Assembly (NCBI GenBank): GCA_048938105.1
Contig: JBHLMN010000011.1
Location: 64,001-128,000, forward strand
Direction of reading: 5' to 3'
Length of the DNA stretch: 64,000 bases
Origin: Promethearchaeota archaeon
GTDB lineage: Archaea > Asgardarchaeota > Heimdallarchaeia > Hodarchaeales > Hodarchaeaceae
Shown in pieces: positions 1 to 64,000 of this stretch (position 1 is the first letter of the stretch; each line of letters opens with the position of its first letter). The notes under the pieces are model-generated. The model was given only the letters and a program-made list of their open reading frames with translations. It was not told where the DNA came from and did no database searches. The translations under genes and the position numbers were made by a program.

Positions 1-5
1 CTCTA

Positions 6-1025
6 TTGGGGTCAGGAATGCTTTTGTGGGGAGTTGTTGTTATCTATCCAGCTGCAGTACCGTTCATACAACAATATCGACAGAAAGATAATGAAGAAAA
101 ATCCTCGTTTGGTAATCTTTTCGAGAATATGAAATCCTTTGTTAAGGAAAATAGGATGTCAGCAACCCAACGACAATCCCAAAATTTCCTTCTACTTCTT
201 AAATATGAATTTCATCAGGTTATTGGAAGCCCATTCATCATTGGCTTTATACCATTTGTCGCATTCATTCTCCTTGAGCGGTTGCAAGAAGTCTTTCGTG
301 CGTGGGAGCCTTCAGGTGGCTATAGATTTGGCGAGTTTGGCACAACCACAAGGGTACAGGGCATTGGTATATACATTATTGATTTAAGTCTTGTTCTTGT
401 ATTTGCCCTTCTCTTTCTGTTCCGAGAACAGGATGAGGACCTACATAGGGTGCAACTCGCACTTCCATTCCGTAGGACTGGATACATCATGGCAAAGTTC
501 TTTGTAGTTATGATACTTTCCTTTGTGCTGTGTATTTCATTTGTAGGTGGCACATTTTTTCTAGTTCCCGTCAGAAATCCAGCAATTGGTTTTCAGCCTT
601 TGTGGTATATCTGGGCTCCTTTTCTTGCATATATTAGTTTTACATTTGCACTTACTTCGTTAGGATTCTGTTTGGCTATTATCTTGAAGAACTCCCGTCA
701 TGCGATCTTTTTTTGGGTGGGAATTTTTGTTATTTGGTTCTACGCGTCACTCGACCTTCAAGGGGGAATTTTGCCTTATACTGAACATTACGCTAGGGAG
801 CCACACCTGCAAGAGACATTTAACTCTCATTTTTCACTTCTTTCGGCCGAACGAATAATAGAATACTTTTTGTTGAGGCCTCAAACTCCTACTTGGGCGA
901 TGAACGACCTACTATACTTCCATGACACAATTATAAATCCGTTGATTGCTCTGGGATTCATGTTGCTAGTAACAGTGGTATGTTCTATTGTTGCTTTTGT
1001 TATATTCAGGAGGAGAGACTTATGA
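6..1025 (+). CDS. ABC-2-type transporter permease (probably 5'-truncated by the window edge)
   Basis: Multiple TM segments; 'LLLKYEFHQV', 'LALPFRRTGYIMAKF' and C-terminal 'FVIFRRRDL' are typical of ABC-2 permeases; its stop overlaps the ATPase start (ATGA). Confidence 0.8.
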   Translation: MGSGMLLWGVVVIYPAAVPFIQQYRQKDNEEKSSFGNLFENMKSFVKENRMSATQRQSQNFLLLLKYEFHQVIGSPFIIGFIPFVAFILLERLQEVFRAWEPSGGYRFGEFGTTTRVQGIGIYIIDLSLVLVFALLFLFREQDEDLHRVQLALPFRRTGYIMAKFFVVMILSFVLCISFVGGTFFLVPVRNPAIGFQPLWYIWAPFLAYISFTFALTSLGFCLAIILKNSRHAIFFWVGIFVIWFYASLDLQGGILPYTEHYAREPHLQETFNSHFSLLSAERIIEYFLLRPQTPTWAMNDLLYFHDTIINPLIALGFMLLVTVVCSIVAFVIFRRRDL

Positions 1026-1759
1026 AATTGATGGAGAAGAGTACTCCATTTGTTGTTGCAGAAAACCTCAGTAAGAATTACACAACCGTCAAAGCTTTAT
1101 CCGAAGTCACTTTTTCTTTAGATCCAGGAATTTGGGGTTTAATCGGGCCAAATGGCGCTGGAAAGACCACACTCCTCAATTTAATATGGGGTATTATCCA
1201 CCCTTCCTCTGGAAGCCTCTCAATCTTGGGTTTTGACCCAACACAGGATGATCTTCGGTTAAAAAAACAATTAGGGGTTTGCTTCACGTCTCAAGGATTT
1301 TCTTACGGGTATTCTTGTAAAGATTACCTTAGAATGGTTGCAAGCGCATATGATATCCCTCTTGTGTTTATTAACTCTTTAGTGTTTTTTCTCTTGGAAA
1401 CCTTAGAATTGGATTCCGTGATAAATCGTGACACAAGAGAATTATCTTCTGGAATGAAACAAAAACTTGCTATAGCCCAGTGTTTGGTAGGACTTCCCCA
1501 CCTTGCTATCCTAGACGAACCTTTTGCTAATCTCGATCCATATGCTAAAGTATATGTCAGAGATCTTTTTCTAAAATTCTATAACACTTTTGAGACGAAC
1601 TTTCTAATTTCTAGCCACTCTCTTGAGGATTTAGCGGCCTTTTGCACAAATTATCTCTTTATTGACCGAGGAAAAGTGCTTTGGCAAGGTTCAAGTAAAG
1701 AAGTTCCCAAGGACGATCTACTTGATTTCTACCTGCGGATAACTGCGACCGCTGACTGA
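1022..1759 (+). CDS. ABC transporter ATP-binding protein
   Basis: Walker A GPNGAGKT, signature LSSGMKQK, Walker B AILDEP, H-loop SSH; ATG at 1022 overlaps the upstream TGA. Confidence 0.93.
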   Translation: MKLMEKSTPFVVAENLSKNYTTVKALSEVTFSLDPGIWGLIGPNGAGKTTLLNLIWGIIHPSSGSLSILGFDPTQDDLRLKKQLGVCFTSQGFSYGYSCKDYLRMVASAYDIPLVFINSLVFFLLETLELDSVINRDTRELSSGMKQKLAIAQCLVGLPHLAILDEPFANLDPYAKVYVRDLFLKFYNTFETNFLISSHSLEDLAAFCTNYLFIDRGKVLWQGSSKEVPKDDLLDFYLRITATAD

Positions 1760-2264
1760 TTTCAATCTTAGGACCAAATAAATCTCTCAGAACTATTTAA
1801 ATGATAGAAATATAAGCGCAATTATTATGGGGCAGAAAGTGTGGTTTGTTCCAGACCCAAATATTTTTTTCATCCCAGGAATTCAGGATTGATATAATAA
1901 ATATTGAGATTAAGAGTATGGATACTAAGCCTATATTTTTACCTTTCAAAATTCTTCTCTCCATCATTATTTGTCTGTAGTACCAAAAAGGGGGTTAGAA
2001 ACATTTAGAAAATATTTCAATTGGCCTTCTTTAGCCATTGTATTCTCTCACTTCCTTTTTACTCTCTCACTCGCTTGATTAACGCCTTTTTATCCTCAAT
2101 TATTTACATAAAGGAGTCTTCTGGCGAATACGTTTATTGAAATTATGATATAATTATAGATATTTTCAAATAAAAGCCTTTTCGCATTTAACAAATCATC
2201 CCATTTTATGGCCTAGAAGTCGATTTGAAATATTAATCTTACTCCAATATTTCAGGGATTTATT

Positions 2265-3275
2265 TCACCCTGTTTGACTGATGAACCCTACACGACATGT
2301 CCATAGATAGAAGAACACCCCACCCACGATCACACAGGTCGCAATAATCAAGTTTAGGGAAGGAGGGATCGGAATTTCAGTCAATGCGATGAGAAAATAG
2401 GGAATGAACCACCCAACGACAATTAACGGAACAAAAACGAGGAGAGTAATAAAGAATCTTGATTGAGAGGAAGGAATCTCACTGATTTCCGCAATATTGG
2501 CAGGAACATTCCATCTAGTGAGAAAGAAGACCTTTCGTTTAATGACAGGTAAGAGAGAGATTAAGAAGATTAAAAATGTAATGATGATACTAAGTTGTCC
2601 AATAACAACTAAAATAGTCATGAGAGGGATAAATGAGAGGAATTTACGCCTATAGGCGTTAATTATAATTGAGACCAACAACCTGCCCCACCACTGTGTA
2701 CAATAAGACACAATCACAACACCAGGATAATACAATAACCCAGTATGGATGAGATGTTTATCCCAGTAAACAGAGAAAGAAAAAGCAACAAGAAAAAAGA
2801 GAATGGAACATAAACCCAACATGATGAAGAACAAAGTCATGAGGAGGTAATGTAGATTGTTCTCTATGAGAGGTATGGGAATAAATCCTTTATGGAAGGC
2901 GGAGAGAATTGGAGGGAGGGGAATAACCATGACAATGCCACAAATTGGAAAAACAGAGTAAAAGAGAATTTTAAACAGGCGAGGAACCTCAGTAGATGAG
3001 GTTGGAAAATCAATTTGAATCACAAACATTAAGAAAAGAAAGACTCCAAGAGTTAAGAGGGGAAGATAATGATATTCTGGGAGTAATATCAGGTCAGACG
3101 CCAATCCTGCATCCGCCTGAAGAAACTCAATCCAAGAGAAACCCGCAACACTAATTCCCCACAGAATTTCCTTCATCAACACGGGATAGTTGAACCCCGT
3201 CACCACAACAGCGAGCAGACACATGAAACAATAGAGCAGGGGGCGAGTTTGGAGGTGGCGTAACCGCTGATACAT
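2265..3275 (-). CDS. Uncharacterised multi-pass membrane protein
   Basis: About 8 hydrophobic segments; probable start ATG at 3275 overlaps the LRR gene stop (TAATG), which suggests translational coupling. Confidence 0.7.
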   Translation of the reverse strand: MYQRLRHLQTRPLLYCFMCLLAVVVTGFNYPVLMKEILWGISVAGFSWIEFLQADAGLASDLILLPEYHYLPLLTLGVFLFLMFVIQIDFPTSSTEVPRLFKILFYSVFPICGIVMVIPLPPILSAFHKGFIPIPLIENNLHYLLMTLFFIMLGLCSILFFLVAFSFSVYWDKHLIHTGLLYYPGVVIVSYCTQWWGRLLVSIIINAYRRKFLSFIPLMTILVVIGQLSIIITFLIFLISLLPVIKRKVFFLTRWNVPANIAEISEIPSSQSRFFITLLVFVPLIVVGWFIPYFLIALTEIPIPPSLNLIIATCVIVGGVFFYLWTCRVGFISQTG

Positions 3276-4660
3276 TAATAATCCCAAGAATTTATATACA
3301 GGCGCCGTTGCTCTTTGTAATAGGCGTGGAGGCGTGGGGGAAGACCTGACACACAAATACGACCAATGGAAGGAGGAAGAACCCGTAAGGGATTGTTTGC
3401 TAAAGAAAGGCACAAGGTCAAGGAAAGATTGCCAATATTCGCAGGAAGCTCCTCTAAACAATTGGATTCCAGAGATAAGAAATCTAGTGGGAAATCACAC
3501 ACAAAATCAGGAAGATGGGAGATTTGGTTATTGGCTAATTCTAAATTCCGAAGCTGCTTCAAATTCTGGAGAGTAGGAGGAAGAGTAGTTAATTGGTTGT
3601 TACTTAAACATAAATTTCTTAATTTCGATAAGTGACAAATAATCTCTGGGAAATCAGAGATCTGATTGCTATGTATGCTTAAATCTTCCAACTGTGTGAG
3701 GTTACCAAGAGTGTTTGGTAAAAATTGTAACTTATTATTACTACAGAAGAGAGTATGCAGCTTAATCAGGTTACCTACTGACTCGGGTAACGTGGTTAAT
3801 TGATTATTACTTAAAATTAAGACTTTAAGTTGAAATAATTCGTTAATTCCCTGGGGAAGAGATGAAAGATTATTATCACCTACAGACAATCCTTCCAGCT
3901 GTTTTAGTTTACAAATCGCCTCAGGAAGCGCTGGAATCTGATTCCAGCCTAACCTTAAAATTTTTAAATTGATTAGATTACCAATGCTGTCAGGACATGC
4001 TGTAAGGCGATTATCCGAGAGATCAAGCAGAGTCAAGCTGGTCAAGTGGGTAATTTCTGCTAAAGCAGTCTCATCTAACGCATTGTTCGCTAAAGAGAGC
4101 TCTCTCAGGGCAGTTAAATTTCGGAAACATGATGGGATTTGTCGCAGTTGGGCATTCTTAAGAGTTAACGCCTCCACGCGAGGAAACTGACAAAATAAAC
4201 TGGGTATCTTCCCTAACGGGTAATTTTCCACCTCCAACTCCTCGAGGTGTACCAACTGAATGATCGAAGGAGGGAACACAAGCTGTGTGTTCATTTGGTC
4301 GTCCGTAACGAACAATAAGCGCACCACCCGTCTCTCCTCCACAAAAACCACCCCAGAACCAGGAAGAAACCAAGTCCACCCTTCCTCTTCCGTGACATCT
4401 TCCTCACTGACATAGACAAATCTGATCTTCCCGAACTCCTGTAGGATGTTCACTTCCTCCCGCTCGAGATACTCTAACGGATCGATAGGCTCTCCTTCCG
4501 TATCTATACTGCGCCGTTGTGGCCGTTGGCGTTCTCGTTCAAAGTACTTCAAGCTTCTTTCCGCTAGGAGCCTCTCCATCCGATCCCTCTCGGTTTCGTT
4601 TTTTCCCATATGCCTCACCGATTCATCCGTATTGGCTTTTCGTCTCCTCTCTTTCTCCAT
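3275..4660 (-). CDS. Leucine-rich repeat protein
   Basis: About 12-13 repeats of 23 aa with consensus LxxLxLxxNxLxxLPxxIxxLxx, after a charged N-terminal region. Confidence 0.93.
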   Translation of the reverse strand: MEKERRRKANTDESVRHMGKNETERDRMERLLAERSLKYFERERQRPQRRSIDTEGEPIDPLEYLEREEVNILQEFGKIRFVYVSEEDVTEEEGWTWFLPGSGVVFVEERRVVRLLFVTDDQMNTQLVFPPSIIQLVHLEELEVENYPLGKIPSLFCQFPRVEALTLKNAQLRQIPSCFRNLTALRELSLANNALDETALAEITHLTSLTLLDLSDNRLTACPDSIGNLINLKILRLGWNQIPALPEAICKLKQLEGLSVGDNNLSSLPQGINELFQLKVLILSNNQLTTLPESVGNLIKLHTLFCSNNKLQFLPNTLGNLTQLEDLSIHSNQISDFPEIICHLSKLRNLCLSNNQLTTLPPTLQNLKQLRNLELANNQISHLPDFVCDFPLDFLSLESNCLEELPANIGNLSLTLCLSLANNPLRVLPPSIGRICVSGLPPRLHAYYKEQRRLYINSWDY

Positions 4661-5080
4661 TGATTGCTATTAGCACTTTTTCCTATTTAAACCTTACTCT
4701 ATGCGAACCTTTATAAACCCCACAGGTGTATTTTTGAAAAACTTCCTTTCATGGGTTCCATAGTAATCTCTTCCCATTATTCCCACCATTTCCACCGACT
4801 GTGAGGTCATCCACCCCGACTTATTAGACATCTCTTATCATATGGTTCTCTCCTCCCCCTGTTCTTCCTTAGTTCACGATTTCAGGGGATGCCTTTTACC
4901 ATTTTTCATTTCCCCGTTTCTTCACTGTTGGTTTTTCTTAGCACCGACCCGACTTTTTTTCTTCGAACCCTATTCCATCGTACGGGAGGGGTTCCGCCTT
5001 CTTACCATTTCTATCGGGTTCGTTGGCTCTTTTCTCCTCACTCAAACTCCCTCAAATAAAAGCAATCTTACCTTAAAATC

Positions 5081-5100
5081 AAAACCAAAGGTTTTTAAAA
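5081..5100 (+). promoter_or_regulatory. Putative BRE/TATA promoter upstream of actin
   Basis: AAAACCAAAGG followed by TTTTTAAAA, about 140 nt before the actin ATG; an alternative TATA (TTTATAAA) lies at 5176-5183. Confidence 0.45.
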
Positions 5101-5132
5101 CAACGGAGGAAGGTGGTACTTGCATACGCAAA

Positions 5133-5211
5133 ATAAAGGCGTCTCCGCCAGTTGACTGAAACGGTGTCTGAGACGTTTATAAATGATCGCTTTGTAAGTG
5201 ATCTTTTTTTT
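5133..5211 (+). promoter_or_regulatory. Structured leader upstream of actin: two hairpins followed by T8
   Basis: GCGTCTC (5139-5145) pairs with GAGACGT (5170-5176); GATCGCTT (5185-5192) pairs with AAGTGATC (5196-5203); T8 follows at 5204-5211. Confidence 0.5.
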
Positions 5212-5238
5212 GACAAAACTACTCTGAAGTGAACAAAA

Positions 5239-6381
5239 ATGTCTGTAGCAGAAGGAATTACTGGAAAACCCCTCGTCATCGATAATGGGACAGGGCTTAG
5301 TAAAAATGGTTATGCCGGTGAAGACCAACCCCGCTCAGTGTTCCCCACCTTAATTGGTTACCCCAAATATCAGTCCATTATGTCTGATGTGGATCATTAT
5401 GTCCGGGAATACTACGTGGGAGAAGAAGCCATGAACTTACGTGGTGTCCTCAAGCTTATCTACCCGATTCTTCATGGAATTGTGACGGATTGGGATGCCA
5501 TGGAAAAGATTTGGCATTACACTTTCCATAATGATCTTCGTGTCAATCCAAGTGAACACCCCATTTTATTGACCGAAGCTCCTTTGAATCCTGGATCTAA
5601 TCGTGAGAAGATGGCTGAAATTTTATTTGAGACGTTCAACGTCCCTGCCATGTATGTCTCAATGCAAGCAGTGCTGTCACTGTATGCTTCTGGTCGTACC
5701 ACTGGTTTAGTTATTGATGCTGGTGATGGTGTGATTCACATTGTCCCGATTTACGAAGGCTTTGCGATCTCCCATGCGATCAGTCGTATTGATATTGCGG
5801 GTCGGGACATTACTGAGTATCTCCGCCGATTACTCCGAACCCGTGGTCGGGCTTTGACCTCCTCTGCCGAGAAGGAAATTGTCCGTGATATTAAGGAACG
5901 GTTGTGCTATGTCGCTCTCGATCCCGAGAAAGAGCTGAAGCTTGCTGAGAAAGTTTCTGGTATGGAAAAGCAATATACTCTCCCTGACGGCGAAACCCTT
6001 ACCATTGGGCCTGAACGATTTTTGGCTCCAGAAGCTTTCTTCAATCCTAGTGCCCTCGGTAAAGAAGAAACACCTCTTGATGAAGCCATCTATAACGCTG
6101 TCCAGCTCTGTGATATTGACTTACGTAAAGAACTCTATCAAAATATTGTTCTTTCTGGCGGCTCTACCATGTTCCCAGGCTTGAAAGAGCGTCTTCACAA
6201 AGAACTCACTGAACTTGTTCCTGAAAATGTTGAGATTCGGATTGTCGCTCCTCCCGAGCGCCGTTATTCTGTTTGGATTGGTGGTTCTATTCTCTCTTCT
6301 TTAAAAACCTTCCAGCGCCTCTGGGTCTCCCGCAAAGAATATCAAGAACAAGGCCCTGGCGTTATTAAACGCGCTATCTAA
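5239..6381 (+). CDS. Asgard actin (lokiactin-type eukaryotic signature protein)
   Basis: 380 aa with actin motifs [60 protein letters not shown] and [15 protein letters not shown]. Confidence 0.98.
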
Positions 6382-6398
6382 GTTCTTCCAATCTCCCC

Positions 6399-6420
6399 TT
6401 TTTTTTTCTTCTTTTTCTTT
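6399..6420 (+). terminator. Archaeal oligo-T terminator after actin
   Basis: T9 run plus further T-tracts beginning 18 nt after the stop codon. Confidence 0.7.
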
Positions 6421-7108
6421 ATTGAATTTTCTTTAGCTATTTGCGAAAATGGCTTTTGAACCAATTAATCTTTCTTGATGAACCCACAACGTGCATAATT
6501 TTCTCGATAGTTCCAGGTAAGAGGTTGAAACTCCTAATTTTGTGATAGAAGTGATATTTAGGAGTTTTTTCACTTAATTGACGTATTGCAGTGTCTCTCT
6601 TTAATAAATAAGAATGGCTAGCATCTTTCAATTGATTTATCTTTCCTTATTAGTACTAAATTTTCTTTGCTTATGCAACCTTTTAATATTTTTCATAATG
6701 GAATCCATCATTTTCCTTTTCCTGCTATCAAAAGGATATTAAGAGCCTCTGTACATCCTTCTAGTCCAAATAATGAGAGAAAAAGAGAATGAAACCCCTA
6801 CTACACCTCAAAATCAATGAATTTGACATCCTAACATTAAGATTTTTGATATAACTCCTTATGGAGCGCGGTAAGGCTGGGATTGTAGTTGAGATCGCGT
6901 GTGATGTTTTTTTTCATTAAACAGAATTCTTTCTACTATTTGTGGAAAAGTTATTATACTAGAGATATCTGTATACATGGAAACAACCTGTTCAAACAGT
7001 CTCCCTACACCTTCTCTGAAACTGGAGGGGTAATTATCACAAAAAAGTCCATTTAAAGCAATATGGTTGTTTTAGATTACCATTTTGAAGTATTTGGAGA
7101 GTTAAACT

Positions 7109-10100
7109 ATGCAAAAGGGAAGAACAACATTTATCCTATTATTGATGTTAATTATGACAATAGTGCATTATAGTTCTAATTCAATGGTATCAAAACCAGT
7201 TACATCTATTACAGGAACGACAGAATATGAACAACACGATCCGATTAAAATTAGCAATGACAATGATTTTAAAGCGTATGGCTTCGAGGGATTTGGTACC
7301 CCTGATGAACCGTACCTGATTGATGGTTATAACATTACGGATTCCACAACAGACTTGATCCGTATTGACAATACAGTTGTGTATTTCAAAATTAGCAACT
7401 GTTATCTAAATGGCCTCGTAAAAAATTTTCGGGGAATTGTGCTCGGTAACGTCGCTCATGGGATAATTGATAGTAATATCATTTGCAACCCTGATTTTGG
7501 CATTGTTCTGGGTTCCTCCAGCAGTAATACACTGTCCAGTAATACGATCTATAACTGCAAATATGATGGGATAAGGCTACATCCCTCCAACACTAATAAT
7601 GTTCTGTCCAACAATACGATCTATAATTGTCTTAGGGATGGCATTAGCCAGTATTGGTTCAATAACTATAATACACTTTTCAACAACACGATCTATAACT
7701 GTGCTGATGACGCTATTGAACTGTCGGTTTGCAATAATTATCATACTATTTCTAGCAATACGATCTATAACTGCTCATATGGCATTAATTTTGATAACTA
7801 CAATCACTATAATACTCTATCTAGCAACATTATCTATGATTGTTCTAGTAGTGGCATTTTCCTAGGGATGGACTCCAACCATAGTATTCTGTCCAGCAAT
7901 ACGGTCTATAATGTTAATGGTGGCATTAGCGTTGTTGGCTCCCATTGCACTCTGTCCAGCAATACGGTCTATAATGCTACTGGTGGTGCCATTAGCATGA
8001 GTCAAGGCCTCTATTGTACTCTATCCAACAATACAGTCTATAAATGCAATAGTGGTATTACTCAGTATTTTTCCAACTATTGTACTCTGTCCAACAATAC
8101 GGTTTATGACTGCTCTTATATGTGCCTTAGCCTGTACAATTCCAACCATTGTACACTGTCCAGTAATACGTTTTATAACTGCACCCAGTATGGCGTCCTC
8201 TTGAGGGATTCCAGTAGCTATAATACTCTGTACAATAATACGATCTCTCACTGCTCTGATTGGGGTATTTATTTTTATGGAGGTGATTCCTGTAGCTATA
8301 ATACTCTGTCCTACAATACGATCGATGATTGTTCTAGGAATTGTATTTACCTTGATTGGACTAGTGACTCCAACACTCTGTCCTACAATACGATCTCTAA
8401 TTGCTCTGGTACTGGCAAGCTCCATGCTGGTAATGGTATTGTCATGTTTGGCTCCAACCATAGTACTCTATTCAGCAATGTAATCTATAACTGCTCTATA
8501 AATGGCATTTACTTGGACTATTCTCACCATAATACTCTGTCCAGTAATATGATCTCTAACTGCTCGAGTGGCATTTCCCTGGATTTATCCAGTAATTATA
8601 ATACTCTATCTGGTAATATGATCTCTAACTGCTCCAATGATGGTATTTTTTTGTATCAAACGAGCGATGATAATACTCTTTCCCACAATACGATCTCTCA
8701 CTGCTCCGATAATGGCATCGAACTGTATTATGTCTTCCATAATACTCTTTCCTACAATGCAATTTCTAACTGCTCCAATTATGGCGTCGGACTGTTTTCC
8801 GCTAACGATAATTTTCTATATAACAATACGATCTATAACAATACCAACTATGGATTTTACTTCGGAATTTCTGATCAGTCCAATGATAATATTGCACAAT
8901 GGAACAATTTCCTCAACAATAGTGAGGGTACAGAAACAGCTCAAGCGTGTGATGATAGGTGGAATGATGCTCCAACTAATGTATTCAGCGAAAACTATTG
9001 GCATGATTACATACCTCCTCCTGGTTATTATACCTTAGATACTTATAGTGGTAGTTCTATTCGTAACAATGATACATCTCCTCTAGCGACTCCTGGGCCT
9101 CCTCTGGTGAGCATAGTTACGCCTTTCGCGCAGGATTACAGTGCTGATGTGATCACTGTGATATTATCTGGAAATGCTGTCCAGTACTGGTACTACATTG
9201 AGGGAATTGATGGAGATAATCAAACTTGGAGGACAAGGGAGGAACGAACGTTAGATGATGGCACCTACACCCTCCATGCCTATGGAAAAATATTAAGAAC
9301 TATTACTCATGTCTCAGTCACGTTCACCATTGATACTACTCCTCCTACCTTTAACATCGATTCTCCTACTAGTAAAACTTATACAACGGGAACTATCACG
9401 GTAGATCTCTCGGGTGATGCTGATATTGCCTATTATTGGTACTATATTGAAGGATTCCACGTTGATAATCAGATCTGGACAACCCCTATTTCATGGACTT
9501 TAGCTGATGGTGCCTACATTCTCCATACTTATGCTATCGATACCGTTGGTAATATTGCGTATTTCCCAGTCGCTTTCAAAATTGAAACAGTGGCTCCCAT
9601 CATTACTTTGAAGTCTCCTTCACATGATACAAGCCATAATTCGATGACAATCATCAAACTTGATGTGATTGATGTTTTTCTCGATACCGTGCTCTATAAT
9701 TGGGATGGATCCACGAATAAAACGTGGAATCAGGATTATGAGTTTTGGACGCTTTTACCAAGTGGTGATGCGCAACATTTCCTATATGTGTATGCCAACG
9801 ATAGTCTTGGTAGATGGACCTCGGAAGTATTTACCTTCACGACTGATGACACAAACCCCACTGTAGATATTACCAGTCCGACAAATGACACAACGTACGA
9901 TCAAGACAGCGTCACATTAGCCTATACTGTTTCTGAGGGGACAGTCACTGTCTATATTAATGGGGTAACGAAAACTGTCCCTAGTGGGACGATTTTTTCA
10001 AATCTCTCGAATGGGATTTACAACATTACTATCACTGCTGTAGATCAAGCGGGGAACATTGGGACAGATACCATCATATTCATTATTGAAATCGTAGAAG

Positions 10101-10255
10101 AGGAATCTTCTGAAACAACTTCTGAAACATCTTCTGAAACAACTACTAAAACAGAATCCTCATCAGAAGTAGGCTCTTTCCCCAGCGTGTTTATTTTATT
10201 ACTATTCATAGTTCCTGTAATACTTTCTCATCGAAGGTATAAACGCAAAAGCTAA
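7109..10255 (+). CDS. Cell-surface right-handed parallel beta-helix (NosD/CASH-like) protein with Ig-like domains, S/T linker and C-terminal anchor
   Basis: Signal peptide; HDPIKI..DNDF..GTPDEPYLI cap; about 20 'NTLSxNTIYNC..GI' coils; Ig-like 'DTTPP' and 'AVDQAGN' segments; SETT linker; TM helix plus RRYKRKS tail. Confidence 0.9.
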   Translation: MQKGRTTFILLLMLIMTIVHYSSNSMVSKPVTSITGTTEYEQHDPIKISNDNDFKAYGFEGFGTPDEPYLIDGYNITDSTTDLIRIDNTVVYFKISNCYLNGLVKNFRGIVLGNVAHGIIDSNIICNPDFGIVLGSSSSNTLSSNTIYNCKYDGIRLHPSNTNNVLSNNTIYNCLRDGISQYWFNNYNTLFNNTIYNCADDAIELSVCNNYHTISSNTIYNCSYGINFDNYNHYNTLSSNIIYDCSSSGIFLGMDSNHSILSSNTVYNVNGGISVVGSHCTLSSNTVYNATGGAISMSQGLYCTLSNNTVYKCNSGITQYFSNYCTLSNNTVYDCSYMCLSLYNSNHCTLSSNTFYNCTQYGVLLRDSSSYNTLYNNTISHCSDWGIYFYGGDSCSYNTLSYNTIDDCSRNCIYLDWTSDSNTLSYNTISNCSGTGKLHAGNGIVMFGSNHSTLFSNVIYNCSINGIYLDYSHHNTLSSNMISNCSSGISLDLSSNYNTLSGNMISNCSNDGIFLYQTSDDNTLSHNTISHCSDNGIELYYVFHNTLSYNAISNCSNYGVGLFSANDNFLYNNTIYNNTNYGFYFGISDQSNDNIAQWNNFLNNSEGTETAQACDDRWNDAPTNVFSENYWHDYIPPPGYYTLDTYSGSSIRNNDTSPLATPGPPLVSIVTPFAQDYSADVITVILSGNAVQYWYYIEGIDGDNQTWRTREERTLDDGTYTLHAYGKILRTITHVSVTFTIDTTPPTFNIDSPTSKTYTTGTITVDLSGDADIAYYWYYIEGFHVDNQIWTTPISWTLADGAYILHTYAIDTVGNIAYFPVAFKIETVAPIITLKSPSHDTSHNSMTIIKLDVIDVFLDTVLYNWDGSTNKTWNQDYEFWTLLPSGDAQHFLYVYANDSLGRWTSEVFTFTTDDTNPTVDITSPTNDTTYDQDSVTLAYTVSEGTVTVYINGVTKTVPSGTIFSNLSNGIYNITITAVDQAGNIGTDTIIFIIEIVEEESSETTSETSSETTTKTESSSEVGSFPSVFILLLFIVPVILSHRRYKRKS
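10109..10144 (+). repeat. 3 x 12-bp tandem repeat TCTGAAACAWCT encoding the SETT/SETS linker
   Basis: Directly visible in the sequence. Confidence 0.85.
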
Positions 10256-10384
10256 CAAAGATACCGATTTCGACCAGATCGAAACTGATCCATAATTCAC
10301 CTGTGGATGCCTTCATATTCATCAAAATATTCTAATTTTCAGTCAACCAAATATGAATCTAAAAAGAAAGTATGAAAGTGGGGA

Positions 10385-10717
10385 TTACACTTCAAAATCC
10401 ATGAACTTTACGTCGTCCAAAGTGCGTAGAAATTTGGTGTGCATCCACTCAAATGGCATACCTATTTCTGCGAACATTTCTAGATTCAGTTCTTCGGCTT
10501 TTTTATTATCTCTTTCCCTGTCTAAAACCGCCCAATTATCTATTTCATACCACATTTCAAAATCGTGATCTGCAGTCGCATTAATTATGATGTACACTCC
10601 AATGAATTTCATCCCAGGTATTAATACTTCTTCTATTCGTTTTTTATTTTTTCGCATCCATTTTATCCAAGCAGCATCTTTTAGTTCTTTGAATTTTCCA
10701 TACCACACCATGTACAA
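10385..10717 (-). CDS. Small hypothetical protein (possible dimeric alpha+beta barrel fold)
   Basis: 110-aa ORF with a plausible beta-alpha-beta-beta-alpha-beta pattern ('GMKFIGVY', 'FEMWYEIDNWAVLD'). Confidence 0.6.
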   Translation of the reverse strand: MYMVWYGKFKELKDAAWIKWMRKNKKRIEEVLIPGMKFIGVYIIINATADHDFEMWYEIDNWAVLDRERDNKKAEELNLEMFAEIGMPFEWMHTKFLRTLDDVKFMDFEV

Positions 10718-10833
10718 ACCATGTCACATCCAATTTTCCGTTGATAAGTGAACAGAGAGTAATATGGTTGAATTTATTTTATAAGGTTTTTTCCCTCTAT
10801 CTTTGAACATCCAACTCAAAGCCTAAGATCCTG

Positions 10834-11583
10834 TTATGGTTGGGTTAAGTTATTGATCGTCTGTTGGTACATGACGAGTATCTCGTCTGATAGCTCCTGT
10901 TCTAGGATGAAGTTCATCCTATCTAGTGCGCGTTGAATCCGTTCATTGTCTCCCGCTTCCAATACTCTATCCAACAATATCATCAATGTTTGTACACGAG
11001 TCTGTATTAATTTCTGTTCGTCCTCTTCCAATGATGATACTAGATAAGAATCTAAATATTTTGATAGATGTTCCCGGATTTTCTCTCCTTCATTGATGAC
11101 TTTTAGTTTTCGCTGAAGAATGAGATCGGTTTCGTGGGCAATTTCTTTTAGTAATGCCTTTTTATGGTGAATTGGTTCTCCTTGATAGTACTCAAAATAT
11201 TTTGTAAAAACTGCTTGAATTTGTCGTAGGTCTATCCACGCCATCTCCATAATAACTTGAGGTAATAATATTGACACCAAATTGATACTAAACCCACCAC
11301 GATTGGTTTCTGACGTTTCATAAAGTACAGTGCAAACTGAAAACAACTCATGTTCTGGAAAAGGAATAGTCGCAGGCATTTTCGAATAAGAAATATGATT
11401 TGGTCGACTGGAAAAGACCGACATCCCTCTGAGGGATATACCAAACAATAATTTATCCGATAACGTTTTTGGAGTCCATTCAACTGGCATACCTCCCCTG
11501 ATGTCATCAAATGTCGTCCACACCACTCCTACGAGTATTTTATATGGCCTTGTACTATTATTCTGAGATTTATCGAAAAACAT
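10834..11583 (-). CDS. Longin/uDENN-like domain protein with helical C-terminus
   Basis: N-terminal 'VVWTTFDDIRGGMP' resembles the FDxxxGP hairpin of uDENN/NPRL2-type longins; 'IPFP' and 'SETNRGG' resemble the later DxxxRG loop. Confidence 0.6.
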   Translation of the reverse strand: MFFDKSQNNSTRPYKILVGVVWTTFDDIRGGMPVEWTPKTLSDKLLFGISLRGMSVFSSRPNHISYSKMPATIPFPEHELFSVCTVLYETSETNRGGFSINLVSILLPQVIMEMAWIDLRQIQAVFTKYFEYYQGEPIHHKKALLKEIAHETDLILQRKLKVINEGEKIREHLSKYLDSYLVSSLEEDEQKLIQTRVQTLMILLDRVLEAGDNERIQRALDRMNFILEQELSDEILVMYQQTINNLTQP

Positions 11584-11728
11584 TGCAAATCTGGCCTAAA
11601 GAGTACTCATTGACATCCTTGTGTCATTATTAAATACATTTCCAAGAATCAATTAAAGAATTTCGCTAAGTTGAATATTATCACTTAAAATAACTCTGGT
11701 GTGACTGATTGTTTTTTCTTTATGGATA

Positions 11729-12061
11729 TCATTCTTGTGATTGAAGCTTTTTAGCAATAAGATCCGCCACTAGCTCGCATATTTTCAAAATTTTTGGGTC
11801 AGACAACGAATAATAGACTTCATTAGCCTTTCTACGCGTTATCACTACTCCTTTATCTCTTAACACACGAAGATGTTGGGAAATATATGGTTGTGGTTTT
11901 TTTGTTGCTTCTTTTATATCAGAGACATTTTTTTCCCCATCTTCTAGAATTTGAAGAATTTTTAGTCTAAAAGGGTGGGTTAATGACTGACATAATTCTG
12001 CTTGGAGTGTTAAAGAGTTTTTTTCATCATCTAATGAGCCTGGAGCTTGATCTGAGGACAT
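11729..12061 (-). CDS. ArsR/SmtB-family regulator (likely thiol/redox-sensing)
   Basis: LTHPFRLKIL and ISQHLRVLR wHTH motifs; Cys in the first and last helices; divergent from two thiol oxidoreductases. Confidence 0.9.
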   Translation of the reverse strand: MSSDQAPGSLDDEKNSLTLQAELCQSLTHPFRLKILQILEDGEKNVSDIKEATKKPQPYISQHLRVLRDKGVVITRRKANEVYYSLSDPKILKICELVADLIAKKLQSQE

Positions 12062-12108
12062 ATCTTCGCCAGTGAAAATATATTGTGATTCATATATATG
12101 GATTACGG

Positions 12109-12130
12109 AATATTCAAAGAACGCAATATT
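12109..12130. promoter_or_regulatory. Putative ArsR operator overlapping the PDO TATA box
   Basis: AATATT-N10-AATATT inverted repeat abutting TTTATAAA in the divergent intergenic region. Confidence 0.4.
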
Positions 12131-12180
12131 TATAAAGAATTGATGAAAGTGTCAAATAAAGTCATTAAGGAGGATATTAC

Positions 12181-12882
12181 ATGTCCGAAAGTAAAGTAAG
12201 AATCGAAGAGAAAATTTTGACCGAAGTCCGTCAAATGTTTGATGGATTAACCTCAGATGTAACACTACACATGTTTACTAATAAGAATCATTGTTTATTA
12301 TGTAATGAAACTCTCGACTTAACAGAACAGATAGCAAGTCAATCAGATAAAATTAAGCTAGATCATTGTGAATGTTCTCTTGATAACGAAAAAGCTCAGA
12401 CTTGGCAAATCACAAGACATCCTGCGATAGCTATTGAAGGGAAAGGGAAAGGTATGATTAGATTTTTTGGTATTCCTTCTGGATATGAATTTGGTAGTCT
12501 CATTGAAAGCATTATTATGTCTGGTTCGGATAAAGAGAGTGATCTAGACCCTGAACTGATTGAGGAGATTGAAAAAATCGACCAGCCCGTTCACTTACAG
12601 GTTTTTGTGACTCCAACTTGTCCCTATTGCCCACGAGCAGTCTTGACTGCATTTAAATTTGCTATGTTGAATGAAAACATTACTGCTGATATGATTGAAG
12701 CGACAGAATTTCATGAATTATCAATGAAATATCAAGTGCAAGGTGTTCCGAAAACAATCATCAATGATGACTGGATTGAGGAAGATGACGATGGTGAGAT
12801 TTTTAAATATCCTAAATGGAGCGTTGTTGGTGCTGTACACGAAAAAACTTTATTAGATAAAGTTAAAGAAGCTCTTGCGTAA
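12181..12882 (+). CDS. Protein disulfide oxidoreductase (PDO / AhpF N-terminal-like)
   Basis: Two thioredoxin folds with CLLC and CPYC; GIPSGYEFGSLI and VQGVPKT motifs; GGAGG RBS. Confidence 0.92.
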   Translation: MSESKVRIEEKILTEVRQMFDGLTSDVTLHMFTNKNHCLLCNETLDLTEQIASQSDKIKLDHCECSLDNEKAQTWQITRHPAIAIEGKGKGMIRFFGIPSGYEFGSLIESIIMSGSDKESDLDPELIEEIEKIDQPVHLQVFVTPTCPYCPRAVLTAFKFAMLNENITADMIEATEFHELSMKYQVQGVPKTIINDDWIEEDDDGEIFKYPKWSVVGAVHEKTLLDKVKEALA

Positions 12883-12949
12883 ATAAATAAGAGATTAATT
12901 GTTAAACGATTCCATCAAATAAATAATCCATATCAGGAGACACGAGACA

Positions 12950-13546
12950 TTGCTAGATCGAATAACTCAAGAATTCTATGAGACTGGTATCTCTTTTGAA
13001 GATTTCTTAAAATCGGGTACAGAGGACGAACAGCAGAGAATTAGTTTATATCATCGCAGGCTTGTGAACAAATTCTCCCCTGACGATTTCCGTATTGATT
13101 TAAATTATCCAGTCAATCTGCTGCTGATAGCTACCACATGGTGTTGGGACTCTATAACTAATGTCCCTGCCCTTGTTAAAATAGCAGAACATAGCCCTAA
13201 TGTTAACTTAAAAATATTCAACAAAGATCACTACCCCTTCTTAGTAGAACGGATTAATGGCGGGGAAAAAATCCCTCAAGTTTTAGTTTTTTCAAAGGAT
13301 TTCTATTATCTTGATCGTTGGGTTGAACGTACAACAATGGGTTATCAGCTTTATTCCGATGTTCGAAAAGAATATGGTTGGGATGAGAGTGTTTCTGATG
13401 ATTTCCTGAAGGAATATCGTAAAAGATTCCTCAAAAATCAAAAGAAACTCGAGGAAGCTCTCCTCCAAGAGATTAGAGCTTTACTAAAAAGAACAGATAC
13501 CATTCAAGCTGCAACTGCGCGTCATTTTAAAAAAATAGAAGAATAA
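12950..13546 (+). CDS. Thioredoxin-fold protein (CxDS type)
   Basis: WCWDS motif, NGGEKIP and RWVER motifs. Confidence 0.8.
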   Translation: MLDRITQEFYETGISFEDFLKSGTEDEQQRISLYHRRLVNKFSPDDFRIDLNYPVNLLLIATTWCWDSITNVPALVKIAEHSPNVNLKIFNKDHYPFLVERINGGEKIPQVLVFSKDFYYLDRWVERTTMGYQLYSDVRKEYGWDESVSDDFLKEYRKRFLKNQKKLEEALLQEIRALLKRTDTIQAATARHFKKIEE

Positions 13547-13797
13547 GGGAGAGAGATCTCAAATCTATACCAATCAAGAATAATACTAACTCTATTCTTT
13601 TCTTTATTCCTTAGTAGCTAAACATTCAGAATTTAAAATCCTTTTGAAAAGGATTATACTTTATTTTCAATTTGATTAGTTTCTACGAAAATTGATAAGC
13701 TCGAATGTCTTTTTTTCAAGAAAGGCAGTTTCCCCTAATCAATGATTTCTATTGTTTATATTATCATTTTTAGCAATGATTATCATTCAGCAACCTG

Positions 13798-16413
13798 TTG
13801 AGATGCTTGGGTTTGAAAAAAAGAATAATTGAATGGAATCTTCCACTGGTTGAGATCTCAAAAGCATCTACACATGAAAAGAGTGTTCGTCATGGCCATC
13901 CTAGTACTTTGCATTTATGGTGGGCCCGTCGCCCATTAGCATCATCTCGAACTACCGCTTTTGCAGCGTTAATTGACCTTCCTTCAAGTTCTAAAGAAAA
14001 AAAAGAAGTTTTCAACATAATCAAAGAAATTGCACCTTGGAATACTGTAAAATCAAATTTAACTTCTACGATTCTTAAAAGCCAACAACTAATCGGCAAA
14101 CAGTGGCAAAAGAACCCACCAAAAATAATTGATCCGTTTTCAGGTGGAGGATCTATCCCTCTCGAAGCTCTCAGACTTGGGTGTGAAACTTATGCTAGTG
14201 ACTTGAATCCTGTAGCTGTTTTGATTAGTAAAGCAACACTTGAATGGCCCCAAAAGATCGCTAGTACCAAGCTTGCAGCTTTGATAGAAAAATGGGCTAC
14301 TCACATTCATAATGAAGCGCATCTAGAGTTAAGCCAATTCTATCCAAACGACCCTGATGGAAGTATCCCAATTGGTTATTTATGGGCAAGAACCATTCCA
14401 TGTCCCAATCCAAAATGTCTTGTAGAAATGCCCTTAATCAAGCATTTTTGGTTGGCTAGAACAAAGACACGCTCTATTGCATATAAACCTATTATAGATA
14501 AACAGTCAAAGACTATCTCTTTTCAAATTCAGGAGGGGGAAAATATTGACTTTAATCCCTCCATAGGAACTATTTCAAGAGCTAAAGCTAGATGTTTAGT
14601 TTGTAATCAAGTAACAAAAGCGAAAAAGATTCGTGAACTCGCACAAGAGGGAAAAATGCAACAAAAAATGACTGTGGTAATTCTACGAATTCCAAAGAAG
14701 GCAAAAAAGCATTATCGTATTGCCAATGAGAAAGATATCAAAAATTTCGCTCAAGCAGAAGATTTTCTCTCTCAAAAACTTTCTAATCTTGAAAATTTGG
14801 AATCTCTCTTTCCAAATGAAGAATTACCACCCATTGGAACCTTAGGTTTCGGTGTTCAACACTATGGGATGACTAAATGGAAAAATTTATTTAATTCACG
14901 ACAACAATTAGCGCTTATTACCTTCTTGGAGCGTATAAACGTAAATTCTCAACAAATTATGCAAGAACATCATGATATCATTGAGACAACTCCTCAACCA
15001 ATTTTACTTTCTAATATCATCATAGCATATTTAGCAATTATTTTGGGACGCTTAGCTGATAAAAATGCCAATTTAGTGGTTTATAATGCCTATGGTGAAA
15101 AAATTGAACATGTTTTTGGTCGAACAGCGTTACCAATGGCTTGGGATTACGCAGAATTGAATGTTTTTTCTGGGGCAAATGGCGATTGGCTCCACCAAAT
15201 GGATTGGGTATTACGCTTTTTAAGAAATAATTGCTGGAAATCTCCCAACACATCACAGGTTTTTCAGGCATCAGCGACTAATCTTCCTTTTGAAAATGAA
15301 TATTTTGACGCTGTTTTTACCGATCCTCCTTATTATGATAATGTTCCTTATTCAGACTTGTCAGACTTCTTTTATGTATGGTTTAAGAGAGCAATTGGAA
15401 ATTTATTTCCTAATCTTTTTGCAACTCCCCTTACTCCCAAATCAGAAGAGATTGTTGCTAATAAAGGGAGGCAAAAGAATCCTAAAGAGTTTTTTGAAGG
15501 AATGATTAGTGAATCTTTCCAAGAAATGTACCGAATTCTGAAGCCTGAAGGTATTGTAGTTATAGTCTATGCTCATAAGTCATCAGAGGGATGGGAAACG
15601 ATGTTGAAGGCATTAATACGAGCTGGATTCGTTGTCACAGCCTCATGGCCTATTCATACTGAAATGAAAACCCGTCTCCGAGCTAAAACCTCTGCTGCCC
15701 TTGCCTCCTCCATTTACCTCGTCTGTAGGAAACAACCTCAACGTAAAGTAGGATATTTTCATGAGATTCAACAAAAAATGGAAGCTCAAATATATAAACA
15801 ATTACTACGATTCTGGAGAGAAGGAATTCGTGGTGGAGATTTCTTTATTTCAGCAATTGGACCATCAATGGAAACTCTGAGCCAATATCGGCAAATAGAA
15901 CGTTATTCAGGGCAGATTGTTACTTTTCGTGACCAGCTAGCTTATATCCGCACGATCACAACGAATTTTCTTGTTCATAACCTCTTACAAAACTATGAAG
16001 AGATAAAAATGGATGCAATATCTCAATTCTATCTTGCATACCGGTGGACATTTCAAGATTCTACAGTTGATTTCGGAGAAGCACAAAAACTGGCTCAAGC
16101 GTGTGGAGTAGAATTCAATATTATTCAAAAGAAAGGATTTCTAGAGAAAAAAGGATCAAAAATTACGATTCTGGACGCTTTAAAACGACGAATTATCAAT
16201 CCAAAAGACACCTGTCTAGTTAACATTATGCATCAATCTTTAATTGCTTGGAAAGAAGGAAATGAAGCAAAACTAGAGAAATTATTATTTTCATATAACA
16301 TATCTAATCGTGGATTTTGGCAATTTTGCCAGGCAGTTGCTGAATGTCTTCCCCGAAATAATGTTGAAAAAAGATTACTTGAAGGACTTCTAGTCTCTAA
16401 GCATAGTAGATAA
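13798..16413 (+). CDS. DUF1156-domain adenine-specific DNA methyltransferase with Zn ribbon
   Basis: HLWWARRP; SAM motif DPFSGGGSIPLEA; CPNPKC and CLVC; catalytic DPPYY; SWPIHTE. Confidence 0.9.
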   Translation: MRCLGLKKRIIEWNLPLVEISKASTHEKSVRHGHPSTLHLWWARRPLASSRTTAFAALIDLPSSSKEKKEVFNIIKEIAPWNTVKSNLTSTILKSQQLIGKQWQKNPPKIIDPFSGGGSIPLEALRLGCETYASDLNPVAVLISKATLEWPQKIASTKLAALIEKWATHIHNEAHLELSQFYPNDPDGSIPIGYLWARTIPCPNPKCLVEMPLIKHFWLARTKTRSIAYKPIIDKQSKTISFQIQEGENIDFNPSIGTISRAKARCLVCNQVTKAKKIRELAQEGKMQQKMTVVILRIPKKAKKHYRIANEKDIKNFAQAEDFLSQKLSNLENLESLFPNEELPPIGTLGFGVQHYGMTKWKNLFNSRQQLALITFLERINVNSQQIMQEHHDIIETTPQPILLSNIIIAYLAIILGRLADKNANLVVYNAYGEKIEHVFGRTALPMAWDYAELNVFSGANGDWLHQMDWVLRFLRNNCWKSPNTSQVFQASATNLPFENEYFDAVFTDPPYYDNVPYSDLSDFFYVWFKRAIGNLFPNLFATPLTPKSEEIVANKGRQKNPKEFFEGMISESFQEMYRILKPEGIVVIVYAHKSSEGWETMLKALIRAGFVVTASWPIHTEMKTRLRAKTSAALASSIYLVCRKQPQRKVGYFHEIQQKMEAQIYKQLLRFWREGIRGGDFFISAIGPSMETLSQYRQIERYSGQIVTFRDQLAYIRTITTNFLVHNLLQNYEEIKMDAISQFYLAYRWTFQDSTVDFGEAQKLAQACGVEFNIIQKKGFLEKKGSKITILDALKRRIINPKDTCLVNIMHQSLIAWKEGNEAKLEKLLFSYNISNRGFWQFCQAVAECLPRNNVEKRLLEGLLVSKHSR

Positions 16414-16433
16414 AAACTATTACCCTCTTTAAC

Positions 16434-16904
16434 TTACTCTTTTTCCAATTTGATGAGTTTTTTATTCATATTTGTCAAAATGTTTTCAATAACCTTCTGA
16501 CTTTTTTGAATATTTTTCATGTCTGAAGCTAAGGTTTTGATTTCATTTTCTATGGTTTTTATTGTGATTTCCATATTTTCAAGACGTGATGAGCTAGTGG
16601 TTGAGCTTCCAAACTTATAATCCATGGTGTTAGGGGATTGTGTCTGTTCTTGAATGGAGGAACCTGACCTCGATGATATGTGAGTTTCTGCTGTTTTAGT
16701 GACTGGAGGAGAAGAAAACCCAAAACCGTTTGTAGGAGGGGGAGGTTCATCAAAGTCACCCTGTAATTCGGTAGGAATTATAGGTTTGAATTCTTCAGCT
16801 GAACGATCATAAAATGATTCATCACTACCACAATGTGGACACGGAAACTTCATCACATAATTATGACATTTTTTACAAACGGGACTCATTTGAAACTCCA
16901 TCAA
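16434..16904 (-). CDS. Hypothetical protein: Zn ribbon, Pro/Ser-rich linker, coiled coil
   Basis: CKKC..CPHC; EPPPPT and Ser/Thr-rich middle; heptad-patterned C-terminus. Confidence 0.75.
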   Translation of the reverse strand: MMEFQMSPVCKKCHNYVMKFPCPHCGSDESFYDRSAEEFKPIIPTELQGDFDEPPPPTNGFGFSSPPVTKTAETHISSRSGSSIQEQTQSPNTMDYKFGSSTTSSSRLENMEITIKTIENEIKTLASDMKNIQKSQKVIENILTNMNKKLIKLEKE

Positions 16905-16991
16905 TAAATGAATTAATGTTTAAGTTCAACCTCTATTTGTCATAAAAAAATTTTTCCGAAAGATAAGATCTGCAATTCTTTGTTATCACAA

Positions 16992-18389
16992 TTATTGTGT
17001 TGCTGTGGTAATTCGACAATCTTTTACCCGTATAGTTGGAATCCATGTAGGAGTCCGCACCTCCCACCATTTAACCTGTACCCGATCGTTCCCCATTGCC
17101 TCAATATTGGTAAACTGTCGCAAGAGATTATCACTTATACGAAAGTTCTTCAATGGTTTCCCTAATTCCCCATTTTTAATGAGGAAGGCAGCATCTCTAG
17201 GGATTGTACTACATTCAGTTGATATTCTGCTGGTAAACCGAGTGTACCAGTTACAGGTAACCAAAACAGCTGGATTTGAACCTTCTAACAGTTCAGCAAA
17301 AGTATGATCTCCATTATTGAAGATTATATTTGTAAGAGCGGGAATTAAAATTTTACTGCCAGTCCGACTCCCCCATATTGATCCCAAATCAAGTAATTCC
17401 CCATTTCCAGTTGATTTTCCTTGAGACATCTTACCTGTTGAGGTATTATGTATGAAATTGATCAATATTCCTTCATGAATAATGTCTGTTTTTTGTCGTG
17501 GTGTTCCTTCAAAATCAAATGGTGATGAAGCCAGCCCCTTTGACTTTAATCCATTATCTGAAACTGATACAAATTCAGGGGTTAATTTCTCACCCATTTT
17601 ATCACCTAAGGCACTCATTCCCATCATAATAGAAACTGGATTTGCCATAGCTGGAATATTTCCTAGTAAATTCGCTCCAACTGCAGGAGCCATAATAATA
17701 TCATACTTGCCTGGTTTTGCTTGATGAGCTCCTTTATGTAATTTAGAGAAATGTCCAGCACGTTCCCCTGCAGCTGTTAACTCCTTTTCAGCCGTTGTTG
17801 GTATTAAACCACAAGCTAAACCTTGGCCAGATGCATCTAATTCTTCTTGAAATCCTCTAATCGTAAGATTAAAGAAGGTTCTAGAATAGTTCCCATAAGG
17901 CCCTGCTGAACTGCGTAAATAGAAGTCCTCTTGGCCAAAAAGAAAAGACCCAGCAGCTCTTTTAGCACCTGTAGCAATTGCTGTATCGATACTTGCATTC
18001 ACAAATTGTGGTGCTTTTTCCCTAAAATCTTTAATTTTAGAATCGAATATCCCTGACAAATGGGAATGTGTTGTGATTCTTTCCTCAACCCCATGAAAGA
18101 ATGGACTAGGAGACATTTTTTCTGCAAATTTTACTAATTCTCTGACCTGTTTTCGAACATGTTCATCTGAACCAGGAGAAAATTCAATTACCGCTAATTG
18201 ATTTTTTTCAACAACCACAAATAATTCCAATAACTCTGTTTGCCATTGTTTGTTAATATCTATCTTATTTTGGGAGAATCGTATCTGGTTGTAAATCCTA
18301 TTAACCCCTCGTCCAATAATCAGATCAACGTTCATATCTTGTCCGTAATCAAGTGCTAAATCTGTAAACGCCTTCATTTGTTCTGTCAT
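16992..18389 (-). CDS. tldE: TldE/PmbA family protein
   Basis: PFDFEG, STGNG and WYTRF motifs; lacks HExxxH; directly downstream of tldD. Confidence 0.88.
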   Translation of the reverse strand: MTEQMKAFTDLALDYGQDMNVDLIIGRGVNRIYNQIRFSQNKIDINKQWQTELLELFVVVEKNQLAVIEFSPGSDEHVRKQVRELVKFAEKMSPSPFFHGVEERITTHSHLSGIFDSKIKDFREKAPQFVNASIDTAIATGAKRAAGSFLFGQEDFYLRSSAGPYGNYSRTFFNLTIRGFQEELDASGQGLACGLIPTTAEKELTAAGERAGHFSKLHKGAHQAKPGKYDIIMAPAVGANLLGNIPAMANPVSIMMGMSALGDKMGEKLTPEFVSVSDNGLKSKGLASSPFDFEGTPRQKTDIIHEGILINFIHNTSTGKMSQGKSTGNGELLDLGSIWGSRTGSKILIPALTNIIFNNGDHTFAELLEGSNPAVLVTCNWYTRFTSRISTECSTIPRDAAFLIKNGELGKPLKNFRISDNLLRQFTNIEAMGNDRVQVKWWEVRTPTWIPTIRVKDCRITTATQ

Positions 18390-18400
18390 TAGTTTCTCAC

Positions 18401-19813
18401 CTATCCTAATCTAATACCCCGCATTCTAACGTGTCCACCACCAGCGTAAACTGGTACTCCTTGCATAGGATCACTTTTTCCACAGATCCCTGGAAAATCA
18501 AAAGTAAGATCTCTAGAAACACCGTCAATTGAAGAAAATAATCCCACAGAAGTAAGTTCCATTACTGGACGACGAATCATTATCTCTGTAATTTCACCAT
18601 TCACTATTTGGTAACATTCAAAACCAACATATTTACTTTGATAACGTCGATCATCAATATTCCACTCCGTAAATGATAGCATATATATTCCATGTTTCAC
18701 ATCTTCAACCAGTTCTTCAAACGTGAAATCTCCTGGTTTCATATAAGTATTGGACATTCTTATTATAGGCTCACGATCAAAATTTTCAGATCTAGCTGAA
18801 CCATTTGACCCAAGACCAAATTTCACACCAAATTCTCTATTTAGTAAGGGTTCATTAATTATTCCATTTTTAATCAGAATTCTTTCACGTGCTTTCACAC
18901 CTTCATCATCATATTCATAATAACCGCCTGTACCTATAAGAGTAGGATCTTCACAAATTGTCACATGTTCAGAACCAACACGAGACTCTCCTAACTTTAA
19001 ATCACGCCAAAATGATTCCCCAGCTTGGGCACCTTCACGTCCCATGATTCTATCACCTTCACTAGGATGTCCACAATTTTCGTGACAAATAATACCCACA
19101 ACTTCAGGCCCAACAACAAAGTCTACTTTTCCTGTAATTCTACTGTCTGATTGAGCTGCAACTTTTGCTAATCGGGCGCAATGATCATCATATTCATCTA
19201 ACCAAGTTTTTACTCCTTCCCAACCAGTACTACGAGTTAAATCAACCCACCTTTGTTCAGAGTCTAGAAGTCCTTTAGCTGTTATAATTGAATAATATTT
19301 TAACATGGATAGATTCCCCTCGATCTTAGTCCCCTCAGAGGTTATGATATATTTTTTTGAACTCTGTGCCTCAAAGGTAGTTGCTCTAGTATTGATATTA
19401 TGATTTTCTGCCATTTTATCCATTTCTTGCAATAGTTCGAGCATTGTATCGGTATCAATGTCCTCTAATTTTTCTTTTGTATGAACCTCCCATTTTGCCT
19501 CATTCGTGATCGGATCACCAAAATCTATCTTTTCTTTAGGATTAGAGCGCTTTGCCATTTTCACTCCTGAGATAATAGCCCCTTTTACTTCTTTTTTTGA
19601 TATTTTGTCCACCGATACGAAGGCTAATCCTCCATTTACAAGGATACGAAACCCAATACCCAGCCATGGTTTATGTTCTCCTGAAATTAATGTACCATTA
19701 TGTAAAAAGAACACAGTTTTTTGTCCATCAATTAATCTCGCTTCTGCATAATCTGCACCATTTTGGTGAGCTAAGTCAACCCCATATTCAGCCAAATCTT
19801 TTCCAACTGACAT
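18401..19813 (-). CDS. tldD: TldD metalloprotease subunit
   Basis: HENCGHPSEGD zinc motif, YDDEG, PIIRMSNT and CGKSDPMQGVPV; start placed at MSVGKD. Confidence 0.92.
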   Translation of the reverse strand: MSVGKDLAEYGVDLAHQNGADYAEARLIDGQKTVFFLHNGTLISGEHKPWLGIGFRILVNGGLAFVSVDKISKKEVKGAIISGVKMAKRSNPKEKIDFGDPITNEAKWEVHTKEKLEDIDTDTMLELLQEMDKMAENHNINTRATTFEAQSSKKYIITSEGTKIEGNLSMLKYYSIITAKGLLDSEQRWVDLTRSTGWEGVKTWLDEYDDHCARLAKVAAQSDSRITGKVDFVVGPEVVGIICHENCGHPSEGDRIMGREGAQAGESFWRDLKLGESRVGSEHVTICEDPTLIGTGGYYEYDDEGVKARERILIKNGIINEPLLNREFGVKFGLGSNGSARSENFDREPIIRMSNTYMKPGDFTFEELVEDVKHGIYMLSFTEWNIDDRRYQSKYVGFECYQIVNGEITEIMIRRPVMELTSVGLFSSIDGVSRDLTFDFPGICGKSDPMQGVPVYAGGGHVRMRGIRLG

Positions 19814-20136
19814 CCTTATCAACTCTAGAAATACTATTACCATAGTTTTATCGGTATTAGCTAATTTATTTTTTATCTGCAAATATCTTTCTCTCGGGTT
19901 TTTTAAACTCTTGTCAAGAAAATATTAAACAATTTCATCTCAATGTAGTAATGGTTAAAATCAAGCTCGAGTCTTTAATTTAGGGACTGCTTTTAACAAT
20001 AGAAATAATTGAGGCACACAAAGGCATAATTACAGCTCAGAGTGAGGGAATGGGTAATAAATAACCTTTTGTATTACCTTATTACGAGAGAAATTAATAG
20101 AACCTAAGTAAAAATAACTAAACAGAACAGGATAGA

Positions 20137-20268
20137 TTAATGCCAGTACCAACGCATTTTCTCTAATTCTTCTGCAGAAATCTTGGGTTCCTTGCCGTAC
20201 TTCTTTTCCAAATCATTGTACTTCTTAATAGTACCTTTGGGTAGGTTTTTGTGATGAGACGATGACAT
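20137..20268 (-). CDS. Unannotated 43-aa protein MSSSHHKNLPKGTIKKYNDLEKKYGKEPKISAEELEKMRWYWH
   Basis: Manual translation; TTTAAA box at 20294-20299, about 26-31 nt upstream (leaderless-type spacing). Confidence 0.6.
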   Translation of the reverse strand: MSSSHHKNLPKGTIKKYNDLEKKYGKEPKISAEELEKMRWYWH

Positions 20269-20390
20269 ACAATTTTCATTATAGTATGAACCCTTTAAAC
20301 TCGAAAGAGAGAGAGTTAATCGAAAATGAAACTATGGTAGTGAATGAAGATTTATAAAGAGCTTAATCATCTATATAATTGATGATAAGT

Positions 20391-20522
20391 ATGACATTTA
20401 AGAAAAATCGCTCTTCTCCACGATTAAAAAAACACAAGATCAATAAAGAGGTTGTAGAGCAAATAAAAGACACTAAACGTCGTATGAAAGAGAAAATCAC
20501 AGAATCTAAACCTAAGAAATAA
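20391..20522 (+). CDS. Unannotated 43-aa Lys/Arg-rich protein MTFKKNRSSPRLKKHKINKEVVEQIKDTKRRMKEKITESKPKK
   Basis: Manual translation; TTTATAAA at 20351-20358; alternative in-frame ATG at 20382. Confidence 0.6.
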   Translation: MTFKKNRSSPRLKKHKINKEVVEQIKDTKRRMKEKITESKPKK

Positions 20523-20615
20523 TAGATCAAAAATTTTGAGTGGTAATCCAGCAATCCTTAGTTATAATAACAATACATACAATTTCCAAAAAAGCTAATC
20601 GTTAGAGGTGACCAT

Positions 20616-20735
20616 ATGCCCCGAAAAGGAAAGGGAGTTAGACGTATTCTCCGAGAAGAAAAAAGATTGCGAGAGAAAAAAAAACAAGGGAAAAAATCTT
20701 GGCGTTTTAAAAAAGAAAATATCAATATGGACTGA
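20616..20735 (+). CDS. Unannotated 39-aa Lys/Arg-rich protein MPRKGKGVRRILREEKRLREKKKQGKKSWRFKKENINMD
   Basis: Manual translation; strong RBS GAGGTGA at 20605-20611; ends 18-24 nt before the tlyA-like gene. Confidence 0.7.
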   Translation: MPRKGKGVRRILREEKRLREKKKQGKKSWRFKKENINMD

Positions 20736-20753
20736 TTATATGATGTGGAGTGA

Positions 20754-21467
20754 TTGAGTATGCGTTTAGATGAATGGCTGGTTCAAACGCAATATTTTTC
20801 TTCCAGATCAAAAGCTAATCGCTTCATTCGAAATATTGGGGTAATTATAAATGAAAAACTTGTGAAAAAACCAGCTTATAAAGTAAAACTTCATGACCAT
20901 GTTAATATTGAGGAATCAGCACTTCAGACTTTTACAAAACCGTTAGGTTATGTCAAAATGAAATGGTTATCTTCAAATCCTCATTTCCCTCCCATTAATC
21001 TGCAAGATAAATGCTTAGATATAGGTGCAAGTGCTGGAGGATTTAGTCTTTATCTGTTAGAACAAAATGTACACTCTGTGCTAGCAATTGAAATCTCACC
21101 AGATTTTAAGCCATTTTTAGAAGAAATCCAAAATAAATTCCCTAATAAGTTCTCATATTGGATAAAAGATTTTTTTAAAATAACTTCCAATAGTTTTCCT
21201 TGTCTTTTCAATCTTATCACAGCTGATTTAACATTGGATCCCTATTTTTTACTTGAGAAATTAGAGCTTTTTACTTCACTCTTACAACCATCTTCAATTC
21301 AAGCACGTCTTCTATTAACAATTAAAACTGGGAAAATCACAAATTTTAAAGATGTACTGGTGAAAATTGAGCAAAATGTTGATGATCTTTGTACAGATAT
21401 ATCCCTTAAATGGCTAGAATCATTACCAGATAAACAAGAACAATTTCTACTTCTTTTAAAGTCGTAG
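20754..21467 (+). CDS. TlyA-like rRNA 2'-O-methyltransferase (S4 plus FtsJ-like domain)
   Basis: MRLDEWLV..SRSKA S4 motif, KPAYKV, and LDIGASAGGFS SAM motif. Confidence 0.85.
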   Translation: MSMRLDEWLVQTQYFSSRSKANRFIRNIGVIINEKLVKKPAYKVKLHDHVNIEESALQTFTKPLGYVKMKWLSSNPHFPPINLQDKCLDIGASAGGFSLYLLEQNVHSVLAIEISPDFKPFLEEIQNKFPNKFSYWIKDFFKITSNSFPCLFNLITADLTLDPYFLLEKLELFTSLLQPSSIQARLLLTIKTGKITNFKDVLVKIEQNVDDLCTDISLKWLESLPDKQEQFLLLLKS

Positions 21468-21589
21468 TTTATAATATTAAAAAATAATTTTGAATGAACA
21501 ACGTTTTCTATTCCATTAATAGTCAAAAAATATAAACCTAATTTTCTTGATCATCCTTACCAAAATTCTCTTATCAGGAATGTGCATTT

Positions 21590-22012
21590 ATGGGTGATGA
21601 AAGTCCTAAATTAAAATATCTAAGTGAAAAGTGGCTAGAGGAAGTAATAAAGCGGATTAAAGCGAATTTAACTGCTGAGGATATGAAAAAAGTTTCCTCT
21701 TCAATGAAGAATATATATCAAAATTGTCCTGATGGGAAAATCCATTACTTATTTTTTAAATTCGAAAATGGTCTCCTAGATGAAGCTTTAGTTGGAACCG
21801 ATGAAGATGAGGTGGCAAAGAAACCATCTGAATTTCAAATTCTTGGGGATTATGAAACTTTCTCCCTAATCTCTCAAGCCAAATTGGGAGCTAGGAGTGC
21901 ATTAATGAGAAATAAAATTAAATTGAAAGGAAGCATGGTTAAAGCTTTACGTTTAGCTAGTGTTGTTGATCGTCTAAATAAAATCATTGCTACCGTACCA
22001 ACCGAGTTTTAA
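21590..22012 (+). CDS. SCP2 sterol/lipid-binding domain protein
   Basis: YLSEKW start and 'ALMRNKIKLKGSMVKALRL' SCP2 C-terminal motif. Confidence 0.85.
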   Translation: MGDESPKLKYLSEKWLEEVIKRIKANLTAEDMKKVSSSMKNIYQNCPDGKIHYLFFKFENGLLDEALVGTDEDEVAKKPSEFQILGDYETFSLISQAKLGARSALMRNKIKLKGSMVKALRLASVVDRLNKIIATVPTEF

Positions 22013-22022
22013 GGGATATATT

Positions 22023-23216
22023 ATGGATTATTACTATTCAATTGATCATAAAAAGCGATTGAAACTAATACAAGATAAGATGGAAGAGTGGGGATTATCC
22101 GTTTATCTTGGATCCCGATTACGAACCTTAAGCTATGTCGGTGATGTGTTTTGTCCTTGGCGCTCCTTTATTGTAATCCCTCAATCCGATGATCCAATAA
22201 TTTACACCTTTATTATTGATGCTGAGAGAGTACGGGACGACAGTTGGCTTGAGGAGGTTCGTGGATTTGGCCCATTAGGAGGCGGTCATCAGATCGACGT
22301 TATTGGAGAAGCTCTAAATGAATTTTTAACTGGTTCTGGAGTAGGAAAGATTGGAGTCGAATTAGGTATGTCCAATTACTTACCTGAGGGTCATTTAACA
22401 ACAGAAGAGTATAACGCTTTAACCAAGACTCTTCCAGATGCTGAATTCATCAACAGTATTGACATTATTGACGAAATCTCTATGTTTAAAGACCCTGGGG
22501 AAATAAATCGTTTTCGAAAAGCTTCGGATATCGTTGATATTGGCCATCAAGCTGTTTTGGATGAACTAGAAATTGGAATGACAGAAACTGAGATCGCAGG
22601 TTTAGCTGAATATGCCATGAGAAAAGCAGGGAGTGAGTGGGCCTGGTCCTTTACTGGCGGTAACGAGATCGCTTCTGGTTACCGAACAGCTTATCCTATG
22701 GGAGCTTGCACTCCAGCCACGAGACGAAGAATCAATTCAGGGGAGCCACTTATGGTTGATCTGCATGCAATGTTTAAACTAGGATTAGGAGATCATGCAC
22801 ATAATTATTTAATAGTTCCAGTAAATAAAAAGCAACAAGAACATGCAAATAACTTCATTGAGACAATCACTCGGGTTTTGGATCTTTATCAACCTGGTAT
22901 GACTCCTGGAAGGATGGCTGATGACATGATGGATTGGGCAGACATGAAAGGTTTTGCACAATTTCTAGTACCAGGATTTGAACATGGAATAGGATTAATG
23001 GGAGATGAATGGCGTATCGGTATGAACGATGGACCAATTCCTTATTGGACTAACCCTGATCACGTATACAAAGAAAACATGATGTTAATCTGTGCTATGC
23101 AATATATGTCTCCAGAAGATGAAGTAGGCTTTCGTTATGAAGCTCCAATTGTCATCACAAACGATGGGTGTGATGTGTTAGCCAAAACACCTCTTGAAGT
23201 TACTATTTTTGGATGA
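22023..23216 (+). CDS. M24 (Xaa-Pro peptidase/creatinase-like) family hydrolase
   Basis: Creatinase_N-like domain, KDPGEI, GMTETEIA, VDL..GD, EHGIGL and FRYE motifs. Confidence 0.85.
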   Translation: MDYYYSIDHKKRLKLIQDKMEEWGLSVYLGSRLRTLSYVGDVFCPWRSFIVIPQSDDPIIYTFIIDAERVRDDSWLEEVRGFGPLGGGHQIDVIGEALNEFLTGSGVGKIGVELGMSNYLPEGHLTTEEYNALTKTLPDAEFINSIDIIDEISMFKDPGEINRFRKASDIVDIGHQAVLDELEIGMTETEIAGLAEYAMRKAGSEWAWSFTGGNEIASGYRTAYPMGACTPATRRRINSGEPLMVDLHAMFKLGLGDHAHNYLIVPVNKKQQEHANNFIETITRVLDLYQPGMTPGRMADDMMDWADMKGFAQFLVPGFEHGIGLMGDEWRIGMNDGPIPYWTNPDHVYKENMMLICAMQYMSPEDEVGFRYEAPIVITNDGCDVLAKTPLEVTIFG

Positions 23217-23235
23217 TTTGGGTTTGTAGATATCT

Positions 23236-23802
23236 TTATCTTTCCCTTTCCTCTAATTTTATGAGATTACCGTTTGTTGTCTCATAGATATAACCAACAA
23301 CTTCCACTCCAGTTGGTGAGATTAAAGGATGTTCTCGAATACTTTCAACCGTTTTCTGGATCTGTACTTTAACATCTTTAAAACCACGAAATGCTTCTGT
23401 AGGATTAGAGGAGTTTAGCAGATGTAAGACTTTTTCACGTGAAATACTTGCTTTTTGGGAAATATTGGACAATAACTGGTTCATATGATCCTCTGTCATC
23501 TTCCCTCCACAATCGGTGTGACCACAAACCACGATTAAATTTACATTCAGCTCATATACAGAAATTAATAAGGAACGAAGACTATCAAGAGTTAATAATG
23601 CACCTGCAGTCCTAATAATGATAGCTTCTCCTGGATCTTCAATCCCAAATACACTAGAGACTATCCGACAATCTATACACGTTAGAATGGCTACTCGCCA
23701 CATAGGTTTGTTTGTTAATTCCCCATAAGGAAAGTAGAACTTAAGATTTCTCCATTTTTTAAATTTAACATCTAAACTGTTAACATCCATTGTTATCAAC
23801 AA
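23236..23802 (-). CDS. Beta-class carbonic anhydrase
   Basis: TCIDCR, IRTAGA, HTDCG and GYIYETTNG motifs. Confidence 0.9.
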   Translation of the reverse strand: MLITMDVNSLDVKFKKWRNLKFYFPYGELTNKPMWRVAILTCIDCRIVSSVFGIEDPGEAIIIRTAGALLTLDSLRSLLISVYELNVNLIVVCGHTDCGGKMTEDHMNQLLSNISQKASISREKVLHLLNSSNPTEAFRGFKDVKVQIQKTVESIREHPLISPTGVEVVGYIYETTNGNLIKLEERER

Positions 23803-23943
23803 GGAAATGCTTCAGGTAATTCCTTGTCAAAGCACTATTTATACCAGCTCTTGTCAGACTTAATGCTTAAAGAAGAAGAAAGATGATCATAATCAAAACT
23901 AAATTTACCCAGTTAAAGAGAAATGAATGTAAAGTATTATTAC

Positions 23944-25671
23944 TTATTCTGATGGTTCATATGTTTCTAATGGTGGTAAATACAAAGTAGAGAATAAAGA
24001 AAGATCAATTTCAAATGAAGCAGCAGGGACAAATATTTCCCAATTCTCAAGTAATAATGGAGAGACCTCACCAATTAGCCCGATTTCATCATCATCAACT
24101 AATATTCTCGCTGTTCTTCCTTGAATAAATTCAGGTGATTCAGTAACTTCAAGTTTGTATTTAGTTCCTAATGTTTGAAGTAAAGTTTCTAGAATACTGT
24201 GACAATGCTCGAATGAAACTTCAGCGCCAGCTAGGATAACTGCAGCCTTGTTGATAGTTTTAATTGTGTTATCCCCTACTATGACAACTTCTCCTACTTC
24301 AAAGAGGTATTGTGGATACTCTGTATGTGTATTTCGAGATAGAAAATCAAATAATCCAGGTAAGAGACGATTCCTCACAACTGAATAGGTTTGACTTACT
24401 GGATTAGCAACTTGAACACAAGAAGAAAGGACATCACCATCATATCCCATTAATGAAGATAATTTTGTTGGGTCAGTGAGGCTGAAGTTGAGAACCTCTT
24501 GCAATGAGCACCCACTTAAAATTTCCCGAACATAATTCTCACTTACCGTTCGAGGAGATAATCCCCCTATTGTTGGAACCTCTGAACCAGCGGGTTCAAT
24601 GTTCATATATCCATATGCAATTGCTACTTCCTCTGCCACATCAACCCAATGAAGTATATCTACTCGGTAGGGAGGGTATTTAACAACTAATGAACCATTT
24701 TTTTCAACAGCATCCAATCTTCTTTTACGAAGTAATTTGATAATGTCTTTTACGGTTAAATTAAGATCCAAATAATTCTCAATATCTTCTGGTTCTACTA
24801 CTATTTCATTTGGTTTAGTTTCAGGAGTGACTAGTGTACTAGGCGCATCTCCATGATTTTTTGGGTAATGAATTTCTACACTATATACTTTACCGTCACG
24901 ATCTCTTATTGCTTGCGTAATCAATGTGTTGACCACTTTAACGACTTCAAGGTTAGTTCCTGTGACTTCCACTAGGACATCAGTTGTTTCTTCGTTTATA
25001 CGTCCAACATCATTACTATTAATTATTGGAGGCATGGAAAGAATGACATCATTCACATCTCGAAGAATAGGTAGATCTCCTTTAGAAGGTAATATGTTAC
25101 CATACTCAATACCTTTTTCATGTCTTATTAGGATTTCATCTAACGTCATTTTCTCGTTATATCCAAGGGGATAGAAAGAAGTTGATCGTGGGGTAAGGCC
25201 ATAGTAAATAGGACTTTCTAGCATATTAGCATTATAAATTCCAATAGAAGAACGACGACGACGACGTCCATATGAAAAATCAACTTTCTCCTGTAATTGG
25301 ATCAATTGTTTAATAAGGAAATCAGAGAACTTTACTCCTTTAATAAGGGAACAAGCAATGTATGGACGAATGGGTTTAATTCGGGGGTCTACTTCTATTA
25401 CAAAACCACTAGGTTCGGCAGAGATCTCAGTCAATCCTTCTTGCAAGCCTATTATACCACTGATCTCTCTTACAAGCCCTTCAACACCCCAGATGTCTGG
25501 TCGATTAGAAGTTTTGCAGTCAACTTTAATATAACCCTCATCGGCCAAATCATGTTCTTCGATTTCCGATTTAGCAAAGCTAAAGAGACGATCCAATTCC
25601 TCTATTGAAGTATTGTCAGGTAGATTAAGTAATTCAATTATATCAAAGTATGATATTTTGAAAGCAACCAA
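23944..25671 (-). CDS. pheT: Phenylalanine--tRNA ligase beta subunit (archaeal type)
   Basis: NRPDIW, GRRRRRSSIGIY, SMPPIINS and PPYRVDILHWVDVAEEVAIAYG motifs. Confidence 0.97.
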   Translation of the reverse strand: MVAFKISYFDIIELLNLPDNTSIEELDRLFSFAKSEIEEHDLADEGYIKVDCKTSNRPDIWGVEGLVREISGIIGLQEGLTEISAEPSGFVIEVDPRIKPIRPYIACSLIKGVKFSDFLIKQLIQLQEKVDFSYGRRRRRSSIGIYNANMLESPIYYGLTPRSTSFYPLGYNEKMTLDEILIRHEKGIEYGNILPSKGDLPILRDVNDVILSMPPIINSNDVGRINEETTDVLVEVTGTNLEVVKVVNTLITQAIRDRDGKVYSVEIHYPKNHGDAPSTLVTPETKPNEIVVEPEDIENYLDLNLTVKDIIKLLRKRRLDAVEKNGSLVVKYPPYRVDILHWVDVAEEVAIAYGYMNIEPAGSEVPTIGGLSPRTVSENYVREILSGCSLQEVLNFSLTDPTKLSSLMGYDGDVLSSCVQVANPVSQTYSVVRNRLLPGLFDFLSRNTHTEYPQYLFEVGEVVIVGDNTIKTINKAAVILAGAEVSFEHCHSILETLLQTLGTKYKLEVTESPEFIQGRTARILVDDDEIGLIGEVSPLLLENWEIFVPAASFEIDLSLFSTLYLPPLETYEPSE

Positions 25672-25682
25672 GATTTACACCT

Positions 25683-27176
25683 CTAGATCAAAGGAACTTT
25701 CCGTAACCAATTCAAGTTTTGGGTGAAGAGCTCACGAATATCGCTAATTCCTCGATTTACCATATAGAGTCTATCCACCCCGAGACCCCATGCAATTACT
25801 GGATCAGAAATGCCAAAAGGCGCAGTAACCTCGGGACGAAAGATACCAGAACCGCCAAACTCAATATAACCGAGCTTAGGATGATAAGCACTAAGTTCAG
25901 CAGAGGGACTAGTGAATGGATAATAATCAGGCTTGAATCTAACTTTAGATGCCCCTGCGATTTCAATGGCAAAAGTTTTTAGAAGTCCTAGAAGGGTACG
26001 GAAGGTGATAGAGGGATCACAGGAAATTCCTTCCAGCTGATTGAACTCAGAAAGGTGAACAGCATCAACTGAATCAGGTCTATAACATCGCGCTATAGAG
26101 AAGTATTTTGCAGGAATTTTCATCTTATAAAGCGTCCTAGCACTCACAGCTGTTCCTTGAGGTCTTAATATCAATTGAGCAGCTTTTGATGGATCCCATT
26201 TATACCGCCACCCTCGTGAACCTACAGGTTCGCCAGTCTCATGAACAAGTTGAACGTTTTTAACGAGCTCCTGATCTTTCGGAAGGTTTCCATGAGTTGG
26301 TTTCTTTATAGTATACACATCAGACCATTCACGCGCTGAATGATCTTGGGCTTGGAATAAGGCATCAAAGTTCCAGAACTCAGACTCAACAAGTGGGCCC
26401 CTCATCTCGGTAAATCCAAGACCCACAAGTTTTTGTTTTACTTCATCCAAGAACATAAGATATGGATGTTTTCTACCTATTGGGATTTTTTTAGGATGAC
26501 TAGTAACATTATAGCTTTTTAGCTTTAAAGATCGCCATTCACCAGATCGTATATGATATGGAGTCAATCGTGACACAGTTTCTACAATTTGAGTTTTTTG
26601 TAATGCTTTGGATCCTGAATTAGTTATTTCAACGGTTGTACGTTGTCGTTCTTTTAATTCAATGAATCCTCTTTTCGAAAGTACTGGTAGTATTTTTTTT
26701 GAAACGGGAAATAAATGATCTTCAGATAAAGATTTCAAGGTTGCTTCTAATTCTTGATTTAAATTTGCTTCTCTTTCAACAGGAATAAGATTTCCTTTCT
26801 TAATTTTGATTAAATCCGCATTTCTTAATTTTCCAATTCCAGCGTTTACTTCCTGCTTAGTTAAACCTAAATTAGAAGAGAGCTGAGCTATTGGTATTCC
26901 TTTAGGTTTATTCTTTACTAGTTTCAATATCTGATTTTCCGGTAATCCCGCATTAACAATTTTTTGACCTTCTCTTGTTAATACAACACGAGTGATAATT
27001 TTTACATCTCTACTTGCCAATTTTTCTTTATTCAATTGTGAGGTAATTTGTTCTACTTTGGCATGGGGTTTCCCAACAATTTCAGCCAATTGATCTATTG
27101 TAACGGGCCCACTTTTACTCAATTGATCTAAGATTTCCGCCATATCTGGAGTAATGATGATAGAATCCTTATTCAA
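25683..27176 (-). CDS. pheS: Phenylalanine--tRNA ligase alpha subunit (archaeal type)
   Basis: GRKHP, FWNFDALFQAQDH, HLSEFNQLEG, YPFTSPS, GSGIFRPE and AWGLGVDR motifs; N-terminal wHTH extension. Confidence 0.97.
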   Translation of the reverse strand: MNKDSIIITPDMAEILDQLSKSGPVTIDQLAEIVGKPHAKVEQITSQLNKEKLASRDVKIITRVVLTREGQKIVNAGLPENQILKLVKNKPKGIPIAQLSSNLGLTKQEVNAGIGKLRNADLIKIKKGNLIPVEREANLNQELEATLKSLSEDHLFPVSKKILPVLSKRGFIELKERQRTTVEITNSGSKALQKTQIVETVSRLTPYHIRSGEWRSLKLKSYNVTSHPKKIPIGRKHPYLMFLDEVKQKLVGLGFTEMRGPLVESEFWNFDALFQAQDHSAREWSDVYTIKKPTHGNLPKDQELVKNVQLVHETGEPVGSRGWRYKWDPSKAAQLILRPQGTAVSARTLYKMKIPAKYFSIARCYRPDSVDAVHLSEFNQLEGISCDPSITFRTLLGLLKTFAIEIAGASKVRFKPDYYPFTSPSAELSAYHPKLGYIEFGGSGIFRPEVTAPFGISDPVIAWGLGVDRLYMVNRGISDIRELFTQNLNWLRKVPLI

Positions 27177-27276
27177 CTCGTTTGAAACTCCTTTATCTGA
27201 AAAATGGTAATTCTGCTTATTTTTTGTAAGATTCGTGATCGATGTAAAAGTAATTGTAAAAATAGATAATTTGACA

Positions 27277-27358
27277 GGTTTAGTGATGCCTTATTTAATA
27301 CAAAAGAAGAGTCATTTTCATTTAGGGCTGTGTAAAGTCCAAGGCATCTACCTCAACC
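27277..27358 (-). promoter_or_regulatory. Candidate structured 5' leader RNA of pheST containing a 9-aa uORF
   Basis: Perfect inverted repeat GATGCCTT (27285-27292) / AAGGCATC (27341-27348), extended by GGTT/AACC; TATA-like TTTAAA at about 27379-27384. Confidence 0.45.
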
Positions 27359-27523
27359 AGAGCCAGAATAAGAGTTAATTTAAATGTTTCGATTATTCTC
27401 TATTTTGTTCTTTAGTTATCTCAGATTTTTATCACAAAGGGTGTTCTCTCTGATTAACAGCCCAATCTTTCCCCCAGATCTTAGATTCACCTCATTAATC
27501 ACTAGTATCACTTAATTCCACCG

Positions 27524-30523
27524 CTATCTTTCAAATTTCCATTCAGGTTTAACTATTATCCCTTCTCTCTTCCGTCCGTCAATCATAACCAGAAGAGGAT
27601 CTTTAGTCCTGATATGGCGAATGAATTCAGTCTCTATTACTATATTTTTCTGACTGTTTAACCAATCCCAATCAATGAAGTCTTTTTTTGAATTATACTT
27701 TATAAAAAAGTATCCAATGTTGGCTGTGGTGATATTTTGAAAGAAATGACTTCCCTGAGAGTGTTCTACATGAAAATCTGCCAATCCAGTTTCAATCAAA
27801 ACTTGGGCTCCCGAGATATGGTTCCATTTCACAGGAATCCCCAAAAAACGATCAAAGGTTCCCCAACGACCAAATCCTAACAGGATGTAAGGAACTTTTT
27901 GGTTTCGAAGACGCTGATTTATTCGATCGATTTCTCTAACCATTTGTTGAGTTTTCATTTTATCAAAAGATTCGGGTTTAACATAGACAATATCATGAAT
28001 GTCTTTTATGATACGATTGCCAGAGATTTGTGATGAAAATGCTAACAGCTCGCTCTTGGGAACTGAAATGACTTCTTCACTCAATAATTCGTCTTGTTCG
28101 ATAAATGGCCGTATCTGTAAGAGATAAAAAGTAGTTCTTTTTTTAGGAATGAGTTGGAAATTACCTGCAAATTCAATTTCCACACTACAACCCATCGCTT
28201 TCTCTCCAAGCCCTAGGATTTTGGATATTGTTGTAGCAAAAGGGAATGTTCCATATCTCAACTGTTTACTGAAAGTTACAACAGGAGCACCTTCCCCCAT
28301 ATACCCGCTTCTGAGTGCTCGATCATTGTAATCATAAGTGTCCACAACTTCAGATAATAACTCTCTATCAGCTTCAAAAATGCTAGTTTTTACCAAAAAG
28401 GAATCTTCACCTTCAGTAATATCAGTTGCTGTTGATGCTAGATCTATTGCAAAGAAATCTTTTTGGCTATTATCTAATAATTGGTCATGAGTTGAGTAAA
28501 AACTTATTTCAGGATATTTAGGGCAAAATCGAAGAGCAATACCACCATCTACAATAGTTTTTCCCAACCCAACTGCAAGAAAGGCAATTCGGTCAGTAGG
28601 TTTCATATAAGAAATTGGGTAGTAATTATAGGAGGAGGCGACTCCTGAAAAAGAGGGATAAGACAAATCTCTAGGATGTTTTCTCCCTACTACCTGTTGA
28701 ATAACCACTGCCATTTTCGATTCTTCAATAGATTGATCTGTGGTTTCAGCATAACTTTTAGCCTTTTTCAAGAAAGATGAAGCAAAAACTAACTTGATTG
28801 CATCACAGAGTAATTTCACTCTTGTATCCATATCTTGGTTATTAGGTAAAAAATATGTTTCAAATATACCTGCGAAAGGTTGATATTGAGAATCTTCCAA
28901 CAAACTTGAAGATCGTACAGACAGTGGGCCTGTAAGTGTCTGTAAAATATATCTTAAATCGTTTTCTAGACTTTTAGAGATCTTTGCTTTTAAAAAACTC
29001 TCTTTAATATCTTTGTCAGGAGCATCAGAAAGAGCTATATCATAGAGCTCATCGTTCTTTTGCATAAAAAGATCAAATTCACTTGTTCCTATTACAAATG
29101 TCTTAGGAATGCGAATATCGACATCAAGAGAAAGTTCATCTGCAAGCAGAAATGTGTTTAGGAGAAATTGTAAAAAGGCAATTCCACGACCTTTTCCTCC
29201 CAATGAACCTGGTCTCAACCGAGTAAATCGAATTGCAGGATGGTGACTTTCTCTATCCCAATCATGTACAACACCACCTGATTTTTCAACGAGGATAGCG
29301 TTTATCGAGTCGAGAAGGAATTGTCGTAAACCTTCCTCTGTCATATCAGTGACTTTCACAGGTTTAATCTTTTGAGCAATAGCAAACTCTGCTCGATTCA
29401 TTAACCAGCCAGAAAAATGATCATGTGATCCATGATGAATTAAAGACTCATTAGGCACTACAGAAATAGCTTGATACAACTCCATAATATTTTTTGCCCG
29501 ACCAACGACAGTTCCATCAGCTAATCGAAAAACAAAGTCACCAAAGCCTAGGTATCTCAACATAAATTGTCTTAGATTTTGTAGAAGACGTCTTGCTTTC
29601 TTATGGATGAAATATGCTCCTAGTTCCTCAGCTCGTTGTATGTTCTTAAGTTCACTTGATTGCAATGCACAAGGAAGGGTTAAATTGTTTGTTTTCACCT
29701 CCTTAATGAAATCTAAACCTGCATTTTTATCAACCTTCCCACCTCTGGGAAATCTAACATCAGAGATCACACCTATGACATATCTTTTGTATGTTTGATA
29801 ATATTTCATGGCTTCTTCATAGGTGCAGGCTAAGAGGATTTTTGGTCTTGCTCGCATTTGTAATAAGTTGTAGAAATCATTTATACCAGATGAAATCAAC
29901 CGATGTGTTTGCTTCATGAGTTCACTGTATATTAAAGGTAAAAAGAGTGAATAATAACGGATAGAATCCTCAACAACGATGATCACACGAACAAGACCTA
30001 CTTCGGTATCATGTGCTACATTAAGCCGATCTTCTAAGTGTTTTATTATCGCTACGAATACTGTGGAATCTCCATTCCACAAAAAAATTTGGTCTATTCC
30101 TTGTCTTTTTGATAGAGGTGGTAAATATGGGATGATACTAGCATTGTTTAATAAAAGAATGACTGGTATATCTCGGATCTTTTTAATATTTTGTCCAAAA
30201 GCAAAGGCATCGACATCACCTAGACGCCTCATAGTAATAATTAAGTCAAATTCTTTTTCTTTCACTAATTTTAACGCTTCTTTGGCTGAAGCGACTCGTG
30301 TGATACTTGGTAATGTCCGAAGATTCAAATTATGGAATTCTTCAAATATTTGATCAGAAAGCCTCCCATCTTCCTCTAAGATGAAATTATCATAATAACT
30401 TGAAACAAGAAGCACTTTATTAATCCTTTTAGTCATTAAATCATGAAAGACACGATATTTTGGTTTATAATCAAGACTTAAATCATCTTCATCAATTATA
30501 TTAAGGGGAGTAGATTTAGTCAT
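27524..30523 (-). CDS. Receiver-domain / PEP-pyruvate-binding (PPDK_N) fusion protein
   Basis: Two REC-like segments (VIIVVEDS..GVISDVRFP); GSLGGKGRG, VRSSSLLEDSQYQPFAG, MAVVIQQVVG, GLGKTIVDG, VEIEFA and LLQIRP motifs. Confidence 0.88.
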   Translation of the reverse strand: MTKSTPLNIIDEDDLSLDYKPKYRVFHDLMTKRINKVLLVSSYYDNFILEEDGRLSDQIFEEFHNLNLRTLPSITRVASAKEALKLVKEKEFDLIITMRRLGDVDAFAFGQNIKKIRDIPVILLLNNASIIPYLPPLSKRQGIDQIFLWNGDSTVFVAIIKHLEDRLNVAHDTEVGLVRVIIVVEDSIRYYSLFLPLIYSELMKQTHRLISSGINDFYNLLQMRARPKILLACTYEEAMKYYQTYKRYVIGVISDVRFPRGGKVDKNAGLDFIKEVKTNNLTLPCALQSSELKNIQRAEELGAYFIHKKARRLLQNLRQFMLRYLGFGDFVFRLADGTVVGRAKNIMELYQAISVVPNESLIHHGSHDHFSGWLMNRAEFAIAQKIKPVKVTDMTEEGLRQFLLDSINAILVEKSGGVVHDWDRESHHPAIRFTRLRPGSLGGKGRGIAFLQFLLNTFLLADELSLDVDIRIPKTFVIGTSEFDLFMQKNDELYDIALSDAPDKDIKESFLKAKISKSLENDLRYILQTLTGPLSVRSSSLLEDSQYQPFAGIFETYFLPNNQDMDTRVKLLCDAIKLVFASSFLKKAKSYAETTDQSIEESKMAVVIQQVVGRKHPRDLSYPSFSGVASSYNYYPISYMKPTDRIAFLAVGLGKTIVDGGIALRFCPKYPEISFYSTHDQLLDNSQKDFFAIDLASTATDITEGEDSFLVKTSIFEADRELLSEVVDTYDYNDRALRSGYMGEGAPVVTFSKQLRYGTFPFATTISKILGLGEKAMGCSVEIEFAGNFQLIPKKRTTFYLLQIRPFIEQDELLSEEVISVPKSELLAFSSQISGNRIIKDIHDIVYVKPESFDKMKTQQMVREIDRINQRLRNQKVPYILLGFGRWGTFDRFLGIPVKWNHISGAQVLIETGLADFHVEHSQGSHFFQNITTANIGYFFIKYNSKKDFIDWDWLNSQKNIVIETEFIRHIRTKDPLLVMIDGRKREGIIVKPEWKFER

Positions 30524-30898
30524 TCTTTCTCAGTACTTTCACAAAATTTTCACCTTGAAAAAGTTTCGTTGTTTGTTTTTTATTACTCTAATTATAAATC
30601 TAAAATCCGCTACTATCCTCTTTTTCTTTAGATTGGTTTGGAAAAGAGCCTTTTAAATTTAAAAAAGATAAATTTCTGATTAAATTTAGTACTGTCTATC
30701 AAAAATTTCATTAAATGCGTTGTACTTTCCTGTTCATATCTTTAAGCCGATTACTCATAGATTTAACATCTTTATATTATCAATAGAGCGAAATAATTCC
30801 TTCCATAGTATTAAAAAAAAGACTCCTAATTGCACAATTCCTAACAGATAAGGTACTTAAACGTCTGTTGTTGACTTATTACGTAAAATAATTCATAA

Positions 30899-32278
<1,380 letters not shown>

Positions 32279-32299
32279 ATTTTTCCTGTGAATGTATTG

Positions 32300-32354
32300 A
32301 AGAGAAAAGATACAGACACCCCTCTTTTTTTCTTCCTTTCTCTCTATTTATTTT
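32300..32354 (+). terminator. T-rich terminator after gdhA
   Basis: AAGAGAAAAGA..TCTTTTTTTCTT pyrimidine tract between convergent genes. Confidence 0.5.
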
Positions 32355-34271
32355 CTAAGATGAGATCAATTCTCTGGGAAAACGGAGCTCAAAGACATTT
32401 CCTTGGGGGTTAGCTGACCGAATTTTCAACAAGCCCCCATAATATTGCATGATGACTGAAGCAAGAGCAATCCCAATATTATGACCAATAATTTCCCATT
32501 CATCCGTGATTGTCCCAGAGAGTTTTAAAATTATTTCTTGTGGTAATGGTTCTGAACACCAATCGCTAATATAAACACAGTAAAATGATGGGAAATAAGA
32601 TCCTGTAATATTGATATTCTTTTCAATACTTATGATTTCATCATAAGAACTCAAGATAAACGTTAATATTTCATTAATTACATCTTTGAAACGTGTATCG
32701 ATAAATGCTCTTGCATCAAGAGTCTTCTTGTTAATATTGATAAACTTGGAAGCTGCTGGTAATTCTAAAACAACTTCATTAATCATATTGAGAAGTTTAA
32801 CGCTATCTTTTGGTTGATTAAAAGGAGTTTGAAGAACTTCAAAGATTTTATTCACTGTATCAATAGTTTTAGATGAGTTAGAAGCGATGGTAATGATTTG
32901 ATTTATTATATTGTTATCCAGTTCGAGGTTGGACTCGTACATTAATGATAGTAATTCTATATTATTGATAATCTTTTGCATGTCATTATTTATGAAATGA
33001 GACATCATTGCATGATATCGTTCCTCTTCCAGTTTTAGTTGCCTTAGTGCCTCTTCAGCCTGTTTCCGTTCAGTGATATTACGTGCAATACCCAACATAC
33101 CTACAAGTTTCCCATCTTCGCTAACCTGAACTGAAGCTTTTATTTCTACTGTTATATAATTACCTGACTTAGTTAAAAGTCGCATTTCAGCTGGAGACAA
33201 CCGATCACCTTTCAAGACACGTCTAAATCCATCTATTATAATGGGAAGATCACCTTCATGCACTAAAGGTGAGAATGGTTTTCCAATCCACTCATTTTGA
33301 GCAAAACCTGTAATTGATTCCACTATAGGATTAATAGAAGTAAGAATGCCATCAGGAGAGATTGTAAAAATAATGTCACGAGCATTCTCTACATAACTCC
33401 GATACCGCTCCTCTGACTCACGTAATTTTTGTTCAATGGCCTTACGTTGAGTAATATCTGTAAAAACGGATAAAACTCCTTCAAATTCTTCTTTAGGAGA
33501 AAAAATAGGGGTCGCTGTTATGATCACTGGAATATGGCTACCATCTTTCGCTAATAAGCTTGCCTCATAGGTTGTTCTGTATCCCTTAGGACGCTTAGCT
33601 GTTTCATTATATATCTGGTCAATATATTCGCTCGGGACGATGCTTGACCAATGTTTTCCTATTAATTCCTCTTTCGTATAACCTAGTAGTTTGCCAGTCT
33701 TTGGATTTATAAAGGATATGAACCCTTTTGCATCTTCTAATAGAACTCCCTCTTCTAGCTTTTCAACAAGCATTTGATATTTCTCTTTGGACTCTCTTAA
33801 CTCCTCTTCGGCTTTTTTGTGCTTACTAATATCACGTATGATCGCGAGGTCAGCTTGTTTGCCCTGATATGGGATAATACCAGCATTTATTTCAACTTCT
33901 ATCACTCTATCATTTTTCAATAAAAAAGTGGTTTCGTATATCGGTGAGATACTCTGCCCAGCCATACGTTGTTCGTATCGATTCACAACTTCAGAACGAA
34001 AATCTGGATGAATATAATCCATGAATGGAGTATCAAGCAGTTCATCAGCAGTATAACCTGTAATTTTAACTAACCCTGGATTAACATACTTTATTAATGA
34101 ATCTTGAATTAAAGCAATACCATCGTTCGCTCGTTCGACTAAATTTCGATACTTTTCCTCTGATTCTCTCAATTCATGTTCAATTTGGTTAATACTTTTG
34201 ATTTTTCTCTGAATTGCATCTTTCACATCCCTAGGAATATCCTGCCTATTAAACAATTCCTCAAATTCCAT
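32355..34271 (-). CDS. 3-PAS sensor protein with degenerate histidine-kinase-like C-terminus
   Basis: Three EKY...(D/N)I(T/S)xxK PAS-PAC units; H-box-like SHFINND; degenerate HATPase 'GHNIGIAL..GNVFELRFP'. Confidence 0.85.
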   Translation of the reverse strand: MEFEELFNRQDIPRDVKDAIQRKIKSINQIEHELRESEEKYRNLVERANDGIALIQDSLIKYVNPGLVKITGYTADELLDTPFMDYIHPDFRSEVVNRYEQRMAGQSISPIYETTFLLKNDRVIEVEINAGIIPYQGKQADLAIIRDISKHKKAEEELRESKEKYQMLVEKLEEGVLLEDAKGFISFINPKTGKLLGYTKEELIGKHWSSIVPSEYIDQIYNETAKRPKGYRTTYEASLLAKDGSHIPVIITATPIFSPKEEFEGVLSVFTDITQRKAIEQKLRESEERYRSYVENARDIIFTISPDGILTSINPIVESITGFAQNEWIGKPFSPLVHEGDLPIIIDGFRRVLKGDRLSPAEMRLLTKSGNYITVEIKASVQVSEDGKLVGMLGIARNITERKQAEEALRQLKLEEERYHAMMSHFINNDMQKIINNIELLSLMYESNLELDNNIINQIITIASNSSKTIDTVNKIFEVLQTPFNQPKDSVKLLNMINEVVLELPAASKFININKKTLDARAFIDTRFKDVINEILTFILSSYDEIISIEKNINITGSYFPSFYCVYISDWCSEPLPQEIILKLSGTITDEWEIIGHNIGIALASVIMQYYGGLLKIRSANPQGNVFELRFPRELISS

Positions 34272-34503
34272 TAAAATCCACTGTCAATGATAATTTTTCT
34301 TATTAGCTCAGATAAACCTGATTCAATTCAGAGATTTAAATTTACTCAAATGATTCTACTAATTTTTTACAGATTAATAAAAATACAAGCTAGAATTCGT
34401 TCTTTTCCATTAACTCTAGAATTTCTAAAGGTTATTTTAAATGAAAATATTTCTGATTTTGAAATGAAAAAATTCTTGTTTATTGTTACTGATATTATCG
34501 AAT

Positions 34504-37500
34504 CTATTCCTTGTTAATATTACTTGAACCTTCGATTAATTTAAGCGGAAAGAGAAGATTGAACTCATTTCCCTTAGGATCTTGGGCATGGATTTCAAGT
34601 GATCCACCATAATATTGCATGATGACGGAAGCTAGAGCAATCCCAATATTATGGCCAATAATTTCCCATTCATCAGTAATTGTCCCTGAGAGTTTTGAAA
34701 CTATTTCTTGTGGTAAGGGTTCAGAACAACAATCGCTAATGAGAACACAGAAGGAGGTAGAGAGAAAGTACCCCTCAATATTGATACTTGTACTGATATT
34801 TACAGAATCATGATAGAAACTCAAAATAAAGAATAATATCTCATTAAAAACGTCTTTAAGATGATTATCAGTAAATATTGATACACCAAGGCTGCTTTTG
34901 CTAATATTGACAAGTTTGGAAAAATTTGATAATGCAGAGACAACTTCATTGATAATATTGAATAAAGGTTGACTTTCACTAGGCCGAATAAATGGAGACT
35001 GAAGAATTTCATAAATATTGTTAACTGTATCAATGGTTTTTGATGAACCAGAAGCAATGGTAATAACATTATTTACGATTTGTGGATCAAGCTCTAATTT
35101 GGATTCATACATTAAAGAAAGTAATTCTACGTTATTGATGATCTTCTGCATGTCATTATTTATGAAATGAGACATCATTGCATGGTATCGCTCTTCTTCC
35201 AATTTTACTTGGCGTAATGCCTGTTCTGCTTGTTTACGTTCAGTAATATCACGCACGATCCCTTGAATGACCTTTTTACCTCTGATCTCAAAAAGACTTG
35301 ATGACACCTCAGCTGGAAACACCTCACCACCTTTTTTAATGAAGTCGATCTCAAAATTCACAAATCCCTCTTTTGAGATTGTTTTAAAAGCCCAATCCGA
35401 TGTTTCGATTGATTCAGCAGGATGCAGGCTAGGAATTGAAATCAAAATTAATTCCGATTTCGTATATCCGAAAAGTTCCAATGTTTTCTCATTGATATCT
35501 ATTATATTACCATCTAAGTCATGTAAAAATATTGCATCATTAGAATAATGGAAAAGGTTACTATATTTCTCCTCACTTTGTTGTAACTCCTCCTCTACTC
35601 GCTTACGTTCTGTGATATCAGTAGATAATACAAGAACTCCTTGGTACTCTCCAGTACTTGAAAAAATTGGTGCTGCTGAAACTATAACTGGTATAATTGT
35701 TCCATCTTTTGCTAGGATGTTGCTTTCATAAGTACTACTGATTCCTTTGGAACGTTTTGCAGTCTCCATATAGGATTGATCCAGGTCATCCTCAGGAACT
35801 ATAAAACTCCAATGCTTACCTATTAGTTCGTCTTCAGTATAACCTAATGTTTCCAATGTTTTAGGATTAGCAAAAGTAATAAATCCATCAGGGTCTTCTA
35901 CCGTGAGTCCCTCTTCTAGCTTTTCGACAAGATTTTGATATTTCTCTCTTTCATCACTCAAAGCTTTCTCTATCTCTGCACGTTCTGTAACATCACGAAC
36001 TATACCCCGAAACCCAATAATTTCACCTTCAAAATTATGCATTGGAGAAATAGACGCTTCACTGACTCCCCTTGTACCATCTTTTCTAATAAATCCAAAA
36101 TCAAAGATTCTAGCAGTTTCTCCTGTTCGATAGACTGTATTAAAGGTTTTAAATACCATTCTGGCTGTCTGTTTATCCATATACTGCTGGTAATTCATAC
36201 CTAACAATTCAACATTTGAAAAACCTAAAATTTTGCAAAGTGAATCATTGAAAAAAGTGAAATTCCCTGAGATATCCACCTCATAATATCCTTCTTCGAC
36301 TGTCTCTAAGATTGTACGATATTTTTCGGCAGTTTCCTGCAATTGCTTCTCAACAAATTTACGTTCAGTAATATCTGTAAACACAGTAAGGACCCCATCG
36401 AATTCTCCACTGGGAGAGAGAACAGGAGTCGCTGTGACAATTACGGGGACATGACGCCCATCTTTTGTTAGATTACAAACTTCATAAGTACTACTGACTC
36501 CTTTGGGGCGCTTTGCAGTCTCAACTTTCACTTGGTCAATATATTCTTTTGGTACAATGTAACTCCAATGTTTTCCTATTAGTTCCTCTTCAGTATAGCC
36601 CAATAATTCGGCTATTCTAGGATTTACAAAGGTAAATACCCCTCGGCGATCTTCTAAGGCCACTCCTTCCTGTAATTTCTCCACAAGCATTTGATATTTA
36701 TTTTTAGACTCCTTTAATGCCCTTTCAGTCTGTTTACGCTCAGTAATGTCGATTAATGTGACTAAAGCCGCTGTTTTACCCAAGAAAGTAATTGTTTTCG
36801 AAAAATTATCGACCCATTTTAACTGCCCACTTTTTGTTATTAATTTATAAGAATAATTGGTTACAATTTCTTTTTCTCCTAACTGTTTCTTTCGTCCCTG
36901 TTCCGTCACAAAAGGTCTATCATCAGGATGAACCACTTTTGCTGATTCACCTGGTTTCCAATTAAGTATTTCATCTATTGAATATTCAAAAATATCTGCT
37001 AATGCCTGATTTGCGTATTTTATTACATCATCTTGGAGAATACATACTCCCATCATGGTTCGTTCAGACATTACCCTAAACTTATGTTCGCTCTCTTTTA
37101 ATGCTTCTTCTGTTTTCTTCCGCTCAGTTATATCTCTCACTATACTAATGAAAGCAAAAGGATTCCCATCTACATCAGTTATTAACGCTGCACTCAATTC
37201 TGCAGGATAGATAGTTCCATCAAGTTTCATTAACCTATATTCGTAGTTAGAAATAATTCCTCCCTGTAATGCCTTTTGAAAATTATCAATTACACGGTTT
37301 CGATCCTTTAGTGCAATTAACTCCATTATGTTTTTCCCAATTAATTCTTCAGCGATACTAGCACTACTCAATTTAACAGCTTGTTGATTAACTGCAATAA
37401 TATTGAAATTTAGATCAGTCAAAGTGATAGCATCAGGAGAAAGCTCAATTAACCTCCTATAACGGGCTTCACTCTCCCGTAGTGCTTGTTCCACCTCTTG

Positions 37501-39087
37501 ACGTTCGGTTATATCTCTTACAATCCCTCGAAATCCGGTGGGGGCACCTTCAGGATCGGTTACTAAAGAAACTGACGCCTCACAGATCCTTCTAGATCCA
37601 TCCTTTCTAATACTCTCATAAGCGAAAATTTTTGTGGATTCACCTGTTTGATATACCTTATTAAAGTTTTTATATACCATTTTGGCAGTTTCTTCATCTG
37701 TATACTCTCGGTTATTCATCCCCATTAATTCTTCCCTAGAATACCCATAAATTTTACACATAGCATCATTGAAGAAAGTTAAATTTCCAGAAAGATCCAC
37801 CTCATAATAGCCATCTTCTATGTTCTCTAGAATTGTCCGATACTTTTCTTCACTTTCTCGTAACGCATATTCTATCTGTTTACGCTCAGATATATCACGA
37901 ATAATACCCCGAAATCCAACACGTTCATCCTTGGAATCATATATTAAAGAAACTGATGCCTCAATGTATCCTCTGCTCCCATCTTTTCTGATAAACTCCC
38001 AATTAAACTCTTTTGACGGTTTACCTGTTCGATAAACTTCATTGAAAGCTTTGAATACCTTTGAGGCGGTTTTATCATCACAATATTGCTTGTAACTCAT
38101 TCCCATAATTTCTTGTTGGGAATAACCAAAAATAGTACAAAGCGAATCATTGAAGAAAGTAAAACGCCCCGTAAGATCCACCTCATAATATCCCTCTTCG
38201 ATGTTTTCAAGAATTGTACGGTGCTTTTCTTCACTTTCTCGTAATGCTTGTTCAACTTGTTTGCGTTCAGTAATATCACGTATGATCGCGAGGTCAGCTT
38301 GTTTACCTTGGTAAGAGATAACTCCAGCGTTAACTTCAACTTCCAATATCTTATCATCTTTCAGTAATAATTTTGTTTCATAAATTGGTGGAACACTTTG
38401 ACCAGCCATACGTCGCTCGTAGCGATTAATAACATCAGAAAGAACATCGGGGTGAATATAGTTCATAATTGGAGTGTCAATTAGTTCCTGCTTTGTAAAA
38501 CCAGTTAATTTAGCTAAACTTGGATTAATATACTTTATTAAGGAGTCCTGAACTATCGCAATACCATCATTCGCTCGTTCAACTAAGTTTCGATATTTCT
38601 CTTCTGACTCCTGTAAAGCATTCATTGTTTGTTTGTAAGCAGTGATATCTCTGATAATAGTAACAACACGGATAACTTTTCCCTCATCAATAATTGGGAT
38701 CTTTCGTGTTTCAGTAATAAATTCTTCATCACCGATTGTAGTACCTTCCTCAGTGACGAGATATTCGCCAGTATTAAAAACGTGCTTATATTCACTAATG
38801 ACCTTTTCTGATAAGAAAGGGAAAACGTCAGTAATTCTCTGACCTATTACATCTCCTGGTAGGCCCAATTCTTCATTCCATTGCTCGAAAACTGTGTTAA
38901 AAAGCAAAAAACGCAAGTCAGGATTAACAACATGTATTGCATCCCCCATCGAATCAAGCGTTTGACGTAATTGCTGTCCTATTTCATATTCTTCTTGAAT
39001 ATGCTTTTGTTTGACTAAATAGCTCTGGATAGCTTCTTTCACATCTGTAGGAACATCTGGCCTATCAAGAATTGTTTTTAATTGCAT
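34504..39087 (-). CDS. 10-PAS sensor protein with degenerate histidine-kinase-like C-terminus
   Basis: Ten PAS-PAC units ending in DI(T/S)ER-like motifs; same C-terminal module as the neighbouring paralog. Confidence 0.88.
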   Translation of the reverse strand: MQLKTILDRPDVPTDVKEAIQSYLVKQKHIQEEYEIGQQLRQTLDSMGDAIHVVNPDLRFLLFNTVFEQWNEELGLPGDVIGQRITDVFPFLSEKVISEYKHVFNTGEYLVTEEGTTIGDEEFITETRKIPIIDEGKVIRVVTIIRDITAYKQTMNALQESEEKYRNLVERANDGIAIVQDSLIKYINPSLAKLTGFTKQELIDTPIMNYIHPDVLSDVINRYERRMAGQSVPPIYETKLLLKDDKILEVEVNAGVISYQGKQADLAIIRDITERKQVEQALRESEEKHRTILENIEEGYYEVDLTGRFTFFNDSLCTIFGYSQQEIMGMSYKQYCDDKTASKVFKAFNEVYRTGKPSKEFNWEFIRKDGSRGYIEASVSLIYDSKDERVGFRGIIRDISERKQIEYALRESEEKYRTILENIEDGYYEVDLSGNLTFFNDAMCKIYGYSREELMGMNNREYTDEETAKMVYKNFNKVYQTGESTKIFAYESIRKDGSRRICEASVSLVTDPEGAPTGFRGIVRDITERQEVEQALRESEARYRRLIELSPDAITLTDLNFNIIAVNQQAVKLSSASIAEELIGKNIMELIALKDRNRVIDNFQKALQGGIISNYEYRLMKLDGTIYPAELSAALITDVDGNPFAFISIVRDITERKKTEEALKESEHKFRVMSERTMMGVCILQDDVIKYANQALADIFEYSIDEILNWKPGESAKVVHPDDRPFVTEQGRKKQLGEKEIVTNYSYKLITKSGQLKWVDNFSKTITFLGKTAALVTLIDITERKQTERALKESKNKYQMLVEKLQEGVALEDRRGVFTFVNPRIAELLGYTEEELIGKHWSYIVPKEYIDQVKVETAKRPKGVSSTYEVCNLTKDGRHVPVIVTATPVLSPSGEFDGVLTVFTDITERKFVEKQLQETAEKYRTILETVEEGYYEVDISGNFTFFNDSLCKILGFSNVELLGMNYQQYMDKQTARMVFKTFNTVYRTGETARIFDFGFIRKDGTRGVSEASISPMHNFEGEIIGFRGIVRDVTERAEIEKALSDEREKYQNLVEKLEEGLTVEDPDGFITFANPKTLETLGYTEDELIGKHWSFIVPEDDLDQSYMETAKRSKGISSTYESNILAKDGTIIPVIVSAAPIFSSTGEYQGVLVLSTDITERKRVEEELQQSEEKYSNLFHYSNDAIFLHDLDGNIIDINEKTLELFGYTKSELILISIPSLHPAESIETSDWAFKTISKEGFVNFEIDFIKKGGEVFPAEVSSSLFEIRGKKVIQGIVRDITERKQAEQALRQVKLEEERYHAMMSHFINNDMQKIINNVELLSLMYESKLELDPQIVNNVITIASGSSKTIDTVNNIYEILQSPFIRPSESQPLFNIINEVVSALSNFSKLVNISKSSLGVSIFTDNHLKDVFNEILFFILSFYHDSVNISTSINIEGYFLSTSFCVLISDCCSEPLPQEIVSKLSGTITDEWEIIGHNIGIALASVIMQYYGGSLEIHAQDPKGNEFNLLFPLKLIEGSSNINKE

Positions 39088-39353
39088 TTCTACTCACTGA
39101 AAGTTGAGCTTTTCTCTATTTAGTATTTATTATAACATGATTATTATATGGTTTTTCTATTAGAATTTTCTTTATCTTCGACCAAAATTAGTAAATTTAA
39201 GTCTAATATTTCCCTAATCTTCAATCATTACTTTGATATTTCAAAACAAAACATTCTAACAACAGATAATTACCATATTATACCATAAAATTGAAATATT
39301 AAAGTAAAAAGTACATATTTAATGTGAGACAATTCGTAGAGTTATGATGGAAG

Positions 39354-40571
39354 ATGACAAAAATCCTCGTGCTGGGAGGAGCTGGAGTAGTTGGTAAAAT
39401 AGCGGTTAAGACACTCATCACATTTCCTGATTTCTCTAAAGTGATTATTGGTGATATTGATATTAAAAAAGCTCATGAAATTACTAAGGATATTAACTCA
39501 GATAAAATTGAGTTTCGAGAAATCAATGTAAACAATTTAGAAAGTCTTAACAATATGATTAAGTCCGTCGATGCCGTGTTAAATTGTATTGGTCCATTCT
39601 ATAAATATGGTTCATTAATTTTGAAGTCAGCAATAGAGATGGGAAGAAACTATGTAGACATTAATGATGATGTTGACGCGACACAAAAAGTACTTTTGAT
39701 GGATAATGAAGCGCAAAGAGCAAATATTACAGCATTAATTGGAATGGGAAGCTCCCCTGGCATCACCAATTTACTGGCTAAATTTGCTGCTGAGCAATTA
39801 CTTGATGAAGTGGATTCAATTGACCTCTATCATGCTCATGGGGGGGAACCGTTTGAAGGTCCAGGGGTAATTTACCATCGTATTCATTCTATGAGTATTG
39901 AAATACCAATATTTATTGAGGGTAAATTTATCACCTTAAATTTCTTTGACGATGTTGGAAAATCCCTAGAAGAAGAGGTAAATTTCCAAAAACTTGGAAA
40001 ATATCGAGTTCATCCATATCCACATCCAGAAACTATCACGCTACCAAAGTATATTAAAGGTGTTAAACGAGTTACAAATAAAGGAACAGTATTACCCCCT
40101 AAATACTTCTATCTAATCACAGACTTGGTAAAACTTGGTTTAACCGATGATAATCCTATAAACGTAAAAGGACATAGGATTTCTCCACTAGAATTTACTA
40201 TTTCTTATATTATCAACCAAAGAGAAAGAATACTGAAGGAAACAAATTTTGGATCCCAACGGGGATGTGTGAAGATTGTTGTAAAGGGGAAAAAATATGG
40301 GAAAAATCACCAGTATATATTTTCTTTAGCGTCTGAAAACCAAGCAATGGGCGAAGGTACGGGAATTCCTGCTGCGATTGGTGTTATTCTTATGAATAGA
40401 GGATTGATAACAATTAAGGGGGTTGTACCACCAGAAGCATGTATTAATCCTTTAGATTTTCTCGCGATTATGCAAGAGCATCTCAAGCTTGAAACAGTAA
40501 CAGGAGAGGGATCCCCCTTAACAATAGAATCAATTGATGAAGAAGGAAAAGTTGAAACATTAACACTTTAA
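39354..40571 (+). CDS. Saccharopine dehydrogenase-like NAD(P)-dependent oxidoreductase
   Basis: LGGAGVVG, NCIGPFY, YVDINDD, GSSPGITN and HPETITLP motifs. Confidence 0.88.
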   Translation: MTKILVLGGAGVVGKIAVKTLITFPDFSKVIIGDIDIKKAHEITKDINSDKIEFREINVNNLESLNNMIKSVDAVLNCIGPFYKYGSLILKSAIEMGRNYVDINDDVDATQKVLLMDNEAQRANITALIGMGSSPGITNLLAKFAAEQLLDEVDSIDLYHAHGGEPFEGPGVIYHRIHSMSIEIPIFIEGKFITLNFFDDVGKSLEEEVNFQKLGKYRVHPYPHPETITLPKYIKGVKRVTNKGTVLPPKYFYLITDLVKLGLTDDNPINVKGHRISPLEFTISYIINQRERILKETNFGSQRGCVKIVVKGKKYGKNHQYIFSLASENQAMGEGTGIPAAIGVILMNRGLITIKGVVPPEACINPLDFLAIMQEHLKLETVTGEGSPLTIESIDEEGKVETLTL

Positions 40572-40586
40572 TCAAATAAAATGTGA

Positions 40587-42170
40587 TTGGTGATGTCAAT
40601 ACAAACACAAGAAAAAAAATATGTATTAGCCATTGACCATGGGACATCAGGAGTCAAGACCGCGCTTTGTTCTGTGTATGGAGAAGTTTTAGATTTTATC
40701 TTTGAAAAAACACCTCTATATTTAATAGGAGAAGGGGGAGCAGAGCAAAATCCTAATGAATGGTGGGAAGCTATCTTAAAGACTTCAAGACGTCTAATCG
40801 ATAAGTCTCTTGTTCCTATTGATGATATTGTGGCTATTTCCTGTTCAAGTCAATGGTCTGGTACAGTCGCTGTAGACGCTGATGGAAACCATTTGATGAA
40901 TGCAATTATCTGGATGGATTCGCGAGGAGCACCATATCTCAGGAAAACGCTAGATGGTTTCCCAAAAATTTCAGGTTATCCATTGAAAGATATTATTCGA
41001 TTTATCCGTAAGACAGGAGGAGCTCCAGGTTTGTCAGGAAAAGATCCAATTTCACACATACTATATTTGAAATATGAACATCCTGACATCTATGAAAAAA
41101 CCTTCAAATTCCTTGACTGTATTGATTTCTTGAATTTAAAATTCACAGGAAAGTTCGCTGCCTCTACTGATTCAATTACTCTTCATTGGGTGACCAATAC
41201 TCGTGATATCAATAATATACGTTATGATAAAACTCTAATAAAGCGTCTTAAAATTGAGAAAGAAAAACTTCCTGACTTAAAAGGGCCTACCGATATTTTA
41301 GGAAATGTTACACCAAAAGTTGCAGATGAAATAGGTATTAATCGAGATGTAAAAGTATCAATGGGAGCTCCCGATCTATTATCTGCAATAATAGGCTCTG
41401 GGGCCGTTAAAGACTACCAAGGGCATGTTTATCTTGGAACCAGCTCCTGGATAATTTGTCACGTCCCCTTCAAAAAAACAGATATTTCTCACAATATGGC
41501 TTCTATTCCTGCTGCTATTCCAAAGAAGTATTTTGTTGTGAATGAGCAGGAAAGTGCTGGTGCCTGTTTAAATTTCTTACGTGATAACATTTTCTTTATT
41601 GATGAAGAGAAATACTTTGAAAATGCTGAAGTTTACAGAATCTTTGATGAAATTGTCGAGAATGTTCCAGTGGGAAGTGGTAAAGTTATTTTCACTCCTT
41701 GGTTATATGGTGAACGAACGCCTATTGAAGATCATACTGTTCGTGGTGGCTTCTTTAACCTCTCTTTAAACACCAAGAAAGAACATATGATAAGAGCAGT
41801 GTTTGAAGGAGTGGCTTTTAATAGTCGTTGGGTATTGAAATATGTTGAAGCTTTTATAAAACGAAAAATGGATCCACTGAATATAATTGGAGGGGGTGCT
41901 CAATCTAATGTGTGGTGCCAGATCTATGCTGATGTATTGAATAGAAGGATTCGACAAGTAAAAGATCCTATTCAGGCAAATGCTAGAGGAGCAGCTTTTA
42001 TTGCTTCTGTTGCCTTAGGATACATCACTTTCGATGACATTCCAAATCTCATTCAGTATTCAAGAACATTTCATCCAGATCCACAGAATGTTAAAACTTA
42101 TAATTGGCTCTTTAACGAATTCTTAACTATTTATAAGAATAACAGAAAAATGTACAAACGACTGAATTGA
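40587..42170 (+). CDS. FGGY-family carbohydrate kinase (xylulokinase-like)
   Basis: AIDHGTSGVK, EQNPNEWW, WMDSR, GTSSW, PWLYGER and IGGGAQS motifs. Confidence 0.9.
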   Translation: MVMSIQTQEKKYVLAIDHGTSGVKTALCSVYGEVLDFIFEKTPLYLIGEGGAEQNPNEWWEAILKTSRRLIDKSLVPIDDIVAISCSSQWSGTVAVDADGNHLMNAIIWMDSRGAPYLRKTLDGFPKISGYPLKDIIRFIRKTGGAPGLSGKDPISHILYLKYEHPDIYEKTFKFLDCIDFLNLKFTGKFAASTDSITLHWVTNTRDINNIRYDKTLIKRLKIEKEKLPDLKGPTDILGNVTPKVADEIGINRDVKVSMGAPDLLSAIIGSGAVKDYQGHVYLGTSSWIICHVPFKKTDISHNMASIPAAIPKKYFVVNEQESAGACLNFLRDNIFFIDEEKYFENAEVYRIFDEIVENVPVGSGKVIFTPWLYGERTPIEDHTVRGGFFNLSLNTKKEHMIRAVFEGVAFNSRWVLKYVEAFIKRKMDPLNIIGGGAQSNVWCQIYADVLNRRIRQVKDPIQANARGAAFIASVALGYITFDDIPNLIQYSRTFHPDPQNVKTYNWLFNEFLTIYKNNRKMYKRLN

Positions 42171-42181
42171 TCATATCTTAC

Positions 42182-42889
42182 CTAATTAGGATTGACAATG
42201 GCTAGTAGGGATTGAATCGCTTCATTTACCATTAATACAGCAAAAGCAAATAAAATGATAGCTGTCCCTCTTTGTACCCATACGAAGAGTTTTGGATTTG
42301 GTAAACGCCCAATGACGGCAAGTAAAGTCGTAAAAAACAGTTGCCAAAGTAATACCCCTGATAGAAACATGAGAACAATTCCTAAACGAAAAGCGGGGTC
42401 AGGAACGTTAAAATCGCTAAATAAAATCAATGTCCCCATTGACACCCACCAAAAGTAAGACCACGGAGAAGTGACGACAATTGAGAACCCAGTTAAATAT
42501 TGTCTAGCTAATCGAGAATAACTTGGATATAATGATTCATTTTGAGTATTTGGACGATTTTCAAGAGGAATTGGTTTAGAAAAAAGAGCTGAAGCTCCCA
42601 AAAATCCTAAAATTAGTATATTAACCGAAAAAAGCAAGAATGTAATAACTGGATTTGAAAAGATATCAGTTAATATTTCTCCACCTAAGGTTAATGCTGA
42701 AAAAGCAACAACGAAATCCCCAGTCATAGCACCAACTCCTGTTAATATAGCTAAAGCCCAAGCAAATTTTTCACTAACAGTTTTATTTAGTGCCTGTTTG
42801 ATTACCTCGGCATTTATTGGGCCAAGAGGAGCGGCTAATGTGAATCCCAAAAACCCAACGAAAACCCATAGTTCTAAAACACCAGCCAA
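42182..42889 (-). CDS. LysE-family exporter
   Basis: GFTLAAPLGPINAEV and GFSIVVTSPWSYFWW motifs. Confidence 0.85.
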   Translation of the reverse strand: MAGVLELWVFVGFLGFTLAAPLGPINAEVIKQALNKTVSEKFAWALAILTGVGAMTGDFVVAFSALTLGGEILTDIFSNPVITFLLFSVNILILGFLGASALFSKPIPLENRPNTQNESLYPSYSRLARQYLTGFSIVVTSPWSYFWWVSMGTLILFSDFNVPDPAFRLGIVLMFLSGVLLWQLFFTTLLAVIGRLPNPKLFVWVQRGTAIILFAFAVLMVNEAIQSLLAIVNPN

Positions 42890-42919
42890 TTCAAAATTTA
42901 CTCCAAATTTAATTTTAGA

Positions 42920-42949
42920 AAGATGAAAAAGCCTTTATTCTTTCATCTT
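42920..42949. promoter_or_regulatory. Inverted repeat upstream of the LysE gene (possible operator)
   Basis: AAGATGAAA-N12-TTTCATCTT, with perfect 9-bp arms. Confidence 0.4.
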
Positions 42950-43087
42950 CTTCGATTAATGCCTTAGTTTCTTTTGGATTAACGTATTTTTTGATTGATG
43001 TTTACCAGAGAAAATTTGAATTCAATATAAATTATGCTTTCTTGTTATTTGTACTATATCAAGTAGCGAATAGTGGATGGTAAATAA

Positions 43088-44464
43088 ATGGTCGATGGCC
43101 CGAAAATTGTCATTATTGGTGCAGGAAGCGCAAGTTTCGGTTTAGAAAACCTTGGAGGAATTATGCGGCATGAGGACTTACAAGGATCTACTTTGGTTCT
43201 TGTAGACACAAATAGTAATAATTTAAATTTGATAACAACCTTAGCTCGCCGTATGAATCGAGAATGGAACTCTAAGATGACGATTGAATCAACAACTGAT
43301 CGTACTGAAGCTTTAGCGGATGCAGATTTTGTAATCCTTTCTGTCGCTGTAGATCGGGAGGAAACTTGGAAGAAAGATCATGAGATCGGTAAAAAATACG
43401 GCATTTGGCATTATGCCGAAAATGGTGGGCCAGGTAGCTTTAGTCACACAGCACGAGGTATTGCTTTCATAATACCCATCCTCCATGACATCCACGATTT
43501 AGCTCCAGATTCGTGGTTAATTAACTTCACAAATCCCGTACCACGCATTCATTATGCTGCCAATTATAATGAAATTAAATGTGTAAGTTATTGCCACCAA
43601 ATTTGGCATGGTTACAGCATATTAGGTCGGATACTAGCTGCTGATCTTAAGATAACAGATTATCTTGACTGGACTTTTGAATGGACCGATGAAAGTTTTG
43701 CTAAAAGTGCACTATTCTTAGTTAATGCCGCAGCAGAATATGATATTCATGCAGCTGGACTTAATCACTTTACATGGATGATGGATGTCAAACGTCAGGA
43801 AACAGGAGAAGATCTCTATCCATTAATCAGAAAAGAAATCTCTAATCTCCCACCAGACTTTGAACCACTTACTCAGCATATGTTTAATATTTTCGGACTT
43901 CTACCAGTGCCTGGTGACTGTCATTTAGCTGAATACCTCCCATATACAGTTACCAAAGAGAACTGGATACGATATGGTATCCAACTGTATGATTTTGAAT
44001 GGAGTCTGAAGCGGAGAAATAAAATGTGGGAAGAAATAACTGGAATGGCAACAGGAAAGCGGTCTCTTGATACCTTTGTTCAGAATCCTTTTGATCGAGG
44101 AGAATATGTCATGGCAGGAATTTTTTCAAATTCAAACTCATATGAGGCTGCTTTGAATATTACCAATAATGGAGCTATAAGCAATCTGCCAGATGATGCA
44201 GTAGTAGAAGTTCCTGTGATACTTAATAGAATGGGAGCTTTAGGAATGCGAATGGGGGCGCTTCCTGAAGGAATAGCAGCTCTTTGTCAGCGTGAGATTT
44301 CCCAAGCAAAATTAATCACTAAAGCCTCGATTGAGGGTGACCGAGAAGTTGCCCTACAAGCCTTTGCGATAGATCCAATGATTAATGACCTTTCACTAGC
44401 AGAAACACTTCTCGATGAATACCTTCAGGTTCACAAGAAGTATTTACCTCAATTCTTTACTTAA
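43088..44464 (+). CDS. GH4 NAD-dependent alpha-glucosidase/alpha-galactosidase
   Basis: IIGAGS, ENGGPG, NFTNP, YCHQ, GLNH and NLPDDAVVEVP motifs. Confidence 0.92.
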   Translation: MVDGPKIVIIGAGSASFGLENLGGIMRHEDLQGSTLVLVDTNSNNLNLITTLARRMNREWNSKMTIESTTDRTEALADADFVILSVAVDREETWKKDHEIGKKYGIWHYAENGGPGSFSHTARGIAFIIPILHDIHDLAPDSWLINFTNPVPRIHYAANYNEIKCVSYCHQIWHGYSILGRILAADLKITDYLDWTFEWTDESFAKSALFLVNAAAEYDIHAAGLNHFTWMMDVKRQETGEDLYPLIRKEISNLPPDFEPLTQHMFNIFGLLPVPGDCHLAEYLPYTVTKENWIRYGIQLYDFEWSLKRRNKMWEEITGMATGKRSLDTFVQNPFDRGEYVMAGIFSNSNSYEAALNITNNGAISNLPDDAVVEVPVILNRMGALGMRMGALPEGIAALCQREISQAKLITKASIEGDREVALQAFAIDPMINDLSLAETLLDEYLQVHKKYLPQFFT

Positions 44465-44508
44465 ACCATGAGTATCAAGTACTATTAAAGACAATTTGAG
44501 GGCAATCA

Positions 44509-45159
44509 ATGAACAAACCAATAAAATTGTTAATTACCGATCTTGATGACACCTTAATCCGCTCAAATATCAATTATTCAAAGATTCGACTTCAAATTGC
44601 TGACCTTTTTCCTGTGCCACTCTCTACTGAAATGATAATGAAAACACCGATTCTTGGATTGTTGAAAAAATTAAAACGAGATTTTCCCGAAAAATTCATT
44701 GAAGGTTATCAAAGAATTGATGAAGCTGAAAAAAGAGCAACTAAAACTGCTACTGTAATACAAGGAGCTGAAAAAATACCTTTAATAATAAAGAAACATA
44801 ATTTATATTCTGCAATTTATACAAATAACTCTAAAAGTACAATAGAACTCTATCTAACCAACCCAAGATTTTATTTCCTCAAGGAGTTTCAAATATTAAC
44901 CAGAGAAGACTTTAATAACCCAAAACCAGATCCTGAAGGCCTTATATCGATAATTGACAGCTTTAATGACAAACTGATTACAAAAGAAAACACTGCTTAC
45001 ATAGGTGATTCATATATTGATGCAATTGCTGCCCATCGAGCCAATATCAAGTTCATTTGGTTTCATTCTCGAGATATAGATCAAAATCTTTTTCCTGATA
45101 CTCCATATCAAACTTTAACTGATTGGGTGGATTTTGAGTCCATTCTTTTAGGACAGTGA
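44509..45159 (+). CDS. HAD-superfamily hydrolase
   Basis: DLDDTL, YTNN, KPDP and IGDSYID motifs. Confidence 0.9.
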   Translation: MNKPIKLLITDLDDTLIRSNINYSKIRLQIADLFPVPLSTEMIMKTPILGLLKKLKRDFPEKFIEGYQRIDEAEKRATKTATVIQGAEKIPLIIKKHNLYSAIYTNNSKSTIELYLTNPRFYFLKEFQILTREDFNNPKPDPEGLISIIDSFNDKLITKENTAYIGDSYIDAIAAHRANIKFIWFHSRDIDQNLFPDTPYQTLTDWVDFESILLGQ

Positions 45160-46532
45160 AAAATATGATAACTCCATCATCGAATTCAGAGAAGTTCAAT
45201 CCATTAAGAAATCTTATTGCCTTGTGTTTAGCCTCTTTTGTCGTGGTAACAGGATTTGGAGTTATATTGCCATTTTTCCCTTTATATGCCAAAGAGATAC
45301 TGTTTAAATATGATTTTCTGGGTCTACCAATTGGGATAGCTTTTCAAATTGGCATTATGACTTCTGCTTTCATGTTTACACGATTCTTATTAGCTCCTTC
45401 ATTTGGGGATTTATCTGATGTTTCTGGTCGGAAACCGATAATTCTAGTTGGAATGATTATTTACACTTTCCTCCTATTTGGATTTGGACTTGCTTTTGAC
45501 TTTTTATCGTTGTTTATACTTAGAGCATTACAAGGGATAGCATCTGCGGCTGTATGGCCAGTTGGGGAAGCGTTAATTGTAGATACATCAACAAAGAGGA
45601 CGACTGGAAAGAATTTAGGTTATTACATTATGTCAATGCAAGCAGGGATGGCAGCAGGGCCATTTATTGGTTTTATCTTTTATGCTGGATTGAATGGAAT
45701 AGTGGGGTTCCCTCCAATTTTATCTTATCGATTAACATTCTTTTGCCAAGGAGTATTGGGCGTCTTAGCAACTGTGATTGTAGCACTATTAGTAAAAGAT
45801 CCCAGTCAATCAAATTCTGAGAACTTAACAGTTATAGGTAGTTTTACAATTGCAATAAAACAAATGGGAAGAAAATTAATTCAAAGTCCAAAATATCTTG
45901 TGACAACATTCTCTACTGCTGAAAAATATAGAAATAACAGCCTTTATACGATCTATCTCGTCGCAATAATTAATGGCTTTGGGAATGCAATGATCTTTCC
46001 AATTATTGCACTATTTCTTGATGATTATTATTTCTTGGATCCTGAATTCATCGCTTTAATCATTGGAATAGTTGGTATCCTAGCACTTTCTGGTAATCCC
46101 TTGGGTGGGACATTAAGTGATAAGCTTACTCGAAAACATGTTGTGTGGATATCAGGTTGTCTAAGAGGAGGACTTTATCTTGTATTAGGGATCCAATGGG
46201 GATTGTTAGCAGTTGTTATTGCCTTTGCAATCCAACGTTTTCTATGGGCAATCTATCAACCAGCATTTAGAGCAATGCAGAGTGACTTAATTCCAGAAGC
46301 AGTTAGAGGAAAAGAATTCGGAATCGTGCAAGCACTCTTTAATTTTGGATCTGTACTAGGACCAATTATTGGAGGCATACTTTACGATTATTTTTTGGAT
46401 GTTACATTCACTTTAAACGGTTTTGTGTACCTAGGGGCTGGGGTTACATTTATACTTGCAGGAATTCTAGGAATAATAGGAAGTATAACCCTTCTACTAT
46501 TCGTAAACTCCTTAGATTATCAAGAAACATGA
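45156..46532 (+). CDS. MFS transporter
   Basis: GDLSDVSGRK and GTLSDKLTRK motif A; about 12 TM segments. Confidence 0.92.
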   Translation: MKNMITPSSNSEKFNPLRNLIALCLASFVVVTGFGVILPFFPLYAKEILFKYDFLGLPIGIAFQIGIMTSAFMFTRFLLAPSFGDLSDVSGRKPIILVGMIIYTFLLFGFGLAFDFLSLFILRALQGIASAAVWPVGEALIVDTSTKRTTGKNLGYYIMSMQAGMAAGPFIGFIFYAGLNGIVGFPPILSYRLTFFCQGVLGVLATVIVALLVKDPSQSNSENLTVIGSFTIAIKQMGRKLIQSPKYLVTTFSTAEKYRNNSLYTIYLVAIINGFGNAMIFPIIALFLDDYYFLDPEFIALIIGIVGILALSGNPLGGTLSDKLTRKHVVWISGCLRGGLYLVLGIQWGLLAVVIAFAIQRFLWAIYQPAFRAMQSDLIPEAVRGKEFGIVQALFNFGSVLGPIIGGILYDYFLDVTFTLNGFVYLGAGVTFILAGILGIIGSITLLLFVNSLDYQET

Positions 46533-46594
46533 TTAAGCCTCCAAAAATTCCCTCCAAATAATGATTTAAGCAATTAATTAACCAAAAAAATGTT

Positions 46595-49483
46595 GTGAAA
46601 GCCTTGTCTAATTCATTTAGAAAAATCTTCGATCTTTCTAATAACTCTTATCACTTCATCAAAAACAACTATAAAGCCCTTTTAGTAACATTAATGGGAT
46701 TAGTTATTTCTATAACAATCATTTCAACAAGCTCCATGCTCGTTGAATCATATCGATTTGAATTCGTCCAAGAACTACTCTTTTCGGATTGGAACGAAGT
46801 TGAGGGGGATATTCAAATCGAACTTTACCCAAATCCTTCTTCTGGGGAGATTAGTTGGATCAAGGACTATGCATACTATGAGCAATTAATTGCCAATTCT
46901 TTTGGCGATCTGGGTTATCAAAATTATTTTGAAAAACAGTTCTGGTTTACTGAGATTGATTTAGGTATATTACCTAGTGAGGAAAATTCTGAAATTAATT
47001 ATTATCTAACTCATTTAAAAGCAATGAAAGAGCAAATATACACCAAAATCGAGCCCTATTTAAATCCTGGAGGGCGATTACCAGTAAATCCATCTGAAGT
47101 AATCTTAATTTCCAATGAAAGTGTTTTTAATTATGAATTGGGTCATCAAATAACACTAGTTTCCCGTATCGGGGGTTTCGGGGCTGATCCTACTAATGTA
47201 ACGATTGTAGGAATGATTGAATACCCCAAGATCGAATCATTTGTTCAAGAGTATCTTTCCAAGGATGAAGATCCTTTTTCGTTTACTTATACAAAAGAGC
47301 GGGGAGAATCTGTCTCAAATTGTTTCATTCTAGCCTATCCTCAACACTTGATAAGTATAATGGAACAATTAAAAGGAAATAGAGATTTTCTAAGCATAAC
47401 AAAGATCTTTGGTAAAATATATCTTGATCATTGGAATATTGACATTTTTAACTGTAATTATGAAATTAACCGATTAAATGCTATACTGCATGAACTTATC
47501 GATAATACTTTCGCAGAGGAATTAAATTATGCTGATATCTTGGAGAATTCTAACATCTATATGCTTATTTCCACTCTTGAACCACTTATAGAAAGGATGC
47601 AGTTATTACAAATCCTCCTACTGTTAATTGATCTTCCTGTTATCGCCATTGCGCTATATTTGGTAAGCTATTCATTTAGTTTGATCAAACGTCAGAAGAG
47701 AGAAACCATTGGCATTATTAAAACCAGGGGTGGATCTTGGCAACAAATCCTCTTGTTTCTCTTAGGAGAAGCAATTGTTACAATTGGATTAGCCAGTGTT
47801 GGAGGAATGGTCATTGGATATATTCTTACTTCTTTCCTCTTAAGATCAGCAGACTTTCTTGATTTTACTGGAGCTGAAATAGTAGTAATAGTTTCACCAA
47901 CACTGATTCTAATTCTAATCATCTTTGCTTTATTTATCACATTCTCCTCAAATTTTTCTACAATCATATATTATACTCGTATGACTATACTAGAATCGAT
48001 AAACCCAATAGAAAAACGACCACCCATCTGGAAACGCTATTATTTGGATATAATCTCTACTATCTTAGGTTTACTTGGTTATCTAATTATTTCATCATTA
48101 AGTAGTGTTATAACAGCTGCAGAACTTAGTGATCTGATATTCTTAGTGTTTCTGTTTTTAGGTGTTCCAACACCGTTCTTATTATTCTTTGGATCTATTC
48201 TTTTGATTACTAGGATTTTCCCTATCATAATCAATCAGTTAGCACTAATCTTATGGAAAATAAGAGGTAGACTCTTATCCTTTTCTTTAAGAAATGTTGT
48301 CCGTCATAAACAGTCAGCCACGCATGTGGTCATCCTAATCACTTTAGCCATCTCGTACACAATAATAGCTGCATCACTGGCATTCTCTATTGATGAGACG
48401 AAAAGAGTTCAATACCTTTACGATACTGGAGCTGATATGAGTATCAATATCAATTATCTAAACGAAACTGTTATTGATTTTTTACAAAACAATGTATCAG
48501 GCATCGTTAGCATCTCTCAAACAATCACCGGATATACCCCTAGCGCTCATGGACTTCATCAATATTCAATGTTCTTTGTAGATCCAGAAACTTATGCGGA
48601 AACAGCTTTTTTTAAAGAAGGTTTATTCGGGTTAAGTTCCTCACTACCCACATTAATGAAAAAGCTTGCAGATAATAAATCAATTCTGCTTTTCAAGGGA
48701 AACTTGGATGATCTCCCGAATGTGAAATTGAATGATCAGTTTTGCTTCCATCTTTATAATAAAACGTTGTTCGCGAAGGGGGAAGAGGCTCTGTTAAACT
48801 ATACAGTTATTGGTTCATTTAAATACTGGCCACAACAACAATATGATATTCAAGGGGCTCCTGCTGACAGCATTTTCGCGGTGGGAAGCCTTGGTATGTT
48901 TTTCTCTTTAAATAGATATGAATATCTCGCAGTTTCCGACGCAAGATATTTGATTGATCTTGAACCTAATTGTGACGTTAAAAAGGTTAAAGATATTGTC
49001 TTTGGTTATGTGGTCCAATCAATAGACACAGGCCTTCTTGATTATCAAGAATATCTAGGAAGCATTGATAGACGTTTCGAACTCTCCGTTCTCAATTCAG
49101 CACTTCTCGTTTGCATCGCTGTTTCAATTGCTGGTGTCTTCATGTTTGCTCTCTTCACATATATAGAACGCAGTAAAGAAATCGGTGTGGAACGAGCATT
49201 GGGCATGACTAAAATGCAAACAGGAATCTCATTCATTATTGAAGCGTTATCAATCCTCTTCTTTGGGATAGTAATTGGCTTAGTTACAGGATTAGCCAAC
49301 ACATCATTTTTTCTTATCGTAACCCAACTTGGGAGTATTAGAACTCCTATAGCTGTTGTATATCCTTTAGATTTTATATTCAGATTTCTAGCCCTTATTA
49401 TCGTGATAGCTTTAGTAGGTAATCTCATTTTAACCTACCAAACTACTAGAAAAGACATCAGTCGAGTATTAAAGGTGGAATAA
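46595..49483 (+). CDS. FtsX/MacB-like ABC permease (two permease domains)
   Basis: RETIGIIKTRGGS and ERSKEIGVERALG motifs; large extracellular loops. Confidence 0.88.
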   Translation: MKALSNSFRKIFDLSNNSYHFIKNNYKALLVTLMGLVISITIISTSSMLVESYRFEFVQELLFSDWNEVEGDIQIELYPNPSSGEISWIKDYAYYEQLIANSFGDLGYQNYFEKQFWFTEIDLGILPSEENSEINYYLTHLKAMKEQIYTKIEPYLNPGGRLPVNPSEVILISNESVFNYELGHQITLVSRIGGFGADPTNVTIVGMIEYPKIESFVQEYLSKDEDPFSFTYTKERGESVSNCFILAYPQHLISIMEQLKGNRDFLSITKIFGKIYLDHWNIDIFNCNYEINRLNAILHELIDNTFAEELNYADILENSNIYMLISTLEPLIERMQLLQILLLLIDLPVIAIALYLVSYSFSLIKRQKRETIGIIKTRGGSWQQILLFLLGEAIVTIGLASVGGMVIGYILTSFLLRSADFLDFTGAEIVVIVSPTLILILIIFALFITFSSNFSTIIYYTRMTILESINPIEKRPPIWKRYYLDIISTILGLLGYLIISSLSSVITAAELSDLIFLVFLFLGVPTPFLLFFGSILLITRIFPIIINQLALILWKIRGRLLSFSLRNVVRHKQSATHVVILITLAISYTIIAASLAFSIDETKRVQYLYDTGADMSININYLNETVIDFLQNNVSGIVSISQTITGYTPSAHGLHQYSMFFVDPETYAETAFFKEGLFGLSSSLPTLMKKLADNKSILLFKGNLDDLPNVKLNDQFCFHLYNKTLFAKGEEALLNYTVIGSFKYWPQQQYDIQGAPADSIFAVGSLGMFFSLNRYEYLAVSDARYLIDLEPNCDVKKVKDIVFGYVVQSIDTGLLDYQEYLGSIDRRFELSVLNSALLVCIAVSIAGVFMFALFTYIERSKEIGVERALGMTKMQTGISFIIEALSILFFGIVIGLVTGLANTSFFLIVTQLGSIRTPIAVVYPLDFIFRFLALIIVIALVGNLILTYQTTRKDISRVLKVE

Positions 49484-50355
49484 TGTTTCTGGAATGTCAT
49501 GACGTTTTCAAACTTTACACGAATCCAGTCACAAAAATCCAAGTTCCTGCTTTGCGAGGTGTAGAGCTTTCTTGCGAGGAGGGGGAATTAATCGCGATCA
49601 TTGGACCAAGTGGAGCTGGAAAGAGCACTCTCATCAATTTAATTGGTGGAATTGATAAACCATCCTCAGGTTCAATAACCGTTGATGGTAAAGTTGTTAA
49701 TAAAATGAAAAAAAAGGAGCTGAATCAATATCGACGTCAAGAAGTTGGTTTTCTTCATCAATTTCCAAATAGAAATTTAATGTGGAACATTACTGCTTTT
49801 CAGAATGTTATTTTTCCAATGAAACTTACAAGTCGATGGGGACTTCAGAAACAAAAAAAGAGAGCTCTTGAATTGTTATCGAGAGTCGGACTAGAAAATA
49901 GAGCTCATCATAAACCTCATCAGTTATCTGGAGGAGAAGCCCAACGTGCGGGAATAGCTGTTGCCTTAGCCAATGATCCAAAAATTATTCTTGCAGATGA
50001 ACCTACAGGTGATCTTGATAGCGTGAGTACCTTTAAAATTATTGATTATTTTCAAGAAGTAAACAAAAACCTGGGGAAAACATTTGTTGTAGTGACGCAC
50101 GATCATCGATTCTCCAACATGACTAAAAGAGCTGTGAATATTCTTGACGGCCAAATTGTTGGTATGCATCGAAGAGCTGATTTCGAAAAAACAGCTTCAG
50201 AACGCGAAGAAGTTTTCTATTTAGACGAACGTGGAAATCTTCACATTCCTGAGCATCTGCGGAAAAAAGCAGGGGTGAAAAAACATGTGAAGCTCGAACT
50301 AATTGATGGTCGTATAACCATCATTCCAGTCAAAGGTGATCATCATAATGAGTGA
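49483..50355 (+). CDS. ABC ATPase (LolD/MacB type) with C-terminal AbrB/MraZ-like domain
   Basis: [16 protein letters not shown] and LADEPTG motifs; tail [18 protein letters not shown]. Confidence 0.9.
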
Positions 50356-51052
50356 GCTGTCCTCAAGAGAAATTATCATAGAAATGGAAGGAATAAATCA
50401 GCGTTACAAGCTTCGAACGAACACAATAGATGCTCTTAGCGATATAAATATTAAAATTCACCTAAAAGAGTTTACAATGGTCATGGGACCAAGCGGAAGC
50501 GGCAAGAGTACCTTATTAAATACAATTGCAGGATTAGAAGCACCATAAGCAGGAACAGTCAAGATCTTGGGAGAGGATTTAAAGACACAAACTGATCACC
50601 AATTATGTGAAATTAGACGTCACAAATTAGGATTTATATTCCAATTTTTTAATCTACATCCAATTCTGAACGCGCAAGAAAACGTAGAACTTCCTATGTT
50701 AATCGCAAATGTCAAACGCTCTCTTCGTGAGAAAAGGGCCAAAGAATTACTTTCATTAGTCGGTTTGGAACATCGATTGCATCATCATCCACCTAAACTA
50801 TCGGGAGGTGAAAAACAACGTGTAGGTATTGCTCGTGCTTTAGCGAATGACCCCATGATTATATTAGCAGATGAACCTACTGGAGACATGGACTCAGTCA
50901 TAGGCCACGAGATAATGGCACTAATCTCTGAACTGAATCAACATCACAATAAGACAATAATATGTGTTACTCATGATGAAGAACTACTCAAACCAGGAAT
51001 GAGACTTATTCGTATGGATGACGGACGTATAATATCTGACACTTTCCTATGA
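50348..51052 (+). pseudogene. LolD-type ABC ATPase interrupted by an in-frame TAA at 50546-50548
   Basis: The two listed ORFs are in the same frame and read GLEAP*AGTVKILG; Walker A lies before the stop, signature and Walker B after it. Confidence 0.85.
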
Positions 51053-51115
51053 TAGGTCGACGGAAAGTTTGTTTTTGTTGAAATTTAAGGTAAATCATTC
51101 TTAGATCAAACTGAA

Positions 51116-51583
51116 TTATTCTATTATCTTCTCTACCAGAATAGCTTCTAAAATACAACCATGTCTTTCAATTTGGGTTTTGATAAGTGATCTAAAGCCA
51201 TTTTTTAAGTAAAATTTGATCGAATGAATGATAGAATTGACAACAAGAGAAGAATACCCTTTATAATAAGCCTCTTTCTCAATGAAATTCAAGATCGCAG
51301 AACTTACTCCTTTTTTTTGATATTCTGATTGAACATACATATGCCTGATTTCATTATCTTTCAATGTCCCCATGCCAACAATTTCATCATCAACTAATGC
51401 AACAACAATAATTCGATCCTTGGTGATTTTCTGGACATATTCTGCTGTTCGACTATTAGCAATCTGTGTCCTCACTTCGATAGGAAGATTAGTAGCGTGA
51501 TTACGAAAATGGTCCTGCATAAGAGAGCTACATTGTTGTGCATCTCCTGAATCATAATAGCGTAAGACTAGATTAGAAACCAT
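51116..51583 (-). CDS. GNAT acetyltransferase
   Basis: MYVQSEYQKKGV and FYLKNGF motifs. Confidence 0.88.
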   Translation of the reverse strand: MVSNLVLRYYDSGDAQQCSSLMQDHFRNHATNLPIEVRTQIANSRTAEYVQKITKDRIIVVALVDDEIVGMGTLKDNEIRHMYVQSEYQKKGVSSAILNFIEKEAYYKGYSSLVVNSIIHSIKFYLKNGFRSLIKTQIERHGCILEAILVEKIIE

Positions 51584-51623
51584 GAAGATACGGCCCTAAT
51601 AGTTCTTTAAAACTTCAACAAAT

Positions 51624-52010
51624 TCATAACCCAAAAAATGTCTCAAGAATGGTAGGTTTTTCAGATCTTAAAATTGTCCATTTCTTTTCGCGATTTCGCG
51701 ATATTAATCCGACATCTTCCAATATGGTTAGGTGATGAGAAACTGTTGCTTGAGCAAGACCAGTAATAAATTCGAGTTCGCATGGACAAGAAGCACCTCT
51801 ATCTATTGCAACTAGGATCTCAAGTCTAGTGGGATGGCTTAATGCTTTCACTAGTTTTCTTCCAATTTTGAATTCTTCTTCTTTCTTAAGGGAAGCAACT
51901 ATCTCTTTAATCTGTTTTAACCTATCGATTCTGTCTGAAACTGACTCCCATTCAACCAATTTCAACTCGCGAAGTTCAGTGAGTTTCCTTTTGAGTTCTG
52001 AATCTCCCAT
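51624..52010 (-). CDS. arsR: ArsR-family repressor (arsenic-sensing type)
   Basis: ALSHPTRLEIL, SCPCEL, and ATVSHHL motifs; divergent from the ars genes. Confidence 0.85.
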   Translation of the reverse strand: MGDSELKRKLTELRELKLVEWESVSDRIDRLKQIKEIVASLKKEEEFKIGRKLVKALSHPTRLEILVAIDRGASCPCELEFITGLAQATVSHHLTILEDVGLISRNREKKWTILRSEKPTILETFFGL

Positions 52011-52093
52011 TATAAAATCTCCGAGTATTTATGCAATAATCTCATGTATTCTCTTTTGTTTCAAGTTTTTTTCATTACAGACTTAATGTAACG

Positions 52094-52121
52094 ATATATT
52101 TAAAAATTTCGATATATCGAA
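52094..52121. promoter_or_regulatory. Putative ArsR operator/promoter of the ars operon
   Basis: ATATAT-TTAAAAATTTCG-ATATAT, plus a perfect 14-bp palindrome TTCGATATATCGAA (52108-52121). Confidence 0.6.
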
Positions 52122-52158
52122 CTATAGTAGACACTTCATTTTAAATGAAGCCAGAAAG

Positions 52159-53532
52159 ATGACAAATCTCTATGATATTTTTTTAGGGGCTTTAGAGAGT
52201 GCTGTTTTTACTCTCTTAGATTATCTTTCTCTTCATGTGTTATTATGTCTTGTTCCTGCATTTCTCATTGCAGGAGCTATGTCTTATTTTATACCTAAAG
52301 ATATGATCATACGTTACATGGGAAATGATGCTGACCCCAAGGTTGCATATCCAATGGCAACCGCTGCTGGATTCCTTCTTGCTGTGTGTAGCTGTACCGT
52401 TTTACCCCTGTTTGTGAGTATTTGGAAAAGAGGAGCTGGTTTAGGCCCTGCTATTACTTTTTTATTTGTAGCACCAGCTATTAATATTTTGGCTTTAACT
52501 TATACTGGTACACTTATCGGTCTTGACATTGCACTAGCTAGGGGGATTCTAGCGATTATTTTTGCCATATTAATAGGTGTGATCATGGCAAGAGCATTTG
52601 GAAATGAAACAGAACATTATACTAATTCATATAATACTGAAAAACAACTTGTTCAACATCAATTAGACAATTATTCCGAAGAGACATCAATGAATAAATT
52701 ATCTTTCCTTTTATTAGGGCTTTTTGGATTATGTTCAATATCACTGGCAATATTGGATAGCTATATGATTGAAAGTCTGAATGAATTATTTTTTTCTAAT
52801 ATTCCCTTAATTGAGAGTTTACTGCAAACTCCTGTTATAATTCAAACAATCATATTTCTCTCTGGACTATGTATTCTAATATTGATGACGTACCGTCAAA
52901 TCCTAAATGATAAATTACTTCTATTTCTATGGCTTTTATATATTTTAATGACAGGAACCTCTCAAATTCAATATTTTGAAGGAGAATATAGAATTTTCGG
53001 AGTTATATTAAATTCTAGTATTATTAACATGTTAGCTAAGGTCGTTCTTACTGTTTTCATTACCATCGGTATGGTAATATTCATTTTTAAGAGAATTGAG
53101 TCTGAGGACATCAGATTCTGGTTTAATGAGACTTGGTTCTTTGTTAAATCAATATTTCCTTTAATAATTATTGGTGTGACAGTAGCGGGTTTCTTGAAGT
53201 TTTTTATCCCGAATGATCTAGTCGTAGCACTAGTTGGCCAAAATACTGTCCTTGCAAATCTCATTGCAGTCTTATTCGGTGTATTTATGTACTTTCCAAC
53301 GTTAATGGAAGTTCCTATTGCAAAAATTTTCCTAGATCTTGGAATGGCTAAAGGACCATTGTTAGCTTACTTATTAGCAGATCCAGAATTATCTATTCAA
53401 AGTATATTAGTTACTCGAAAATTTTTAGGGGATAAAAGAAACACAGTATTTGTGGGACTTGTTACATTGTTTACACTCATGGCTGGATTAGTCTTTGGTT
53501 CTTTCCTTGGCCAAGGAATAAGTTTATGGTAA
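52159..53532 (+). CDS. ArsP/DUF318-family permease
   Basis: LAVCSCTVLPLF, GAGLGPA, APAIN and FMYFPTLMEVP motifs. Confidence 0.88.
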   Translation: MTNLYDIFLGALESAVFTLLDYLSLHVLLCLVPAFLIAGAMSYFIPKDMIIRYMGNDADPKVAYPMATAAGFLLAVCSCTVLPLFVSIWKRGAGLGPAITFLFVAPAINILALTYTGTLIGLDIALARGILAIIFAILIGVIMARAFGNETEHYTNSYNTEKQLVQHQLDNYSEETSMNKLSFLLLGLFGLCSISLAILDSYMIESLNELFFSNIPLIESLLQTPVIIQTIIFLSGLCILILMTYRQILNDKLLLFLWLLYILMTGTSQIQYFEGEYRIFGVILNSSIINMLAKVVLTVFITIGMVIFIFKRIESEDIRFWFNETWFFVKSIFPLIIIGVTVAGFLKFFIPNDLVVALVGQNTVLANLIAVLFGVFMYFPTLMEVPIAKIFLDLGMAKGPLLAYLLADPELSIQSILVTRKFLGDKRNTVFVGLVTLFTLMAGLVFGSFLGQGISLW

Positions 53533-53567
53533 CTTTAATTAGAGATAGAATAAATTAGGTGTAACAA

Positions 53568-54623
53568 TTGAACGAAACAAAGAGTTTAACAAAAGAAATG
53601 TCTTTTTTAGATAAATTTTTACCAATGTTTATTCTAGGTGCAATGGCAATTGGTTTGTTCATGAATCAATTAGTACCAAATATTCGAGATTTTTTTAGCA
53701 TTGTACAAGTAGAGACAGTTAGTTTACCTATTGCAATCGGATTACTTTGGATGATGTATCCAGTTCTAGCAAAAGTTCAATATGAAAAAATACCAGAGGC
53801 AATGAAAGACTATAAACTTTTTGGAACGTCAATATTTCAGAATTGGGCTCTGGGACCTATTTTTATGTTCGGAGTCGCTTGGATATTTTTATCAGACCTT
53901 CCAGGGTATCGCCAGGGTATCATTTTAGTAGGACTTGCTAGATGTATCGCCATGGTGCTTATTTGGAATATGCTTGCTGGCGGAGATTCTGAAAAGTGTG
54001 CCATTTTGGTCGCTCTCAATAGTGTCTTCCAGATTTTCTTTTATTCTATCTATGCCTGGATTTTTATTGGAATAACCAATTTAGACATTTTAGACATTGC
54101 TAGAAGCGTTTTCATCTTTTTGGGAATCCCACTCATTGCAGGATTTCTTACTAGAGAGGTTTTAAGACATAAAAAGGGTAATCAGTGGTATGATACTGTA
54201 TTTATTCCAAAGTTAAGCCCAACAGCAATCGTTGGACTGCTTTTTACGGTAATCGCAATGTTCTCAATGCAGGGGGAGAAGATCTTATCAAAACCATTTG
54301 ATATCTTGAGAATTGCAATACCTCTCTTAGTTTATTTCTTTGGGATGTTCTTAATTAGTTTTCTTTTTTCCAAATTTATGAAATTTAGATATTCAGAAAC
54401 AGTGACTTTATCATTCACTGCTGCTTCAAACAATTTCGAATTAGCTATCGCAGTGGCCATAGCAACATTTGGAATTGATTCCGACCAAGCATTGGCTACT
54501 GTAGTAGGACCTCTCGTTGAGGTACCAGTTCTATTACTATTGGTTTATCTCGCGCTTTGGTTAAAGAAATTCTTATTTGAAAATGAAACGAAAATTGGTA
54601 AAATGGAGATAGGAAGTCAATAA
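53568..54623 (+). CDS. acr3: ACR3 arsenite efflux transporter
   Basis: GLLWMMYPVLAKV, GLARCIAMV, AASNNFELAIAVA and VGPLVEVP motifs. Confidence 0.96.
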   Translation: MNETKSLTKEMSFLDKFLPMFILGAMAIGLFMNQLVPNIRDFFSIVQVETVSLPIAIGLLWMMYPVLAKVQYEKIPEAMKDYKLFGTSIFQNWALGPIFMFGVAWIFLSDLPGYRQGIILVGLARCIAMVLIWNMLAGGDSEKCAILVALNSVFQIFFYSIYAWIFIGITNLDILDIARSVFIFLGIPLIAGFLTREVLRHKKGNQWYDTVFIPKLSPTAIVGLLFTVIAMFSMQGEKILSKPFDILRIAIPLLVYFFGMFLISFLFSKFMKFRYSETVTLSFTAASNNFELAIAVAIATFGIDSDQALATVVGPLVEVPVLLLLVYLALWLKKFLFENETKIGKMEIGSQ

Positions 54624-54626
54624 ATA

Positions 54627-54872
54627 ATGTCAAAATTAATTGAAGTTTTTGGCCCGGGATGTGCCAAGTGTAAAGCCTTGAAAAAAAATGCAGAAGAAGC
54701 TCTAAAAATATTGGGTTGGGTTGATACAGAACTTCGGTATATCACAAATATTAAAGAATATGTTGAGAGAGGAATTTTGGCTACACCTGCATTAGCTATC
54801 AATGGAAATGTAGTACTCTCTGGTAAATATCTTCCTACCGATAAATTAGTAGAAATTCTTCAAGAATATTAA
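54627..54872 (+). CDS. Small thioredoxin-like protein (MTH895/redox-active disulfide protein 2 type)
   Basis: GPGCAKC and TPALAING motifs. Confidence 0.9.
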   Translation: MSKLIEVFGPGCAKCKALKKNAEEALKILGWVDTELRYITNIKEYVERGILATPALAINGNVVLSGKYLPTDKLVEILQEY

Positions 54873-54892
54873 AAAATAAGAGGATTCGCAAT

Positions 54893-55144
54893 ATGAATAA
54901 TGTACTCAAACCAAAAATTGAAGTTATATCTCCTACGGGAGAATGTAGTTGCTCTTTTTCTACTTGGATAAATAAAGTTTGGGATATACTAAATAAATAT
55001 CAAGATAAAATTGAGATTGTAAGCTTAATGTCAGATTCCCCCCGTGTGAAAGAACTTGGGGTTGGAAACAGATCTGTTGTTGTGAACGGGGAGGTTACTA
55101 CTGTATTTGAACTCAAACGAAAGCTGAATGAGCTATTACATTAA
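54893..55144 (+). CDS. Small thioredoxin-fold-like protein with CxC motif
   Basis: KIEVISPTGECSC..VVVNG; GAGG RBS; last gene of the ars operon. Confidence 0.7.
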   Translation: MNNVLKPKIEVISPTGECSCSFSTWINKVWDILNKYQDKIEIVSLMSDSPRVKELGVGNRSVVVNGEVTTVFELKRKLNELLH

Positions 55145-55461
55145 AAACAAATTAACAATGAAAAAGATAAAACTCACCTGAAAACACAATCAACTTTATT
55201 TTTGACCTTATTTATACAATTTTAGGAAAATTATGGAATAATACTAACTTTTTTTTTAAAATCGTTTACAGAGGGGAATATTGAATATATGAGAAAAGTA
55301 CATGACGATTTCCTACTTTTTTTTTGAATTGATACAAATCTTTCATAACAAAATAATCAGCTTTAAAAATTCTAAATTTTGAATCCAAGATAAGCTCATA
55401 AAAGCTATAAAATAGTTTTAAATATTTTAATAGCAACAGATAGTAAACAAAAAGATACGAG

Positions 55462-55713
55462 TTGAATGAAAAAGTGAGGAAATTTGCTTTTGGAGAACTA
55501 GCATACGCGATTGTCGTAGCAGCTGCATATGGGCTTATTATAGGTATATACATAACTACATACATTGACTTCTTTATTAGACTACCACTATATATTATCT
55601 TCTGGGTGCTATTCATATGTTTGCATCTTGCTGGAATATATCTATTAGTTAAACTTGAAAATCATCAAAAAAAAACTAATGAAGCAGCACCACGAAAGAC
55701 TGAACCTGAATAG
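55462..55713 (+). CDS. Small two-TM membrane protein
   Basis: Two hydrophobic helices and a charged tail. Confidence 0.6.
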   Translation: MNEKVRKFAFGELAYAIVVAAAYGLIIGIYITTYIDFFIRLPLYIIFWVLFICLHLAGIYLLVKLENHQKKTNEAAPRKTEPE

Positions 55714-55745
55714 ATTAACTGGAGCTCACACAAATAAGGTTGACT

Positions 55746-57971
55746 TTAAACTTTTGAAAGATCATCTTCAGACATTTTGGATACTAATTCCCAGATTTTT
55801 TCTAATTCTGATAGACATTCAGAAATATTGATTTTAAATTTATTAAGAAGTTGGGGTAATAAATCCCTAAGAATTTCTCTCATATGTACTAAAATCACAT
55901 TATTTTCTTTTTGTTTCTCTCTAAAATCTTTTAATCGCAATTTTACGCCGCGTTGTTCCTGTTCTAACCTATAAACATCTGGGAATCTCTCTTTTAAAAG
56001 ATTCAACATAGTATCTTGGATTTCTAGATGGAATTCTTCAAAAAAGTCTTTCAAGATCTCATTAAAATAAAGAATTCTTTGAGCGTTTAATCTAGTTTGC
56101 CTCTCTTTTTCCAACTCTTCTTGATGTTCTTTTTCTGCTATCCTCATTGCTTCAATTCGTGCTTGCTCCTTCTTTATCGCTAAGTCAATACGATCAGTTA
56201 CTGATTCATCTGTCAGTGTAACCCCAAATGACTCTTCTACTTTTCCTGATAACCGTAAGCTACCTAGTTCATTGAAATCTTCAGCTCCATGGAGAATAAA
56301 TTGTTCCAGCTTAGTTGCTCGTGCATCAATCATTGTTTTCACCCTTAGCTCAGTTAATAATTGATTGATTTTGCTAAAAACCTGTCTTTGTTTTAAAGAC
56401 TTAACCTGAAATTCCAATGACGCCTCATTTTGACAAATAAGACCTACAATTCGGGTTTCATCTGTGGAAAAAAAGACTGAAATATTTCTTCCTTCATGTT
56501 TTTGATGTTTATATAAAAATTCTACAGGATAAAAGCTAATTTCAAAATCTTGATTAGTTTGAAGCAATATTAAACGTAAAACATTCAAACAATGATCAGT
56601 GATGAGCTTAATATGATCTAATAACTGCTTTGTTTGATCTCTTGTAACCATGAATGATTTAATTCCCAAAGTATCCATTCTTTTAGAGCTAATCTCTTTT
56701 GGTGTATCTATTATCATTTCAACAATGTTTGCTTGGTTTATGTCTTGCTTAAGAAAGCCAATAGGAATCAGACCTTGCTCTCGAAGTTCATCTTTTATTT
56801 CAAGAAAATTATATTCTTCCTGTAAGTTGTGTATATACATCTCCATCCAAGCCGACAATAACATATCCATATGTTCGGTTTTAGTGTCAATCTGATCTTT
56901 CAAACGACTTGAAATCCCTCTAATATCGATACAACGCTGTTTAGAATATGAAATAATTGATTGTAAATTCACATTTTGTTCTGAGAGTAATAGATAATTC
57001 CAATTTCCTAGAGAATTTGAAAATCCATTGTTTGGAGAATTTTCTTCAAAATTATGAATATAGAAAAATCTCTCTTCTGGCCTCTGGCCTGGTACTCTTA
57101 TCTGGACATGAAACTTAGCAAAAAGCAATTGTTGAGGATTGCTAGTTCCACTTAACGTTTGTATCATATGTATAGAATTATTTAATTCTTGCTCTAATAC
57201 TTCGTTTTGAACAATTTTTTCATCATATGAAATGGGGGAGAATAGTTCTTTTGAGTCAATATCATAAAAAATAGAACAAGCAAATTCATTTGACCTTCGA
57301 CCAATATCACCAAAAGATTCTAATTCTTTTACGCCATCTTCAAATTTCTTTGCAAAGTAATCTTCTACAAACGGCTGAATAACAAAAAATCCAGCGTCAA
57401 AATAGAATTGAGGATCCATCTTGGTAATAGCGAATTTTTTAGTAATATCTGAGTAAAATTCTGAGGCGAATCCCTTATTTAAGGCACCAGCTAACTCAGC
57501 CATTGCCCATCGTAGATCCAAATTGGGTATTGCTTGTTTTAGAAAAGAAAATAAAGGTACTGCATAAATATCTACAAGATTGGTAGTAATGACTTTTTGA
57601 TTAACTAGTAAACGGGCATGCGTTACTAAATCTTTCTCTATCTTGACCGCCCAATCATAAAGAAGAGAATATATATGAACTAAAGATTCAAAATCCAGTG
57701 TCAAATGCTTTCTGGCAATAATAAGATTTTTAAGTACAACATGAACCCGTTCATCTTCCTCACCTCTATCTCTTGCTTCTTTATCTCTTTTTAATGTGTC
57801 CATCACGTAATTGGCTAGATAAAATGCTGAAACTGCCGTATCGACGTCTGTATTGTATGTATTTACTAAATCCTGTAACAATTCATCGTACATGACTTTA
57901 TATGTCCCAAAAATCTCTAGAACATTTCTTCTTCTTGCAAGTATTTCCTTAAGCTCATCAATCAAAGACAT
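55746..57971 (-). CDS. Large hypothetical protein with C-terminal coiled coil
   Basis: Long ORF; start placed at MSLIDE (GTG at 57998 is an alternative); no family motif recognised. Confidence 0.75.
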   Translation of the reverse strand: MSLIDELKEILARRRNVLEIFGTYKVMYDELLQDLVNTYNTDVDTAVSAFYLANYVMDTLKRDKEARDRGEEDERVHVVLKNLIIARKHLTLDFESLVHIYSLLYDWAVKIEKDLVTHARLLVNQKVITTNLVDIYAVPLFSFLKQAIPNLDLRWAMAELAGALNKGFASEFYSDITKKFAITKMDPQFYFDAGFFVIQPFVEDYFAKKFEDGVKELESFGDIGRRSNEFACSIFYDIDSKELFSPISYDEKIVQNEVLEQELNNSIHMIQTLSGTSNPQQLLFAKFHVQIRVPGQRPEERFFYIHNFEENSPNNGFSNSLGNWNYLLLSEQNVNLQSIISYSKQRCIDIRGISSRLKDQIDTKTEHMDMLLSAWMEMYIHNLQEEYNFLEIKDELREQGLIPIGFLKQDINQANIVEMIIDTPKEISSKRMDTLGIKSFMVTRDQTKQLLDHIKLITDHCLNVLRLILLQTNQDFEISFYPVEFLYKHQKHEGRNISVFFSTDETRIVGLICQNEASLEFQVKSLKQRQVFSKINQLLTELRVKTMIDARATKLEQFILHGAEDFNELGSLRLSGKVEESFGVTLTDESVTDRIDLAIKKEQARIEAMRIAEKEHQEELEKERQTRLNAQRILYFNEILKDFFEEFHLEIQDTMLNLLKERFPDVYRLEQEQRGVKLRLKDFREKQKENNVILVHMREILRDLLPQLLNKFKINISECLSELEKIWELVSKMSEDDLSKV

Positions 57972-58124
57972 TCCGTAGTCTACAGCCACCAAGATCACCT
58001 TAGTAAATTATCTGTATTAATCAGAAGATGCTAGTTAATATGTATTTGCTAAAATGATAAAGCATTTTACATCCCCCTCCTCCCTGTTTACGATAGTAGA
58101 GGTTACATATAATTTAGAGTCCTA

Positions 58125-60236
58125 TTATTTTAGAAGCCTAAGAGAATTTAATATTGTTAAAATTGTCACCCCTACATCACCAAACACTGCAGCCCACATA
58201 GTAGCAAGGCCCATTACTCCCAGTAAAATAAATAGTGCTTTGATTCCTAGTGCCATCACAATATTTTGTTTTGCTAATCTATTGGTTCTTCTAGAAATAT
58301 CGATTGCATCACTTAATTTTGAAGGATTATCTTCCATAATAACTAAGTCTGCTGCTTCAATAGTCGCATCTGAACCGATTCCCCCCATGGCAACACCAAT
58401 ATCAGCTCTTGCAATAACTGGTGCATCGTTTATCCCATCTCCAACAAAAACTACTGCTCCTGCTCCAGAGTTCTTATGAATAAAACTTTCTAATACTTCT
58501 AATTTATTTAAAGGCATCAAATTGGCATAAATTTCTCTTCGATCAATACCTAGCTCTCCTCCAACTCTCTCTGCTACACTTTTAGTGTCACCAGTTAATA
58601 AACCAATAGTTAATACGTTTTGCGACTTTAATTTCTCAATTGCTGTAAAAGAAGTATCTTTAATCTTATCATCAATGATAATATGGCCAATATATTCCCC
58701 ATTTTTTATTACATATACCACAGTTTCATCTCTAATACATTCTGAATGAGGACAATTCACTTTATGTGCTAATTTATCATTCCCTACAACAATTGAATCA
58801 TTCGATGTAGTCTTCATAATGACTCCTAAAGCAGCTAATTCCTCATACTCCTCAATTTGGGTTAAATCGACTTGCTTTCCATATGCTTCACGAATTGAAA
58901 CGGCAATAGGGTGTGTAGAATGTGCTTCAGCGAGGGCGGCATAGTTAAGGACATCATGAGGACTATAATCTGGAGTTGGGACAATTGTAACTACTTGAAA
59001 CTTACCTACGGTTAGTGTTCCTGTTTTATCCCACAGAACGGTCGATACATTATTTAATGAATCAATAATATTAGCCCCTTTAAGTAAGATTCCTTCTCGT
59101 GAGCTCTTGCCAATTCCAGAGAAAAAAACTAAGGGGATAGAGACTACTAAAGCACATGGGCAAGAAATGACTAAAATAACAAATGCCCTGTAGACCCAGA
59201 CATTAAAAACTTGGCCAAAGAAAATAGGGGGAATAACTGCTACTACTAGGGCTACTAAAAGAATTAGTGGGGTATAATAACGAGCAAATCGTGTGATAAA
59301 AAGCTCAGTTTTTGATTTATTTTTCGCTGCATTTTCAACAGCATTTAAGATTCTTGAAACGGTGCTATCAAAATAGGGGGATGTGACTTGAATGTGAATA
59401 CTATTACTTGTTATGGAACCAGATAAAACCTCATCACCGTCTTTCACGGTCACAGGACGAGATTCCCCAGTTAGAGTTGACATATCTAGATTTGTTTGCC
59501 CTTTAACGATTTTTCCGTCTAATGGTATTCGTTCTCCAGGTCTTACAAGAATAATATCACCTGGAGAAATTTCAGCAATGGGTACTGTAGTAATTTTGTC
59601 TGTTTTAACAAGATGAGCCTGATCTGGTCGGATATCCAGTAGAGAGCTAATTGATTTACGTGAATGATTGATAGCTTTTGTCTGAAGATATTCCCCGATT
59701 GTATAAAAAACCATTACTGCTACAGCTTCAGGAAGTTCTTGTATTAGAATGGCTCCAATCGTTGCCACAGCCATCAAAAAATATTCGTTTGTAAAATCAT
59801 GATTTTTCAACTGAAGAATAGCATTCCTGAGTACTTTCCATCCTGCGATAAAATATGCAGAGAATAATGACAAATTCCCTATAAAAATTAGAATTTCTGT
59901 CATTGAGGGATTGGTTAAAATAATTCCTAATACAAGAAGAATCAAGGAAATAACGATCTGAACAATAAATATCCAATCTTTTGTTTGTGATTTCTGGTCT
60001 AGACCTCTAATCAAGGGCATGGCAATAGCCCCTGGTTCAATTTTAGAAATAATTGCGTTTATCTTATCAACGTGAGAATCACATCCTTTTTCTCCACAAT
60101 TAACTGTAAGTACCCTTGTGGCGAAATTTAAGTGCACACTAGAAAAATCTTGATCTCTTAGAGTATTTTCAATCTTTAGTGCACAATTAGCGCAGCTTAG
60201 CCCTTTGATAGAGAATTCATGAATATTCTGACCCAC
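58125..60236 (-). CDS. cadA: P1B heavy-metal-translocating ATPase (CadA/ZntA type)
   Basis: GLSCANC HMA domain, TGES, SCPC, DKTGT, HP and GDGINDAP motifs. Confidence 0.93.
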   Translation of the reverse strand: MGQNIHEFSIKGLSCANCALKIENTLRDQDFSSVHLNFATRVLTVNCGEKGCDSHVDKINAIISKIEPGAIAMPLIRGLDQKSQTKDWIFIVQIVISLILLVLGIILTNPSMTEILIFIGNLSLFSAYFIAGWKVLRNAILQLKNHDFTNEYFLMAVATIGAILIQELPEAVAVMVFYTIGEYLQTKAINHSRKSISSLLDIRPDQAHLVKTDKITTVPIAEISPGDIILVRPGERIPLDGKIVKGQTNLDMSTLTGESRPVTVKDGDEVLSGSITSNSIHIQVTSPYFDSTVSRILNAVENAAKNKSKTELFITRFARYYTPLILLVALVVAVIPPIFFGQVFNVWVYRAFVILVISCPCALVVSIPLVFFSGIGKSSREGILLKGANIIDSLNNVSTVLWDKTGTLTVGKFQVVTIVPTPDYSPHDVLNYAALAEAHSTHPIAVSIREAYGKQVDLTQIEEYEELAALGVIMKTTSNDSIVVGNDKLAHKVNCPHSECIRDETVVYVIKNGEYIGHIIIDDKIKDTSFTAIEKLKSQNVLTIGLLTGDTKSVAERVGGELGIDRREIYANLMPLNKLEVLESFIHKNSGAGAVVFVGDGINDAPVIARADIGVAMGGIGSDATIEAADLVIMEDNPSKLSDAIDISRRTNRLAKQNIVMALGIKALFILLGVMGLATMWAAVFGDVGVTILTILNSLRLLK

Positions 60237-60249
60237 TTTTGTAATCCTC

Positions 60250-60612
60250 CTAAGTTGTAGGATGGTCTCGAAGGTGTTCTAATGCATTGGCTATAATCGG
60301 TTCTAAGTGCTCAATTTCGAGCGAATAATAATTTTCTTTTCCATCCCGGCGGTATTTGACAAAATTTCCCTCTCGGAGTTCCTTCAATTGATGAGAGACA
60401 GCTGAAGGGGACAAATCTAAGATCTCACATAGATCACACACACAGAGTTCAGTCTCAAATAAGGCTAGAAGAATTTTAATCCTTGTTTCTCCAGATATTA
60501 ATTTAAAAAATCTTGTCAATTGACCTAAGTTTGATTCATCGATCCTTTTACGGGCAATTTTTATCTGTTGTGGATGTATTTCGATCTTTTTACAAGGTTC
60601 TGCCATTACCAA
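60250..60612 (-). CDS. SmtB/CadC-type metalloregulator
   Basis: ELCVCDL, SAVSHQL, and C-terminal EH..EH alpha5 site. Confidence 0.92.
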   Translation of the reverse strand: MVMAEPCKKIEIHPQQIKIARKRIDESNLGQLTRFFKLISGETRIKILLALFETELCVCDLCEILDLSPSAVSHQLKELREGNFVKYRRDGKENYYSLEIEHLEPIIANALEHLRDHPTT

Positions 60613-60663
60613 TCGAACTCTATACGAAATAATTCATTTAAGAAATTGTTAACAATAGTTTAT

Positions 60664-60693
60664 AAAACATTTGAACAAATCCTCAAATGTTTT
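60664..60693. promoter_or_regulatory. SmtB/CadC-type operator
   Basis: Perfect inverted repeat AAAACATTTGA-N8-TCAAATGTTTT overlapping TTTATAAA. Confidence 0.8.
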
Positions 60694-60781
60694 GATGTCT
60701 TTAAAAACATTGAAACACTAAATCCAAGTGGAAAAGGAAAAACTAATAACAAACCTTGAAGAAAAAAAGGAGTAAATAAAT

Positions 60782-60913
60782 ATGATTCTCATCCAAACCT
60801 ATCAAGAGCTCTATTATGCGTTGAAAGTACTTCAAATGCTAAAAGAAAGCGATGAACCGTTGTATGAAAAACTTCATGAACTAATTGATAACCAGATTGA
60901 AAAACTAATTTGA
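60782..60913 (+). CDS. Unannotated 43-aa protein MILIQTYQELYYALKVLQMLKESDEPLYEKLHELIDNQIEKLI
   Basis: Manual translation; AAGGAG RBS about 10 nt upstream; amphipathic helical-hairpin pattern. Confidence 0.6.
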   Translation: MILIQTYQELYYALKVLQMLKESDEPLYEKLHELIDNQIEKLI

Positions 60914-61135
60914 TCTATCTGTAACAAATCTCTGATTACAATTATAAATACAATCTGTTTACGTTTTACTCTCTAGGTTCTTTTGCATCATGATAATTAA
61001 TTCTATAAACATCATATTGAGGTTGCTGTACTATTTTCTCCTTCAGATATTTAACCTAAAAGTTTGATAATTTAATGAGAAAAAACTAGGTACACTTTTA
61101 GGCCATTAATTTATTTCAAAACATTTTTATATGCA

Positions 61136-61171
61136 TCATTGTGCAATGACACATGGACGCAAATGCACAAT
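61136..61171. promoter_or_regulatory. Nested inverted repeats just after a TATA-like box
   Basis: TCATTG-TG-CAATGA (61136-61149) and ATTGTGCA-N18-TGCACAAT (61138-61171), downstream of TTTTATAT. Confidence 0.45.
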
Positions 61172-61600
61172 AATAGAAAAAATGATCTAATAAAGGTAAA
61201 TTGCGCTCAATCCCATCTCATAAAACTGAATACTTTGAAGGTACATTCAGATATATTAAAACACTCGGAGCTCCACATAATGAAGTGGAAGAAGACAGAA
61301 AGTAAATTAAAATCTTTCAAACAAAGATCAGAAGCTTGTTGCTTTACAAGACAATTATCTACACTTCTTTAAAAGAAACGTGTATTTAGAAGAAGCACCA
61401 CTGGAATCTATGTGCTTTATCTCCCATCTCATGGTGTCTCCTCCACTAATCTATATTAATGTTAACGAATATTAAGACAAGGGAGGAATCAGATATATCT
61501 CTTGGACTGTAAAAGAATTTAAGTAATAACGACTCTAGGTTAAATGCTCCCCTAGTAACATTAAAGAGTAGAATTTCTCCATAAAAAGGAATGTTAAATT

Positions 61601-62197
61601 TTGCGAATCATTCGAGATCCGAAAACGGTTCAAGTTGTTGTGGAAAAATCACGATATGAAATTTGGAAACTCTTAAAGGAAGAGGGACAATTAACTGCTG
61701 ATGTAATCGCAGAAAAAGTCGACAAGAATGTTAGCACAATTTATCGCCATTTAAAAAAATTGGTTGATGTTGGTTTCGTCAATGAGCACGAGGTCCAAAA
61801 AGGAAATCAAAAATATGTTGTTAAAGAATATACTGCTGAAATGCAAGATGCTTTCTTTGTCTTAAGTAAAGAAGCTGAAAAATTAATCGCATCCCATCCG
61901 GGGGAAATCTCCTATCTCAAAGAGAAAACTCCTCTTATCCTAGAGAACTTCAAGCTCATTGGTTTAGATCCGGGATTGGAAATGAAAAAGGCTGCAGACT
62001 CAATTGGAACCTTATCAATTCGTCTTAGCGAATTTATTGGTGATTTACTAGAGGAAGAAAATCAAGACCCCAAAAAAATTCCATATACTCAAGAATTTGA
62101 AATAATGCGTCGTTATGTTGCCACGTTTCTTACCCAAATTGACCCTGAATTCAACCATCAGGTTGAAACACTTAGAAAACTATTAATGAAAAAATGA
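61601..62197 (+). CDS. Winged-HTH (ArsR-like) transcriptional regulator
   Basis: SRYEIWKLL..STIYRHLKKLVDVGFV..KEY motifs. Confidence 0.85.
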   Translation: MRIIRDPKTVQVVVEKSRYEIWKLLKEEGQLTADVIAEKVDKNVSTIYRHLKKLVDVGFVNEHEVQKGNQKYVVKEYTAEMQDAFFVLSKEAEKLIASHPGEISYLKEKTPLILENFKLIGLDPGLEMKKAADSIGTLSIRLSEFIGDLLEEENQDPKKIPYTQEFEIMRRYVATFLTQIDPEFNHQVETLRKLLMKK

Positions 62198-62274
62198 AAT
62201 TAAAAAGAGTAATTTTCTTCAACTGATGCTCAAACGTCTTTACTTCTATAATTGTTGGCATTTCTTGAAGCCAT

Positions 62275-62769
62275 TCAATCGATATCATAGATAAAGGGGG
62301 GTTTAATTCCCAACATACGAAGATAAACGCATAATTGACCCCGATGGTGGATAATCTCTTCCAAAATTGTTGCTAATGATTCAAAACCACCTATCTGGAC
62401 ACCTCCCCAACAGGTGTAAGTTATTTTTTTGTCCAAATCTGCTTCTGTCAGTTTTGGGAAATTTTCTCTTATATAGGCTTTGACTTTTTCCCCGTATTCG
62501 ATGATTTCAGATGCTGATTTGATATTTTTAGAATTAAATGGAATAATAGAGTAATCATCATCAGAGAACTCTCCTTTTAATGTGCCAGCCATATAAATCA
62601 ATGAAACCATATAAATATGAATCCCAAGTTCTGCTGCACTCATCGCGTCATCAATAGGTTTCCAGTCAAGTTTATTATCGGGAATAAGATTAATAGCTTT
62701 ATCTAGGGTTTTCATTGCATGGTTCAATGTGTAATCTAGCTGTCCTTTAACTGAATCTATTCTAGACAT
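62275..62769 (-). CDS. DinB-family protein
   Basis: LDWKP, ELGIHI and EIIHHRGQLCVYLRMLG motifs. Confidence 0.9.
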   Translation of the reverse strand: MSRIDSVKGQLDYTLNHAMKTLDKAINLIPDNKLDWKPIDDAMSAAELGIHIYMVSLIYMAGTLKGEFSDDDYSIIPFNSKNIKSASEIIEYGEKVKAYIRENFPKLTEADLDKKITYTCWGGVQIGGFESLATILEEIIHHRGQLCVYLRMLGIKPPFIYDID

Positions 62770-62855
62770 TTGATTTCATACCTCCATTAACTTAATTCAT
62801 ATGTGTCTCTTGCATTCTATAGACTACATATATTTTATGGTATATTGTAATTCAA

Positions 62856-63710
62856 TTAAGAGAAGAAATCATTACCTTCAAGGAAATCTTGAATACTGGA
62901 TATAACCAATTCAGGGTCATCATACATTATCCAATGACCAGAATTCTCGCTTCTCACTATTTTTAAATCACTTATGTACTTAGATAACCCTTCTAACAAT
63001 CCTGATAAAAGAGCAATATCTTTCATTCCCCAAATTACCAGAGTTGGTACATTAATAACACCACTCCAATCATCAAAACTTAAGTTGGCCCGATAGTAAT
63101 TCACACCGCTAACAATTGCATCTGGTTGAGACCAAGCTTGTATATATTTTTGTCTATCAAATTCATCCTTTACAGAACTAAAAACAGCCCTTTTCAACCA
63201 CATCAAATTATCTTCAAAGAGGAATTTTTCACCATCAGGTTTCATAAACTCAAAAATATAATTACTGGCTTTCTGCTGCTTTTTATCAGTTCTAAGATGT
63301 TTTTGGAAAATTTTAGGATGAGGAGCATTAAGTATAATCAATTTCTTTAACTCATTAGAAAATTTTTCAGCAAAAACATATGATATTACTCCTCCCCAAT
63401 CGTGACCAGCAAGAGTAAATTTTCCAAGATTTAATTCATCAGTCAATTTTTTTATATCTTCAGCTAGAATGTCCACATTATAATTGTTAACTCCCTTAGG
63501 TTTATCTGATAGATTATATCCCCTCATATCAGGTATTATCAGTTTATTCTTATCCTTCAATCCTAGTATTATATTCTTCCAGCCATACCAAAAGTCTGGA
63601 AAACCATGTAATAACACCAAGGGTTCTCCTGAACCTATCAAAATTGTATGAAGTTTGATTCCATTAACCTCTACAAACTGTTCTTCCAGATTGTTGAAAA
63701 TTTCTTTCAT
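62856..63710 (-). CDS. Alpha/beta hydrolase (epoxide hydrolase-like)
   Basis: HGFPDFW, PDMRGY, GHDWGG, NYYRA and SGHW motifs. Confidence 0.92.
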   Translation of the reverse strand: MKEIFNNLEEQFVEVNGIKLHTILIGSGEPLVLLHGFPDFWYGWKNIILGLKDKNKLIIPDMRGYNLSDKPKGVNNYNVDILAEDIKKLTDELNLGKFTLAGHDWGGVISYVFAEKFSNELKKLIILNAPHPKIFQKHLRTDKKQQKASNYIFEFMKPDGEKFLFEDNLMWLKRAVFSSVKDEFDRQKYIQAWSQPDAIVSGVNYYRANLSFDDWSGVINVPTLVIWGMKDIALLSGLLEGLSKYISDLKIVRSENSGHWIMYDDPELVISSIQDFLEGNDFFS

Positions 63711-63845
63711 TCAATTACCAACTCTTTGTATATTAACAAGTCATTTTGATTTTTAAAACGGTATCTATTCTTAAATAAGGAGGATTTACAACTATAGGTT
63801 TTTATTATCTTTGATAAAAGGCAAGGTACCCTACAAGGAGCTCTT

Positions 63846-64000
63846 ATGATGGTTGAAATAGATCATGGATTCACCACAGAGATGAAATACGCTGTAGCTG
63901 GAACATTTACTGGGGGACTCTCTAGTAAAATCTATCCTTTGCTTAAAAATGAATGGTATAATGTAAAGAAGGTCTACCCTGTATGTCCTTATAAGACCGA
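63846..64000 (+). CDS. Partial ORF running off the window, possibly a CoA-binding (YccU-like) protein
   Basis: AAGGAG RBS; MMVEIDHGFTTEMKYAVAG..KIYPLLK..KVYPVCP resembles the AVVG..VYPVNP pattern. Confidence 0.55.
   Translation, partial: MMVEIDHGFTTEMKYAVAGTFTGGLSSKIYPLLKNEWYNVKKVYPVCPYKT

Follow-up and report, generated by a model that had tools for sequence, protein, structure and literature searches.

The region directly upstream of the actin gene of this Hodarchaeales archaeon carries a conserved sequence motif that is specific to actin. Positions 5085-5238 of the window, that is, of the whole 64,000-nucleotide stretch of DNA analyzed here, are best interpreted as the promoter and the 5' untranslated leader of the actin mRNA, with an actin-specific element predicted to bind a factor, an explanation to which we give about an even chance of being correct. 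According to it, transcription would start about 26 nt downstream of the center of a distal TATA box, at about G5122, and would produce a leader of about 117 nt. Within its first 50 nt, the actin-specific motif of 18-19 nt (5152-5170) would be held in a lineage-specific stem-loop. This motif is the predicted site for a sequence-specific factor, most likely acting on RNA, that would set the amount of actin through translation or mRNA stability. A second hairpin and the run of eight uridines (U8) next to it are regarded as recent features specific to this strain, which may end some transcripts early but are not the conserved function.

The ORF at 5239-6381 (+) encodes a full-length actin (Pfam PF00022, E 3e-133). 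The region between 4661 and 5238 is intergenic, and the upstream neighbor (3275-4660) is a divergent LRR gene. The features that a first-pass annotation had described at 5085-5238 are confirmed, and the interpretation that it gave to them is partly supported. Direct reading of the sequence found the TATA-like element at 5092-5100 as TTTTTAAAA and the U8 at 5204-5211 as eight T residues (T8), 27 nt ahead of the actin ATG at 5239. The stem whose arms occupy 5133-5145 and 5170-5180, with CGCC/GGUG and a short apical helix inside it, is present both by direct reading and in the RNAfold prediction, and the 8-bp hairpin GAUCGCUU-UGU-AAGUGAUC lies 1 nt earlier than first written (Table 1). Folding of the + strand of 5120-5215 with RNAfold reproduced the described helices at -28.1 kcal/mol (z -3.36), a stability equaled by none of 200 dinucleotide shuffles. 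The minus strand of the same segment folded at -16.8 kcal/mol (z -0.65), and since this is unremarkable, the earlier argument that the G-U pairs favor an RNA structure holds for the window sequence.

Table 1. Features upstream of the actin gene, in coordinates of the window.
Feature	Position	Strand	Conservation or support
Distal promoter: A-rich BRE-like AAAGG and TATA box TTTTTAAA(A)	5085-5100	+	Kept in all genus-level leaders
Initiator-like TTGCA, predicted TSS G5122	5120-5124	+	In both subgroups, G exactly 30 nt from the box's first T
Stem-loop 1: outer helix AGGCGUCUC/GAGACGUUU, inner CGCC/GGUG and GUU/AAC	5137-5178	+	z -2.55 (56-nt piece); minus strand -0.41
Core motif, consensus TGAnnGAAACGRTnnCTG, 18-19 nt	5152-5170	+	Most conserved block of the leader
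Possible uORF: TTG, 25 further codons, TGA inside the actin SD (5230-5232)	5152-5232	+	Frame open in 5 of 8 near relatives
Second TATA-like box TTTATAAA	5176-5183	+	18-19 nt past GAAACG, spacing fixed, only A<->T variation across the genus
Hairpin 2, 8 bp, one G-U	5185-5203	+	RNAfold; simple terminator scan
T8 run, possible archaeal oligo-T terminator	5204-5211	+	Strain-specific; relatives have T7, T6, T5, T5, T3 or none
SD-like GAAGTGA, 6-nt spacer, actin ATG	5226-5241	+	AAGTGA or GGTGA 6-8 nt ahead of the ATG in all relatives

The 260 nt upstream of the actin ATG were aligned among about 25 actin loci from the same Hodarchaeales genus and its sisters, gathered from genomes, metagenomes and exact-protein look-ups. 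The host genus comprises about 20 species and has two subgroups. Five blocks are common to both subgroups, that is, the BRE/TATA, the initiator, the core motif, the second TATA-like box and a weak SD. The core occurs in every leader of the genus and also outside it, in three or more further lineages of Hodarchaeales, with flanking sequence that varies freely. Each of the 19 distinct leaders at an actin identity of 93% or more has the GAAACG of the core 81-122 nt upstream of the ATG, and we found the core again in other lineages of the order (L081, L119, L116, L238) and in the sister clade at 90-93% actin identity. Two direct copies, about 40-60 nt apart, are present in the sister lineages L220, L231, L235, L236 and L116, where predicted leaders are up to 318 nt long, and the motif is inverted in L241 and L242.

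In the 5.85-Mb genome, the regular expression describing the core has a single occurrence, and its position weight matrix (PWM) scores 24 bits at actin versus 19.9 bits at the best other genome site. A search of the whole genome for a regulon, with both the PWM and the regular expression, returned only background beyond the actin site. Moreover, the covariance model R1, built on the second subgroup, found one site in each of the relatives' genomes, always ahead of actin, and did not reach the window's subgroup. One site per genome, always before actin, points to a gene-specific element that is neither a dispersed repeat nor the mark of a regulon.

The core is usually one arm of an inverted repeat that differs between lineages. 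In nearly all of them, the 56 nt around it are more stable than dinucleotide shuffles (mean z -2.7 for the + strand, -2.1 for the minus strand), and the core may be found in the 3' arm, in the loop or in the 5' arm depending on the lineage. In the second subgroup, a long inverted repeat (15 pairs, 83% paired) has the core as its 3' half, and five of its pairs changed on both sides, as in CAGAUA/UAUCUG versus CAUAUA/UAUAUG. The pairing values of this helix were matched by only 2-5 of 500 shuffles, and the pairing was lost when the partner was shifted by 1-3 columns. The window's subgroup pairs the same conserved letters otherwise, with the core in the loop and GUCUC/GAGAC as the outer helix. 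The near relatives of the window keep the fold of stem-loop 1, and RNAalifold on this subgroup agrees with it, without double compensatory changes. In L040, L116, L081 and L231, the core pairs with a complement located downstream.

Because the two subgroups pair the same conserved letters in different ways, RNAalifold found no structure common to the 17 genus leaders. In support of the first-pass annotation, the first stem-loop region is conserved and structured. The differing pairings and the lack of an RNAalifold consensus establish firmly that the linear motif is what is conserved, usually within some hairpin, and that a single shared fold is unsupported. A riboswitch or another RNA of fixed architecture was rejected: such RNAs have an identical secondary structure in all members, backed by covariation, and here the 17 leaders have no consensus structure and the placement of the core differs by lineage.

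The comparison with described RNA families gave a negative answer as well. A search with the covariance models of Rfam 15 at permissive E-values found no family above threshold; the best matches reached 13.7-15.9 bits, against gathering thresholds of 36-47 bits, with E 0.87-6.6 and in unrelated families. A box C/D sRNA or a K-turn, recognizable by RUGAUGA and CUGA in C...D order and by tandem sheared G-A pairs beside a 3-nt bulge, was discarded by inspection, given that the leader has no RUGAUGA and that several lineages replace the CUGA following the core by CUGU or CUGC. The sole C/D match in Rfam lies outside the leader (4815-4845, E 4.4).

As for the transcription of the leader, archaeal promoters can be recognized by an A/T-rich 8-mer with a purine- or A-rich BRE before it and a pyrimidine-purine initiator about 25-30 nt downstream. 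The predicted distal promoter has all three, with TGCA at a conserved 30-nt spacing, and in both subgroups of the genus the G of an ACTTGCA block is found exactly 30 nt downstream of the first T of the TATA box. This arrangement suggests a transcription start at about G5122 and fits the earlier proposal of a leader with its own upstream promoter and a start near 5120-5125, about where transcript-like contigs of relatives begin. The distal box also resembles the tRNA promoters of the same genome, in which an A-run is followed, after 2-3 nt, by the TATA box. The distance between the predicted start and GAAAC is 36 nt in the window; the transcript-like contigs of two relatives from the genus start 34-35 nt ahead of GAAAC, and in a DNA locus of the sister clade the TATA box is about 50 nt ahead of the core.

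These contigs, 20 in all and 1149-1468 nt long, came from exact-protein look-ups; they stem from three assembly sources and many samples, and each has a complete actin gene. Their actins belong to this genus (L219, L228, L229) or to the sister clade. All 20 contigs matching these proteins are shorter than 2 kb, and the window's own actin is found mostly on contigs longer than 10 kb. The 3' flanks of the short contigs measure 1-31 nt and the 5' flanks 8-318 nt (Mann-Whitney p 5e-6), with the 3' ends falling at about the position expected for a T-run terminator. In six of eight lineages, the longest contig starts 17-35 nt before the first core, with core-to-ATG distances of 73-301 nt; in the remaining two (L241 and L242), the first element is an inverted copy, 8-21 nt from the contig start. 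Additionally, L219 and L228 run continuously from the contig start into the coding sequence (CDS), with the stem-loop and the second TATA-like box in between. We infer that the short contigs derive from RNA and that the leader is co-transcribed with actin. One contig labeled as metagenomic (L218) likewise ends 4 nt past the stop codon, so that assembly breaks could mimic transcript ends. The first 10 nt of L235 (positions 1-11) exactly match the beginning of the T7 promoter (TAATACGACT), which may represent an adapter remnant of an RNA-amplification library or a chance match.

The first-pass annotation had also considered that the box at 5176 could be the real promoter. This suggestion keeps some likelihood because the box is conserved at a fixed spacing. 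A promoter at this place would be expected to have a conserved initiator as well and to be missing from the mature transcript; in L219 and L228 the box lies inside transcript-like contigs. It has no A-rich BRE, unlike the tRNA promoters of the same genome, and is followed by no conserved initiator. It is absent from the leader of L081, and in L119 it lies so near the ATG that it could not serve the conserved SD. When TATA-like words ahead of 867 ORFs were profiled over the whole genome, no sharp peak emerged, and consequently this profile is no arbiter between the two boxes. A covarying hairpin just past the second box, suggested by visual inspection, was rejected: most lineages gave no significant result against shuffles and RNAalifold made no prediction.

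The role of the second box is central to a different explanation, which we consider somewhat unlikely. In it, the core, together with its inverted copy where there is one, would be a DNA operator, the second box would be the main promoter (with a start at about 5206-5212 and a leader of about 30 nt), and the stems would be a by-product of the palindrome. An operator would account for a core that is much better conserved than its pairing partner, which may be upstream and near, upstream and far, downstream or missing, as well as for the inverted motif of L241 and L242 and for the direct copies of the sister lineages. It is also consistent with the rigid distance of 18-19 nt between the core and a box that varies only between A and T. 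The helix of the second subgroup has 10 G-U cells versus 13 A-C cells, that is, no excess of G-U, and complementarity does not extend significantly past the conserved palindrome (Fisher p 0.22). In the window's own stem there are three G-U pairs and no A-C. In the clade formed by L047, L121 and L051 (85% actin identity), conservation is highest in a block of about 120 nt (-230 to -105 from the ATG) that contains several GAAAC words and lies directly upstream of a single good BRE/TATA box, past which the leader is less conserved; this arrangement also favors an operator. On the other hand, the correlated changes of the two arms exceed those of shuffles, and the lack of any other site in the genome would leave the factor with a regulon of one gene. 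The peculiarities of the second box just mentioned, namely the missing BRE, its absence in L081, its position in L119 and its location inside the contigs L219 and L228, also count against it.

We favor an RNA element in the 5' untranslated leader because the core keeps a roughly constant distance from the probable 5' end, because the two arms change in correlation, and because of L081, which lacks the second box, and the transcript-like contigs. Some of our data point the other way. G-U pairs that do not exceed A-C in the second subgroup are unexpected for an RNA helix on the + strand, and the second box, given its rigid distance from the core, would suit a promoter preceded by an operator as well. 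The contig L218, with its similar end, and the lack of a structure shared by the 17 leaders, whose subgroups pair the conserved letters differently, weigh in the same direction, as does the presence of T8, so similar to the gene's own terminator, within the leader of this strain.

The terminator of the actin gene is a typical archaeal oligo-T terminator, made up of a bare T9 at 6401-6409, 19 nt past the stop codon, followed by T-rich sequence and without a hairpin (6382-6420). The T8 of the leader is of the same kind, and no co-directional gene upstream of it needs a terminator. Runs of at least eight T within 120 nt upstream of the start codon were found in 1.3% of the 867 SD-led ORFs of this genome. 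This rarity, the likeness to T9 and the lack of an upstream gene that would need T8 make partial termination of the distal-promoter transcripts plausible in this strain. A functional oligo-T terminator, taken as a run of at least five T that ends transcripts, is expected at a conserved position. Among strains with identical or 99% identical actin, however, the run varies from T8 to none, as detailed in Table 1, and the second-subgroup leaders have no run of four or more T. Runs of T5 and T6 also occur within leaders of transcript-like contigs that continue into the CDS. We regard T8 as a modifier specific to this strain.

Hairpin 2, taken alone, is modestly unusual (z -2.1, p 0.04). The terminator scan detects it, yet the region yields two sites versus 1.8 expected. 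Some of the nearest relatives retain it, reduced to GAUCA/UGAUC, and others do not; in most lineages the stretch after the second box is no more structured than shuffles. Since hairpin 2 and the U-run vary among such close strains, the terminator-ended sRNA or attenuator that had been proposed from the window sequence seems unlikely as a conserved element. As a general mechanism the proposal is also not supported, in view of the leader being joined to the CDS on mRNA-sized contigs of two relatives from the genus. An independent sRNA gene, which would have its own promoter, its own conserved terminator and a transcript separate from the neighboring mRNA, was rejected on account of a promoter that is conserved and a terminator that is not, and of leaders joined to the CDS on the transcript-like contigs of relatives.

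The same mechanism may still be envisaged for this strain only, in which case transcription from the distal promoter would produce an RNA that starts at 5122 and ends at hairpin 2 and U8 (about 5205-5211), with a length of about 85-90 nt. Such a product could be an sRNA or an attenuated leader, with actin mRNA arising from read-through or from the proximal box. The rarity of T8, its likeness to T9, the absence of an upstream gene that needs it and the modest stability of hairpin 2 speak for this version. Nevertheless, the fluctuation of the T-run among strains with nearly identical actin, its absence in the other subgroup and the T5 and T6 runs inside leaders that reach the CDS make it highly doubtful. 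No alternative anti-terminator or mutually exclusive helices were found in the leader, and an abundant cytoskeletal gene placed behind an efficient terminator would require another promoter.

The core may also be read as coding sequence. In this case it would be the start of a short uORF (NTG, Ser/Thr, Glu, Thr, Val/Ile) that tunes actin translation through termination-reinitiation or ribosome stalling, and in this strain a ribosome moving behind the polymerase could also affect read-through at U8. We regard this as unlikely, although several aspects of the sequence variation are codon-like. An NTG-(S/T)-E-T-(V/I) start is present in most lineages, with T, A, G or C as the first letter of NTG, with AGT, AGC, ACT or ACC as the second codon, with a Thr codon (ACG, ACA, ACT, ACC) fixed in its first two letters and with a free third position in the Val/Ile codon. 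In five of eight near relatives, 26 codons are kept without indels across very diverged sequence, with the TGA in the SD, and no other frame is open.

Leader peptides and uORFs are characterized by a start codon, an open frame and a conserved peptide in all members, and by mutually exclusive helices. Here, the start codon is missing in three to four clades, among them a subclade of seven species (TCG); it is also missing in L036 and L039 (TTA) and in L231 (ATA), where the motif is still conserved, and in L241 and L242 the motif is inverted. The predominance of ACG, together with the fact that GAG was never seen in spite of being synonymous with GAA, points to a constraint at the nucleotide level. 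Past about seven residues the peptide is not conserved and substitutions have no codon-position bias. There is no SD ahead of the uORF, and the probability of a frame being open by chance is 0.33-0.56 per sequence. The full version of this idea, a long leader whose 5' end carries a conserved five-codon uORF (Met-Ser/Thr-Glu-Thr-Val/Ile) and in which this uORF would control actin synthesis, in the archaea closest to eukaryotes, in the manner of uORFs or nascent peptides, coupled in this strain to an oligo-U attenuator crossed by the ribosome, appears quite improbable. Among the readings of the core, we place the RNA element in the 5' untranslated leader first, the DNA operator second and the uORF start third.

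Returning to the RNA element, its closest parallels are structured 5' untranslated leaders with a protein-binding or stabilizing stem-loop near the 5' end, such as the bacterial ompA leader and the autoregulatory leaders of ribosomal-protein genes. Like them, the actin leader is long, belongs to a highly expressed gene and has a conserved, gene-specific stem-loop close to its 5' end, with a single copy per genome and a patch of conserved primary sequence within variable helices. It differs in having a fold that changes by lineage, in an element that starts 15-30 nt from the probable 5' end, not at the end itself, and in its Asgard host. A parallel at the DNA level is the Thermococcales glycolytic motif (TGM), TATCAC-N5-GTGATA, an archaeal palindromic operator near promoters that is bound by TrmBL1 and marks a regulon. 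The actin element resembles TGM in its ..TCAC / GTGA.. inverted repeat between the TATA box and the start codon, and in both the position relative to the TATA box could decide between repression and activation. Unlike TGM, it has arms of up to 17 nt, a spacing between copies of 4 to more than 60 nt, one arm that is sometimes absent and one gene only.

Leader-peptide attenuators and regulatory uORFs of the trpL and ermCL type also contain a short leader ORF, and the part conserved in the actin leader would be its first codons; in this strain, the ORF crosses a hairpin and a U-run and ends beside the main start codon, as in that type. The actin leader, however, has no terminator and anti-terminator helices and no run of regulatory codons, lacks the start codon in several clades and has an unconserved terminator. 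The T8 is akin to archaeal oligo-T terminators in being a run on the coding strand, like the T9 after the actin stop codon, but differs from the usual ones in its place inside a leader, with a start codon 27 nt further on, and by ranging from 0 to 8 T among close strains. In these comparisons, the element resembles a gene-specific leader element or operator; it belongs to no Rfam family and is neither a riboswitch nor a C/D RNA, and it is probably no classical attenuator.

Further upstream, the segment 4838-5030 contains the blocks CCATATGGTTC (about 4838), GTTTCTTCAC (about 4916), TTCGAACC.TATTCC (about 4960) and TTCTATCGGGTTCGTTGGC (about 5009), which are conserved only among the nearest relatives of the window, despite differing upstream genes. 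The first and third blocks are inverted copies of each other, about 115 nt apart. A coding function for these blocks was rejected, since no reading frame is conserved. Their conservation indicates that the upstream control region of actin may reach about 400 nt. The divergent pair formed by the LRR and a membrane-protein gene (2265-4660) is not a conserved neighbor of actin, as its place is taken by a peptidase S9 gene or a 124-aa ORF in strains with identical actin (loci L213-L217). With regard to the host genome, ARAGORN, run without intron search, found only 15 tRNA genes in the 99% complete genome G000, which suggests that many tRNA genes are intron-bearing or split.

Actin is the signature cytoskeletal protein that connects Asgard archaea with eukaryotes. 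A literature search returned no study of actin leaders or TSS maps in Asgard archaea. A single-copy, actin-specific motif across Hodarchaeales, combined with an unusually long leader (a predicted 107 to 318 nt), provides a concrete handle on the control of actin expression in these archaea. It offers defined bases for mutation and an RNA or DNA bait for the regulator, as well as a prediction that public RNA-seq data of two cultured Hodarchaeales strains can put to the test. If the uORF reading were true, the leader would represent an early case, within the Asgard lineage, of uORF control in the eukaryotic style; if it were false, the leader would still contain a new archaeal cis-regulatory element, useful and of a familiar kind.

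Follow-up and report, generated by a model that had tools for sequence, protein, structure and literature searches.

We asked whether three tiny open reading frames (ORFs) lying between tldD and a TlyA-like rRNA methylase gene in a Hodarchaeal genome are genuine genes, whether they belong together, and on what their products might act. Asgard genomes have been mined for eukaryotic signature proteins, with genes of fewer than 50 codons mostly ignored. The window, that is, the whole 64,000-nucleotide stretch of DNA analyzed, corresponds to positions 64001 to 128000 of contig C61 in a genome of 5.85 Mb with 35% G+C. The genes considered here are the following, numbered from the first letter of the window:

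18401 to 19882, minus strand: tldD, PmbA/TldD metallopeptidase (Pfam), co-oriented with and downstream of ORF1
20137 to 20268, minus strand: ORF1, 43 aa
20391 to 20522, plus strand: ORF2, 43 aa
20616 to 20735, plus strand: ORF3, 39 aa
20760 to 21467, plus strand: TlyA-like gene, S4 domain and FtsJ-type methyltransferase (Pfam S4 and FtsJ)

A first-pass annotation had claimed three ORFs of 43, 43, and 39 aa in this interval, and all three were present at these coordinates. It had also called them unannotated, which is only partly true, since some NCBI and JGI records call homologues as hypothetical proteins. The true start of tldD is probably the methionine of MSVGKDL near position 19813, given that homologues begin at the equivalent methionine, and the gap between ORF1 and tldD amounts to about 250 to 530 nt. 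The NCBIfam TlyA models scored the TlyA-like gene at 62 to 64 bits, under the model cutoffs.

We searched 40 and then 82 Heimdallarchaeia genomes in six frames. Besides the present genome, 20 of these belong to its GTDB genus. ORF1 was found in 19 of these 20 genomes, together with extra paralogues, ORF3 in 18 (HMM search), and ORF2 in 14; some of the six genomes in which ORF2 was not found are 93 to 94% complete. None of the three was found in the 61 Heimdallarchaeia genomes of other genera, among which just two belong to the same order, both incomplete; the genus represents nearly all of the order that was sampled. The proposal that these are lineage-specific conserved microproteins was thus borne out, all three being restricted to the genus and present in 14 to 19 of its 20 other genomes. 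The genus is deep, with eS4 identity between members falling to 58 to 61%, and the starts, stop positions, and lengths of all three ORFs are kept across it.

Synonymous sites were near saturation in all three ORFs (pS of 0.62 to 0.85), and nonsynonymous change was strongly reduced. For ORF3, pN/pS was 0.146 over the first 30 codons (12 loci; pS of 0.68) and 0.16 over a 27-codon core (17 loci; pS of 0.72). The values were about 0.28 for the whole of ORF2 (pS of 0.62) and 0.16 for the last 25 codons of ORF1 (pS of 0.85). The checks for conservation and purifying selection named in the first-pass annotation were thus run, and they returned homologues across the genus and pN/pS values of 0.146 to 0.28. 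Chance frames in AT-rich intergenic DNA, or frames overlapping a noncoding RNA, are one alternative, since Lys-rich frames arise easily at 35% G+C and one antisense frame of ORF3 is open in all relatives too. However, 89% of the third codon positions of ORF3 were variable, compared to 30% of the second positions, and all five alternative frames over ORF3 gave pN/pS values (0.31 to 2.8) above the 0.16 of the annotated frame. In addition, Rfam returned only a noise-level snoRNA match. We consider it extremely improbable that the ORFs are fortuitous, this reading being already refuted by the substitution pattern of ORF3 by frame and codon position, which excludes both chance ORFs and a noncoding RNA. 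Judged by the way their codons change, ORF1, ORF2, and ORF3 are real protein-coding genes under purifying selection, and a seemingly unannotated intergenic stretch thus holds three strongly constrained microprotein genes.

The constraint on ORF3 is unusually tight. Its slow-evolving core of 27 residues, PRKGKGV...I..EE.R..EK.KQ, was identical at 20 to 27 positions (74 to 100%) across the genus. The core was 85 to 89% identical to that of genomes G001 and G013, while eS4 in the same pairs was only 58 to 61% identical, and it was 27/27 identical in G003 and G012, in which TldD is 78 to 80% and TlyA 57 to 78% identical. ORF3 thus changes at a slower pace than eS4, which is a core ribosomal protein. 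Because the core outconserves eS4, TldD, and TlyA in the same genome pairs, its pattern of conservation points to a tightly packed interface and not to a generic polycation.

We then considered the expression signals around the three genes, which are listed here with their positions:

20294 to 20299, minus strand: TTTAAA, TATA box of ORF1, with 26 nt between it and the ATG
20305 to 20315, between the divergent promoters: AAGAGAGAGAG, invariant in the columns of a 7-genome alignment
20322 to 20329, between the divergent promoters: GAAAATGA, invariant in the columns of the same 7-genome alignment
20351 to 20358, plus strand: TTTATAAA, TATA box of ORF2, TT(A/T)TAA conserved in 7 loci
20380 to 20386, plus strand: Shine-Dalgarno position of ORF2, TGATGAT here (degenerate, GATGAT)
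20605 to 20611, plus strand: GAGGTGA, Shine-Dalgarno sequence of ORF3, ending 4 nt short of the ATG

The two divergent TATA boxes and the GAGGTGA ribosome-binding site had been named in the first-pass annotation, and each was located where it had been claimed. Its further statement that each ORF has an expression signal of its own held up in the orthologous loci, where the TATA boxes of ORF1 and ORF2 and the Shine-Dalgarno sequences of ORF2 and ORF3 are conserved. For ORF1, the (T)TAAA core of the TATA box was kept in 7/7 syntenic loci, with variable flanking bases. Given the usual spacing between an archaeal TATA box and the start of transcription, the 26 nt separating the box from the ATG predict that the ORF1 mRNA is leaderless or nearly so. 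The invariant columns beside this box (20305 to 20329) are a candidate site for regulation of the ORF1 promoter. The combination of CT run and TATA box had just two occurrences in the genome, one of them here and the other on contig C27, and was ruled out as a genome-wide regulon motif. The Shine-Dalgarno sequence of ORF2 reads (T)GAGGAT in five of the six aligned relatives, and a GAGGT-type sequence precedes ORF3 in most orthologous loci. Only about 45 nt separate ORF2 from ORF3 in two relatives, and there they are probably carried on one transcript.

Do the three genes form a unit with their neighbors? The order tldD-ORF1-ORF2-ORF3-tlyA was confined to a subclade. In the window, the first-pass annotation had the two plus-strand ORFs running into the methylase gene, and this is correct for the locus itself: 24 nt separate the stop of ORF3 from the ATG of tlyA at 20760, with no T-run or terminator-like element in between, so that ORF3 and the TlyA-like gene are probably cotranscribed by read-through in this genome. 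As a conserved partnership, the arrangement did not stand. In 9 of 19 genomes, tlyA came next after ORF3, in some loci with the whole block inverted, a recurrence in line with the idea that the TlyA-like rRNA 2'-O-methyltransferase has ORF3, and possibly ORF2 too, as a dedicated cofactor or adaptor encoded in the same operon. However, ORF3 lay in the same neighborhood without tlyA in 3 of the 19 genomes and in unrelated contexts in 7. Only 11 of the 20 genus genomes yielded a TlyA-like gene, compared to 18 for ORF3, and at least 8 genomes had ORF3 without any TlyA-like match, including one single-contig, 96%-complete genome. Conversely, tlyA adjoined ORF1 without ORF2 or ORF3 in three genomes, and the presence of ORF2 did not follow that of tlyA. 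The tie of the microproteins to the rRNA methylase is therefore not conserved; a role as TlyA cofactor is largely refuted by this presence/absence pattern, and we regard it as improbable.

Seven genomes have ORF2 at other sites, and four of these carry it just upstream of a gene for a membrane protein of about 640 aa; in one genome (locus L021) ORF2 and ORF3 were adjacent within a different neighborhood. A positional search upstream of tlyA found no ORF3-like gene in G021, which belongs to another genus, or in G020. Comparison of the ORF3 and ORF2 families by hhalign showed them to be unrelated, and no likeness of ORF1 to either was seen, the direct comparison being that of ORF2 with ORF3. The locus holds three independent genes of three unrelated families and not one module, and the cluster is a subclade neighborhood that does not make up a functional unit together with tlyA or tldD.

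ORF1 stands apart from the other two. Its N terminus is variable and rich in Ser and Lys, and its C-terminal part is conserved as YLE+KYGKEPKIS..EL..+W.WH, with L20, E21, K23, G25, E27, P28, I30, E34, W40, W42, and H43 invariant. The W-x-W-H family is defined by a length of 28 to 60 aa, this C-terminal motif, and purifying selection on the last ~25 residues. Only ORF1 showed YLE.KYGKEPKI(S/T)...W.WH followed by the stop and selection on the last ~25 residues; by sequence, it is a member of a Hodarchaeal W-x-W-H microprotein family separate from ORF2 and ORF3. Pfam gave nothing above threshold for ORF1 and 15 family members. A weak PDB match of ORF1 to RBM22 (KYGKE.KI...RW) was rejected, as it was inflated by a duplicated chain and the Cys ligands are absent from ORF1.

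In most syntenic loci ORF1 is co-oriented upstream of tldD-tldE, which raises the possibility that the microproteins regulate proteins and not RNA, ORF1 in particular being a regulator or a substrate of the adjacent TldD/TldE peptidase. Small enzyme-binding regulators do exist in archaea, for example, sP26 of Methanosarcina mazei, and the 25-residue C-terminal motif of ORF1 with its two invariant Trp residues would suit such a role, as would the invariant Glu residues and the hydrophobic stripe of ORF3 (V8, I11, L12, and L18). However, paralogues of ORF1 occur elsewhere in the genome at unrelated places, ORF1 has its own promoter, about 250 to 530 nt separate it from tldD, and no conserved partner adjoins ORF2 or ORF3. 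The connection of ORF1 to the peptidase is thus only positional, and we consider regulation of proteins an unlikely, though not negligible, function for these genes.

We then turned to the ORF2 and ORF3 proteins. The three products had been described as basic, which is right for ORF2 (K+R 17/43, net charge +12, pI 10.7) and ORF3 (K+R 17/39, net charge +12, pI 11.4) and overstated for ORF1, which is only mildly basic (K+R 10/43, pI 9.5). ORF3 ranked within the 12 most K/R-rich of the 32,116 small ATG ORFs of the genome. AlphaFold2 predicted for ORF2 a basic N-terminal tail and a helix at residues 19 to 39 (mean pLDDT of 75.8) and for ORF3 one long helix spanning residues 6 to 38 (mean pLDDT of 80) behind an N-terminal hook, MPRKGKG. 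The conserved core of ORF2 reads KK.KI(N/D)KEV(V/I)EQIKDTKRRMKEKI. Composition and a predicted single helix give both proteins the character of nucleic-acid-binding peptides that the first-pass annotation had suggested for the cluster, a description that does not extend to ORF1, which is not very basic.

Database searches returned relatives of the same kind only. Word-based searches returned 47 relatives for ORF3 and 24 for ORF2. The majority had no source name; the few that were named are hypothetical proteins of Hodarchaeales, Heimdallarchaeota, and loosely labelled Asgard MAGs. When 1.84 billion representatives were searched exhaustively with an ORF3 HMM, only five clusters came up, all of 40 to 47 aa, and no fused or longer form. 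No longer protein containing ORF2 was found by what was a weak search. Neither Pfam nor NCBIfam gave a match above threshold for the three ORFs or for the 48 ORF3 and 25 ORF2 family members. Sequence and profile searches of the PDB with ORF3 found nothing (profile at E ≤ 10), a PDB match of ORF2 to a metacaspase was dismissed as chance, and the ESM Atlas held no match above 0.80. Across Pfam, NCBIfam, PDB, and ESM Atlas, no homologue of known function was thus found for any of the three ORFs.

The first-pass annotation had likened the microproteins to eS32/L41e, TMA7, and SERF. Size, charge, and a single helix speak for ORF2 and ORF3 being diverged members of one of these families. However, the genome encodes a separate 22-aa eL41-like ORF, with a Shine-Dalgarno-like motif, at G000:C9:155637-155702, which matched yeast eL41 (tblastn) at an E value of 1e-5 and 64% identity and which is conserved at 86 to 100% in at least 15 of the 20 genus genomes. 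With an eL41-like gene of its own elsewhere in the organism and no sequence match, ORF3 was rejected as eL41/eS32. For PF05162, PF09072, and PF04419, there was no Pfam match in any of the 48 ORF3 and 25 ORF2 family members, and scans of the genome returned nothing, although the PF05162 scan missed even the real eL41-like ORF, so that genome scans of this kind are weak for tiny genes. The TMA7 and SERF models (PF09072 and PF04419) had no match at E ≤ 1 in the family members and none at E ≤ 10 in the genome, so that these resemblances were not supported either. That ORF2 or ORF3 descends from any of the three families is therefore very improbable. A review table lists eL41 as absent from Heimdallarchaeota (PMC9932298). 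This absence appears to be an annotation gap, and the clear eL41-like gene found here corrects the published table.

A different ribosomal resemblance emerged for ORF3. Among the 48 ORF3 family members, 17 matched PF16121 (40S_S4_C), with E values of 0.015 to 1.6, and the match always aligned ORF3 residues 4 to 23 with profile positions 29 to 48 of 48, which represent the eukaryote-specific C-terminal extension of eS4. ORF3 starts with MPRKGKGVRRILREEKR..., and the eS4 tail starts with PRGKGIRLTIAEERDKR... in human and PKGKGIKLSIAEERDRR... in yeast, both verified in PDB chains. The ORF3 family aligned by hhalign with the human tail at a P value of 2.3e-5 (probability of 76%, 26 columns, 42% identity) and with the human and yeast tails together at 9.2e-5, while the equally basic ORF2 family, used as a control, gave 0.52. 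Under the ORF3 HMM, the human tail ranked third among the 111,166 six-frame segments of this genome, and composition-preserving shuffles reached the real score only 5 times in 50,000 for the human tail (P of 1e-4) and 24 times in 50,000 for the yeast tail (P of 5e-4). The match begins at the N terminus of ORF3 and at the point where eS4 of the Pyrococcus/Thermococcus type ends (...KPxISLP). The basic tail is absent from the genome's own eS4, a protein of 266 aa with an acidic tail in its place, and from 20/20 sampled Asgard eS4 proteins. These matches raise the possibility that ORF3 is a free-standing counterpart of the eS4 extension, bound to the small subunit beside eS4.

Several observations weigh against such a counterpart. 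The PF16121 scores were 9 to 13 bits, far under the gathering threshold of 27 bits, and the lead was drawn from about 24,700 families screened, for which the corrected E value is 0.02 to 1. No eS4 chain was among the PDB matches of the ORF3 profile at E ≤ 10, and in the reciprocal search of the genome, made with a crude two-sequence profile of the tail, ORF3 came no higher than 695th. The eS4 gene lies apart from ORF3, the searches of other Heimdallarchaeia did not find ORF3, and short basic helices converge easily. From these alignments, we judge it rather doubtful that ORF3 is such a counterpart, and it is no likelier that ORF3 and the eS4 tail are truly related or use an equivalent binding site. 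To our knowledge, the C-terminal extension is fused to eS4 in all well-studied eukaryotes, and it has been proposed that no archaeal order is more closely related to eukaryotes than the Hodarchaeales. The eukaryote-specific extension might then have begun as a separate microprotein beside eS4, as ORF3 would still be in Hodarchaeales, and have been fused later, a scenario that we hold to be possible on the strength of the sequence alignments and, on balance, unlikely. The observation of three constrained genes is solid; the eS4-tail lead is attractive yet borderline.

Taken together, these data are best explained by three real, unrelated genes restricted to Hodarchaeales, of which ORF2 and ORF3 would dock on structured RNA as accessory subunits, an explanation that we favor tentatively and place somewhat short of an even chance. 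Each gene would be expressed from its own archaeal promoter and ribosome-binding signals. For both ORF2 and ORF3, the prediction is a basic N-terminal segment leading into one alpha-helix. The two proteins may bind structured RNA, for which the ribosome or rRNA is the most plausible candidate, as small accessory subunits; the contact surface of ORF3 would be its 27-residue core. ORF1 would remain outside any machine common to the other two. The function of ORF2 and ORF3 most likely lies in nucleic-acid or ribosome binding, as far as can be inferred. Two findings speak against a ribosomal role, namely, that ORF2 was not found in 6 of the 20 genus genomes, an uncommon pattern for a core component of the ribosome, and the restriction to one genus, which is odd for a ribosomal protein, although this genus is approximately the whole order in the collection searched. 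The conserved Glu residues and hydrophobic stripe of ORF3 would fit a protein partner equally well. If ORF3 does bind the ribosome, and especially if its likeness to the eS4 tail is true, it would offer a testable example of how extensions of ribosomal proteins originated in eukaryotes.

We finally compared the three microproteins with known systems. The W-x-W-H family has the C terminus of ORF1, YLE.KYGKEPKI...W.WH, together with its restriction to the genus and its purifying selection, and is unrelated to ORF2 and ORF3. Regulators of the sP26 type resemble the present ORFs in being stand-alone genes of less than 50 aa with their own promoters and a narrow lineage; they differ in that there is no homology and no conserved enzyme neighbor, and ORF2 and ORF3 are far more basic. 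TMA7 and SERF (4F5), which are small Lys-rich eukaryotic proteins, are similar to ORF2 and ORF3 in size and in their Lys/Arg/Glu-rich composition but have no motif in common with them (SERF begins with MxRGNQR...). Like ORF3, eL41/eS32, a 25-aa, single-helix ribosomal protein, is tiny, extremely basic, and missed by gene callers; in contrast to its KWRKKR...RRLKRKRR pattern, ORF3 begins with a Gly-rich hook and contains acidic residues that are conserved, and the sequences do not match. Compared to the eS4 tail (PF16121 positions 29 to 48; human residues 239 to 263), ORF3 is a separate gene, more basic, and carries an extra Lys in the GKG motif, but both read P-(R/K)-(K)-G-K-G-(V/I)-(K/R)-x-x-I-x-E-E-(K/R) followed by a basic helix, a match that takes in the conserved core of ORF3 and the tail over their full lengths.

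Searching the genome with yeast eL41 recovered a 22-aa ORF on contig C9 (64% identity, E 1e-5), which is preceded by a Shine-Dalgarno-like GAGTGAG and is present in at least 15 of the 20 other genomes of the genus, with 86 to 100% conservation. A Pfam PF05162 scan of the genome missed this ORF, and a review lists eL41 as absent in Heimdallarchaeota and other Asgard phyla (PMC9932298). The loci considered here are as follows.

Loci in the window and on contig C9 of the same genome (G000)
Window 20305-20329: invariant AAGAGAGAGAG + GAAAATGA, identical in 7 genomes
Window 20760-21467: TlyA-like S4+FtsJ methyltransferase; relatives at loci L031-L044
G000:C9:155637-155702 (= L052:2038-2103), outside the window (-): eL41-like ORF, 22 aa, MRNKWKKKRLRKRKRKERRRTR; similarity to yeast eL41
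G000:C9:29789-30586 (= L061:1447-2247) (-): eS4 gene, 266 aa

The eS4 of this genome was found to carry an 18-residue acidic extension, IETPIEIPPETGAKIDEL, beyond the usual archaeal end ...KPVIEIP. Acidic tails are also present on eS4 in other genus members. In three genomes from other Asgard families, eS4 has a short helical tail of another type, LP(S/T)EEE..(I/L)(M/R)(K/R)R.

Turning to the microprotein cluster, AAGAGAGAGAG and GAAAATGA sit in the spacer that separates the two divergent promoters, those of ORF1 and ORF2, and abut the TATA box of ORF1 on its upstream side. The combination of CT run and TATA occurs only twice in the whole genome, in this spacer and on contig C27. Positions 20305-20329 represent a candidate transcription-factor site. 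On the other side of ORF1, about 250 to 320 nt separate its stop codon from tldD (window 19883-20136), depending on whether tldD truly starts at the TTG at 19882 or, near 19813, at the Met of MSVGKDL. The interval 19883-20136 yielded no recognizable gene or RNA family.

The TlyA-like gene is patchily distributed, being found in 11 of the 20 genomes of the genus and, among the rest of the 82 searched, in one more from Hodarchaeales and one from elsewhere in Heimdallarchaeia; its product scored 62 to 64 bits against NCBIfam TlyA, under the cut-offs of 186 to 250.

In one subclade (G013, G019, G004 and G017; loci L048-L051), ORF2 adjoins not ORF3 but the gene of a conserved predicted membrane protein (~640 aa), with ORF2 lying directly upstream of that gene in the same orientation.

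Finally, a PDB profile search with the ORF1 family alignment gave a weak match to the N-terminal zinc-finger region of the splicing factor RBM22 (8.9 bits per copy, the total being inflated by a duplicated chain), in which KYGKEcKIc...fRW of RBM22 aligned with KYGKEPKIS...RW of the ORF1 family. Since ORF1 lacks the Cys ligands, this similarity is probably due to chance.
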